From positions 40,610,001 to 40,674,000 of the forward strand of contig NC_058383.1 of NCBI RefSeq assembly GCF_018350175.1: a DNA stretch of 64,000 nt, in the 5' to 3' direction. The notes under the pieces were generated by a model. That model was not told where the DNA came from. It saw only the letters and a program-made list of their open reading frames with translations, and searched no databases. A program made the translations under genes and the position numbers. The DNA is from Felis catus (taxonomy: Eukaryota). Below, piece by piece: positions 1 through 64,000 of this stretch; position 1 is the first letter of the stretch; the number at the start of each line of letters is the position of its first letter.

Positions 1-1074
1 ACGCCTGGAGATGGCCCAGGCACACACACGTGCACTCACGAGCAGGCAGGGGCACGTTCGACAGCACACACTAATATCACGATGTCATACACCGTGTGAA
101 CGGCTAGATATTCCAGACCTAGGAATGAGCACCCAGACCTGACCTTCCGCCCTGTGGGCCCGCAGGCTGCAGCCCGCCAGACCGAGGGCATCTACCCCAA
201 GGGACAGCCTCCAAGCAGGAGCCACCTGCCGGAGGTATCAGCTGCCTTTTCCTTCTACAGCAAGGAACAAAAGCTCCAGGCTTCGAAACGCCAAGGGAGG
301 AACTCTCTCCCGGTTCCAATGCCCTTTCGAAAGGAAGGTCCAACACCCCAGGGGTGGGGACATCCGAGGCCAGCCCAGAGCCCACACGGTCTTGCTGACC
401 GTCCCTGTGCCCCCACAGGATGCCCAGGAGGGTGGTGCCCGCTGCCTCTCAGGAGCCAGGAAGGTGCCAGGAGGACACGGTCTGCTGGGCCCGGCCCCCG
501 GCCCAATCTGCAGCTGCGCTGACTGGCCCCACGCAGGGCGGCTGTGAGCAATGAGCCCACCGCACACAGCCCCCGGGCTCGTTCCACACTCACCCTTCTT
601 GCAAGATCTTGCTGGGGGGACACCTCCTTTCATCCCTGAACGCTGGGGTTGGGGAAGAGCAGCGAAGCACAGAGGGCCTCCAGGTGGAGGCCGCAGCTCT
701 GGAAGCCTCCAGGCAGCTCTGCCCCCTGACCCCACAGAGATACCACACAGCAGTCCTCCCTTCCCAAGTCCCCAGCGCCAGGGGAGGGCACTCGGGAGGG
801 CTCCATGCCTTCTCGGGGTTGGTTCTCCCCTAGCCCGGCCACGCCCGAATGGCCGGGGCAAGACAGCTGCCAGTGCAGGAGGGACAGCCACATGCAACAC
901 AGACGATGCCAGGTCCCCGGACTCAGTGGGACACACCTTTTTAGGACTGGGGTCTCTGGCTCGGGTTCCAAGAGCAGCTCGGCTCGGGAGCAAGATCGAA
1001 ACGAGGGTGGTCTCCCAGAACAGGCTGGCGGGGAGGCAGGAGGGTGAGAAAGCCCGGCAACGGGGGCGCAGAGT

Positions 1075-1471
1075 AAACGCGGCCCCCAATGGGCAAGGGG
1101 CAAGTCCCATCCCTAGGGATGGGACCTTATTTGGGATCTTTGCTGTTGTGATTAAAGGTCTCAAGAGGAGATCGTCTTGGCTTACCGGGACAGATCCTGA
1201 ATCCAGTGACAACCATCCTTACAAGAGACACACAGGAGAGACCACCTGAATACAGAGGCAGAGCCTGGAGGGATGTGGCCACAACCCAAGGGATGCCCGG
1301 AGCCCCCAGAGGCAGGAAGGAGCCTCCTCTGGAGCCTCTGGAGACAGCACGACCCCACGAGGGTCTTCATCTCAAACTCCGGCCTCCAGGACTCTGACAA
1401 AACAAGCTCCTGGTGTCCTCAGCTGCCAGGTTCGTGGTAAATAGTTCCAGCAACCTCAGGACACCAGCACA
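1075..1471 (+). mobile_element. MaLR solo LTR (MLT1-like)
   Basis: Recognisable MLT1-type segments (gaccttatttgg...gattaa; gatgtggccacaacccaaggga; ggcctccaggactctga; gtggtaa...cagcaacctcagga). Boundaries approximate. Confidence 0.7.
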
Positions 1472-1856
1472 GCCACCATCCCAGACGTGATGTGGGCGCA
1501 ACAGGGCAGCCCCATCGGCCCACGCTTCCTCTAACTGCTCTGGTCAGCCCTGGGGGAACAGCTGCCCCTCAGCCTTGTCGGGACTCACCCTTGACCTTGG
1601 GCTACACCTGAGCTACCGAAAGTGAGAAGCAGAAACTTTGATAACTTAGATGGAACGGACCAATCCGTCAAATCCACAAAATGCCAAACTCATCCACATG
1701 TTACTAGATATTCAATAATATGTAACTGATAAAGACATTCGATTTGCAGTTAAAAAATAAATGTCCAGGTCCAAGTGGTTTAACTGGTGAATTCTGCCAA
1801 ACATTTAAAGAAAAAACACCAATTCGACCCAATCTCTTCTAGAAAGTACAAAACAA

Positions 1857-2077
1857 GGGGCGCCTGGGTGGCGCAGTCGGTTAAGCGTCCGACTTCAGCC
1901 AGGTCACGATCTCGCGGTCTGTGAGTTCGAGCCCCGCGTCGGGCTCTGGGCTGATGGCTCAGAGCCTGGAGCCTGTTTCCGATTCTGTGTCTCCCTCTCT
2001 CTCTGCCCCTCCCCCGTTCATGCTCTGTCTCTCTCTGTCCCAAAAATAAATAAACGTTGAAAAAAAAAAAAAAAAAA
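1857..2077 (+). mobile_element. Young felid CanSINE (SINEC_Fc-like) with 16-bp TSD
   Basis: ggggcgcctgggtggcgcagtcggttaagcgtccgact head, CT tract and poly-A. TSD agaaagtacaaaacaa at 1841-1856 and 2078-2093. Confidence 0.95.
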
Positions 2078-2318
2078 AGAAAGTACAAAACAAGGGAACA
2101 CTTCCCAATTCATTTTATCAGGCCAGCATTACCAAAACCAAACCCAGGAAAGACAACACAAAAAAACCACAGACCGACATATCTCACGAACGTAGAAAAG
2201 TCCTTAACAACATACCAGCCGATGCACCAGCTGTAGACACGTAAACACAGAATCACGTGCCGTGACCAAGTGGGGTTCACCGCAGAAATGCAAGAGTAGT
2301 TTGAAAATGGAAAATCAA

Positions 2319-2550
2319 GGCGCCTGGGTGGCTCCGTCGGTTGAGCCTCCGACCTGAGTTAAGCATCCGACTTCGGCTCAGGTCATGATCTCACGGTTCC
2401 TGGGTTCGAGCCCCACGTCGGGCTCTGTGCTGACAGCTCGAAGCCTGGAGCCTGCTTCCGATTCTGTGTCTCCCTCTCTCTCTCTGCCCCTCCCCACTTG
2501 CACTCTGGTCTGTCTGTCTCTCTCTCTCAAAAGTAAACGTTATCAAAAAC
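2319..2550 (+). mobile_element. CanSINE with TSD
   Basis: SINE body; TSD aatggaaaatcaa at 2306-2318 and 2551-2563. Confidence 0.9.
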
Positions 2551-5500
2551 AATGGAAAATCAATTAAAAGACTAAGAAAAAAACACACAATCGATAGATG
2601 CGGAAAGAATACTAGGCAAAATCCAACATGTATTCGTGACCAAAAAAATTTGTTTTACCTCTGAGCAAATTAGCAACAAAGCGGAACCTCCTCGGCCTAC
2701 TGATGAGCTCTACCCCACCACTGCTGCGGTGCCTCCCAGCAGCTTGGGCACAAGACAAGGACGCCTGTCCCGCCACCTCCCTCCAGAGCCATGCAGGGAG
2801 GTAAGGGGGAGAGAGGAATTACAATGAGTGAAAGAAACCGGACACATGAGGCCACGTACAGACCGGCCGCACTTCACGCGCAGTTTTGGGACAGGTGGGC
2901 CCTTCTGGACAGATGGACAGACCTGAGGGAGCACAAGGAGCTTCCAGGGCATGGAGGGGGCAGGGGCATGGGTTACTGACGGGCCCTTTTGTCGGAACAC
3001 ACAAGCCGTGTGCAGTCACATTCTGTTTCACAAACAGAAGCGTAGGGGGCCTCAGCGTGTCTGTGGCCCTCCTTCTCATCAGTACAGAAGCCACAGCCCA
3101 GGTCCCTCTAAGCCCCCTGAGGATGCCCACACTGTAGCCCAGCCCCTCACCTTAACTCAATTCCATCTGAAAAGACTCTGTCTCCAAACGAGGTCACGTT
3201 CAGAGGAACTAGGGACACACCTTCGGGGGGCACCATCCAGCCCGCCCCCAGGAAGGAACTGCCAGCCTCCACACACTCATGCAGCCTGGTGTGCGCCTCC
3301 TAGGCCAGTCCGTGGCAACCCCGCTCCCCCTTTGCAGCCTTCAGTGACGGCCCACGTCGGGGGCTCACACACGCCAGAGGGGAAGGGCCTCTGACCCTCA
3401 CAGATCTCCTGGTGGGCCCCCCTCCTACCCCAAGTTTGGTAACATACTGGATCCAGTGTCAGCCTGGGTGAGGCCTGCCCCACACTGCCCTCCTGGCAGC
3501 TCTCGGCTTGAGGAGGCCCAGAGGGGCGTCCCCACATGAGCATGACTTGTGAGGCCCATCGGCGATGACAGCTAGAGGCAGGAAGGAAGCTGGTGCATGC
3601 CTCCCCGGCTTATGGCCGAAAGGACCTGGACCGGATGCCTCCCCATGAGTCCCTCCACCAAAACTCTGACGCTTCAAGGTGACTCTGGTCTCTGAGAAGG
3701 CGAGAATGGGACCAGACCTTGCCCCTCCCCCACAGGCCTGCCAGGCTCTGGGCGGGGCCTCCCCAGGGACTGGCACCCAGGCCTGCAGGCGTCCCCCTGG
3801 GGCTCCCAGCTCCCAGCTGACAGCCCTACGGGCTTCGGAGCCCTACAGCCCTGGGCTCCTCTGCCGAAAGTTACATTAGGAATTTCATCTCTTCCTTACA
3901 GACCTGTTCAGAGTGCCTATTTCTGCTTGACACAGTTTTGGTGGTTTCTGTCTTTCCAGGAATCTATACATCTGATCCGGTGACGGTCAGTATGCGGTTT
4001 TCACCACAGCCCCTTGTGACCTTCTCTAAGTCGGCGTAAGGCCTGCGGGCAGCCTGGCCTCATTCCTAACTCACAGCAAAGAGGTCAGGAAGTCGTCCTC
4101 CACGGTGCCGTGCATCTGTGCTGCACACTCTCTTTCAAGTTCAAGAAATGACGTGCCGTATTCCTAATTTTCTGAGGGTTTTTGTCATAAACTGGTGTGG
4201 AAAATTAAATACTTTCCAGCATCAACTCATAAATAAATAGTACCGACTCTCAGATATAAAACTGTATTATTAAATCCCTAATAATGATGCACATGTTTAT
4301 AAATGCCTATCTCTAGGATACAAATATCCAGAAATATAAATAAAATTCATTTTATCAACAACGGTACTCTGATTTTCTGTATTTTTCCCTACTTTTGCTC
4401 TACTTGTTCGGCGTGTTGGAGGGGTGTGTTCAAGTCCCCACACCATCCCCAGCTCTGTCCTGAAAGTCACCTGTCACGTCCAGGGCCAGGTTATGCAACA
4501 AGAGCCGGCTGTTAGTATCTTGTCAGAGACTCTCTGACCACTGGCTCGAACGCCAGGGTGGACACCACAGCGGTGACATCTCCCCTTGGGGCCGTCACTT
4601 GAAGAAAGCCCGCAACACGCTTTAAACCTGCAAGCTCTACACCATCTCCCCAGGCCTTGCTTTCAATATTTATTCATTTTCTTAATTTCTAGTGAGCTTT
4701 TTTGTTTGGTTCGGTCTGGGTTTGTTTTCTTGTGTCCTTTTAACTATCAAGGCAACCCGTGCTAGGGTGAGAAGCTCGGGAACCCCAGGGACAGGGGAGG
4801 AACTGTATCTGACTCTGACCAAAGCCTACAGACATTTCAGAGAGGGTGGCATGTCCACACGGTCACGGGGCCAGAGCAGCCCTGGTCCTCAGGTTGGAGC
4901 CACAGGGTTCTGGGGGGAACAGCCCCGTGTCCTGGGCTTACCTGCATTCTCACGGTGCCTCTTGGCCTCTGACAGTGAAAAAGGCAAAGGGCAAAAACCA
5001 CGGACATCACATGGATGTGAGTCTGGAGAAAAGGAACCCACCTGTGTTCTCCGCTCTATTTTCTGACTGTGACTCAAACATCTGCTCCCCTGAAGTCGTC
5101 CCCCGTCCCTGGCTGTGAGAGGGGGATGCATGAAGCAGCGACTCTGCAGAGCCCCCTCCAGGGCCGACGGGCCCCTCATAACAAAGGGGACCCATGTCCC
5201 TGGGGTCTGTGTCCTGTCCAGACGGCTCCAGAACAGGAAGGTGACCGGGGCCAGCCCAAAAGCCGGTGTGTGGCCACCACTGGGAAGGGGCAGATGCTGG
5301 CCCACTTGGGGCACGCAGGAAGGGCGTGTGAGACCCTGCAGGCATCCCCGGGGGACCAGCCCGTCCTCCACCTGGGGCGTCCTCGGGTGACCGAGTCAAG
5401 CCACCACCCCGCTCCCACTCCTGCTGATAACGGCGCCTGCTAGGAGCCCGCACCAGCAACTTCCGCCACAGATTACGTCCAAGGCCCACAACAGAGGAAC

Positions 5501-5949
5501 GCCTGCCCTGCCAGGTTCCAGACTCCACTGGCCAGGGCCTGATTGAGCCCGCGTGAGCCCCCCACTCAGCCCCCTCCCTCCCCAGCGTGTCCAGCTGCCC
5601 AGCGATCCCTCCACATCCGGTCCAAATGCCTGACGCACCAGCCCGCCTCCCAGTCCCCCACCGTCCTCACAGCCTTCCCCAGCACTTGCCGCGAACCCCA
5701 CCCCAAGGCGTGTCCCCCGCCAGGGCTCCAGCTGCCCCGCCCGGCCGCCCCACCTGCCTCATCCCCGCTCACGGGGCTCTAGGACACGCTGCCCTTCCCG
5801 GCGGACCCCTACTCACGCTCCTCTTCTCGGAGAGACGGCCCGACGCCCGGCAGCGTAGAGTCCGCGAGTTTCCGCCGTGGTCCCCTGGCTTCTGCTCAAC
5901 AGCCAAGGAGGCGCCATCTGAGCCGACTCCCCGCCTCCTGCTGCCAGAC

Positions 5950-6185
5950 CGCCAACGCTGCGCCTGCGCACAGCCTGGAGCAGGCGGCAGCGTGCGGACA
6001 GTGCGGCTGCGCGACGGGGGAGACGCGAGGCCAACTGAAAGGCCTGCAGCTGCGCCTGCGCACGGCCTCGAGCAGGCGGCGGCGTGCGGACACTGCGGCT
6101 GCGCGACGGGGGAGACGCGAGGCCAACAGCGGGAGCCTGCAGGTGCGCCTGCGCACAACCTCCAGCAGGCAGCGCCATGCGGCCG
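5950..6185. repeat. ~92-bp GC-rich tandem repeat (~2.5 copies) within a CpG island
   Basis: TGCGCCTGCGCA recurs at 5959, 6051 and 6144; unit gagcaggcggc.gcgtgcggaca.tgcggctgcgcgacgggggagacgcgaggccaac. Confidence 0.9.
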
Positions 6186-6479
6186 CGAGAGATACGCTGT
6201 CCGTGGCAGTGGCCTGTGGCTGTGCCTGGGCACAGCCGTCTCCTCTCCCCAGGAAGCTCCGCTGCGGCCACCCGCATTCCCGGGGCCACCCTGCCCGGCA
6301 CGAAGCCGAGTGGAGAGCGAGCAGAGCCGATCTGGTCTCCCCGCGAACCCCGTGTGCGGCTCGGCCTGTGCAGACTGCAGGCGGAGTCTGCCTCTCGCCC
6401 ACCCGCAAGGGCCCAGGAAGCACCGGGCGCCGGGTGGCAGAGGAGGCTCGAGTTCCGGCCCCGCTAGGAGTAAATGACA

Positions 6480-7990
6480 TAGAATAACTATGTCGTAGTG
6501 ACATTTCATGCGGAGCGCAATAAATGCGAATTTCCAGATGAAGCGGCTACAGTGGGGGGCGGGACCCTAACCACACCAGTTCCACGGAAGAAAAAAGCCT
6601 CCAGCGAACCGCAGCCCCCAACAAAAACGGGCCCTAATGATTCCAGAGATGAACTCCACCACACGTCTAGGGACCAGATGGTCACAGCTTGCCCAGTTGT
6701 TCCGGCGCCCTGAAGCAGAGGGGCACACGCTAAACTGTGCCCGCCAGTGGAGCCCCGCCCAGGAGTGCTGACCCCAGCCCCCGCCTGGAAGGCCAGCCGG
6801 CAGAGCCCCACTGCAACAGGAACTCTGACCCCCAGACCCTACTGGAAGGTGCAATGGGTGGGAAGACAGACATGGTGACCACGTGCGGGACTGACGCCCA
6901 GATGCCACGGCCGCCTGGTTGCTGGGAAATCCATTTATGAAAGTCACTCTTGACAGACCCGAAGAGAAAAATCACATGCTTTCCCCCCATAGGTGCACAA
7001 AAAGCCTCTGGCAAAATTTAACACCCATTCCTGATAAAAGTACAAACAGTAAGGAAAATAGGAAGTGACAGCCGCTTTCTTAACATAGTAACATAGCCTT
7101 TTCTAAAGTCTCCACCTCACTGAAGCAGACGCTGGTGTCATTAGGGGCAAGATGAGGACTATGCTTGCCTTCACCGCCCGCCAGCCCGGCCCTGGAGGCC
7201 TCAGCCGCTGCAGTCAGACACGGGGAACCCGTCAGGGCCCCGAGAACAGAGCCCAAAGCCAGCTGTGTCCATTTGCAAAGGCTACACTGATGTACCTGGA
7301 AAACGCTGGAACAGTAATACGCAGTAAACTTTTCACGATGAGGGGATGTCCCACAAGCTCAGTGCCGGAAACCCGCCAAGCCCGTGCGGCCGCCAAGCAC
7401 TGGGAATGGGGCGAATGTGGCGGCATCGTGAGCCTTTGGTCTCGTTTCATCTCATCTGTACACGCGAGCTTAGCCACATGGGACTCCCGACCGGGCAGCG
7501 AGCGTGGCACCGGGCCATCAACAGGGAGGAAACAGACTCAAAGGATAAACGAACTCAGTAAGGCTAAAACTAACACACAAACACCAAAAGTCCTCATAGC
7601 TGCACGAGGTCACCAGTTGGAGGATGGAATGGCAGAGGGACCCCGGCAACGATGGCAAGCAAGAGGGTGAGGTACTCGGAAAGGCCCCCAGGAGAAGTGG
7701 GAGGCCTTCCCGGGACAGAGAGCCGAAGACCTGTGAATGCAGACTGCAGAGCAGAGACCATGTATCGTTGCAGCAACACGAACGGCCGCCCCGGCGGCAG
7801 CACAGCCTGGTGTGGGGAACACAGCCCGACATATTCCACTCCGCAGATTCAGGTGTGAGAAGGAGAAAGCAAACGCAGGAACACGTGAACGTTTGGGCCA
7901 CCTGCCAGAAAAGAACACAGGGATCCGCTGTACTGTTTTTCACAACTTTTCTCTAAAAGTGAGATGAATTCAAAATCAAAAAATAATTTA
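6480..7990 (+). mobile_element. Degenerate ancient L1 (L1M) ORF2 and 3' end
   Basis: aaaaatcacatg...ggcaaaatttaacacccattcctgataaaa, and an L1M-type terminus tttttcacaacttttctctaaaagtgagatgaattcaaaat. Boundaries approximate. Confidence 0.65.
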
Positions 7991-8399
7991 CGAACACCCA
8001 TGTCCTGGGCCCAGGTGCTCCCTGGCAGGAACTCAGATCACGCTTGGTCTGTGAGGGTACCTTCTGCTCGTTCCGGCCTTTGTGATTACGTCCTGAAAGT
8101 CTCCCGACGGCTTCTCACGCAGCCACTGAGAAGAGCCCAGCAGCTCCGGACGCACCGATGCCGTGCAATCCCCACGGCGTCCTGGGGCTGAGGGAGGAGG
8201 GCAGATGATGCACGGGGCCTCTGCACGCATACAGCATCCCCGGGATGCCCGGCCTCGCGACCCACCACCACCAGGCTGGAGCTGGTGGCATTGAGCTTGG
8301 GAAAAGCCACATTTCTGTGCGTTTCTCTCAAAGCTAATTTTTTTAATATAAATGGTTTTTCAATACTGTCAAATGGAAGAGGGCACAGCTGGGACCTGC

Positions 8400-8785
8400 A
8401 CTAGGTTGAACCCTCCCACGAAATGATATGCCTCAGTCCTGACCCTGGGAATCCCAGCATGGGGCCTTACTTGGAAACAGGGCCACTGCAGGCACCATCA
8501 GGAAGAGGGAGTCGGTGACCAGCTGGAGTCGGTGAGTCCCATCCCAACAAGAGAGCAACGCCGTGTGCCCCTGGAGGCAGAGAGGGGGTGACGCATCCAC
8601 CAACCAAGGGACGGCGAGGATGTCTGGCACCACCAGAGGCCGGAAGATGCACAGGGTGCCCCCCCAAAGGCAGCACGGCCCCGCGACACCTCAGTTTAGG
8701 GCTTGCGGCCTGCAGGCTGAGAGGGATGCCTGCGGTTTGAGCCCTGAGTCTGTGGCTTCGTTAGGGCAGCCCCAGGAAGGTAATA
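8400..8785 (+). mobile_element. MaLR solo LTR (MLT1-like)
   Basis: gttgaa...agtcctgaccctggg...ccttacttggaaacaggg...ctgtggcttcgttagggcagccccaggaa. Confidence 0.65.
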
Positions 8786-10049
8786 AGACCCTAAAGACAA
8801 ACAGAAATTCCTGAGTCCACGGTGGGCCCAGCGTCCACGAGCCCTCCATTGGCCAGGGACACCCCCTCCTCCGTCCCTGTCACAGGATGTGGAACGGGTC
8901 CCCCTGCTGTAGCGAGAAACCACCTCTGGCTTGTTCAGCGCAAACACGATTCCCACCGGTCGCCAGGACACGCAGGAGGCTCCACAAAGGAAACAGGCAG
9001 GAGGCACCAGAAGCTCAGAGGAGCTACAGATGCGGGTCCGCCACCCACAGCACCGGGGACGGGGCGTGTGGTGACCAGAGAGCAGAGGACAGTGACCGGC
9101 ACGCGTCCCAGTGGCCGCAGTGGCTGCCGGCACAGCGGAGCAGGAGTAGCCGCGTCAGCCCGAGGGTCTCACGGGTGTGCAGGCCGGCGGCCTCGGGGTG
9201 GGCATCACGCGGCTGCAGGAGCGGAAGCCGACGCCCAGGCGAACGCCGCTCATTCTGCGGTCCTAGACGTGAACACACGCAGCACCCCAGCCACAAGGGC
9301 TCACCAGGCGCCGCACTGCGTCTTCACAGCCGCGACCTGGCTCCAACGGGACAGCCGGCGTCTCAGCCCCCGTCCCGAGGGGACGTGGGGTTGACACGAC
9401 CATACCCAGAGCTGGTGGTGGAACCAGGCTCCCCTCCACCTCCCTGCTGGCCCTGAGCGGAGGCCAGGGCAGACCGCTCTGCCCTTCCCAGAAGGAGCAA
9501 CCCTAAAGCCACAGAGGGTCGGCCCGAGGTCCCCCCGCCCCCGCCCCCGGACTGGCAGTCACACCGGCATTGTGGCAGCAGGGCTCTGAGCAGCACCAGG
9601 GGGGATCTGCGCTGTGGAGACAGGAGCCACAGGCTCCGACACGGAAAACCCAAACGAGCCTGTGGACGCGGTGGAGCCGAGGCATCAGCGAACTCACGGC
9701 TCTGGTGGGAGCGGTGGTAGACGTAGGCACCCACGGAAGCGTGTACTTTCTCAAATCCGCGTCTGCCAGAGGCACCAGGACAGAGGGGATGGGCGGAGGA
9801 TCTCAACACCGGAGTCCCGGACAACAAGGAAGGACGCCCCCAGGACAGGCTCCCACTGGCCATGGCCCAGGCAGCCGGAGCCTGAAAGTACGAGGAAATC
9901 ACATCACATAAATGAACGAAGAGAGTTTGATGGGAAGCAGGGCACTGGCAGTTTCCAGGCTACGAGGGGAGAAGGAGCCTGGATGGTTCCTTGCTGACAG
10001 AGCACGGGGGAATCACTCCCTCCCCCATGGCACATGCCAGGCCCACTCC

Positions 10050-10067
10050 TGCACGCACATGCGCGCG

Positions 10068-10108
<41 letters not shown>
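10050..10108. repeat. Alternating purine-pyrimidine tract / (CA)n microsatellite
   Basis: tgcacgcacatgcgcgcgtgcgcg followed by a pure (CA) run of ~17 units. Confidence 0.95.
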
Positions 10109-10109
<1 letters not shown>

Positions 10110-12329
10110 GCCTCCTGTAGCGTGGTGACGTCAGGCCGACTCAAATCCGGGGACCCACTGGGCAGAGCCTGAGCTCTCCAGAAATAAATGAGATGCAGCA
10201 GCATCAACCTCTTGGCCCAGAGCCCACTCCATGAGCGCCCCAGCTTGCACAGGGTCCACACGTGGCAGCTCGTGGGTGTCATAGAGCTGATCCCCTTCCC
10301 CAAAGGACCCTACAGCGTGGATGAACTCTTCTGTTGACTCTGCTTTGGAGTTTTCCTAAGAATTTAGTGACCCTCCCTTGGCACAGAGAATGACCTCAGA
10401 TTCCAGGAGGGGGTCCTGACCCGGAGGAAAGACTCCCAATGACTTTGCTGCTCCAGGCAAGAGCCCTGACCTCAGACAGGTCTGCGTGGGGAGCATCAGG
10501 AGGCGGGCCACCCCGTGCAAGGCGCTGGCGGGGAACTCAGAGCACACAGAGCCGAGAGGGACCAAGGTGGGCACGTGGCAGGGGTTCTGGGCTGACGGTG
10601 CCACTGTCCCGGGGCACCCCCCACCCCTCCCCCAGCCAAGATGGGCACCTATCGTGGTGTTTCCAGGGGCCACTTCCTACCCCACTGGTTCCGGTGGTGC
10701 TGGACAGGACCCCCGAGGCCTGGCCCCTCGCTGTGGCCAGAGGGGTGAACCAGGTAGCCTGGGTCCGTGAAGGGAGGCCTCCCCAGAGCCCAAGCTCCAG
10801 CGCAGGCTGCCCGTGGGCCTGAACACAAGGCCGTTTGGATTCCAGGGAGCGTGTCTCCGTGACCCACATGTGCAGGCCACGCAGGGCTGCTACCCTGAGG
10901 GGACGTACCCCAGCCCCATCCTGCCACTTGCTTACCCGAAAGCTGCCTGGTGAGATCCAAATTCACTTCTCTTCTTTGTGTGTGTTTTCTCTGGAGCCCG
11001 ACCCATGGGCTTTTCTGCATTCTCTTTGAGATAAAAATCAAAAACAAATCTTTAAAGGCCATCTCCAAAAACCACAGAATGGCTGGAATTAAATAAACAT
11101 AAAGCTTGTGGTTTTCCTCTCAGGAACTTCCTGCCTAACTGAAATGCACTGAATCAGCAGCACCTCAGAGCCCAGGCGGAGGCTCCCAGGACCCCGGGCT
11201 CAGCCTTGGGGCAGGGGCCACACCCAAAGGGGACCACGTCCCACCCTAGTGAGCCCCGGCCAGCCCTGCTGGCCTAGTGCAGCACAGACGTGGGAGTAGC
11301 TTCCGTTCGAGAGGAACTTCCCTGAGGCCTGCGCACCATCACCACAGTGTGAGCCGATCAGGGTCCCCCAAATATTCATGTGCACAGAGGAGAGGCTCCG
11401 GGCAAAGACAGCTCGGGTGGCGGAGAAGGGCCCACGGACACAGGGCACAGGAAGCACCAGAGTGTTGGGGGCAGAGGCCTGAGTTGGGGCGGCAGGCTGC
11501 AGGCTTGAGATTCGAACGGGCTTGGGCATGACCGCCCGCTGCTGCCCAGTCCCTGGCCCTGGTGATCTAGGACACGGGGAACGCCCTCGCTGTGTGGGAG
11601 GTGGACAAGGGGCGGTGGGGCCATGGACGCAGGGCTGTCCAGTTCCCCAGGAGGCTCCAAACTTCAGCCTCCTCCCACCCGAGAACCTCCCACGTCAGAA
11701 AGGAGGCCACTGAGCTGCTGTCACTCGGGGCACGACCAACACGACGTGTGCGCTTTTCTCCTGACATCAGCCGAGTCTGCCGCTCTCCGGACACCAGCCG
11801 GGGGTCCTGCGACTGAACTCAATCCCGATACCAACCGCCAACGTCAGTGCAGACCCCCCGGGCTGAGGGGCCCCTCGAGACTCCCCCATGTCAGGTGCCA
11901 CAGTATCAGGTCACCCGGAGAGTTTGGGGGTTTCTTATGAAGGATAGGACTCGGGAACAGGGATGGAAGAGACACACAGGGCAAGGGGTGGGGAAGGGGC
12001 TCGGAGCCTCCAGGCCCTGCGGGGGGAGGGGGGCGGGGAGATGCGGGGGGGGGGGGGGGGAGGCACCACCCTCCCGGCACCTCCGTGGGTCCCTTCTCCC
12101 CAGGAGCCCAGGGGCTGTTCTGGCGGTTTCATTACCGAAGCGCGATTGATCGCGTCACCGGAGGCTGGGCGTCAATCCCCATCACTTTGCTCCTCCACTG
12201 GTCTCTCTGGGAGCAGCCCCCAGGCGTCTCAGCAGCAAGCCAAAGAGCCTCCCCCGCCCCAGGGGCCAGTGCCTGGGGACAAAGATCAAATGTCGACTTT
12301 TTATCATCCCACAGGCCTCTTTCGAGGAA

Positions 12330-14130
12330 CATCCGCAGCTGTCTTGAAAGCCGAGGTCCGGGAACTACTTTTTTGATCCTCGGGCGCAGAGCGGAGGCTC
12401 TAACGCAGCCTGTGCGCAGACGCGTGGCTCTGCTCTCGGCCTCCCTGCAGGCGGCTGGTGGAAAGCAGGGCCAGGCGGGGACAGACGCCCGCATCTCCCG
12501 GAGGGGCCCCAGGAGGAGACGCAGGGAACCACGAAGACCCAACCCGCCCCACAGACCGATCCGCGGAGCCGCCCCGCGACCCCCCCCCCCCCCCCCGCAC
12601 ACCAGGACCTGTGCCGCAGTGTCCACAGCAGGGCAGAGTCCGCCCACAGAGGAGGGTGGGCAACACGGGGCCCATCCACAGGATGGAATACCACCCTGCC
12701 TCAGACAGGAAGGGGATTCTGACGCACGCTCCAACACGGACGCACCCGGAGGACGTCGCGCCCGCGGAAAGCCGCCACCACAGGAACCTGCTGTGGTTCC
12801 CCTTCTGGGAGGTCCCTGGAGGGGTCCAAGTCACAGACGCGGGGAGTAGACAGTGGGCACCGGAGCCAGTGCCAACTGACCTGGGGTTTGATTTGGGGAC
12901 AGCAAAATGTCCTGGGCCCCGAGAGAGGCGATGTCACACGACCTCGTGAATGCCCTAAACGCCACCGAGTTGCTCCCCTCAACATGGTTATTCTGTGCCA
13001 GGTGAACGTGGCCTCGGTAAAGGAGCCCGAGGCCGCCCTGCGAGGCCCGGCGGCCCGTCCCCCAGCAGACAGGGCCCCGGGCGAGCAGCGGGCAGCGTGC
13101 CGCACCCGCCCTCCCTCCCCGGATTCAGCCAGGCAACCCCGCTTCCTCACGCCCACCGCCGCGCACTGCCCCGCGGTCTCCCGCCTTTGCCGGGGCCCCC
13201 CACGGCGCAGCCACTCGACGCCCAACGTAACAGACAAAGAAGCCAAGAGGGTGGGCCGGGAGCACCAGCCTCCACCGGCGGAAAGACCGGCCAAAGGGCC
13301 CGAGTCCCCCACGCGCCCCGCCCCAACGCTCATCCAGGGGTCTGAGAAGGGAACTCTGGCCCCACTTTATGGTAAGATCTCGGCCTTCCAGTGCACATGT
13401 ACGAAGGCCTCTCTCGGCAGAGGCTTGAACGAACGGTCAGCCTCCGCTCCTTGAGGGAGCAGCAGATCCGGCTGCTCCAGGGCCCGAAGCCTGGGGGTGG
13501 CTCCCAGAGGCTGGCTCGCTGGACCCCTGTCGAGGGGCACCGCCGGCCTAAAGCCAGCCGCACGGCATTCGGTCTGGAAGCGACACGAGGGGGTGTCCTC
13601 CAAGGTCCCGAGGGGGCTGTGGGAGAGGGGCCGGAGCCCGTCCTGAAGGCGGCCCCTCTCCACCCGTGGGTGCAGACCCTACAGGAACGGAGGCAGGTGT
13701 CAGACTCGGCCCCACGTCGCAGCAGCACAACAGCAAAAGGCAGAGGCAACCCGCAGGTCCATCCCCAGACGGACAAATAAAGCACCCCATCCACACGCGG
13801 AACGTCGCGGGAAAGAGGCACGGACATATCCCGCAACACCAACCTCGCATACGGGCCACTCAGCGTGGAAAGCCAGGCAACAGGCCGCACGGCGTGACTC
13901 CACTGACGGGACACGTCTGGAGCAGGCAAGCCCGCGGACACCGAGAGCACAGTGGGTGGGGAGTGACCACTACCGGGTATAGAGTTTCTTTTGGGGGCAG
14001 GTGATGGGAATGTTCCGGAACGAGACAGAGCTGGTGGGTGCACAACACTGTGGATGTGCTAAATGCCGCTGCATTGTTGAGTACTAAGTGGTTAATTTTA
14101 TGTGCGTTTCACCTCGTTTTTTAAAACAGA
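12330..14130 (+). mobile_element. Two degenerate L1MA/MB-type 3' ends, strongly GC-shifted
   Basis: L1 3' UTR landmarks (atggaataccaccc...gattctgacgcacgctccaacacggacg; gtgatgggaatgttccggaacgagacagag...cacaacactgtggatgtgctaaatgcc...tggttaattttatg). Confidence 0.65.
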
Positions 14131-14662
14131 AGAAACCGTGAAAAAATCAATTAATTTAGAATCACAGACCGGTGGTGGCAGAGAAAGTTGGAGCGGAGCG
14201 AGGCCGGTGTGTCTGACATCCTTCCCGCCGTCACGGCCCGAGGTTCCCACACTCGTTGCACGCCCTGCAGGACAGCGTCCTTAGGACATGTGACTGATGC
14301 ACTCGGGACAGGGGATGGCCCGTTCCCTGTTGTGACCTCAGGCCTGTTACTTCCCCACCCCTCCAGGAGCCTCGAGGCCCCCACTGCCCAGCGTCGGCCG
14401 GAATCCAGCTGCGTCCTGAGCAGGACTCACGTGCATGTGTGCACGTGCTCGTGTGCACTCACGCACCATGCACCGTGTCGCATCCACATCTGCGTGCACA
14501 GACACATGCCCATGTTTGCGTGTGATGGCGTGTGCTCATTTGCGTGCGTGTCCGTGCACGTGTGTTCTGAGAAGGCGGCTGTGGCACAGCTCCATCCAAA
14601 GAAATACCATATGAGCCACAGACTCAACTTTTTTTTTTTAAGATTTTATTAAATAATCTCTA

Positions 14663-14885
14663 GGGGCGCCTGGATGGCTCAGTAGGTTAGGTGTCCGACT
14701 TTGGCTCAGGTCATCATCTCACAGTTCGTGGGTTCGAGCCCTGCGTCAGGCTCCGTGCTGACAGCTCGGGGCCTGGAGCCTGCCTTGGATTCTGTGTCTC
14801 CCCCTCTCTCTGCCCCTCCCCTGCTCACACTCTGTCTCCCTCTGTCTCAAAAATAAATAAAAACATTAAAAAAAATTTTTTTTAA
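14663..14885 (+). mobile_element. CanSINE nested inside an older antisense SINE (~14627-14977)
   Basis: TSD aataatctcta on both sides; the flanking halves join into a minus-strand SINE. Confidence 0.9.
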
Positions 14886-15292
14886 TAATAATCTCTACAC
14901 CCAGCGTGGGGCTGGAACTCACAACCCCGAGATCAAAAGCCACACGATCCTCCGACAGAGCCAGCCGAGCGCCCCTCAGCTGTTAAGTTTTCCAGGAGCT
15001 GCCCATATCGTAAAAGGAAACGGAAACAGAGTTAATGTGAATGATACACTTAACTGGATCGGTCTAAAACACTACCACCCGGCCACGTAACGCATATAGC
15101 ACGTTATTCACCTGCCGTCTCGCGATCTGTGCCAAGTCTCCCCGTCGGGTGGGTCTCCGCCCCGAAGCCCCTCGCTGCGGGCCAGCCACACTTCCGGGGC
15201 ACAGAGGCCACGGTGTCCAGCGGCACGTGGCGGGCACCCCGGCTCCTCCTCGCTACAGCCGGCACCAATGGCGAGTCAGAAACGACCGACCA

Positions 15293-15500
15293 GGGGCGCC
15301 TGGGTGGCTCAGTCGGTTCGGTGTCCGACTTTGGCTCAGGTCATGATCTCACAGTTCGTGGGTTCGAGCCCCGCATTGGGCTCAGGGCTGACAGCTCGGG
15401 GCCTGGAGCCTGCCTTGGATTCTGTGTCTCCCCCTCTCTCTGCCCCTCCCCTGCTCACACTCTGTCTCTCTCTCAAAGATTAAAAACAAATCTTTTTTAA
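15293..15500 (+). mobile_element. CanSINE
   Basis: ggggcgcctgggtggctcagtcggtt head, CT tract and A tail; imperfect TSD gaaacgac(c/t)gac. Confidence 0.9.
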
Positions 15501-17199
15501 AGAGGGAAACGACTGACAAAATCGCACACGGCCACCACTGGCCCAGGGGGCACCAGCACAGCCATGGGAATGGCCGCTGTGACCCGACGGTGGCTCTGAG
15601 GTCCGGTCCCGAGCCCAAGGGGCAGCAGGCAGATCACACCTCCCTTGCCGAGTCCCTTGGTCCAGGCCCCTGAATCCACAGTCCCAAAAATGTTCCAAGG
15701 GATTTGGGTAATGTCGTCATGAGATGGCATCACCAAACCAACAAAACTGTCCATTAAGCTGCTTTCGGCTGCCCGGGGTGCCCCTGCGGGACAGCGCAGG
15801 AACTCAGGGCAGGGCTGGAAGGAAGACCCTCTCGGGCCGTGTCTGTGCATCTGTGTGTCTGCCATGTCCACGCTGGAGGCCCAGAAAAAGGCCTGGAGAG
15901 ACCCGTGAGGCTCTCGTCGCTGGGAACGCCGGGTTCCGGATGACCGGCCCTTTGGACCGTGGCGTGCCCCTGAGCGTGGGCTGCCTGCACACACAAGGGG
16001 AATGTTCTGGTCAGGGTGCGGGAGCAGGTACGCGGCTGCACGGCGGGCACGCAGCTCTGCCGGGGCAGCTCCTCCCACACGGTTGATTTCAGACCCGGGA
16101 CGTGGGGGCTGAGGCTGTTCGAATCCACTCGAGGTCTCTGCTGAATTCCACAGGGTTCGACTTCAAGAAAACAACACCCACGTGAATGGCACCCACGCCC
16201 GGCTCCGGCGCCCTCTGCAACCTGCGACCGCCTCACAGTCTGTCCCTGGAGGTTTGCCAACCATGCGCTCTCAGCTCCTCTGGACAGATGGAACCCTAGT
16301 GTTTCCTTTCCTGCACTGGGAAAACACAACAGCTCTTCTTGAAATCCACTGTCGGCGCACGGTAACAGAAGACAGCAGACCGTCAGAACCCGGCTTTGCT
16401 ACAAAGTGGCTGGCTGGGAGGCAAACCCGATTCTATTTAGGTGGATGAGACGGCAGGTTAGCTTGGCCAAGAACGAGAACTTGGAGAGAAGAAACAAGAC
16501 GTGAGGAATCAGATGAATTTCTTTTGTGAGGCAGAGTATTCTCTCCGTTTCCAGCTATAAATTCTAACAAGGTTACTGAAAAGAAAACAGAAACCACACG
16601 CGCACACACACCCCCAATGCAGAGCCCAAGGCCCAAAGCTGTTCCAGAACAGAAGAAAATTAGAGCAACAGCGAAATCACACTTGAAATTAAAGCAGGGA
16701 GGCTCAAGGAAGCGACCGTACCCGCTCGGTTCCTTCCTGCCAGGAACCGAGAGAGAAAAGTAAAGCTTTCAGAAAAGAACAGGGGCAAGGGGTGGGTGGT
16801 GGGGAGCCAAGAGGCATCTAATTTTATCTGGCTTCTTTCCAACAGCAAAATCTAATCCATCATTCTCCCCGGGTGGAAGCTCTTAATGAAAATGTAGAGA
16901 CCGAACTTGGAGTTCTCCGGGGATCCTGCTGGGAAGGGCCCCAGCAGCCCCGCATCCTGCCCGGAGAACTGCCTCGTGTGAAGCCTTCAGACTGTCCTGC
17001 GGCTCCCTGAACACCCTGTCACTGAACACGAGGCCAAGACGTGCTTGTGTTTATGCCCCCGAGCCTCCTCCTGGCCTGGGGGGAGGGGGGGGGTCTCCTC
17101 CGAGACGCCAGCTGGCAGCTCTTGGCCCCGGAGACCTTGCGGAGAAAGGCCGGTCCTGGGCTCCGCCTCCACAGCCACCCTCTCCCCTCCCCTGCGTGG

Positions 17200-17625
17200 A
17201 CAGGGCACGTGTGCCCAGCCATCTGTCCGTCTAGAGACACTCAGGTCGTCTGAAGCTTTGGCTGCTGTGAATAGACCTGCTACGAGCCTGGGCGTACGGC
17301 GATCCGTTCAGACCCCTGCTCTCGCTGGCCTTGGACGTGCACCCGGGAGCGGGATGGCGGGCCATACGGTGACTCCACGTTCCACCTGCTGAGGAACCAC
17401 CACGCCGTTTTCCACAGCGGCCGCGCCGTTTCCCGTCCCGCCAGAACTCGTTATTTCGCGTTTTCTTGTCATCACCACAGTGGGTGTGAAACGGTACCTC
17501 GGGGTGGCTGTGACCCACATTCTGCGAGGAGTTTTTTTCGGGGGCCCGCTGGCCGTCTGTGTCTCTCCTTTCGGGAAATGTCCGTTAAGCCCTTTGTGCG
17601 TTTTTTAAAGTGGGCCTTTTGTTTC
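17200..17625 (-). mobile_element. Antisense L1 fragment, GC-shifted
   Basis: gctttggctgctgtgaatag...gttttccacagcggccgcgccgtttcccgtcccgccag...gggtgtgaaacggtacctc matches reverse L1 ORF2-end text. Confidence 0.65.
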
Positions 17626-19159
17626 CGCTGGTCTTTCTCGAGCCCCCGAACGTAGGAGGCTCTGGGCGTCCCATGGTCTGGGCGCAGGGGGGTCCCCGGT
17701 GCTCGGTGGGGAGGCTCGCAGGGCCTGCCGGCACAGCCCACCCTGCAGGACGATGGGCCGGACATGGCGCAGCAGCCTCGCTCACTGCTTGGAAACAGGC
17801 AGGAGGGGCCGGCTCAGCTTTTTGCCTCTCTCCTGGGTGATCCCTAGTTAAGGATCTTGGATCAAGGGACGTTATCATCCAGTAGATCTGGATGAAAGGG
17901 ATCCCAGCTAGCACAGAGCGTAAGCAGTGACCCAGAGACCAGGCGGACGGCTTGAGCCAGAGTGACGGAACCCGTCCAAACCATCCAAACGAAAGCCCGT
18001 GGCAACCAGAAATTCTGGAAAAGGCCTTCGGAACCAGACGCTGCCTGCATTCAGAGGGAAAAATGGTTACCGCTTGAAAGAGACAACATGTAAGCGATAC
18101 CAGATGTCACCATGATGCTTAAAATAGTGACAAGTCCCGAACGCAAAAGACGCCTTCTCCCGCTTCAAGGTCGTGCCACCAGCCCTGCCGCTCCCCGCGC
18201 TGTGGGCTCCGTGTTCCTTCAGTTCTCTGCCTGCGACAAACAGACGATTGGGATTCATTGCCACAAAAGCCGGGCCCACGTAACTCTCAACAGACATGCT
18301 CTCGGCACACGAGGCGCTAAGAGCCGTGTTACAGCACTTTGCATTTTAAATTTCTGACGTTCCAAAGTGTCTCTCCCTGAAACACCGCATGATTTAAAAG
18401 GAGCTACCCAAAATAGAGAACCCATGTTTCTCTGTCCCTGCGTGGAAATATGGGTGTGACCGCTCACACGTGCAAGCTAGCAGTGAAGCCCGTGGTGGTA
18501 AACACCCCTGGCCACGTGAGCACAACCCCGTCCGGGCCGGGGTTCCGAGGGCCGCTCTACACAGTGCCGCCCCGTCCCGGTTGTCCTGATGCCGGAAGCC
18601 CGCTGGAGCCGGCTGAGCCCCTGGCGTCCCCCCGGCCCAGGCAGTGAAGGGCTCCCAGTTCTCTCCGAGCACCACGGAGAGGACACACGCGGGGTGTGGT
18701 GGGGCCGTGGGGCCAATCCCCCTTTCGTTTCTCACGTGGGACATTTTGAACCCGATTGAAACAAAACACCGGGGAAAACGAAACATTTTTTGGAACTTTC
18801 CAATATCCACTAGCCACCCGAGACTGCGATGAGCCGCCCACCCTGGAGAGGCGCGTACCCTGGCCTGCTCCACGGGGGCCCCCGCCTGCCTCCGACCGGG
18901 CCTTCTTCTCCCACTCACCTTCACAACGTGACAATGTCTGCCAAGGACACGATGAGCGATCTTGATCTATCCACTCATCCTGCTGAGTTTTGTGAGCGTG
19001 ATGTCACACATGGGGGAAAGAAAGGCAGATGGAGGGTGTAGGGGTCCTCGGTCCCAGCACCCATCCCCCACCCCCCTTCCACCCGCATTCCCTCGCCCCA
19101 CCCCCATGACTGGCGGAGCTGGGGAGCCTCTGTCAAGAAGGCTGCAGGAGCCCCTCTGA

Positions 19160-19700
19160 TGTTACGTGCGTGGGGCCTGTGAATTAAACTGACAAGCAAC
19201 GGATTAACAAAAGAAAATAGGTTAGTCACGCGCCCACGGGAGCCAAGACAAACAGTGGGTTCAGTAGTTTCAGTTAGGTGTTTATATACCTAACTTGGTA
19301 GGGGAGAGGGGGAGGGGAGAAAGATCCTTCTTAAAGTTGGAACAAACAGACTTCTGCAGGAAAGACAAATGTGTTTCAGGAGAATAAGTGAGATGTAAGG
19401 AAGTTGGTGACACCGCTTGTCTCTACAGGTGTGAGTGGCCTCTTAGGCCCTTTCAGGGCCATAAAACCCCCGGAGAAGAGACCTGGGATAGGTTCACCCG
19501 TGGGATCTCCTGTGGGAGTAGACCTGCCCTACAGAAGGACTTGGTGGCAGCCTGACTTCCCAGAAGTTGCTTCTGGTAGTCAGATAGGGGAGGCTCCGAC
19601 AAGGATTCTTTCTGCGTCTGAGTCTCAACTATCTGCAGCTCAAAATAACCCTCAGGCCAAGGTGGCATGTTTTGGAGTGCCATCTCCCGCTCCCTTCAAG
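19160..19700 (-). mobile_element. ERV1-class solo LTR (MER34/carnivore LTR-like)
   Basis: AT-richer block ending ...cagctcaaaataaccctcaggccaaggtggcatgttttggagtg...cccttca, typical of a reversed MER4/MER34-group LTR. Family is uncertain. Confidence 0.5.
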
Positions 19701-22329
19701 GCCTCTAACCATGGCGCACTCGCCCCATCACCCAGCTATAACCAGTCCTCCTGGGCCAACGGGAGTCACTGCTGTGTGGACTCTGTTCTTTCCTCTAAGA
19801 CCGGGCCACGGCAGATCTTTTAAGAGCCACTCGATCTCCCGAGTGAGGATGCTTAGAACACCCAATGCAGAAGGAGCCAGGAGAAGAGTGTGGCCCCCAC
19901 GGCAGCCCGGAGCCCACTGTGGAGCAGAGGAGAGGGACCACGTCGGGTCCTCGCTCCAGGAAGCCAGTGACAGAGCTTAGGAAGGAGAGGGGGCCGGATA
20001 TGCCACAGCCTCCCGTGTTCCGCCAGCCAGGCCAGGGCCTCACGGTCCGGGCCGCCCTGAGCAAGGAGAGGTCACAAAAACATCCTCTGACGGAAACCAT
20101 TCAGCTAATCGCTTCCTGGAGCCCTGGTGATACGGACGGTACTGAGCGGCTTAGATAAGCACTGTGCTCGTGTCCGCTGCCCTTCTCCTCTACGCCCAGC
20201 ACCCCGCCGCCCCACAGTTGACTCTTTCAGCCAAACCACGGTTGTGTTCAGGGCACCTGATCGGTTGCTGTGACAGTAACACAAGTTGAAGGGTCTGCCC
20301 CGACGCATCAGCGTTTCTTCCAGTTGGAATAAGAATACATTCTCCTCAAGTGGTCGGAAAGAAGAGAGCTAGAGCGGGTCCTCTGGGCTTAAGAGGTGGG
20401 GGTCAGAATCCTCAGGCTGGGTCCTGGCCCATTAGCAGTAGCTCCCAGACAGGGTGCAGCCAAGGCTGTGAGGCCCATCATCACCACCGGCATCGCTGTC
20501 GTCACCAACATCACCACTCGCATCGTCTCAGGCTGACGCTTCTGTGGCACTAACCATCAACCTATGGTTAAGCTAACTGTCTGTTACCGTATCTCATCTT
20601 GGCACGCTCGGGAGTGGAGATCATTAACCCCAGTTCACAAATGAGGCAACCGGGGCATCCAGAAACTAAAGCCACACGCCTAGGAAAGGACAACACCACA
20701 GTGCGGACCCGGCAGTCTTTCTCCACAATAAACACCAGACCGGTCCCCGAGACACCAGAACACTTGCGAGCCTACCTCCCAGGGCCCGGAAGGCTCACGG
20801 GTGCCTGGTTAGCAGGGAGCCGTCCTGCTCCTCTTTCCCTTACTTCTCTGTTTTTGACACAGACAACTCTGAGCTCTTCGGGAGTAAAATGGGGTGGCCT
20901 GGGTCACGTACAGCAAAAGCTCCGCCAGCCCCCACGGGGGAAGAAGGAAGGGGGGAAGCTCTGGCTATTCACCCACAGCTAAAGCAGTCCACGTGAGTCC
21001 AACTCAGCATGTGGTTTGCTTTTCTGAAGACAAACCACAAAAGTTCAATTCCTGGGGAGCAGAGTCGGTTCTGTCTCTGCTTTAAATGCTAGACGATGTC
21101 ACAACGCGGGGGCTCCAGGCCGAGGGTCTGGAAGAAGCTACGGGTGAAGGGCCAAGAAACGCTCTCACCAGAAGCGGCTAGAACCAGCAGTCACATCTTG
21201 CCGGCTCCACGCACGGCTGCCTCAGCCGCGGGTCCTGCAGAGAGGTGTGTAAAGCTGTCGTCCGTCCATCAGCCTGTGTCCAGAAGCTCGCTGAGAACAT
21301 CAAAAGCCAAGAGCCTAGACTGTTACTCAGCTGAAGGCGCATCAGGGGTGACTGGAGCCAGACGTACTTTTTTAAAGCAGGAAGCAACCTTCACCACAAA
21401 GCAGGTGTCACCAGAAGCAGCGATGTGTCAGATCCAGACGGCCATGGGGCTCCAGGCGGCTCCCCCACCAAAGCACTGGGAGGGTGAAGGGGATGTCCCA
21501 GAATGGGTTCTGGTCTTTCGGCGCCTTCCCCCCTACCCAGTCCAGCCTGACCCTGCGTCCGGCTGTGTGCACACCCACGTGACTTTCCACCCCCACCGGC
21601 TCCCCGTGGAGCTCAGCTCTCAGCAGAAGCAGATCACCCACAAGCAGCCTGGGCCGGGAGCGGGGCTGCCTTTCCCGGCCCGAGCCGCCCTCCACGTACT
21701 GGCTGCACCAGCAGAATCGGGGGCCTCAAAGCCTCACCTGGGTGCTGAGGGGTAACACAGGTAAAAGCAGCACCTCGAAGCCCTAAGAAACTCCCATCGC
21801 CACAGTGAAGCCCCCAGAAAAAACAAAAGGAGATGGTGGGAGACGCCGTCCTGAACACACGCCCCCCGTTAGCCGACCTGAGGAGCAGGCCCGACAGGGA
21901 GCCGGCAGGCTGGCCAGGGTGGCCGCGGATCCCTGCAGACCCACGGGCTGAAGCTGGAAGACGCATGCTCCCTGCGCAGAGCCCGGCCGCCAGCGACCGA
22001 ACAGCTCCTGGCCAAAGCGGACCCTCTGCTCCCCCCTGAGGCCCCCAGCTAGAAGGAGCTGCACAGCTCCCTGCCAAGTGCTCCCTGCCAGGTGCTCCCA
22101 CCAGGTGCTCCCACCGGCTGCTCTCACCAGGTGTTCAAGAACGTCGGGCCCCCGTTTCCCTTGGCTCTGCTTTCTGGTTGCCGCTTCTGGGACACCACGG
22201 GCTCCCCCAGCCAAGGGCTGCTATCCCTTCACGCGCTCGGCCCCTCCTCCCTCTCTCTCTCCACTCTGTTCCCCAGTCCCCAGGCCCTCTCCGTCTCAAG
22301 GGAGAGAAATGGGACCTACAGAAAGGTCA

Positions 22330-22755
22330 TGGTGCGAGAAGCAGTTGCCATGTCCCCACCTACCCATGAGAAAAAAACATCTAACAAACCCCAAGTGAGA
22401 AGCATCCAAAAAAATTCCTGACCGACACACCTCAGATGGTCAAGGCCATCAAAACTAAGAAAAGCCTGAGACACTATCGCTATTGTCCCAGCTCAGAGGA
22501 GCCCAAGGGGACAGGATGATCAAACGCCATTGGGTCCCAGGACAGAGGGTACCAGGTAACAGCTCAGGACATGTGCTTAGAGTGCCAGCCTCAGTCTGCA
22601 ACACTGTGCCAGGGACAGCTCAGTAACTGTGACAGGCACACCACACTGACGCGAGAGGTCATCAGCAGGACATTCTGCATGGGCTGACAAGCACAGGGGA
22701 GCTCTGTCCTTTCTGCTCTGTTTTCTTGGAAACCTAAAACTTCTCTAAAAAAGGA
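22330..22755 (+). mobile_element. L1MC-type 3' end
   Basis: caaggccatcaaaactaagaaaagcctgagacact...aacctaaaacttctctaaaa. Confidence 0.6.
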
Positions 22756-22760
22756 AGTCT

Positions 22761-22950
22761 GGGACGCTTGAGGGGCTCAGTCGGTTAAGTGCCTGACTTG
22801 ATTTCAGCCCAGGTCATGACCTCACGGTTCATGAGATCGAGCCCCGCATCGGGCTCCACACTGAACACAGAACCTGCCTAGGATTCTCTCTCTCTGCCCC
22901 GCCCCAGCTCGTGCATGTGCGCATGCTGCCCCCCCAAAGGAAGAAAAAAA
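22761..22950 (+). mobile_element. CanSINE
   Basis: gggacgcttgaggggctcagtcggttaag...ttcagcccaggtcatgacctcacggttc. Confidence 0.85.
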
Positions 22951-22964
22951 AAGGGAAGTTTTTA

Positions 22965-23183
22965 TTTTTATTTTTTTTTTCAACGTTTATTTATTTTTGG
23001 GACAGAGAGAGACAGAGCATGAACGGGGGAGGGGCAGAGAGAGAGGGAGACACAGAATTGGAAACAGGCTCCAGGCTCTGAGCTGTCAGCCCAGAGCCCG
23101 ACGCGGGGCTCGAACTCACAGACCGCGAGATCGTGACCTGGCTAAAGTCGGACGCTTAACCGACTGCGCCACCCAGGCGCCCC
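22965..23183 (-). mobile_element. Young felid CanSINE with 15-bp TSD
   Basis: Reverse SINEC_Fc; TSD aaagggaagttttta at ~22950-22964 and 23186-23200. Confidence 0.95.
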
Positions 23184-23725
23184 ATAAAGGGAAGTTTTTA
23201 AAAACTAGCAAGACTCCCAGAACCACACCAGCTCAGTCTTTCCACAGACCCCCAAAACAAACAAGGCCCTTGCCCTTCACGACTGATCTGCAAAGTCCCT
23301 GACACAGACATATGCATGGTCCCCCCACTAAGTCTCTGCAATACTTGGGGGCCACTCCCGCAAGAGCCCCACTCACTTGCCATCCTTCTCGGGGTTTCTT
23401 GAGACGGTGACTTCTGGGAATCTCAAATAATCCGGGCCTCGGCAGGAGTGAAAGGGGCAGCTCCTGAATGTGCAGAGTAACCTTGATTATAAATCAGACT
23501 GCTGCAAGTTCATTTCTCCCCATAAAAGCATATTAAATATTTTACGTCTGGTCCTCCCGCTCTTTAACAAAAAAAATAAATAAAAGGAAATAAAATAAAT
23601 AAATAAAATGAAAATGCAGCAAATCAATGTAGACAGAATACCAAAAAGGACACGAGGCAGCTGACAGCTGTGTCTGCTTGTCGAGGTAGTTGCAGGGCTG
23701 TGGGGACTGCTAAGAACTTGCCTGG

Positions 23726-23927
23726 TTTTTTTTTAAAGTTTATTTATTCTTGAGAGAAACAGCATGAGTGAGGGAAGGGCAGAGAGACAAAGGGACAGAG
23801 GATCCCAAGTGGGATCTGCGCTGCCTGCAAAGAGCCCTGTGTGGGGCTCTGCGGGGCTCAAACTCACGAACAGCCAGGTCATGAGCTGAGCCAAAGTCAG
23901 ATGTCTCACTGAGCCACCGAGCGCCCC
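23726..23927 (-). mobile_element. CanSINE (antisense)
   Basis: Poly-T, tttatttatt, gagaga, ...gagccaccgagcgcccc. Confidence 0.85.
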
Positions 23928-24144
23928 AAGAACGGCCTTTCACACCTGTTCTCTTGAAAGGGCCCAGCAGCGCGCTCCAGAGGCTACCCGATGGTGATGT
24001 TGGTAGGGACGAGGGCAAAAGGAGAGTGGAGAGCACAGCTCTGCCTTCAAGGGATCGGCCTAAATGTAAAACATACCTGTAAATTTGGGTAAAATACTGC
24101 TTTTTCTTAAAAAGGAGTGCTCGTGTGTAGTGGGTTTTATTATC

Positions 24145-24316
24145 GTTTTTTGTTTTAAGTTTATTTATTTATTTACAGATAGAGAGAGGGGGAGAATACC
24201 AGGCAGGCTCCGCACTGTCAGTGCAGAGCCCGATGTGAGACTCAAACTTGGGAACCTTGAGACCATGACCTGAGCTGAAGTCAGACACTTAACCAACTGA
24301 GCCGCCCAGGTGCTCC
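24145..24316 (-). mobile_element. CanSINE (antisense)
   Basis: tttatttattt...gcaggctccgcactgtcagtgcagagcccgatg...aaccaactgagccgcccaggtgc. Confidence 0.85.
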
Positions 24317-24494
24317 TATCATTGTTTAAGTAAAAAAAAAAAAAAAAAAAAAAGTATGCGCAACAAATTTGTTTCCACTTCTAACACAGTATATGCCCCT
24401 CCCTATACAGCACCACATGACAGAAGTTCAACAACGTTGAAGATAGTTAAGGGGTCCTGAGACTGGGAACCAGGGATGGAACTCACGCGCACCT

Positions 24495-24514
24495 GCGGCG
24501 CCACCTAGCGGCGA
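24495..24514 (-). promoter_or_regulatory. CTCF-like binding motif
   Basis: Minus strand GCCGCTAGGTGGCGCCGC closely matches the CTCF core CCRSYAGRKGGCRS. Confidence 0.6.
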
Positions 24515-25859
24515 GGACCGGACAGGGGTGCGCACAGGGCCCAGCCTGCTGACGGATGATTTGGCCGCCTGGTGCCTTATTCCATCCAACGCGCAGAGTC
24601 ACCGGGCTTCTGTTTTCCAAGATAAATGGGTGTCATGGAAAGATCCTGACTAGTGCCTTTTGGGGGTGCTGTTAGATGTATAATCAAATTCTGTCCTGAC
24701 AAGATCTTCCCCCCAACGTCCAGCCCCGCGGAACCTTGGCCCAAGGTTCTACTGGGGGTCCTCTGGGTTCCGCAGAGTGTGCTGCCCCTGGTTTGTTTGC
24801 AACGGGCTAGACAAGGTTCCCACCTGCACACCCCACACCCCACGCAGGCCCGGGTCCAGAGGACTCGGGGAGGCAAGGAGGGAATGCACGAGCACACGGC
24901 CAACAGGAAGGGATGAGAAGTAGTCTTAAGGCAGGAACTCAGAGGCCCAGCAGGATAGGGCAGTGGTAGGGCCACCCTGAGCAACCGACCCCGTAGCGAC
25001 CCAGTAGCACAAATATGGCACAGACAGCGGTGGGGCCAGAACAGACGTGGGACACCAAGCTTCGCGGGAATGCCAGACGTCACAGCTCTCTTCCTGTGCC
25101 TCAACTAGGCTGCGGTCTGTCTCCAGGCCACCCCTCCCCACTCACCTACAAACCTGCCATCACGCCTTCCCTCATCAGGGTCCAGAGCCACGACGCCACT
25201 GGGGACATAGCCTGAAGTCCTTGGACCGAGACCCACTGGAAGACCACCTTTGCCTACTGTCACCCATCTTTCCAGCCTGGGACTTTTGTACACCTAAGCC
25301 CCTGATGTCAAGCTCTAACAGACCTTCCGAAGATTCCTTTTGAACAGTAAGTACGTAGCCTGCTCAGATGTATACAACACTCCTTTAGCCTGGAAGAGCT
25401 TCCGCTGCTTTGCAAAGGGACAATATGGGGTGGGGAGGGCTGAGGGTGGTGACCCAGGGCAAGGAACCTAGGGGGAGACGCTGGTGAGGAGTCCTGGGGG
25501 GGAGGGAGGGGGGGAGACCTGAGGAGATGCTGAAGGGAGACGTTGGGGGGGGCTGAAAACGGGGACGCTGGAGAGGAGACCTGGGGAGGGGGGGGACCCG
25601 AGTGGGGACACGCCGAGGGGACACCTGGGGGGATCCTGAGTGTTGAGATGCTGGAGAGGAGACCGGAGGCGGGCGAGGGAGGGACCTGAATGAGGAGATG
25701 CTGGAGAAGAGAGGGAGGAGACCTGAGGGGAGTCCTCGCCAGGCGCCGTCTTCTGTCTCTAACAACGCCCCGGTTTACACGGGGTTCCACAGCCCAACTC
25801 GCTCATCCACTGGTCGAGTTAGGGTTAACACAGGCCTGGAAAACCCTTCCGGCCGAAGA

Positions 25860-26360
25860 ATTCCACGTTGGAAACGCGGCTCCAGGGAAAAAATCCGAAA
25901 GTCGGACCCCTGACACCTCGCCCGGCCTCGGCTCCAGGCCGCCGCCGTCGCCGCCGTGCTCCAGGTTGCTTGCGTCTTGCGTGCCGTAGCTCTAGACTCC
26001 TCCCCCACGCTCCGGTGAACCGCCCCTTCCGGCACCTAACAGGAAGCGACCTCCCAAGGCGGAAGTACCCGGGCGGGTGGAAAGTTGGCGCCCGGCGGGT
26101 TTGGTTAGGTGGGGCGGGAGGCTGCAGGGAAGTCGGGCCCGTGCCAGGCGGTCCCCCGAGAGCCTGGAGGGCGCACCCGCACGGCGAGGATGGGGCCGGC
26201 CGGCCTTCCGGGGCAGATCCTGGGTGGCCGCGGGGACACAGACCGAGACCCCCATTCTGGGCAGCGGGGGCCGCTCAGCGAAGCCTCCACAGCGAAGGCA
26301 GGACCACAGACATTTGGCGTCCCCTTCCGCCTCCAGCTTTCGTCCCTTCTCTTCGTCCCC
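25860..26360. promoter_or_regulatory. Orphan CpG island with ETS (CGGAAGT/TTCCGG), E2F-like (TTGGCGC) and GC-box motifs
   Basis: CpG-dense; cttccggc ~26026, ggcggaagta ~26058, ttggcgcccg ~26085, ggggcggga ~26111. Confidence 0.55.
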
Positions 26361-26699
26361 AAAGAGCAGGGTTTTGTACGGCCTCTGAGCGGAGAATTGT
26401 TTTTATGTTTGTAGAGGTTTAGATGAGCAGCCGCCTCGGGCCTGGGGAAAGTGCTCAGGGCACATCTGTTTGCCCTCAGGTTCTGTGGCTGGAGGATCGG
26501 AGGCCGGGAAGCGGTGAGGGGCTGAGGACGCTGTGCTCCTAACAAGTGCTTCCAGGGAGAGCTGGTCTCTCAGCCCCGGCCCGTTCGGACCCCTCTGGGG
26601 GACCGTGGGCGGCGTTGGTCGGTGAGCCGGCGTGACTGTTCGCAGGGACCAGGTTTGCCGCCTGGCTGGATCCCCAGAGATGCTCCGGCTTTGATGCCG

Positions 26700-29600
26700 A
26701 CGCCCGGGGACCAGCGAAGACATGGTCCTGGATCAGCGATGGCGAGACAGGCGTGGACGTGAGCTTCAGGAACTCCGTCCTGGTGAAGCCTTCCAGTATG
26801 TGGTGCAACCGTTGGCCTTTTCCATTAAGAGTAGTGTTTATTTTATAACCACTAGGGTTTTGTAGCTGATCACCAGGATGCACCAGGATGGCGTGATCCT
26901 GGGGGTTCTGCCTGTGCACTCTGTGTGGTTTCACCCTGGATGTAAAGTAGGTGACAGGTACCTCTACCAGGCTGGAGAGCTGGGTGGGTCCTAGAGGCAA
27001 TCAGGGCCCTGAGCACGTTCATAAAGTAGTGCTACAAGTGACTGACTCAGGACAGTGCCAGGACACTGGGAGGCTGGCAGCCACTGTCGCCCCAAGTGCT
27101 GTGCCTCCCGCTGCCTTCCACCGTGTGTGCCTGTGGCTGAGGGGTGTCTGTGGTCATGAGACCGGTAAGTGGCTAGCATCACATCCACCCCTGGGTCTTA
27201 GGTCTCCTCCCCAGGCAGCTTTGTGGGGCTTCGGCCACAGTTCCTGCACTCGGGAGTCCTCAGGAGGACCAGACGGCTTCCTGGGCGCCACGACTTGCTG
27301 CAGATAGACGGCGTAACGGCGTCCTGGATGGTCCCAGAACACCAGGCGCCTGTGCTGACTCGTCCCCTCCTGGGGATTCTGCGCCCACCCTGCACCTCCG
27401 CATTTGGTGGGGACTTGCCTGTGAGCTGCCCCCCACCCACACCCTTCTGAACACCCGCCTGCACAGCATCAGATGCAACTGCCCGGCTGGCCCGACCTGT
27501 GACCACCCCCTCTCCACATGGCCCCAGGGCCGCAGACAGCCTGTGTGGGCTCCATCCCCATTGCGTGGGCCTGGCTTCTCTCTGAATGGCTCCCTGATGC
27601 GTTGCGGCCTTGACACATACCGTGCTTGTGGCCAGAGAATCTTGCAGGGGCACAACGACAGCCTTCTCTGCCCCCAGACTCTTCCCCGGCGTGGACGGTT
27701 TGTGTAGGGCACCCCTCACACAGTGCACAGCCTCACTTTGCCCTCACCGCCCCCTCCACATCGTCATGGACACCATCTGTCTGTCAGCTGGGCTTTGGAG
27801 GCCTGCGTCCTCTGCCTCCAGGCCACTGTCCACATGCTGCTCGGGGAGCTGCCCTGGCTGCTAGACATCCTCGCCTTTGGGGTGAGGCCTGCGGGGGGAG
27901 GGAGCAGGGTGATGTCCCCTGAGGTGTCTCCTCCTTTTGCTCTGGGAGGAAGAACTGGGCCCTGAAGCTGTTTCTAAAAGGTCTCTGGCATAACACCGCC
28001 TTCAGTGGTGGGCGCGATCACCTGGCACCGCAATTACCAGAGGCACACCTTGTTGACTTGGCCATCGGGCCACTGTCACCGCGTGGGGTGGCTCCCGGTG
28101 CAGGGACAGAGGTCTGTGCCTGCTTCAGGAGCTGTGTGGGGGGTGTCAGCGGCTAAGCATAGAGCGCAAGGGGCCCTCCATTCAGCCCCAGCCTGAACGC
28201 GTGCCTGCGTCCACACTGCTGCTGTGGTGCCACCACCCCTGTTGGCTGGAACTGGGGTCAGGCCAGCAGTCGCTGCAGCACGGCCAGCCCTCAGAGCAGC
28301 CTGTGCCCCTACGCGCCAGATGGCCCGGTGGCCCAATGCATACATCCCCCCCCTTTATGGTGCGTGTCTCTGGGGGTGCAGACCAATACGCTTGCTGATG
28401 ATGCACTGGGTGGAACCCCCCCAAATGGCATTAGCCTCATCAAGCAGTGACCCCACGCAGCCTGTAGGTGCAGTCAGACCAGATCCAGCCGCATGCCAAA
28501 GTATCCTGACCCTGCGCAAGTGGCAGACCTAGGCCCCACTGTATGCAAGCTGCTGTGCCTGTCCCCACATTTGGGGGCCACACGTCCAGGCCACTGGCAC
28601 CCTCCAGTCCTGTCTGGTAGCGGGAGGCCTGAGCCAGTAGGTGGCACCTGCCCACGTTCCAACTCTCAGCAGGGATGAGGTGATGTGAACTGCACGCAGG
28701 GGGTCTCAGCACGGCAGGACCCTCTGCCAAGGACTTGTCCCCTGGGTCTGGCCTTGGCTGCTGGCCCTGGCAGGGAGAATGGTGCTGGGCCAGCTCTGAG
28801 ATGCTCCTTCACTCCACAGGTGACCGGGCAAAGTTACTCGACCTCGTCTCAGAGTAAGCGTCCGCTGGAGGGGAGACAGCTCTGACAGCCAGGGGGGCCT
28901 GTGGGGCCGGTGCAGAATGGGACAGTGGGCGGCCTGAGCCAGTGACACGGCAGGCCTCCCCTGCACCCACCATGTATCACAGGCTCCCCTCCACGGGCCT
29001 TCCCGAGATGGGATCACCTGCAGCTCGGCAGATTTGTCTGTTTTAGACAAATACCCTAACTTTGCTTGACGTTCAGAAACTCTTTACTATTGGGCGCCTG
29101 GGTGGCTCAGTGGGCTAAGCATGTGACTTTTAGTTTCGGCTCAGGCCCCAATCTCATGGTTTATGAGTTTGAACCCTACGTCCAGCTCCGTGCTGCCAGG
29201 GTGGAGCCTACTTGGGATTCTCTCTCCCACTCCCTCTCTGCCCCTCCCCTCCTTGCTGGCCAGCTCACTCTCTCAAAATAAATAAATAAACTTAAAATAG
29301 ATATATATTTAAAAAAAAGAAAAAGAAGCTGCTTTACTAGTCTCTCGCTTTGCCCTGAAAGACACCTCGAGGACTTGGGTCAGCTGCAGACGAGGGCCTG
29401 GCATTGGTTCCCTGGCCACAGAGCTGCTAGAATGAGCCGCTTCCCTGAGACGGACTCAAGAGGTGTTGCAGATGACATCCACCCTCCTGCCCGTGGCTTC
29501 CCCGGAACCGTGTCTTACAGGTTTGCGCAGAACAGTCTGAGCGAGCCGAAGTTATTTACGACTGTGGCTTCCGAGCTTGCAGAGGTTACGTACAGGCCGG

Positions 29601-30600
29601 TGTTCCGTGAGCTCTGCTTAACAGGGTAAAATCAGAGGCTCTGTGCTGGCTTTCCAGTCCTGGTATTTACCACTGCCAGTCATCCCCGGGGCAGGAAACA
29701 AGTCGGCATGTCCCCGTGGGGCTGCCAGGGCCACCGTCACCGTGCCTGTTGTAAGCCCATGGTCCCATGCCCTCCCCTGGGACAGAACGTTGACAGGCCT
29801 TCCCCCCGCCAGCCCAGGCCCTGCAGCGTTGACCGCTTGTCCTGTGGTCTCACCCCCTTAGGACGTGTCTGTGGCCTTGGGAGGGTTGTGGGGGGTCTGA
29901 CCCCCCAGAAATCTGAGGCAGAGCCACACACTGGCACTCGGCGGCCTCGCCTCGGGCCTCATGGTGCCCACGTGCAGGCCGGCCATCTGCCCAGAGCCGT
30001 GTCTTGCTCTCTGAGGAGCCTGGTCTCAGGACCCGAGTGTGCCCATGGCCCAGAGTTGCCAACATGCCTGTGCATCAGTGGCCCAGTGATGGAGACCAGC
30101 CCCAGCTCTGGCCTCTACCAGTAGAGAACCCACAGGTCACAGTGGTATCGGGGACGACACTAGACGGCGGGTCCCTGTCTGGTGGGGGTGTTTCCTCTCC
30201 CTCCTCCCTGGGCCCTCTTCAGGGTCCCACCCAGAAGGGATCAGGGCACGCACCAGTCTTTGACTTCCTGCCGCAGTCTCACTATGCCTGCCGCGTCCCC
30301 CAGAGGCCCAGCCCACACTGCCCGCCCGCCCGCCCGTGTGGCAGGAGCCTGGCAGTGGGGCCTGCGGCAGCCGTTTCTAGGCCAGCAACCAGCCCGTTGG
30401 TCTCACCAGCAGCCCAGTTAGCGCAGCTAATTTCAGCACGGTGTCTGGTCTCCCAGGACCTGCTCTGGGTGCCTGCAAGGTGGCGGTCAGCTAGAGGATG
30501 AGCTGTTACTGCTTCCCCCTGCGCAGCATCCCAGGAAGGTGAGAAATGCGGGTCCTTACAGGCGTGAGAGCAGACGTGCGCCACCGGTTCCGCCACATGA
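26700..30600 (-). mobile_element. Highly degenerate ERV-L-like internal region (gag then pol relics), interrupted by a SINE
   Basis: Frameshifted motif echoes in retroviral order on the minus strand: gag-like KTRLWAD (~30000), RT-tether QQLAY..AL (~28545), RNase H WT..RVQ..AEWRA (~28200), integrase QG.HF and GHVER (~27590, ~27520). Recognised by eye only. Confidence 0.45.
29092..29322 (+). mobile_element. CanSINE
   Basis: gggcgcctgggtggctcag head, CT tract and aataaataaa tail; imperfect TSD agaa..ctttacta. Confidence 0.9.
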
Positions 30601-32689
30601 ACTGGTGGCCTCTATGACGTAGGGCTGCGGTCAGCGCGAGGACCACAGCAGCAGGTGTCCGCCCGGCAGCAGGTGTGGCCGGCGCCCAGAGGCCAGAGAC
30701 AGCACAACAGTGATGTTCAGGGAGGGCCTGTGCCCCCTACAGCTGCCACCTGTAGGCCTGGCTCCCACCGTCCTGATGACCCACGCTGCTGCCTAGCTGC
30801 GCCCAGGTGCCCCTGCCGTGTGCTTCCTGCGTCGGTCGCAGCTGTGACCACAGCGGACCCGGGTCTCAGCAGGGCTTCCCCCAGTGGACTCTCCAGAAGC
30901 TGTCTGGTGCGGGTGCCCTGTTCTGCCCGTGCAGCCTGGAGAGAAGACATGACTGTGTGGCACGATCTGCCCGGCCCGGGGGTCAGTCCAAACCTGGAAC
31001 CAGTCCCGAGGGCCGAAATAATGCCGTGCCCTTAGCTGCCCACCCCGTGTGAGCAGCACCACGAGAGAGCTCTGGGCAGCCGGAGCAAAACAGTGTGCGG
31101 GGCCTCGAAGGCAGGTGAGCACAAACAGGCCTCAGCGGGGGGAGCAAGGCCAGCACTGCCGGCCATCTGCCCTGGCAGGATGGCAGTGCCCTGGGCTCTA
31201 AGCCCCCATCCCCCTAAATCCATAATAAAAATAATCCCGCATTTGCCTGATCTGCCCCAGTTCCAGAAGCGTCTCCTGATGTGTCATCGTGTTGATGCGT
31301 GACAGCAGTCCAGGGAGGCACAGCTGACCCCATTTCACAGAATTGCACCAGGGAGGGTTTGGGAGCCCAAGGGGGCAGGGGACACCCCACCCTGCCTTCT
31401 AGGTGAGGACACCTGACCTTTCATAGGCCCCCAGCCCAGAGCTCCTGCCAAGAGCCTGGTCCAGGCCTTTGCGAGGATCATGACTGGGAAGCTGGGCACT
31501 GCTGGTCCCTGCGGCTGCCGTTGCTGCCTGGGGGCCCCCCACCCAGGATGCAGCCTGGCGCCTGCGTCACTCAGTAGCCCCAGGGGCACAGTTCCCCTGA
31601 GAGCAGGACAGCAGGGCCTACCACACACACCCAGAGCATCATGGCTGAGGAGAACTGGATATGGTCCCAGCCCCGACGGCACCTTCTGCCCTGAGGGGCA
31701 GAAGGCAGAGGGACTGTCTGCTTGGGCCCCATCGCGGGCCAGGTGAGGAGCCTGACAGAGGTGATGGGCCCCCTCCCTCAGAGGAGCCCCCAAAGCCACT
31801 CAGCCTGGGCTTGGGCACCCCCCAGCCAGACACCGCCTCCTGAGGCAGGACACTGCCAGGGCACCCCTGGGCCCACGAAGAGCAAGTCTGGCTGTCTCTG
31901 GCTTAGGGTAAACTGAAGCATGGACATACCTCCCCACCCTCAGGGCAGCTACCGTCTACCCGCTGCTGGCCGGGGCATGGGACACAGGCCCAGATGCCCT
32001 CAAGGGGACAGGCTCACTCCTGTGGGTGGCTCAGCTCCAGGGGAGGGCTGCCCACAGACCCTTCAGTTGGCACTGCTGAGACCTCAGAGGGGTACAGTGT
32101 CCTGGCCCTGTTACCCATACCTAGTCTATGATTCAGCCCATCAGGGGCGCGGAGGGCTGGGGCACAATCTAATGGCTGTAAGTCTTTGGTGGCAGCACCA
32201 CACGGCAGCCCAGGAGCCCACCCAGCCCTGTGGGAGACCACTGTCCAGGGCCAGAGCTGACCCACGTTGCCTACCCCTGCATCTCCCACCCCCAAGGGCT
32301 GGCAGACCATGTAGGGTCAGGCGCAGTCCCTGGAGGAGGAGGGGAGGCAATGGGGGCGGTGCCAGAGCCTGGCCCCCAGGTGGCAGGAGTGGGCGGGGCA
32401 CCTGCCCGGGCTCTGCCCGCTTATGTGCCCGCTCACTCATTCACTTGGTCTTCGCTGTCACTCACCATCACTTGGTCCTTGTCACTTGGCCCTTGCTGGC
32501 ACCGTCCAAGGTAGGTCTGATCAATTGGCCCCCTGTGCAGAGCAGGAAACCGAGGCCGGGAGGGATTCTGGGACTCGCCCAGATCCCACCGGACTGACCT
32601 GGACCATCCTAACCCCCAGATGCCCCTGCCTGTTGGTCTTATGGCCGAGGGCAGCTGCCCTGCGTGTCCCAGCAGGCCCGACCCCACCA

Positions 32690-32960
32690 GTGGGGAGAAC
32701 CCCCTCGGTCTTCGGGAGGGCGGGGCGGGGGCGGGGGCGGAGCGGCCGAAGGGGAGGGGAGCCGCGTCCTGCGCCGTGCGCGCCGCCCGCAGTGCCCGCC
32801 GAGCGCCGAGCGCCGTGGCCGGGGGCGTCGCGGGGCGCGCGGGACGGGCAGCCGGCTCCGGCGGCGCTGCGCGCAGGTAGGGCAGGCAGGGCAGGCGGCG
32901 GGGGCGGCGGGCAGGGCCGCCGCCCCCGCCCCCGCCGCGGAGAGCCCCCAACCACGTGGC
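32690..32960 (+). promoter_or_regulatory. CpG island / probable GNG13 promoter and non-coding exon 1 (candidate donor after 32876)
   Basis: Very CpG-dense with multiple GGGGCGGG boxes; cag|gtaggg donor at 32876/32877, 1.3 kb upstream of the GNG13 ATG exon (acceptor ~34162). Exon 1 limits are inferred. Confidence 0.65.
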
Positions 32961-34190
32961 TGTCCCGGCCAGGGGTGGGGATGCTGAACTTGGGGTCTCC
33001 GGGAGGGGAGCACCTGCATGCCCCCCATTGGCTGCCCCCCCCAAGAGGCAGACTCCCCTCCACCGGGGCTCTTACCCCTGGCTCCTGACTGACCCTCCCA
33101 CGACGACTCCTAGTGCGGCTGTTCTGTCCCCAACCGACCAGGACTGACCCCCCCCCACCCCCACAAGAGATCTTCCGGCCAGGAGTCCCCTCCACAGGCT
33201 GACGCAGGCAGGGCCGCGCTCCTGTCAACCCCTGCCCACCCTCCCAAGGTCCAGAAAGCCAATCTCCTGGCTCTCAGCCTCAGTGATGGGAGCAGGGCCT
33301 GGGGCCCAGTGAGGGACTCCCTGGGCCCCTGGAGTGGGCTGAGGTGGGGGAGGAGGCAGGAAGCAACCTGCTCTGCCAGGCTGGTGCACAGCAGAAACTG
33401 GGCCAGATGGCTTGTGGAGGGTGCTGGGGGCAGCCCTGGGCCCAAAGAGGCTGCAGCCCCTCTCCAGTCCCAGACCTGCTGTGCAGCCTGGGACCCCAAG
33501 GTCCTCAGCACCTCCTCCCTGCAGCCTCTAGGCAGAGATGCAAATTGCAGCCAAATCCTCCTGGCTCTGGGATTAACTTCCTCTGGGTAGGCTTCCCCAT
33601 GCAAAGCATTAGAAAGGAACTGGAAGGAAGCCAAGCAGGGCCCCACCTCTTACATGATGATGGTCTGGGTCACCCACTCTGCAACCAGGGTGGCAAGTGG
33701 GCGGGGGAGTCGGGAGGGCGGGCTTCTGAGAACCCACTTGTGCTGTGTGCCTGGCCCTGCTGTCACCACAACATTGCCCCTTTCCTTCCCACCCAGAGAC
33801 CAGGCCGTGGTAAGGCTTTGGTGGGGGTGAGAGGTAAGGGTGTGGAACTGAGTAAAAACTTTTCCCTGCGGCTAATTAGCCCCATGGGGGAGGGGCAGGC
33901 ACATGGGGCCTCATTTGTGGGGCTTCAGCTCCAGGCCCTGCACCCTGTGGACTGTGTGGGTGCCTATGTGGACCTTGGGAAACCGGTGGTGAGGCCCCTG
34001 GGGACCTCCCAAGCCGCAGACTGGGTGTCACTGTACAAGGGTGGGCCTCCCTCCTTCCTTTGGGAGGGGGTGCCCTCAACCAGTGGGTAGGGCACATCTG
34101 GGGGTGACCGCCGGCTGGCGGGCCCCCTGGCTGTTGCTTCCTCTCGCGCCCTCCAGCCCCAGGCTGGCCACTTCCGAAGCTCCCGACGCC

Positions 34191-34567
34191 ATGGAGGAGT
34201 GGGATGTGCCTCAGATGAAAAAAGAGGTAGAAAGCCTCAAGTACCAGCTGGCTTTCAAGAGGGAGATGTCCTCCAAGACCATCCCTGAGTAAGTCCCCAG
34301 GACCCCACGGAGCCCCGCCCACCCAGGGCTGCCGGCTCCCATCTGCATCTCATTTCCCTGCCCCGAGCATTTTGCATGAGCCAGAACCACACCTCCACAG
34401 CCAGCCCTCGCCCTCGGGCACCCGCCTGCTCACCTCCCCCTCTCCACCCTGCCGCACACAGGCTCCTCAAGTGGATCGAGGATGGGATCCCCAAGGACCC
34501 GTTCCTGAACCCCGACCTGATGAAGAACAACCCGTGGGTGGAGAAGGGCAAGTGCGCCATCCTGTGA
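34191..34567 (+). CDS. GNG13: G protein subunit gamma 13 (coding exons 34191-34288, 34462-34567; 67 aa)
   Basis: Spliced translation MEEWDVPQMKKEVESLKYQLAFKREMSSKTIPELLKWIEDGIPKDPFLNPDLMKNNPWVEKGKCAIL*. G-gamma DPFL/NPW motifs and C-terminal CAAX (CAIL). Kozak gccATGg. GT-AG phase-2 intron 34289-34461. Confidence 0.98.
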
Positions 34568-34857
34568 AGCACCCCCGCCCCGACTCTTGCCTCTTTGTAG
34601 GGAGAACACCTCGATAAAGGTGTGGCTTTTATAAAGACTCTTTGATGACGTTCGTGCTTTTGTACATTTTCTGATGGAGAAAAAGCAACAGCACAGCATC
34701 AAGCCTGGGCCCTGGGGCGTCTGGTGGGGGGGTTCCAGGGCACCCAGCACGGGTCGAGGTGTCCCGCACAGCCCCAGGGTATCCAGCGTAGATCCTGGGG
34801 CGTCCGGTGAGGGGTCCAGGGCACCCAGCACGGGTCGAGGTGTCGGGCGCAGGCCCG

Positions 34858-37800
34858 CTACAGCAGGTCCCGGATGTACAAGCTGCGCCGCACGGCATTG
34901 GAGACGCCCTCCTTGAAGCGAAACCAGACGTCACTCCTGCCCACCGCTGTGCCTATGCGCCACTCGGTCGCATCTGTGTCCGGGGCCACATCTCCTGTGG
35001 AGGACGTGTGGTTGCTACTCTGCCTTGCTCCGGCCCCTCCCTTCCTCCCGTCCCTCCCCTCTCTCCCGCCACACACCTGCATTCAGGGCCGGCGCTCTCT
35101 TGATGACCACACGACCAAAAAAGTCTCTCTCGGGCTGAAGGAGGCAGGTTGGTCAGGGTCTCAGACTCCCTGCTGTGAGCAGAGGGCCCGGCGGCTGCGG
35201 GAGCAGACGCCCACCTCCCCTCCCAGCCTCCCTTCCCTTCAGCCCCTCAGAACCCGCATAGTGGCAGGAGGACACCGTAACCAGATCCAAACTGAGCCAA
35301 GTGGAACGCCCTACGCTGAGCAGCAGGGAACTGGCAGGCCCCAGGGCTGAGCACCAGCCCCGTCCCTACCCGCCTGCCCCCCACCCCCACCCCCTGCACC
35401 TGTTCCTCCAGGGCCGCTTTCTTCAGGATGCGCTCCAGCCGCAGCTCCTCGTGGCTGCGTGAGGCGGGTGGCTGCGTCGCTTTCTCCCCAGCAACCCCCT
35501 GGGGACCCTCCTCTGCCTGCAAAAACAGGTGGCGAAGGCTGACTGCGCAGGGCCACTCCAGGGACAAGGTCCCTTCCAACAGCCCTGCCCTCCTAGGCCT
35601 GGCTCTGGCCCGAAGCCCGGGCAGGCTTACCTGGTTGTTGTCCCCAGCCCGGGCCAAGGCCTCTGCCCGCCGCATCTTCTCCATTTCAATCTCGTGGGCG
35701 ATGAGCTGCTTGGCCTGGTAGGTGAGGGGCTTGCGGGCCGGCAGCTCAGGAAAGCGGCAGACCTCCTCCACATTCCTGCTCTCAGAGTTGGCACAGAGAT
35801 GTACCTGGTCAGCAGAGACAGGCAGGGGCCACCTGCCACACCAGCCCCAGACGCTGCAGGGTGGGCCCGGTCCTGGCAACACGATGCCTGAGCCCCACAG
35901 CAAGAGAAGATCACAGCAAGAGAAGATTACCTGCCCCAAGCCTCAGTTTCCCCGACTACACGTGGGCACAAGAAGGGAACCCCTTCAGGGCCACAGGATG
36001 AAGAAATGAGACAAGGCAAGGCCTGGTCTCAAGTCTGGGGCTGAGTGCTTGGAACTGTCACCACTACTGCTTCCCTGTGACTGTGACAGAGGGAGACATG
36101 CGGCTGGTGCCTCGCTGGGTAGCAGGGCCCCGGGGACTATCTCGGGATGGGGAAGCCAAGCCCTGGGGAGCTCAAGGGCCCTCTGCGGGACACTGAGGCA
36201 GCGAGAGCCTCCGCAGTAAACCTCAGACCCCAGCGCTGTGCCTGACCTGGAACACCACGCCTCACGATCACATCTGGGAAAGGCTAAGCGGGAACCGAGC
36301 CCCTGCCACTACCCCACAGACGGCAACACCGACACACGCGTCGCCGAGACCACGCTTTCAGATTCCCGGCCCAGAGACCACCACGGCACTTGGAGCCCAG
36401 CTTCCTGCCCCCGGCACCCCCGCCCCAGGTGCCGCACAGACTCACGGCTCTAGCCTGTAGACATAGTGCCCGTCGGGCATGCGCTCCTGGCGGTAGGTTA
36501 GGCTGTAGGCAAGCATGGTTCCCACAAGGCCGGCCAGCTGCTGTTTCTCACGAGTGCTGTACAGCTGTGTGCTCACCTGTGGACAGGAGGCAGGGGCAAG
36601 GGCACGGACGCTGAGCATGGCCAGGGGCCCTCCCCTATGGGCAGTCGCAACCCCGCCCTGGCTGAGGCACTCACAGGGCGCAGCTTGGGTGCAAGGATGT
36701 CCAGAAGCAGGCAGAGGACATCCAGGACGAGGGCCTGAGGTGCAGCCCGGCTGCGGGTAGCGGGCGTCAGGCCCGACACCAGCGTCTGGATGAGGTTCTG
36801 TGTCTTGCTTGTCCGGTTCTGGGCCTGGGGCAGAGAGTGAATGGGGCCTGGGTAACCCGGCGTCTCTGGGCCGGCCCCGAGCCCCGGGCTGGGTGCAGGG
36901 GCACACCTCCTGCTGGCTGCTGGGGAAGGCGATCCTCGGCACGTGGCTGGAGGCGAAGAGCAGGTGGAAGGCTGCCGGCAGGAAGGGCAGGTAGCGCAGC
37001 AACCGGAAGCTCTGGCCGTGGTGGGCGGCCCGGCTCAGCAGGTCGTCAAAGGCCAGCCAGTCGAGCGCCGCGCACACGGCACCCAGGCTGGAGTCCCGAA
37101 GCCGCAGGCGCAGGAAGTTGTCAAACAGGCCCTGGGGGTGAGCAGGTGGGTGGGCCCCGAACCCCTCCAGCCGCGGCCCCCAGCCCCCCATGTAAGCACC
37201 ACCCAACGGGAACCTCCACCTCCCACCGCCCTGCCAAATGCAGGGCCTCGGGACATCTGCAAACACCAGCAAGGGCCCGCCCCAAGACCCCAAAGACAGA
37301 GCCAAGAAGGCCCAGCCTGCCGCCCGCCCCGGTGTTCTGACCGAATCCCTGACAGACGCACAAAAGAACCCGACCTCCCTAAAGGAAGTTCCGTCGGTCA
37401 GAATCAAGGGCATAGAAGAAGCCCCACTCTCGTTCCTTGCGAGAGTCGTCTCCTTGGGCTACGGCACGACCCCTCCCCGTAACGGTTTCCAGATTTACGG
37501 ATCACCCAATAATCCAAAGCTGCTTAGTCAGGGAGGCAGCTTAGGCCGGGCTTCCCGGGGGTGGGGGGGCACCTGTGCCACCCGCCCAAACCGGAACTCC
37601 ACTCTGCCCGCTCCGCCCCACCCAGATGGATCCCGACCAGCAAATGGAGTGACCCCACTGCGCACCCGGCCCACCTCCCCACCCTGCCAGCCCACACGGG
37701 GCGTCCCCTCCTGGCACCAGCTAGTCCCTCCACCCAGGCCTCTGTCCGTTTGCTGTCATCTCTGAGAGATCTCCCCGATGCCCCACGTCCACCACCCCTC

Positions 37801-40800
37801 GCACCTATCCTGTTTCCCTGACACCATCTGAAGTGTCTCCCACCCGCTGTCTGGGGACAGACACACGGCCAGGTACTGACCCACTGGGAGCCCCCAAAAA
37901 CGTCCCCAGAGCATCATTACCTGGACCACCTTCTCGTGCTCGCCTGCAGATGCAGCCACGTGCAGGATGTGGTAGAACCGCTGGGAAGCCATGGTCAAAG
38001 GCACCTCGGCAGGACGGGGCCCCAGACCTGTGGGCCCATCGCCAAGCAGGAGCGTGTGCGGGATCAGGGCCAGGTTCTGGCCCCAGCGTTGCCTGCAGAG
38101 GGGTGCCGAGGCTGGAACGGAGCCCTGCCTCTTTATCGCTCTCGGTGGCACCTTGCCACCCAAAGCGGCCTGAGGGTCTGCTCTACTGGTCCTTAACGGG
38201 ATGGCAGGGACGCCAAGTGCCCCTGGGGCCTGGGCAGCATTCAGTCTCTGCTGGAGGCAGGGCTGGCCAGCCCGCTTACCTCTGGGCCCGGGGCAGCTGG
38301 AAGACCTCCTGCCACACGGAGAAGAGCCCCTTGCGCTGGTCCTTGAGACCCACACGAGTGGTCTGCACGACCTGCACGCTCAGCTGCCGCCGGCCCCGCC
38401 CGTGCAGGAACTGGACACAGGGTGTGCGGGGCAGTGAGAGGCAGCTGAGCCCTGCCTCCCCCGGCCGCAGCCCCTGCCCCACCTGCCCACCTGCCCACCT
38501 GCAGGGTGTTGATGCAGGCGCGGATGTCGTTGTCCGTCTTCTCACAGAGAGCCGCCAGTGCACCCGGGTCGGCCTGCATGCCCCGCCGCAGGGAGATCTG
38601 CAGGGAGGCGGGAGGGTGGGCGCTCTCTCCCCCAGAAACCCACCCCAAGGCCACCTCTTCCCGAGAACACAGGTGAATGCAGGGGAACAACAGCTACAGA
38701 CTCAGGGGCCCGGCCTCGCTCTGTGCTCGAACCATCTACTGCCAGAGGGCAAACTGGTCCAGTCACCCCCATGCCCAGTGGTCAGCTAGGGGATGGGGCC
38801 TGGATGCGAGGGGACCAGGACAGGCGCGGCGTCCCCCCACCCCATAGCTGGCCACATGGCCGCCCGGTTGCGTATTCCCCACCACAGCCCTCACCCACCT
38901 CTTGTAGCCGCTGCACGAGCCTGGAAGACAGTGTGGGCGGAAAGTGGAGAAGAAAGGCCTGCTGCCTCAGCTGCCGCAAGGAGGGCACAAACCTGTAGGG
39001 GGCAGACACGGGCACACACCCGCCCCCAAGGGCAAAGGCGGGGCGGGGGGGGGGGGGCCCTCTGCTCTCCCCCACTCACTGGTCATTGCAAATGCAGATG
39101 ACGGGCCTCATCAGGAGTCCCCCCTCAGCCCGGCGTCGCCGTCCCCCACTTGTGGGAACAGCCGGACCCCCAGACTCTGCTTCTTGCGGGCCCTTGCGAT
39201 CCAGGATGCTCAGAAGAACGTTGACGGCGGCCTGGGGTATGGGCGGAGGACACGGTGAGCCCTAGCCCGTCGCCGGCCCACCTGCCCACCCACTGGGGCG
39301 CCCAGGAGGCCCACCACAGGGGCCCCGTCGATCTCATCGATGACCAGACAGTTGGGTTTCCCGCCAGCACCCAGCACCGACTCCATCTGCGTGGCCGCCT
39401 CGATGCACGTGCGGAAGGCCTCAGGGCTGCGGTCGTCACTGGAACCAGTGAGGCCAGAGGTGGGGCCGTCAGGGGAGCGATCGGGGTCCCTGGCAGCACA
39501 GGCTCCCAGGACTGGGCCACCAGGCCTACAGCTAGAGGCTACCCTGTGACAGGACCACCCCACGTCCCAGCGAGCCCTGACAAAGCACGAACTCCACCGC
39601 CCAAGACCCCGGGACCAAGCCCCACCTCTGGCCCACCACGGTTTCGGGGGAGTCAGAACAGACGGAAGGCCTGGCACGTACCTCGCATTCAACTCCACCA
39701 CGCAGTAACCAGCTTGCCGCGCAATCACGTGAGCCAGGGTGGTCTTGCCCAGCCCCGGGGGGCCACACAGCAGCGCCACCTGCGGCCGAGACAGGTCGGA
39801 TGAAGACAGGCTACCACCCGTACCACCGCGGAACCCCTGCCCCGCCCTCGAGGCTGAAACTCCTGTCCCGTGAGGTTCGCTCCTAGGGGATGTGCCCCAA
39901 GCCCACTGTGGCGAGCACACAAGCACAGACCACACTCAGCGCGCTTGGGTTCCCGCCTACCGCTTCACAGTCAGAGACAGCGCTGCCCGAGACCAGCAGT
40001 GAGGAGATCTGACAGACGCAGATGCTGCTAGTGCAACTGACCCCCAGAAACCACCCGCTGTCGCCGTGAGCGTCCTGAAAAGGTATGCGGTCCTCCGAAA
40101 AGCAAACGTCGTCCGAGTCTTTAAAGCACACTCAAATTCCAACTCGTGTCACCGACGTTCCGTGCCAACACCCTGGCGTTATGACGCCCTCAGCCATGCA
40201 CACAGAGGCCCCCAGAGGCTGCAAGGGCGCTGGCCACCCGGAGAGCACAGCCTCCGGGCTCAGAGATGTGTGTGGCACGGCCAGGCGGGGCTCACCTTCT
40301 GCCGGGGCCGCCGGCTCGGGTCCAGGTCAGCCTCTAGCATGTCCTCTAGCACCTGCTCGTGGCTTTTCCATTTGCTGGAGGTCGCGGCCTCCTTGCCACC
40401 GCGGGCCAGCTCTAGACCGGGTCTGGGCCTCCTAGCAGGCCTCTCTCGGCCGAACACCACCAGGTCCCACAGCTTCAGCCACTTGAGGAGGCAGCGGTTA
40501 GTGAACTGCGGGACGGAAAGCGTGGCCTGGAGGAACCGCCAGCACCAAGGACTCCCCGTGCCCACCCTTCACATCAGCCTGCTGTCCCAAGCCCCGAAAG
40601 ACACACGGGAATGTGGAAGCTAAGGAACAGGTCACCCTGCCGGTGAGTGACAGAGCGAGGCTCGCACCAGGACCTCCGTCCCTACCACCCTAACTCCCTC
40701 AGGAGACCCCCACTGTCCCGTGTGTTCCAGCATCAGCTGCTGGGACAGTGGGGAAGGAAACAGGCTGCAGCCAGGGGGAGCCCCGGACCCCCAGCCCAGG

Positions 40801-42939
40801 TCGCAGGTGACTTCCAGAATGCCAGGACCCACGCTAGCCTCAGCTTCCCCACATACGGCTCCAAAGCGCAAATCCAAACCCTCTCCGCCCTCCCCAGGTC
40901 CTTCAAGCTGACAAGAACAACTTTGGGGCAACAAAAAAATCAGTCACACTTGAACGGGAACAAGAGAACGAGGTCTCACGTCATCGCTAAGAAGCTCCGT
41001 GTAGCACCGCGGTGCGAACTCATCCACCCAGAGGCAGTGCTGGGAGTCGTCTTGGCTGTCAGCCAGCTCTTCCTCAGGGGCCCCCGAAGTCTGGACCTCC
41101 TCTCCCACCTCCTCAGAGCTGAGGCTGGAGAACATCATGCCCTGAGCTGCCGGGCGAGTAGAGGGACTGCACACCCCCCACCGACTACAAGCTGGAGATC
41201 AGCAGTCCAAGAACCGGTAAGGGTCCCAGGGCTGGAAGGGCCCACCGTGTCACCTGCGAAGCGTGTCTGAGAGCTGACGGGCCTCCTCAAGCAGTTGCTG
41301 CCTCCGCTGTGCAAACAGCAGGGACGGGATCAGCGTGTCTCCAGCACGCAGTCACCCCAGAGCTACCCTTCTCCCGACAAATCCCACCTCACTGTCGACC
41401 TGCTCCTTCAGGGACGCGAAGGACACACCCAACAGGTCCAGCTGGCCACGGCCTCGCCACCAGATATCAAGGAAAGGGTTCTGTAGGGAAACGAGGACAC
41501 CCTTTGTCATCTCTCAGAACACAACCACCCACAGACCCTCTCTCGTCAGTGCTCAAGGACCCAGGTGGCATTCTCTACTGACAACAGACCAACGCAAGGA
41601 CAAACCGCTTCTCCAAACAAAAATCCTAAAGAGAAAATGCACTGGGATGGAGATAGCTCTAAAGAAAAAAGGTAAAGGTTAAAACATCAGAGAAAGGGAA
41701 AAGTGACACCACAGGAAGGGGACAGTGAAACTGGCCCTCACAAGTGGATGACTGCAGGTCACGTGAACTTCCTGAGGGGTCCCCAGGGTCTGAGGGTTGA
41801 TATGATGTCTAGGACCCTTTCCTGGACAGCACCGAGCCCGCCAACCCTGCAGGAAGGCTGTTGCCAGCCTCTCACCCCCACTTGTGGCCACACAACACTC
41901 ACCTGCACCCCTGTGCCCACGGGGTCACCTCGCAGCACCAGAAAAGCCCGGCACCCACCAGTGGAGGTCACACTGACATAGTCCTCCAGGACAGGGGGCC
42001 GCCTCAGGACAGGATTTCGAGCTGCTGGAGAGGCCTGAAGGGGACCCACGTCAGCACCAGCATCCAAGGGCCTAGGAAGGGACAGATGCTGACCTGGGGA
42101 CACTCACCTCCTGTGACCATGGCAGGAGAAACTCAGATCCACTCTTGACTATACATCCCTCCCACACACGCTCAGCCCCAAGCCTCCCAAACCCTGGGAC
42201 CCTCCCAAAATCCCTGGGGCAGCTGTGCCCCAAGCCACACACCCTTTGCCCCACAGTTCAGGGGGGATCTCTGGACTCGGTGGGGGGGTGATGTCCCCAG
42301 CAGGCGAGTCAGGAAGGGGCGGCTCTTCCATTTGCTCAGGTCTGAAGTTCAGCTTCTTCACGACTTCCAGCCTGAGCCGTTTGACCCTGGGGGCTGGGGA
42401 GAAAGTCGAAAGTTTCATAAGCTCCTGCCAAGCCTCACACCCCACCCGTATGCCTTGGGGCTCTGAGGACATACTGGGGGGCAAGGCCCCGTCCCTGGGG
42501 TCATGATCGGCCAGCTGCCTCTTCCTGGCACTGCCTTTGTAGTTCCCTGGAGGTCCGCCTGGAGAGCAATGAGTGGCAGCGTCCCGTCCAGCAACGGCCT
42601 CCTCGAATGTCAGCCGGGACCGACACACTGAGGGCCAGGGACCCCTGGAGGGCGACGGGGCGGCTGTCCCTGCCGGGAGAGAAGGTTGACAGCAGCGGCG
42701 CCAGGTCAGCCTGTACAGGCAACAGCTCCCGCGGTCGGGGGCGCTGGAGGGCCCTTCTCGCTCCAGCCTTCGGGTCCCCGCCGCCTCCCCTCCTCCGACC
42801 AGCCCTCCAGGACTAGGGGGACGAGGCCGAGGCGGGGCCCACGCCCACCTTCCAGCTCGGCCAGCACCTCGAGCTCGGCCGCAAACTGGCTGTAGAAGTC
42901 TTCCTGGCCGCCCCCCAGCTCGCGCTCGGGGTCTCCCAT
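34858..42939 (-). CDS. CHTF18: Chromosome transmission fidelity factor 18 (RFC-like clamp loader AAA+ ATPase), 22 coding exons, 979 aa
   Basis: Exons (-): 42939-42849, 42669-42475, 42393-42243, 42071-41903, 41480-41388, 41306-41254, 41124-40980, 40505-40296, 39779-39682, 39438-39315, 39231-39080, 38992-38899, 38597-38499, 38410-38280, 38092-37921, 37131-36907, 36824-36675, 36576-36446, 35775-35631, 35516-35400, 35134-35077, 34994-34858. All GT-AG and phase-consistent, 2940 nt. Walker A GPPGLGKT, VELNASDDRS, Walker B LVIDEIDG, RPVICICND, DIRACINTLQ, C-terminal VWFRFKEGVSNAVRR. Confidence 0.97.
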
Positions 42940-43450
42940 GGCGCCCGCTCCCGCTGCACCAACCCGCCGCTCCGAACCTCCCGCGCGGCCGCCCGTGCTG
43001 CGCGCCGTCCCCGCCCCTCGCGTCCCGGCGCCGCCAATCAATGGCCGGCGTGCCCGGCGGCTCTCGCCATTGGCCACCGGGAGGAGCGGGGCGGAGGCGG
43101 GGCTGCGCGCGCAGGCCGGGCGGGGCCGAGCCAGCGCCGTGGCCTCGGGCGCTCACCATTGGCCGGCACGCCCGCCTGTCTGCGACGAGGGCGGGGAGAG
43201 CGCCGGGCTGAGCAGACGCGCCGGAGTCGAAGCGGAGGTCTCGGGCGCTCACCATTGGCCCGCACGGCCGCCCGTCCGGGGCGTGCGCGGGGCGTGGGCG
43301 GGGCGTGGGCAGGGCTGCGCGCTCCGGTAGGTCCCGTGAGGCGCGGCTGCGGGGTCGCTGGGCCGCCAGGTGCGGGGACGTAGTGCTGGAGCCGGCGCTC
43401 GGCAGCTGCCTCGCGGGCCGGGGCGGCGCGGCTAAGCTGCAGGTCGGTCC
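42940..43450. promoter_or_regulatory. Bidirectional CpG-island promoter shared by CHTF18 and RPUSD1
   Basis: Head-to-head genes. CCAAT boxes at 43034-43038, 43069-43073, 43158-43162 and 43254-43258, with multiple GC boxes (GGGGCGGAG, GGGCGTGGG). Confidence 0.85.
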
Positions 43451-43946
43451 GAAGTAGGGGCGGAGCAGGCTGCGGGAAGGGCTCCCAGAACCCGTAGGCC
43501 GGTGCCCATCAGACGCGGGGGTCGGGGGCTGCCGGGGAGGATTGTATCTGCTTCGGGGCAGGGGCGGGGGGGTGAGGGCGGAGATGGCCGCCCTCGCTGG
43601 GCGCCACGGCCGCCGGGGGGGGGGTGGTGGGGGGTGTCCGGCAGCTCCTCTCTTGGCCCCTCCCCTCTCGGCAAGCGGCTCCTGTCGCGCGTTGGAGGAC
43701 TGCCCCGGAGGGGTCCGCGGGGGTGGGCTGAGGCGCGAGACTGCTTCTTCCGGGCTCTGCGTTTGGGTCGGACAACCCCACAGTCAGAGCTGAGAAGTGA
43801 GAGTAGAAAGGGATCTAGTGCGTGCGGACGCCGCGTCAGTAGCTTCACGCCGGGGACCCTGGAGAACAGGGATGTACACGCGAATTGCGCAGGACGCTGA
43901 CGTGCGCTGTACTTCCCGTGGACCCCCGTGCGTTGCAGGCGCCAGC

Positions 43947-45707
43947 ATGGAAGCAGGCCCAGTAGAGAGCCTGTCGGTGGTGTACCAGAGCCAGGATTTC
44001 CTGGTGGTGAACAAGCACTGGGACCTGCGCATCGACAGTAGGATGTGGCGTGAGACCCCCACCCTCCAGAAGCAGCTGCGCCTCCGCTTCCCCGAGTTAG
44101 CGGACCCTGACACCTACTATGGGTTCAGGTGTGCAGAGGCCAGGCACTGGTGGCCCCCAGCGGCCTCTGCGGGAGGGAAGTGGCCACCCCCAGTCTAGCC
44201 ACCCCTGATCCGCTGCCCCATGCCAGGTTCTGCCACCAGTTGGACTTCTCCACCAGCGGGGCCCTCTGTGTGGCCTTGAACAAGGCTGCAGCGGGCAGCG
44301 CTTACAAGTGCTTCAAGGAGCGCCGTGTCACCAAGGCTTACTTGGCTCTGGTAAGGCCTGACCAGTCTCCTAGGCAGGGGGTTCCCCAGAAGTGGTGGGT
44401 GGCCCCAAGAGCAGCTCGTGACCCTCTGCCTGGCAGGTACGGGGACACGTCCAGGAGAGCCGGATGACCATCAATTATGCCATCGGCAGGAACAGCACAG
44501 AGGGTCGGGCTCACACCATGTGCATCGAGGGTACACAGGGTACGCAGGCCAGGGGAGTGGGGTCTGTCAGGGGGACATCCCTGGGGACCAGTGGGAGGGG
44601 GAGGGTCATCCAGTGAGGAGCCTCAGCGGGCAGGGCCCGTGGAGACAGGTGAGCTGGGCTGGAGTGGATCGGGCCCTAGGCTGGTCCAGCCAACCTTCAC
44701 GCCCTGTCCTCCTCCTCACAGGCTGTGAGAACCCAAAGCCAAGTGTCACCGAGCTGGTGGTCTTGGAACACGGGCTGTACGCGGGCGACCCCGTCTCCAA
44801 AGTGCTGTTGCAGCCCCTCACGGGTACGTCTGGGGGCGGGGACCAGGAAGCCGTCCAGGCCCCTTTGCTGTCTGTTAACGATGTCCCTCGCGCCCCTGGC
44901 GCGGTCGATGTCTGGCACCCACGTCTCTTCACACAAGGTGCTGCGGTGTCCCTTCTGTTACGCGTGAGATGAAACGGTGGCACAGGGGCAGAGTGGCCTG
45001 CCTGGGGCCATTCCACTATCTCAGCCCCACACGGGGTCTTGCTCCTGGACGTGAGGGCCTCTGGAAGGCCGGCAGGAGTTCTCCAGCGTGCCTGGCCCTG
45101 ACCCTCCCGGCAGCGACTCTTGGAGTCGACCGCTTCTCTAAATCCCGATGTTCTCGTTTGTACCAGGAAACAGAGAGGTCTGCCGTTTTCAAGGGTTTCG
45201 TGGGGCTTCTAGACAGCGACAGGACAGGGCTGGGGCGATGTGGGGGGAGGGGAGGGGAGGGGCACGGGATGCCCTTCCCACCCTACCTGTTCCCTCGGCA
45301 CCCCCACAGGCCGGACGCACCAACTGCGCGTGCACTGCAGCGCCCTCAGTCACCCCGTCGTGGGGGACCTGACCTACGGGCAGGCGTCGGGCCGGGAAGA
45401 CCAGCCCTTCCGCATGATGCTGCACGCGTTTTACCTGCGCATCCCCACCCACACCGAGTGTGTGGAGGCCTGCACGCCAGATCCCTTCGTGCCCACGCTC
45501 GATGCCTGCTGGAGCCCCCACACCCTGGTGCGGTCACTGGACCAGCTCGTCCAGGTCCTGAGAGCTGCTCCCGACCCTGAGCCTGCGGAAGGGAGCCCCG
45601 GACCTTGCAGCACTCCCACACCCTCCACCAGGCCCCCTGAGACAGAGGCACAGCGGGCGTCGTGCCTGCAGTGGCTGTCAGAGTGGACACTGGAGCCTGA
45701 CAACTAA
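43947..45707 (+). CDS. RPUSD1: RNA pseudouridine synthase domain-containing protein 1 (RluA family), 5 coding exons, 302 aa
   Basis: Exons 43947-44128, 44227-44350, 44437-44539, 44722-44823, 45310-45707 (909 nt, phases consistent). Motifs FLVVNKH, catalytic CHQLDFSTSG, TGRTHQLRVH, HPVVGDLTY, MMLHA. Confidence 0.97.
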
Positions 45708-46403
45708 GGGCACCACGGTGGGTGGGAGCGCCAGCTGGGACCACTAGGGGTGGGGGCTTCAGGGGAGAACCCTAGGCCCGTCCCAAGTCGGGGGTGTCCC
45801 TGTGTGCGGCGCCCCTGCGGACAGGGACCGAATCCCCTGGCTGTGGCAGCTAGACCTGGAGAGGGGCCGCAAGGCCAGCAGGGGGAGCCAGGCCGCCACG
45901 ATTCTGGAGGATGAGGCCTTCCTCCAAGACCCTCTCCCCCAGGGGAAACCAAGGCCTGCCTTCCCGGCTCCAAAGCTTCATCCCTCGTGGCTTGTTTTTG
46001 TAAATTTGCCCAAGGTCTCCCTGCAAGAGGCAGAGGCAAGAGCTGAGACAGCCTCAGGTTGGATCCCTCTGGGGCCCCCAGCCCGGGCCTCAGAGCACCT
46101 GGTCCTCACCGTTCTCAGAGGTCCTGTGTTGGTCAGCCTAGCCGGGCTGGGCCTCCCCTCTTGCAGACCCTGACCCATCCTGCCCGTGATACTGCCTTGT
46201 GCCTTTGCTTCTACCAGACTCTGCCCGTGGGCCCCCTCCTACCCAGATGGCTTGTGGGGAGGGTCTGAGCCACGCCTCTCGACCCTCTCACAATGCCTAG
46301 GCAGCCAGCAGTCCCGGATTTGGGCTTGGGAGTGAGGACGACCAGCCCCCATCCCCGGTAACACAGCCCCATCAGCCTCCTTGCAGCTGAGCGTCAGGGA
46401 CTC

Positions 46404-46409
46404 AATAAA
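46404..46409 (+). terminator. Polyadenylation signal AATAAA of RPUSD1
   Basis: First AATAAA downstream of the RPUSD1 stop (~700 nt 3' UTR). Confidence 0.75.
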
Positions 46410-49094
46410 TACTCAGTGACTGACCCCATGAGCAATCGTGAATCTGTCCGACGTTGGGTATTTGGGGGTCCCGGATCCCTGCCCTCTTCCCTGCATGGGG
46501 CAGACCTCTGCCCTAGGCCCCCCAGCAGGACCCAGGATGGACCTCATGGTCCCGGCTACTGACCTGTCCTCCCCCACCGTGCAGTGAGCACCCCACAGCC
46601 CTAGTGTGAGGGCCGGGCTCTGGGTAGAGGACCGAAACTGGGTCAGTCCTGTTCCTGGAGATCCCCATTTCTGGCCAAAAACATTGCAGCATCCATCTGT
46701 TCTCACCAGTTCTTCCTAGAGCTGTGGTCTCCACATCCGCCTTAGGGCCCTTCACCGTCTCAGAGGGCCAGCCAGTCTCCAGGGTCGGGGAGAGCAGGAG
46801 GCCGGTGTGACCAGCCGCAGGACACTTGTCTGGACGCACTGGCCTGGGGGGGCCCAAGGGCTGGGCCTACAGAACCAACAACAGAGAAGTCAGAGGGCTG
46901 GGTATACCTCGTAGTCCCTAAGGAAGGCATGAGGGTAAGGCAGGAGTAGGCACTATCCTGGGGAATGTTCTCTGTGTGCTGCTGCTCCCCGTAAAAGACC
47001 TCCTTGGTGCCTTGAATCCCCCCGGGATCCAGAAAGCCACCCACAGGCCAGGTCTGGACCTTGCTTCCTACGGGTAGGCTGGGAGGTTGTCTCCCACCAC
47101 CCCGTGGGCCTCTAGGCTGAGACTGCAGAAGCCAGACACGGGCGCACATGGCCTGTCTGTCCCCCCCCCATGCCCTGGCCGTGGGTGGGCAGGGTTGAAG
47201 GGTGTGGGAATGGTGCAGGTGCCCCTGGGCAAAGGGGAAAAGGAGAGCTTCCTTAGCAAGAGTGGCGGGACAGGCACTGCTGGTGGGGCCAGAGCATGGG
47301 CAGGTCCCCACTGGGGAGCTGCGTGTGCTGGTGGGGCCCAGCCCCCAGCCATGTGGAAGGGCAGCTGGACTTCGGTTAGGCCTGTCCACACCAGGGGAGG
47401 GGGGAGCTGTCTTCAGCCGGTCCCTCTAGCTGTTGGCACCTTAGGCCCTGGGTCAACACGCCTGCTTGGCGGTGAGGCTGGCTCTCGGGGCACGTGTGGC
47501 TCTCCTTGTGGTGCTGATGACAGTAGTTCAGTGGCTGACCCAGCACCGTGGGGTTCCAGGCCCCCGTATCCCCCGGGCCCTGCCCCCCTCAGCTGGGGAT
47601 AAGCTTCCACGGCACCTCCCACTCTACCTCAGGGGACCCATCCCGGGCCCCAGAGCATGTGCACCACAGCTTTTTGCCATTGAGGACACCTGCCTGCTGC
47701 CTTCATCCCCTCCCGGCCTCACAGCACGCACACTTACGGACACACACGCTCACGGGGCAGAAAGTGCCGCATGCGTGGCTGAACCCAGGTGCCACACGAT
47801 CCACGTGTGCCTGATGTCCCTGTGGGGAACACATCTATCATTCACATAGTTGTGGCCGCCCCCAGGCACACGCGTGTGCACAAAGACACCAGCACACACG
47901 ACAGCTGCAGACACGCACGTGTACGAATACACACGTGACCCCCAGGGCACAGACACATTCCCCAGTGGGCAGGGGTGTGCGTTGGGCGGCTGCCAACCGT
48001 GAGCTCAGTCTGTCGCTCCGCCGGGGCCGGAGGGCAGGTGTCTGCTGTGCTCAAGGTCCCCCGGGGCGGACACGGCACCGTCACTTGGCACAGCCCTGGT
48101 CTCTCCCCTGCACATCTGCCTGGTAGGCATCGCTGCAGGACTGGGTGGCCAGGCAGGCAGGGTGTCAGGCGAGGCATGGAGCCGAGCAGGGACACAGGCG
48201 CCCACCCCCTGCACCAGCCCTGTGCCCCAGGGCTCAGCTGCAGGGTCTGACACACTCCGTGGGCTGGGGTCCCTAGTGGCTGGAGCACCCGTCACCTGGC
48301 TTATACTCCCCTGCATTGGACAGCCACCCCCGGGCGCGGGAGCAGCCTCCCTCTACAGCAGAAGGTCTCCGAGCCCAGGTGAGAAGTGACGGCTGGGGCA
48401 GGGCCACCCGAACCTCAGGGCGCAGGCTGGGAGTCAGTGTCATCGTGGCTCTGGGTGGGGAGCTGAGCCCCTCTGAGCTAATGCTTTGCTCCCTGCAGAG
48501 GACAGTAACACCCTGGGTGGAGCGCAATCTAGAAGCCCACAAGCGCCAACACCCTCAGGACCTCCATCTGCAGGCTGGCCAGGGCTGTTCCGGGGCTGTG
48601 GTGGGGGTTGTGGCCGGAGGCAAGGTCTGGCTGGGCCTCCAGGTCTCCCTGGAGGAGAAGAGCTTTCTAGGCCACCCAGGTGTGGGCACAGGTTAGGGAA
48701 CCCCTGAAGCTTCAACCCCCAGCTCCGTGCGGGGGACTTACTGGGACCACCGCTCCTGCCCTGCAGCTGTGTGGAGATCTGTTTATCGGAGACACCAGAG
48801 CCTGCAGGTGCCATGACCCTGACCTGCTATAAGGAAGGTCCCAGGGTTAGGGCCGGCCCCCTTCTGCCACTCCCTTTGGTTCCGCGGAGCTATTGTTTGT
48901 GGGGCTGTTACCCTCCCCAAAGACAGACACACTTGTGGGGCAGCCATCCTGTGTGACCCCAGACTGCAATGTCCTCTCTGTGCCCGGGCCGAGGAGGGCA
49001 GGGGACGGTGATGGCGTGGGCCTCATCACGTCCTATCTCCTCTCCAGCTTGTCCTGAACCCACCGCCCGTGACCCCACACCTTCCTGCACAGCC

Positions 49095-52000
49095 ATGGGC
49101 CTAAGAGCAGGTGAGACTGCCCCCCCTCACAAAGGGGCACCGTGGACCCTCCGGGGGTGGTTCCCACGGCCGGCTCCTCTCAGGTGGCAGGACCATCTGT
49201 GGTCATAGGGACACAGGGAGCCCTGGGCAGACCCTTGACGGATGCCCCCACCAGGCAGGCACAGCCCTGCCGGGGGGGGGGGGTGTCAGCCGCTCATGGC
49301 CCATTCTGTTCCAGGTGCCCAGGTGAGCCCAGGCCTCGCCCTCCTCATGTGGCTCACCGCCCACTGCTCTTGTCCCCAGGCCCAGGGCTTCTCCCAGGGA
49401 GGGCTGGACGCCAGCAGGGCTGACCTGTGGGCCAGGTGAGTGCCAGCCCCTCCTGCAGTTCCAACCTACAGGTCACATCCTGGCAGCTGATCCCCTAGCA
49501 GGCGGTGGGGGGGGGGGGGGAGGAAGGTGTGGCTCCAGGGGCTGCACCTGACGGCCCAGGCGAGGCTGAGGCAGGGCTGCCCCCAGCACTCACCGACCTT
49601 GCCCCAAGGTGGCCCAGATCACCCAGTGTCCTGCATCATGTCCCAACCACACCAGAGTGGCCAAGAGTGGGTCCCCCAGGTTGTCGCAGCTGGGACTGGG
49701 GCCGCTGAACCCCTCACCTCTCGCACTGCTCTCCCGGCCAGAGTCCTCTCGGTTTCTTCCCCTGCCCCGAGGCTTGGCTGCTCTCTCAGGTCCCAAGCAC
49801 TGTTCAGAGGGCTCATGCATGGGCTCAGCCACCCTTCCCTTCCCTGGGAGTCAGAGACCTCTCGTGGACCATCAATCACTGACCAATCAGTGTGCTGATT
49901 AGGCAGGGCTGGAGACCCAGGCTGAAGTCCCGTGAGATGCCCTCCCCACACACGGATTTTAGTAGACGCACAGCCTGCGGAGCACTCAGCTAGGAACCAG
50001 CCTGGCCGTGGTGACACCGCAGATGCCCGGACCACATCTGCTCCAAACACTCAGCTGTTGCTGGGGCCGGGGAGCTCACTCGAACTCGGAGCCCCCTGGG
50101 ACGGGGCCTCGGGCGGGAGCACAGACCCAGAGTCCAGGCCGGGGCCATACTGAAGCCCTGCTCATCGCCTGGAGCCCGGGGCCAACTACGTGCCACAGGG
50201 GCACAAGTGCGTGCCGAGCGGAGCCGCGGTCTTGCCTGCGCCCAGGCGCCACCAGCCACCCTTCCTGTGTCTCAGCCCCTGGGTGTTGGGGAGCTGACCT
50301 CCCTCCTGTGCACTGCAGTCCGGGCTACACCGCCCCCCCCCACTCACCGCCTGCCTCCTTTCTGCCCAGTGCCAACGCCTCCCTCCTGCACAGCTTCTGG
50401 TGCCAGCCGGCCAGCCAGCTGCCCCGGGACCAGCTCTCCGCTCTCATCAGGGCCATGGCGACTCGCCGGGTCCTCCTCAGAGCCTGGCAGGTGAATGGCT
50501 GTGGCGGATGGGTGCAGGCTGGGGTGCTGACGGCAGGGGTGTCCCCAGCGCAGGACACGGGCCAGCGGGGGGCCTGCGGGGCCGGGTGGGGGCTAGCTCA
50601 CGGTGGGGGAGCACTGGGGCCCTGCGGGAGACACCGCCAGCGTCACCACCGCCTGAGGGGTGTCGCTTCAGTAAACCCCTATGCGACAGGGGGTCTGGCC
50701 CTCCAGAGGTTGGGCTTTCCCTCCCCTGAGTGATTCTCTGCTGCTGCCCACTTTGGATCATTTCTAGGGCCTTCTCCACCAATTACCTGCAGACCCCCTG
50801 CCTTCTGTTCTTGTGTTCGGGTGAGGGCTTATCCGCCAGGCCTGCGCTGGCCGCTCCTCCCTCCATCTGTCACGCAGCGTCCCCCTTTGGGACGGGTTCT
50901 GGGCCCTGGGCAGATCCCCCAGCCTGCTGGCCTCTCCCTGCGACCCACCACTGATCCAAGCATTGCCCGTCCCTGAGTTTAAAGAAACGGAAGGATGAAA
51001 AGCTACCATTTTGTCTCTTTATAATATTGGTATGAAATTAGTACTGAACCTAGAACGACCTCAAAGTGAGTCAAGCAACACAAGAAACCCAGGCAGGCGG
51101 CCCTGAGATAAATGCCTCTGAGTCACCGTAGTGCAGGGGGGCCCAGGGTGGGGAGGACTCTCGGGCTGGCCTTGACACATCCCGAGAGCGGCTGAGACGG
51201 GAAGACGACGTGATGTCCAGGTGAGGCGGGGTCCAGGCAGGCAGGGAAGGGGCCGCCCTGAGGGAGAGGGTGACGTGGCAGAGAGAAGGGGGCCGGGGGA
51301 GCCCCGGGCTGGGCGAGAGAGTGACCCATCACCGCCCTGCCCAGCTCAGCTGCCTGGCCAACCTGGCCACGCTGCACGGCCTCCAGGACGACTTTGAGCT
51401 CCACCCGCCGGACCTGCTGCTTTTCTACAAGTGAGTGCCCGCTCTCGGCCCGAAACCCGGGCGGCACAGGCTGAGCGTGCCTCCTTTGGAGTCCCGGGGA
51501 CCCCAGCTCCCCAGGGATATCCGGGCCGCCCCAGAGCACCGTTGGCCGGTCCCCACCCTCCCGACAGCCCCCCAACCCTCCCGCAGCCTGACGCAGGTGA
51601 GGGAAGCCGACTGCCGGGCCTTCACCCACCGTGCCGCCCAGGGGGACACGGAGCTGCTGGCCAACCTGCCGGACCAGAGGGCCGCCCTGCAGCGTGTGGC
51701 CTTGGCCTGCCTGGTAGGCACCGCGGGCGGGCCCCGGGCGGGCCGGGTGGACCGGAAGTGGGGCCAGGCTCACGCTGACCTGCCGTCCCGTAGGGAGGAC
51801 CCCGCTTGCGGCTCAGCGCCTCTGACCTGCTGCTCCTCGGGGTCCTGGTGTGCGACATGGACGCGTCCAGCATCGTGGCCGCGGACCCCCGTGTGCTGCA
51901 GAATCTGCAGCGCTGCCATCGGCTGACCGCCCCCCAGCAAGCCGCCCTCAACACGCTGCTGGCCAGTGGGGGGACCACGCTTGGGTAGGCAGGGCCGGAA

Positions 52001-55000
52001 CTCTCTGCCCAGGCCTCCCCCCCCCCCGGAGGAGACCGCCAGTGTGTACCGCTCTGCCGACTTTCGACCTCTCGCCCCGGCTCACAGCCCCACTGACCCC
52101 GCAGCCTGGGACACACCGGCTTAGGGGTGCTGCCCCCACCCTCCGAACCCCACGGTCCCCTGCCCCCACACCCGGAGTGGGAGAGTCTCTCCTGAGCAGG
52201 GTGTCCCCCCGCAGGGCAGGCCCCAGAAAGTGGGTGCTCGGAGAGGGACAGGCAGCCTCCAGGCCCCAGGGCTGTGCTCCCAACCCTGACACAGTGCCCC
52301 CCTTCCCACATGCCAGGCCTCCGGGTTCCTGGAACCTAGAGGGGCTGCGGGCTCTGGGACCCCTGGCCACCTACATCAGCTCCAGCCTGTGGATGCAGGT
52401 GCAGCAGGTAGGGTGCTCTGGAGTGGGGGGTTGTCCAGCTGGCTGTGGACAAGGGGAGGGGCGTCCGGCCGGCCTTCCACCAGCCACTCCGCTGGGGACT
52501 GGTGTCCCCAGTCCCTCCCTGCCCCAGGGTTTCCATCCGTGGGGCGGGAGGAGGAACCAGGGGCCCCTGCCAGCCCCTGGCCAGGGTATGGAGTCTGTAT
52601 GCCCGCTCTGCCAGGCTGTGGGCCTGGACTTCTTCGGCAGCACGGTGGCCACATACCGAGCTGGGCGGCTTAGTCAGCAGGACGCCAGGCGCTTCGTCAC
52701 TGGCTTTCTGAAGGCCAAGGCTGAGTCGGTGTCCTCTCGGCCCAAGCGGGGCACAGGTCAGTGTGGCCACTGTGGCCCGGGGATGCTCTGTCTCCTCCGC
52801 TTTGGGCTCCTAACCCTAGGGCGGGCTCACCCAACATGTGGCATGCTGGCCTGGGCGTGGCCTAGGGGTCTGCATCCAGCTGAGGGGTGCGGGGGGGGGG
52901 GGGGGGTGGAGGGGTGTCGGGGTTCGTTAGAGCCCAGTGGAGCTGAACTGTAAGGTCGGGCCTGGGTTGGGAGTCGAGGTCAAACTCAATCTGGTCTGGA
53001 CACAGTTTTCTTGGCTAGAGGTCAAGCTTGGGGAGAGAGTCAAGGGCGGGCCAAATTCAGGAGTGAGGTGGGTGGGGCCCCAGGTCAGCACAGGTCAGCT
53101 CAAAACCCCCAACCCACCCCCAGCCACAGGGAGACCCTGCCTCCGCGGGGACATCACGGCGGCCACGCTGCGCGACGACCTCTTTCTGGTGCACTATGAC
53201 TGCGTGCAGCTGGAGTCCTGCCTGGGGAGCCGCGTGCTCAAAGCCAACCTGGACCCCCTGCTGCAGCACCCGCTGCCGGCCGAGTGCCAGCGCGTCGTCA
53301 AGGCCAAGCTGGCTCGGGTGCGCCGCGGACCAGCTGCGGGAAGAGGTGGGCGGGCGCCGGGCGGTGTGGCCTGACCCCCCCACCCCCACCCCAGGTCTAC
53401 CCGCGCGGGGTCCCCGAGGAGCAGCTGCCGCTCATCGCCTCGCTGGTCTACCTCTACTCCCGCTCCGAGATCGGCCAGTGGAACGTCACGTCCAGAGACA
53501 CCGTCGTGGCCCTGCTGGCCTCAGATGTGGCCCTGGAGAACCAGACTGAGGTGAGGGCGGTGCGGGGGGCGTGGGGGTGGGGGGCGCCGACCCCGGCCCC
53601 GCTGACCCGGCCTCGCCTCCAGGCTGTGCTACAGAAGTACCTGGACCACAACGGCACCCTCACCGGCGCCCTGCTCGTGGCCATCGGGGGCTCCCGCCTC
53701 TGCTGGATGAGCGCCAGGCAGATCCAGGCCATCAGGCCCTCGGAGTTCCGGTGAGCCGGCCCAGTGACCGCCCCCTCACCGCCCCTCAGCCAAGGAGGGT
53801 GGGGCTCGGCCAGGCCACCTAAGGCTGTTAGTTTTCTACGGCTGCACAACAGAGTGCCATTAACCCAGCCGTTTGAGACCTCTGGCTGTCTGGAGACCGG
53901 AAGTCTGAGATCAAGGCGTCACAGGACCAGCTGCCTCTGAGGCCTGCAGGGGACGTTCCTGCTTCTGGGGCTGCCCGAACCCCTTGGCCTTCCCGGGCTG
54001 GCGGACGCCTCGCCCCGGCCTCGGCCTCCGTGGTCACGCGGCCTCGCACTCGGTCTGCGTACAGATCTCCTTCTTGCATCCAGTTGTTAGACCTTGGGCC
54101 ACGCTAATCAGCGTGGGGTCATGTTAGAATAGACCTACAGAGAGCGACCACGACTCCGTTTTCAAACGAGACCACCTTCTGAGGCTGGGGCAGGTGCGAG
54201 TTTGGGGAGGGACGCTATTAGGCACAGTACAGAGGGCGAGAGGAAAGCTGTGGAGGGGAGCGGCCAGGAGCGTGAGGGGCTCCCGGCCTGCCCAGCAGCC
54301 TCCTCCTCCCCCAGGCTGGCCGGGGCCCTGGATATCTCCTCCTGCCCTCAGAGCCGGAAAGACGTGCTCTACGCCAAGGCCCGCGAGGCCTTCGGCAGCA
54401 CCAGGACCACGGCTGCCTATTACCGCTTCATGCGTCCTTACCTTGGTGAGACCCTGCCCTGTGTGCAGCAGCCCGTCCCCAGAAGCCCGCCGCCCCTCTC
54501 CCCTCACCACTGCCCGGCCCCCAGGAGGTGCCCCCGTGGAGGAGCTGCGGCATCTGGTCCAGGCGAACGTCTCCATGGACATCGACACGTTCACCAATCT
54601 GAACCCCCGTGTGCTGCAGGTGGGCCCTGGGGGCTGCCCGCCCAGGGTAGGCCCGAGCGCCCCAAAGTCAAAGGGATGCAGACCGCGTGAACCCCAGCTC
54701 ACTGCTGCCAGGCCTCACCCCTGTGCTCACTCCTCAGTCAAGCACTGCCCTGCCAGGTCTGCCCTTGGCCCCAAAGCTGGCCTCTGCGGGACCCTCCGGA
54801 CCTCCCCCCCACGGCCCCCTCCCTTCCCTCGCAGAGCCTGAGTGTCGGCAATGTGACGACACTGCTGGGCCAGAACGTGGGGGACCTACAGAAGGCACGG
54901 AGCCACCCGACCATCAGCTCTTGGCTGCGCAGCCTCAACAGGTCGGCCCTTGGCGAGCTGGGCCTAGACACGGACCCTGCCGGCCTCAGCGGCCCAGGCC

Positions 55001-55764
55001 GCTCCACCACCGTCACCCCCAACACCGTGCCCCGGGGGTCCTACCCAGCCCCCACGTCAGGCCTCCCCAGGCACAGCGCCCCCGCCTCTGGTATGCTCCC
55101 AACCCGCCCTCGCCTCTGGTGGGCCTTCCGCACCCGGCCCGGTCGGTCTGCCCAGCGTCTCTGTGGACCCCCAACCTCACACTCTGTCAGCCACTCTGTT
55201 TGTCTCCCTGGGTGGCATCTGGGTGACACCGGCCTCACTCTTCACTGGTGGCTGAGTTATTGGAGGACAAAATCCCCTCCTCCAAAACCTGCTGAATGCC
55301 AGAAAGTGGGGGGTGGGGTGGGGGGGAGAAGCTGTGCCATCCCTACCCAGGGCCCAGGACAGCAGCCTACATGGCCTTCCCCAGCTGCAGGGACGGTGTG
55401 AGCCTTGAGGGGGTGCCCAGGCCCGGGAGGCGGCGGGACAGCCCAGGGGCGGCTCCCAGCTGGGACTGATGGGTGCTCCCTCCATGTTCTGCCTACAGGC
55501 AGCCCACCAGCCCATCTGGGGTACCTGCCACTCTCTGTGGCCCTGCCCTCTGGCCTCCTGTGGCTGCTGTACTGGGGCACCCCAGGGCTCAGCCAGGACT
55601 GCTCCTGGGACACCCGCACTATGGCCTCTGAAGACGGCGCCGCCCCAGCACCACGAGCAGGGAAACGGGGGCTGGTAGCTGGGGTCCACCATGTCCGGCA
55701 TTCTAGGGGCCCGCAGGGCTGGTCCCCACCCACATCCAGCTCCCAGGACACGGAGCTGGAATGA
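49095..55764 (+). CDS. MSLNL: Mesothelin-like protein, 15 coding exons, 704 aa, intact ORF
   Basis: Exons 49095-49110, 49315-49435, 50370-50490, 51345-51430, 51587-51713, 51794-51984, 52317-52407, 52615-52756, 53130-53317, 53395-53550, 53623-53750, 54315-54445, 54525-54619, 54835-55090, 55499-55764 (2115 nt, phases consistent, no stops). Mesothelin-family sequence (FWCQPASQLPRDQL, LVCDMDAS, PPGSWNLEGL, YDCVQLESCL, GGAPVEELRHL..ANVSMDI). The 16-nt first exon and start codon are the least certain part. Confidence 0.92.
53826..54200 (-). mobile_element. MaLR (MLT1-like) LTR in an MSLNL intron
   Basis: tgttagttttctacggctgc...ctggagaccggaagtctgagatcaaggcgtc...ttttcaaacgagaccaccttctgagg. Confidence 0.7.
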
Positions 55765-55872
55765 GGATCTGGGCCCACCCCGAGGCCAGCCCTGAAGAGT
55801 TGACGGAGACGCTGTCCCAGCCCTCTGGTCTCCCTCAGATGCTGCTGGGAGGGGGCATCCCTGAGGGATTCG

Positions 55873-55878
55873 AATAAA
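55873..55878 (+). terminator. Polyadenylation signal AATAAA of MSLNL
   Basis: AATAAA ~110 nt after the stop, followed by GT/T-rich sequence. Confidence 0.8.
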
Positions 55879-56219
55879 AGACAAGGTGACCTTCCGGCCT
55901 GTGTCCCTTTGTTCTGAGCCCGAGGAGGGGCAGAGACCTTCTCAGCCGGGAACGGACTTCTGTGCCGTCGTCTTCCGGCCGTGTCTCCAGACGCCACCCT
56001 GAGTGTTGGCCTGGACTCGGAGGGGAGACCCCGGGACTGGAAACAGTGGTAGGACGGCCCTGAAGGCCACCTGCCTGCCTGGACTACCTCCCCTGGACCC
56101 CGTCCTCCAAGTGCAAATAGGAGGGGCTACAACTCGGGAACCACATCTACCAGGTCAGGGCCTTCCCACCACGTCCTCATAACACCACAGGGTGCCTCTG
56201 CAGGGAAGGAAAGTGTCCT

Positions 56220-56225
56220 TTTATT
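56220..56225 (-). terminator. Polyadenylation signal AATAAA of MSLN
   Basis: TTTATT on the + strand ~100 nt past the MSLN stop. Confidence 0.8.
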
Positions 56226-56322
56226 GAACCCCAGTCCCCTTGAGGCGGGCCAGGGAGCACCGGGGCCACTTTGGCCAGGCAGGGCCTCCAGCAGGGCGGG
56301 TCCAGCATCCAAAGCAGCGGGC

Positions 56323-59300
56323 TCAGTTCGGGACCAAAGCCCACAGCAGAGTCGGGACCGCAGTGAGCACAGGTCCGGGTCGGAGCAGGCGGACGCCCCC
56401 TGAGAGGGCCTCTGTACAGAGGGAGTGACTCAGACGCCCCATGCCGCTCCGCTCCGACCCCACCCAGCCGGCCACCCTGGCCCACCTCGGAAGCTGAGGT
56501 CCACGACCAGGTAGCCATTGGGGATGCCGCCTCGGAGCCCCAGGCCCAGACTGTCCAGGTCCTCCTGCCGCTGCCGTGAGATCCAATCCCGCACGGGGCT
56601 GCTCTCCCGCGCCGCCTTCAGGCCCACCAGGTTCGGACCCAGAAGGTTTCGGACCTCGGCAACGGTCAGCGGCTGCCAGAACCCCCAGGGGGCGGTCAAG
56701 GGCGCCCTGCCTCACCCACAGAAGGCTGCCGGGCTCTGCTCCGCCCAAACCTCCCGGCGCTTCCCTTCCCGGGCGCACAGAACCTGCCTTGGCCGCTCCA
56801 GGATTCGGCGCTCGCCCCGGCGCGAAGACAGCCCCTGCCTGGCCCCGCCCCTCCCGTGCCCCCGCCCCTGGGCCCCGCCCCGTGTGGCCCCGCCCCCGCG
56901 GCCCCGCCCCGCGGCCGTACCACCACTGCCTCAGGCCGCAGCGTCCGGAATGCGGCCAAGTCCATGCTTATGTTCTGACGGCTGAGAGCCCGCAGGTCCT
57001 CCGTGGGGGCCCCACCTGACCGCGGGGAGAGGGCCCCAAGCGTGAGACCTCGCAACAGCCCCCAGTCTTATCCCCTTCCCGGAGGCTGCAAGAAGCCGTC
57101 CTCCTTCCCCAAGATTCCCTTTTCCTAAGGACTTCCTGGGCCCCGGGTTCCCCTGGTGCCCATCTGACCCTCAGGGTGCGTGGAGAGGCCGGAGGTGGCC
57201 GCGGGAGCATCTGGGTCGGCTCAGAACTCACAGGGTCTCCACCTACACACACTCGTAAGGGCGCAGGGCACAGTGACCACCAGTCACACCAGCAGTGGCC
57301 TAGTGAGGCAGGAACTGGCGGCCCCTGCGTGGGGAACCTTGGCCATCACCGCCCCCTGGGTGTACCCTGGCTCACCCAGGTAGAGCTTCATCTTCTCGAA
57401 GTATTCAGACCCGCTCATGTTCTGGAAGGCAAGGCGGGCCTTGCGATAGAGTACGTCCATCTGGGCCGGACGGCATGCATCCAGATCCGGGGGCCGGGCT
57501 GCCCTGGAGAGGCAGCAGGGCCGGGACAGTGAGCCCAGGGCGCAGCGTGCCCACCACCCCCGGCGGACCTCTGGGACTCACCAAACAACGCTGTGGTGCA
57601 CTGACTCCAGCTGCTCAGGACTGAGGAAGCACAGGTACGTCGGATGGAAAGCGGCCAGTGTGTCCAGGGTGGCCTTGTCCAGCTGGCCCCCTCCCACCAG
57701 ATAGCGGGCAATCAGGGCAGCCACCTGTGGAAGGAGGCCACGGGTGCCTTGGGGCAAGGACCCACAATCCCCTGGGGTCTGCACGGCCTCACACCACCCG
57801 CTCCCTCCCTGTCACCTGAGCATCCATTTTGTGCCCTTTGCTGACTTCAAGAAGAGATTTCACGGTTTCCAGGGACATCACGTTCCACTTGTGGATGTCC
57901 TCGGGGGTGAGCTCAAGGAAGAAGTACCCGAGGTGCCGGACCAGGGACTCGGGGTACCCCTGTGGATAGAGCTGCCCGGGGAGGTGACTCGATGGATGGC
58001 TGGGGATGCTCCGGCGGGGTGGGCAGGTATGAGCCCCTCATGAACTACCTCGTCCAATTTGCGCTTAAAAACGCCCAGCTGCTGGTAGGTGAAGGGCACC
58101 ATGTTCACCCGGTCCATCTGAGCGGCCAGCAGGGCCCCATCTACACAGGCCTCCAGCTCCCAGGGCTCGTAGAAGACAAGGTTTTCATCCACCACACGGG
58201 CCCTCCGCTCTGGTGGGCAGGCTTTCTCTGCGGGGGCAGGCGGGGGATTGAGGGCTGGACGTCTCTTGTCAACCTCCTCCTCCCAAACCTCACGTAGACA
58301 GACCCTGGGCAATGCAGGACCCCCTCCAGGCCTCAGTTTACACATCAGCAGAATGGAGTGATTCTGTCCCTTCTCCGAGGTTGTCACCGTGGAGCAAGCC
58401 GAGCGGCCAGAAAGGGCCACGGGTATGGGCAGGTGTGAGCCCACGACCCTACCCCATCCCCGGGTCTCTTGACAGCCAGTGGGACAGGGTTTCCCACTTA
58501 CTCTCTGTGTCCCGCCGGTCCCTCGGGAGGAGGACGGTCAGCTCAGGCCGCTGCCAAGACAGGTCCCGGGAGGTGCCTTGCAGCCAGGGGGTCATGACAC
58601 CCTGAGGACAGAGCAGGGCTGTAGCTGAGCTGTGCATGGCCAGGGGTCCGAGGCCCCCTACCTGGGGCCAGACACCTTCCTCTGTCTCCCCAGAGGGAAC
58701 TTACCGGTCGTGAGTCTGCAGCCCGGACCCTGGAAGGTAGCACCCACCCTGCAGGGAAAGAGCATAAGGCTGGAAGGGACAGCCTGGGATTCCTGGGGTG
58801 CCTGCCACCGGCCCCCACTGTGTGTAGGAAGGAGGCAAAGCTGCTCCCCCAACACTGTGCTCCCCCCACAGACTTAGGCCCCTGCACCCCATGATGTCAC
58901 AGCCCACCCCACCCCAAGGGGCCCAGGCGTCCCTCATCCTCCTCCTAAGCCTTCACTGCTCCGGTCGAGGAGTTACCCTCTCCGTGGACACTCTCAGCTT
59001 GGCCTGAGCGCCCATCACTGCCCTGGCTCAGCTGCTAATGCTGCAGGGCGTGGAGGTCCAGCAGGGGGGCCGCCACAGTCACCTCTGGGGACAGAGACAC
59101 GGCTGACAGCCTGCCCAGGTCTAGGGCACCTACCTACAACTTGGGGCACCCATCTGGAACTCAGGGCACCTGTTCAGGACTCAGGGCACCCGCCGAGATT
59201 CGGAGCACCTGCCAGGACTCGGGCCACCTGCCCAGAACTTGGAACAGCTGCCTGACCTCAGGGCACCTGCCAAGGATGGGGGAGGGGGCACTGCCCACAG

Positions 59301-59486
59301 GCAGGGAGGAGGTGTGGGGCAATGAGAGCCTTTCTTGAGGCCCCTCAGCTGTTTGGGCCCCCACTACTTTGCAGCAGCACCCCCCCCACCACATTACTCA
59401 CCAAGGCTGAGAAGCAGGAGCAGGAGGCTACAGTGGGTGGGGGTCCCACGGGACCCCAGGGGAGGCAGAGCAGCCTGCAAGGCCAT
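56323..59486 (-). CDS. MSLN: Mesothelin (short form lacking the MPF body), 10 coding exons, 401 aa
   Basis: Exons (-): 59486-59402, 58748-58705, 58601-58502, 58227-58049, 57971-57816, 57724-57582, 57503-57376, 57015-56921, 56672-56486, 56411-56323 (1206 nt, phases consistent). Signal peptide MALQAALPPLGSRGTPTHCSLLLLLLSLGW, furin site RDRR, ACPP..FYEPWELEACVD, GGAPTEDL, GGIPNGYLV, hydrophobic GPI-type C-terminus. Confidence 0.95.
59120..59275. repeat. ~20-bp minisatellite (8 degenerate units, core actcagggcacctg) in the first coding intron of MSLN
   Basis: cacc(tg) cores at 59127, 59147, 59167, 59187, 59206, 59225, 59245 and 59264. Confidence 0.8.
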
Positions 59487-60962
59487 TGTCTGTGGAGGAG
59501 AGCCGCTCTGATATCCCCACCGTTTGGGTCAACAACCCCCCCATCCCCCTGACTACCCCCCCCCGCACCCCTCCTTTCCCCTCCAACCCACCTGCCTCAC
59601 CCTGGGCCAGTGCAGGGCCTTATGAGGCTGGACGGTCTCAGAGCCCCACACCGAACCTTCTCAGGCCCCTACAGGTGGCGTCTCTGCGGCCTCCAGCCCT
59701 GCTCTCAGGACTGACCTGTCCACCTGACCCGCCCCCTCCGGGAAGCTGGCCCCTCCTGCAGGGGGTGTTGAGTCGGAGTCAGCCAGGCCCCCAGCAGTGA
59801 GAGCCCAGGCGGGCAACTGGTTAGGGCAGGGCTGCCTCTGGCCCAGGCTGGCCTGATTCCACATTTGCACCAGAGCTGGGGATAGATTTGAGTGACCCCC
59901 CCCCCCCCAACCTGGGGCGTGGCCACTCTCTCCTCCCCAGCCTCCTGCTCCTGGCACCTGCCAGGCTTGTGCAAACCCAGGGCCCGGGTGGACAAGGCCA
60001 CTGAGGCCCACCTGCCCTCCTGCTTTCTCTCCTGAGGTCCCTCCCAAGACAGAGGCCTCAGTGTCTTGTGGGTACAACACCCCTTCTTACCTGCCAGTCC
60101 CTTGGGTGAGGCAGTGGGTGGATAGGGATTCTGGGGTGGTTCCCCTGCATTTTTAGAGTGGGGTTCAGGGGGCCTTGCCAGCCAGTGTGGGGTGTGGAAG
60201 TGGGTGGAGAGCCGCTTTCCAGGGAGTATTGTCCCAGGTAGGGTGGGGACCTGCGAGAGACCAAACCAGTGTAGGCCAAACTACATTCACCCCTCCCAGG
60301 GAGGGAGGCTGCCCGCCCTGGGCGTGGTGAGCGGAGACATCCCCTCCCCGCAAGCCTGCCTCCGTGCAAGCCTGCGTCAGCCCCACCCGGGGTCAAAAAT
60401 GAGGGGGGCGCACTCACCCATCAGCAACGCCTTTCAGCGGGGCGGGCGAGGAGCCTAGCGCTGGGGGTGTGTCCTGGGAAGTGGCCCCAGGTGAGCCTTC
60501 TCCCCTCCCCCCCTCCAGGTTCCAGGGGTGGCTCGAGAAAACCAGACCCCCAGACCAGTAAACGGGCAGTGGAGTGAGGGAGGACCCCACCCCTTGGATG
60601 GGTGAGGCCAGGTGGGCCCCTCCCCAGGCCCATGTAACCAGAGAACCCCCAGCACCTCAGATGGGGCTTCCCGGGAGCCCCTGCAGGCCACCTGGGCCCT
60701 GGAATCTACATCCCTCACATCTCCACCCCCAGACCCACCCCCGGAAGGCCAGGTTGGGGCCACAGAGGCACTTCCGCCGTCAGGTCTGCAGCTTCCGAAG
60801 TGGCCTGAGCTCGACCTGCAGTTTCAAGTCTGTTCCCGCCAGTCTGGAGTGCCCATGTTTGTGTGTGACGTGGAAACAGTCCCCAGCAGAGCTCTGTCTC
60901 CCTCTCTCCCTCTGCGAGCCTGCTCTCGAGCCTCCTTTTCTGTCCTGCATCGTTCCCTGGGC

Positions 60963-60993
<31 letters not shown>

Positions 60994-62377
60994 ACTCTAA
61001 CCCTGAGGCCTCTGTGACAGCAGCCACCTGGTCGCTGTCACCCTTCAACACCTACACACTGGCTCAGGGCCAACTGCATGCTGGGCCCTACTCAGATGCT
61101 GGCACATGCTAGAGCGGGCAAGGTTCGGGGCCCGTCCAGGGCCCTGGCAGTGGGGCCTGGCGACAGAGAGGCTGGCCCTGCCCCTGCCTTTCTGCCCCTA
61201 CCCTGCTGCCAGGTGGGGTCTGGGGTCTGAGCAGACCACAAGCTGCTCAGAGCGCAGAATGAGGCAGAGGTAGCTCTGCCTTGACAGATTAACGTCCAGC
61301 TCCTTCCCCCGGCCTGAGCATCAAGAGCTCAGAACTCGGGGCAGGCCAGCTGCCCCACCCAGCCCACCCCAGCCCAACCCCCACCCGCCATCTGGTCTTC
61401 AAGTGACAGAAAATGAAGTCAGACCACATTCCCAACTTCAGGTCCTTCTGGTGCGAGTTGGCAGGGGAGCCGGACAGGTTCTGGGTCTTCCACGCATGGT
61501 CATTTAGTCAGCCCCAAGCACAGACACGCTGTGCAGCCAGCCCTGGGTCACGCGGTGTGGCCGGAGCAGCTGGCACTAGGGCAGAACTGACCTTGAGGAG
61601 AGTTGGGGGGGGGGGGGTCCTCACACTCGCCGAGGGCAAGGACCTTGGAAGGGGGCATCTGTGGTGGCAGGGGTCGGGTTGCCCCCCCCAGCCTGCTTCT
61701 TTGGGGTGGCCAGGGTCCCTCCCAGGTGGGCCCTGGGACCAGCCTTGGCTAACCCCCGCTCCCACTCAGACTTGGCTAGAGGTGCCAGGAGTGCTGATGG
61801 ACGTGACCCCACCCTCACCTCCCCAGGCATGTTCCTGCGGGTGACCCAGACCCCAGCTGGGCCGTTGTCCCCACCCCACGTGGATGAGGCCATGGTCAGC
61901 CCCTTTTGGCCCTGGATACTGGGCTGGGCCCCAGGACACCCTGGGAAAGTCCCCTGGGAACGTCCCCTAGTGCCAGTGGGCCCTGCACTGTGGTTCTTTC
62001 AGGGCGATCGACCAAACCCGAGCCTCCTTTGCCTTGGTTTCCTCAACCCGGAAGTGAGGTGGCCAAGAGTCCGGCACCCCTCAGGTCAGTCGAGCCAAAC
62101 AAAGGAGGCCTTGCCAGCTGGGAGCAGGCCGCTCCTGTCTCAGGAATGTGGGGGGCAGTCACCCGGGAGCGGGGGGGGCCCAGGTGGAGAGCAGCCCCAG
62201 CCTGGGCCTCCCCTGGGGGGGCGCGGGCATGTACCAGGCTCGAGTTGGGAGCTGACGCCTTACTTCACAGCGTCTCACTGCCCCATTTCTCGTGCCGTGA
62301 GACGAGGCTCAGTGGGCAAGGGTGGGTCCCCCACCTGGTGCCGCCACAGGATCTCTGCAGGCCGCCCCACTAGTCCT

Positions 62378-63090
62378 GACACCGGCGAGGACGCGGAGAG
62401 AGAGGATCTCTTTGGCACTGCTGGTGGGAATGCTGGCTGGTGCGGCCACTCTGCAAAACGGTATGGAGGCTCCTCAAAAAATTAAAGGTAGAACTACCCT
62501 ACGACCCAGCAATGGCACTGCTAGGCATTTATCCAAGGGATACAAGTGTGCTGTTTCGAAGGACACGTGCACCCCCATGTTTATAGCAGCACTATCGACA
62601 ACAGCCAAAGTATGGAAAGAGCCCAAATGTCCAGCGATGGATGAATGGAAAAGAAGATGTGGAATATATACACGATGGAGTATTACTCAGCAATCAAAAA
62701 GAATGAAATCTTGCCATTTGCAACTACGTGGATGGAACTGGAGGGTATTATGCTCAGTGAAATTAGTCAGAGAAAGACAGATATCATAGAACTTCACTCA
62801 TATGAGGACTTTAAGACACAAAACAGATGAACACAAGGGAAGAGAAACAAAAATAATATAAAAACAGGGAGGGGGACAAAACACAAGAGACTCTTAAAGA
62901 CAGAAAACACACTGAGGGTTGTTGGAGGGTTGTGGGGGGGGGGATGGGCCAAATTAGTGATGGGCATTAAGGAGGACACTCGTTGGGTTGAGCACTGGGT
63001 GTTATACACAGGGAATGAATTACTGAAATCATTATTGCACTATATGCTAACTAACTTAGATGTAAATTTAAAAATTAATTAAAAGAAAGG
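62378..63090 (+). mobile_element. Carnivore L1 3' end (ORF2 C-terminus, 3' UTR, A-rich tail)
   Basis: TCTPMFIAALSTTAKVWKEPKCP and IYTMEYYSAIKKNEILPFATTWMELEGIMLSEISQ in the ORF track. Confidence 0.95.
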
Positions 63091-63123
63091 AAGAAAGACA
63101 AAGACAAAAGAAAGTTCCATCCA

Positions 63124-63488
63124 GGGGTGCCTGGCTGGCTCAATTTGTTAAGCGACTAACTTCAGCTCGGCAGCTCAGTCATAATCTCGCGGTTCATGAG
63201 TTCCAGCCCTGCATCGGGCTCTCTGCTGGTCAGCACAGAGCCCACTTCAGATCCTCTGTCTCTCTCTCTCACTCTGCCCCTCCCCTGCTCTCCCTCTCTC
63301 TGTCTCCTAAAAGTAAAAATAAATATTAAAGGGGTGCCTGGGTGGCTCAGTCAGTTAAGCGTCCAACTTCGGCTCAGGCCATGATCTCGCAGTTGATGAG
63401 TTCGAGCCCCACATCAGGCTCTGTGCTGACAGCTCGGAGCCTGGAGCCTGCTTCAGATTCTGTGTCTCCCTCTCTCTCTGCCCCTTCC
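63124..63488 (+). mobile_element. Two tandem CanSINEs (63124-63330; 63331-63488, truncated by the gap)
   Basis: Two ggggtgcctgg(c/g)tggctca heads, each followed by a SINE body. Confidence 0.9.
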
Positions 63489-63658
63489 NNNNNNNNNNNN
63501 NNNNNNNNNNNNNNNNNNNNNNNNNNNNNNNNNNNNNNNNNNNNNNNNNNNNNNNNNNNNNNNNNNNNNNNNNNNNNNNNNNNNNNNNNNNNNNNNNNNN
63601 NNNNNNNNNNNNNNNNNNNNNNNNNNNNNNNNNNNNNNNNNNNNNNNNNNNNNNNNNN
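63489..63658. other. Assembly gap (170 N)
   Basis: Run of N. Confidence 1.
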
Positions 63659-64000
63659 ACTGAAACATTCCGGACAAATCGTAAAAACCAAGTCCCTGAG
63701 GGTCCTGGGGAAGGAAGGAAAGCTAGCAGAATTTGGAGGGGAATTGACACTGACGGAGGAGAGCAGCAGGGAGGAGGTCTCCCTCTGCGTATGTAGCTTT
63801 GCCCTGAAGACACTCAGAGGCAGGGCCCCCGTGATCGGGCTCCAGCAGAGATCCCACCATCTTTCTGGCTGAAGGAGGAAGGAGCCTAGGATTAGCAGAT
63901 CCCAGAGAAAAAGTGAAGAATTCTGAAAGAGAGCCTGGGGAGGGGACCCCAAATTCTGTGTTTGAACTCTACCCAGGTCTCTTGCTGACCCCTGAATCAT

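What the first reader, a model, noticed from the sequence alone, without database searches (positions are those of the whole stretch)
58502..58748. Mesothelin gene has lost the entire MPF (megakaryocyte-potentiating factor) exon block but remains in frame
Seen: the exon encoding GWVLPSRVRAADSRP (58748-58705, phase 0) is followed after only a 103-bp GT-AG intron (58704-58602) by the exon encoding GVMTPWLQ...PRDRRDTE. The CDS is 401 aa. Known: human and rodent mesothelin is a ~620-aa precursor in which ~220 residues over several exons lie between these two exons and form most of the secreted ~31-kDa MPF. Inference: a clean phase-0/phase-0 multi-exon deletion removed MPF while keeping the signal peptide, furin site and GPI-anchored mature mesothelin. 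This species would therefore make no classical MPF from MSLN, which matters for veterinary biomarkers and for MPF function. The loss may be shared with other laurasiatherians; I cannot check that here.
Basis: partly seen in the sequence, partly recalled or inferred. Interest (0 to 1): 0.85.

Follow-up and report, generated by a model that had tools for sequence, protein, structure and literature searches.

The report
Cat mesothelin gene lacking MPF exons
The domestic cat's mesothelin gene really does lack the exons for megakaryocyte-potentiating factor and stays in frame, but this is an ancient deletion shared by carnivores, ungulates, whales, bats and pangolins, published in 2011 and already annotated, so it is real but not new.

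Summary
On the minus strand, ten GT-AG exons (59486-56323) add up to 1206 nt, which is 401 codons plus a stop. Every exon translation occurs exactly and in order in RefSeq "mesothelin isoform X2 [Felis catus]". Exon 2 (58748-58705) and exon 3 (58601-58502) are separated by a 103-bp intron.

They correspond to residues 1-43 and about 268-302 of a 642-aa lemur mesothelin, so about 223 residues, the core of MPF, are missing. No relic of them exists in the MSLN locus. The only MPF-like signal in the 64-kb window is in the neighbouring MSLNL gene on the plus strand.

Kim and Hahn 2011 (PMID 21132261, as cited and summarised in PMC11417096) described this exon deletion for Laurasiatherian mammals, and PMC11417096 confirmed it by cDNA in dog.

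About 100 laurasiatherian mesothelin models from five orders show the same exon 2|exon 3 junction and no MPF. Primates, rodents, hare, colugos and marsupials keep MPF.

- Carnivores keep the furin site (RDRR), but bats and pig have lost it.
- Several afrotherian and tree-shrew gene models show the same junction; this is unresolved.

The parts
60091..60150 (-). Upstream 5' exon with an in-frame upstream ATG, used in RefSeq cat isoform X1 (422 aa). It adds 21 residues ahead of the conserved start.
   Evidence: tblastn of P0172 residues 1-20 gives 20/20 identity at 60150-60091.
59402..59486 (-). MSLN coding exon 1: conserved start codon and signal-peptide region. 85 nt, ends in phase 1.
   Evidence: Pfam PF06060 profile 1-29. 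Exact match to P0177 residues 1-28.
58749..59401 (-). Intron 1 (653 bp). It holds a 19-bp tandem repeat at 59159-59272 and no MPF-like coding relic.
58705..58748 (-). MSLN exon 2 (44 nt, ends in phase 0), the last exon before the deletion.
   Evidence: With exon 1 it aligns to residues 1-41 of lemur mesothelin P0013.
58602..58704 (-). The 103-bp GT-AG intron that stands where the MPF exon block lies in long-form species. It is presumably a fusion of two ancestral introns.
   Evidence: Sequence; splice sites. That it is a fusion is inferred, following Kim and Hahn 2011 as summarised in PMC11417096.
58502..58601 (-). MSLN exon 3 (100 nt, starts in phase 0): the tail of the pro-region plus the furin site.
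   Evidence: Pfam profile 265-302, E 5e-8. It aligns to lemur residues 268-302.
58512..58523 (-). Codons for the R-D-R-R furin-type motif (residues 70-73 of the 401-aa protein).
   Evidence: Sequence. The motif is conserved in all nine carnivore models checked.
58049..58227 (-). MSLN exon 4, the start of mature mesothelin. It carries the Y..W..E residues that bind MUC16/CA125 in man.
   Evidence: Pfam profile 301-365, E 3e-29. PDB mesothelin chains 4f3f, 7ued and 8cxc at E about 1e-23.
57816..57971 (-). MSLN exon 5.
57582..57724 (-). MSLN exon 6.
57376..57503 (-). MSLN exon 7.
56921..57015 (-). MSLN exon 8.
56486..56672 (-). MSLN exon 9.
56323..56411 (-). MSLN exon 10: the conserved Ser-Gly of the GPI attachment region, a hydrophobic tail and the stop codon.
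   Evidence: The GPI signal itself is inferred from conservation and was not run through a predictor.
50362..51982 (+). N-terminal, MPF-like domain exons of the paralog MSLNL, the only MPF-like coding sequence in the window.
   Evidence: A profile HMM of 67 MPF regions gives colinear hits at model positions 15-59, 54-85, 92-129 and 134-193, best E 9e-7. tblastn E 7e-5. Pfam profile 178-237 weakly.

Best explanation
This is the domestic cat MSLN gene in its normal laurasiatherian form. In an ancestor of Laurasiatheria, a genomic deletion between the intron after exon 2 and the intron before the exon beginning G-V-M-T-P-W removed all exons for about 223 residues, the body of MPF. Both flanking exons border the gap in phase 0, so the fused short intron (103 bp in cat) splices cleanly. 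The gene encodes a 401-aa precursor with these parts: a signal peptide, a residual pro-peptide of about 35 residues, an RDRR furin motif, a complete mature mesothelin domain and a GPI-type tail. Shown here: the exon structure, the absence of MPF coding sequence, identity with the RefSeq cat model, and the same junction in five mammalian orders. Inferred: that the event was one deletion by joining of the two introns, that furin still cuts in cat, and that only a small peptide is released instead of a 31-kDa MPF.
For: The exon translations are exactly identical to RefSeq Felis catus isoform X2. Exons 1 and 2 align to lemur residues 1-41 and exon 3 to 268-302. Neither tblastn with long forms, Pfam nor a 67-sequence MPF profile HMM over all six frames finds MPF sequence in the MSLN locus. 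A blastp of the lemur MPF region hits every long primate, rodent and colugo form and a marsupial, but none of about 100 laurasiatherian models. A 5.8-billion-protein search with the MPF region returned 74 proteins, all from primates, colugos, rodents, a hare and opossum, and no laurasiatherian. The same exon 2|exon 3 junction is seen in Carnivora, Pholidota, Perissodactyla, Cetartiodactyla and Chiroptera. Assembled contigs of 1.3-1.4 kb encode 399-401-aa proteins, including P0185, which differs from tiger and jaguar models at only 2 residues. The cat gene spans 3.2 kb, so these contigs must be spliced mRNA. In the literature, PMC11417096 reports dog cDNA lacking MPF and cites Kim and Hahn 2011 for cow, pig, horse, panda, hedgehog and dog.
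Against: So the single-event reading and the breakpoint rest on protein models and on the cited paper, which is not held in the library. Short models with the same junction also occur outside Laurasiatheria (elephant, tenrec, elephant shrew, tree shrew, one titi monkey model). This shows that gene predictors can produce this junction by skipping exons, or that the history is more complex than one deletion.
Confidence: 0.95

Rival explanations
1. Assembly artefact: a collapsed or misjoined contig dropped several kilobases containing the MPF exons from this cat assembly.
For: The locus is 62-73% G+C, a composition that short-read assemblies often lose. No reads could be checked.
Against: There is no N or gap in the gene. 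Both splice sites of the 103-bp intron are canonical. An identical junction appears in independent assemblies of at least 12 felid species and in four other orders, and in mRNA-sized contigs. Dog cDNA agrees.
Confidence: 0.02
2. This is a truncated duplicate or paralog, and a full-length MSLN with MPF lies elsewhere in the cat genome.
For: Only 64 kb were examined here. Mesothelin-family paralogs do exist: MSLNL lies next door, and an earlier scan note mentions a possible family member beyond the window's end.
Against: The gene sits tail-to-tail with MSLNL. It is what RefSeq annotates as cat mesothelin. A search of 5.8 billion proteins with the MPF region found no felid or other laurasiatherian protein.
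Confidence: 0.02
3. The MPF-less form arose more than once, or predates Laurasiatheria as a polymorphism or a skipped-exon isoform. On this reading the cat junction is not the product of one laurasiatherian deletion.
For: Elephant, tenrec and elephant-shrew models, a tree-shrew model and one titi monkey model join the same two exons. None of six afrotherian models exceeds 512 aa. No afrotherian or xenarthran appeared in the MPF-region search, although opossum at 49% identity did.
Against: The aardvark model still carries the last MPF exon (lemur MPF-fragment positions 197-214, i.e. lemur residues 240-257, match its residues 7-24). The pika model keeps part of MPF while a hare has all of it, so short models are often incomplete predictions from gapped, G+C-rich assemblies. 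The cited 2011 study assigns the deletion to Laurasiatheria.
Confidence: 0.12

Closest known systems
Laurasiatherian MSLN exon deletion (Kim DS, Hahn Y, Int J Mol Med 2011;27:289, PMID 21132261; known here only through its citation and summary in PMC11417096)
   Same: The same gene and the same missing MPF portion. The same kind of mechanism is proposed (joining of two introns). The same clade: cow, pig, horse, panda, hedgehog and dog are listed, and cat is a carnivore like dog and panda.
   Different: From what I could read, cat is not named among the species. This report adds many more species (felids, seals, mustelids, hyena, camels, hippo, whales, rhino, about 20 bats, pangolin) and looks at how the furin motif fared afterwards.
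Canine mesothelin (PMC11417096, Front Vet Sci 2024)
   Same: A precursor without MPF but with a signal peptide, a furin motif, conserved Tyr/Trp/Glu MUC16-binding residues and a GPI site. RefSeq models have an upstream in-frame ATG.
   Different: In dog the mature part of the transcript was amplified and sequenced (exons 5-8). For cat there is only the RefSeq model, plus a Panthera-like mRNA-sized contig.
MPF/mesothelin precursor of Euarchontoglires (about 620-640 aa; e.g. lemur P0013, beaver P0131)
   Same: Exons 1-2 and everything from the exon before the furin site to the GPI tail are orthologous. Exon 4 is about 70% identical to the lemur protein by tblastn.
   Different: About 223 residues (lemur 44-266), which form nearly all of secreted MPF, are absent in cat.
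MSLNL (mesothelin-like), the neighbouring paralog at about 49.1-55.8 kb on the plus strand
   Same: The same Pfam family (PF06060). It lies tail-to-tail with MSLN.
   Different: MSLNL still has an N-terminal MPF-like domain. It is only distantly similar to MSLN and is not a source of classical MPF.

Membership tests
Mesothelin (Pfam PF06060), MSLN orthologue | Significant match to PF06060 over the mature domain | tested here: met
   Six exon pieces score above the 25.8-bit cut-off, with E from 5e-8 to 3e-29, covering profile positions 265-596.
Mesothelin (Pfam PF06060), MSLN orthologue | Identity with the annotated MSLN of the species | tested here: met
   All ten exon translations are found exactly and in order in P0177, RefSeq mesothelin isoform X2 of Felis catus.
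Mesothelin (Pfam PF06060), MSLN orthologue | Furin-type R-X-K/R-R site ahead of the mature domain | tested here: met
   RDRR at residues 70-73, codons 58523-58512. Cleavage itself was not tested.
Mesothelin (Pfam PF06060), MSLN orthologue | N-terminal signal peptide and C-terminal GPI signal | tested here: inconclusive
   Exon 1 matches profile positions 1-29 and has a Leu-rich core. The tail is hydrophobic after a conserved Ser-Gly. No signal-peptide or GPI predictor was available.
Mesothelin (Pfam PF06060), MSLN orthologue | Residues that bind MUC16/CA125 in human mesothelin (Tyr318, Trp321, Glu324) | tested here: met
   The alignment of exon 4 to PDB chain 4f3f_C shows Y, W and E conserved. 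The residue list is from PMC11417096.
MPF-deleted MSLN of Laurasiatheria (Kim and Hahn 2011) | No coding sequence for the MPF core (about residues 44-266 of long forms) | tested here: met
   No hit in the MSLN locus with tblastn, Pfam or an MPF profile HMM.
MPF-deleted MSLN of Laurasiatheria (Kim and Hahn 2011) | The same exon-exon junction as other laurasiatherians | tested here: met
   The junction ...A-A-D-x-x-x | G-V-M-T-P-W-L-Q is shared by models from five orders.
MPF-deleted MSLN of Laurasiatheria (Kim and Hahn 2011) | Orthologous DNA breakpoint in the fused intron across species | not testable with these tools
MPF-deleted MSLN of Laurasiatheria (Kim and Hahn 2011) | Transcripts that use the junction | tested here: inconclusive
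   mRNA-sized contigs encode the 399-401-aa form in a Panthera-like felid and in bats, and there is dog cDNA. Cat reads could not be examined.

The most novel reading that the evidence does not exclude
Loss of the MPF exons may not be confined to Laurasiatheria. Elephant, tenrec, elephant-shrew and tree-shrew mesothelin models join the very same two exons. If that is true in their DNA, the same intron pair was deleted repeatedly, or an old polymorphism sorted unevenly near the root of placental mammals. After the loss the furin site became dispensable in some lineages (bats RALQ, pig RPQG) but stayed strictly conserved in carnivores (RDRR). That conservation hints that the leftover pro-peptide of about 35 residues, or its removal, still matters in cats and dogs.
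Probability: 0.15. Interest if true: 0.45.

Novelty: already known. Interest (0 to 1): 0.15.

Why it matters
The practical point is for veterinary work. Assays for serum MPF, or antibodies to the N-terminal part of the human precursor, cannot work in cats, dogs or livestock. Assays for mature or soluble mesothelin can, as the dog study already argues. The deletion is also a natural knockout of MPF across a whole superorder, which fits the lack of a platelet phenotype in Msln-knockout mice reported in the dog paper's discussion. None of this is new. The only points that may go beyond the literature I could read are the uneven survival of the furin site and the unresolved short models in Afrotheria and tree shrew.

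Tried and rejected
- **DNA from other species:** No orthologous DNA and no mRNA contig could be fetched, so the breakpoint in the 103-bp intron could not be mapped against an outgroup.
- **The 2011 paper:** Kim and Hahn 2011 is not held in the library. It is known here only through PMC11417096.
- **Global alignment:** a MAFFT alignment of short and long forms misplaced the short N-termini against the interior of the long forms. I discarded it in favour of local alignments of single exon groups.
- **Joined model:** the spliced CDS was never joined or sent to any search. Exons were searched one by one by reference, and the frame was checked from exon lengths, phases and per-exon translations.
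- **Relics of MPF exons:** none were found in intron 1, the 103-bp intron or the 3 kb upstream.
- **Literature on cat:** a search for feline mesothelin found nothing specific.

Full report
**What is in the sequence.** On the minus strand, one search shows an acceptor at 58750-58749 followed by a 44-nt exon (58748-58705). A gtaagt donor follows, then a 103-bp intron with a pyrimidine tract and a cag acceptor (58704-58602). Next comes a 100-nt exon (58601-58502) followed by another gtaagt donor.

Guided by felid protein models, I placed all ten coding exons:
- E1 59486-59402
- E2 58748-58705
- E3 58601-58502
- E4 58227-58049
- E5 57971-57816
- E6 57724-57582
- E7 57503-57376
- E8 57015-56921
- E9 56672-56486
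- E10 56323-56411 (minus strand, ending in the stop)

All introns run GT-AG. The lengths sum to 1206 nt, 401 codons plus a stop, and no exon has an internal stop in its frame. I did not build or search a joined CDS. The frame was checked from lengths, phases and per-exon translations only.

**Identity of the gene and species.** Pfam PF06060 (Mesothelin) matches E1 at profile positions 1-29, E3 at 265-302 and E4-E9 at 301-596. Nothing matches positions 45-264. A phmmer search with E4 against 1.84 billion representatives returned mesothelins of 285-753 aa.

Cluster look-ups named them. Each of the ten exon translations occurs exactly, and at consecutive positions, in P0177, "mesothelin isoform X2 [Felis catus]", 401 aa. 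A second RefSeq isoform (422 aa) starts at an in-frame ATG in an upstream exon at 60150-60091.

**What is missing.** Local alignments place cat E1+E2 on residues 1-41 of the 642-aa mouse-lemur mesothelin (P0013), E3 on 268-302 and E4 on 306-362. About 223 residues (44-266) therefore have no counterpart. Three checks agree:
- tblastn of the lemur and colugo long forms against the whole window finds nothing for that stretch on the minus strand.
- A profile HMM built from 67 MPF regions, run with all filters off over every stop-free piece of all six frames, finds only four colinear hits on the plus strand at 50362-51982 (best E 9e-7).
- Those hits belong to the tail-to-tail paralog MSLNL.

The MSLN gene has no N.

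**Distribution.** A search of 5.8 billion proteins with a camel short form listed mesothelins of about 396-442 aa for nearly all laurasiatherian models: camels, hippo, whales, ruminants, pig, peccary, horse, rhino, cats, hyena, dogs, bears, seals, mustelids, many bats and pangolin. A few were longer or shorter isoforms or partial models. Primates and rodents gave about 618-654 aa.

A blastp of the lemur MPF region against all fetched proteins hit every long form and a marsupial protein, but no laurasiatherian one. The reverse search, using only the MPF region as query, returned 74 proteins. All came from primates, colugos, rodents, a hare and opossum. Presence in marsupials shows that the long form is ancestral and the short form is a loss.

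The N-termini of models from Carnivora, Pholidota, Perissodactyla, Cetartiodactyla and Chiroptera all show the same E2|E3 junction. Contigs of 1.3-1.4 kb from assembled public runs encode 399-401-aa proteins. One of them, P0185, is two residues away from the tiger and jaguar models. The cat gene spans 3.2 kb, so contigs of that size must be spliced mRNA.

**Literature.** PMC11417096 (Front Vet Sci 2024) sequenced dog mesothelin cDNA. It states that the precursor lacks the MPF portion. [quoted passage not shown] According to PMC11417096, that paper shows that cow, pig, horse, panda, hedgehog and dog lack MPF, hypothetically through non-homologous end-joining of introns. The 2011 paper itself is not held. 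No paper on feline mesothelin was found. The finding is thus correct but already known at the level of the clade, and annotated for the cat.

**How it works.** The shown steps are:
- The two exons flanking the gap meet in phase 0.
- The intron between them has canonical sites.
- The resulting frame is open.
- The mature domain is complete and about 70% identical to long forms (exon 4 against lemur).
- Solved structures of cleaved human mesothelin begin within a few residues of E4, so the mature part folds without MPF.

The inferred steps are these. After signal-peptide removal, a pro-peptide of roughly 35 residues remains. That estimate uses the boundary by analogy with the human protein, from my own knowledge. 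The pro-peptide ends in RDRR (residues 70-73, codons 58523-58512). Furin would release it in place of a 31-kDa MPF, and the rest is GPI-anchored.

**Two side observations.** First, the furin consensus R-X-K/R-R is kept in all nine carnivore models (RDRR) and in camel and hippo (RARR). It is reduced to R-X-X-R in horse, whales and one bat, and lost in pig (RPQG) and most bats (RALQ, RALL). All long forms checked keep R-F/L-R-R. This suggests relaxed constraint on cleavage once MPF was gone, except in carnivores.

Second, models from elephant, tenrec, elephant shrew, tree shrew and one titi monkey also join E2 directly to E3. All six afrotherian models are 349-512 aa. Against that, the aardvark model still has the last MPF exon, and the pika model keeps part of MPF while a hare has all of it. 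Many of these short models are therefore probably predictions that skip unassembled G+C-rich exons. I could not resolve this because the DNA could not be fetched.

**Limits.** As a result, no cat reads, no cross-species DNA and no breakpoint mapping were possible. No human contig was handled. The only human-derived items are PDB chain names and one printed alignment returned.

**Verdict.** This is a real feature, correctly read and correctly interpreted, but already known. Interest is low.

Noticed in passing
window 58512-58523 (-), compared with proteins P0060-P0193: The furin motif ahead of mature mesothelin is strictly kept in carnivores (RDRR) and in camel and hippo (RARR). It is lost in pig and most bats and weakened in horse and whales. 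All MPF-bearing species checked keep R-F/L-R-R.
   Followed up: partly
proteins P0250 (elephant), P0252 (tenrec), P0023 (elephant shrew), P0128 (tree shrew), P0142 (titi monkey), P0249 (aardvark): Non-laurasiatherian gene models also join exon 2 directly to exon 3, and all six afrotherian models are short. The aardvark model, however, retains the last MPF exon. Whether these are real deletions or skipped, unassembled exons is open.
   Followed up: partly
window 60091-60150 (-): An upstream 5' exon with an in-frame ATG gives RefSeq isoform X1 (422 aa), with 21 extra residues in front of the signal peptide. The dog models show the same pattern according to PMC11417096. It is probably 5' UTR rather than the true start.
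   Followed up: partly
window 50362-51982 and on to about 55400 (+): The paralog MSLNL lies tail-to-tail with MSLN and keeps an N-terminal MPF-like domain, shown by four colinear profile hits. This agrees with the earlier scan note s1-813995.
   Followed up: partly
window 59159-59272: A 19-bp tandem repeat of about six copies, 69% matching, lies inside MSLN intron 1.
   Followed up: no
window 60959-60989: A run of 31 G on the plus strand lies about 0.8 kb upstream of the 5' exon. On the minus strand it translates as a proline run.
   Followed up: no
window 62500-64000: G+C drops from about 65% to 36-47%, and there is a 170-base N run at 63489-63658.
   Followed up: no
proteins P0173, P0174, P0104 and relatives (356 aa): A recurrent 356-aa form in RefSeq and in mRNA-sized contigs is 45 residues shorter than the 401-aa protein. 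That difference fits a start at the Met inside exon 3 (residue 46). Such a product would lack the signal peptide, so these are probably 5'-incomplete transcripts.
   Followed up: no
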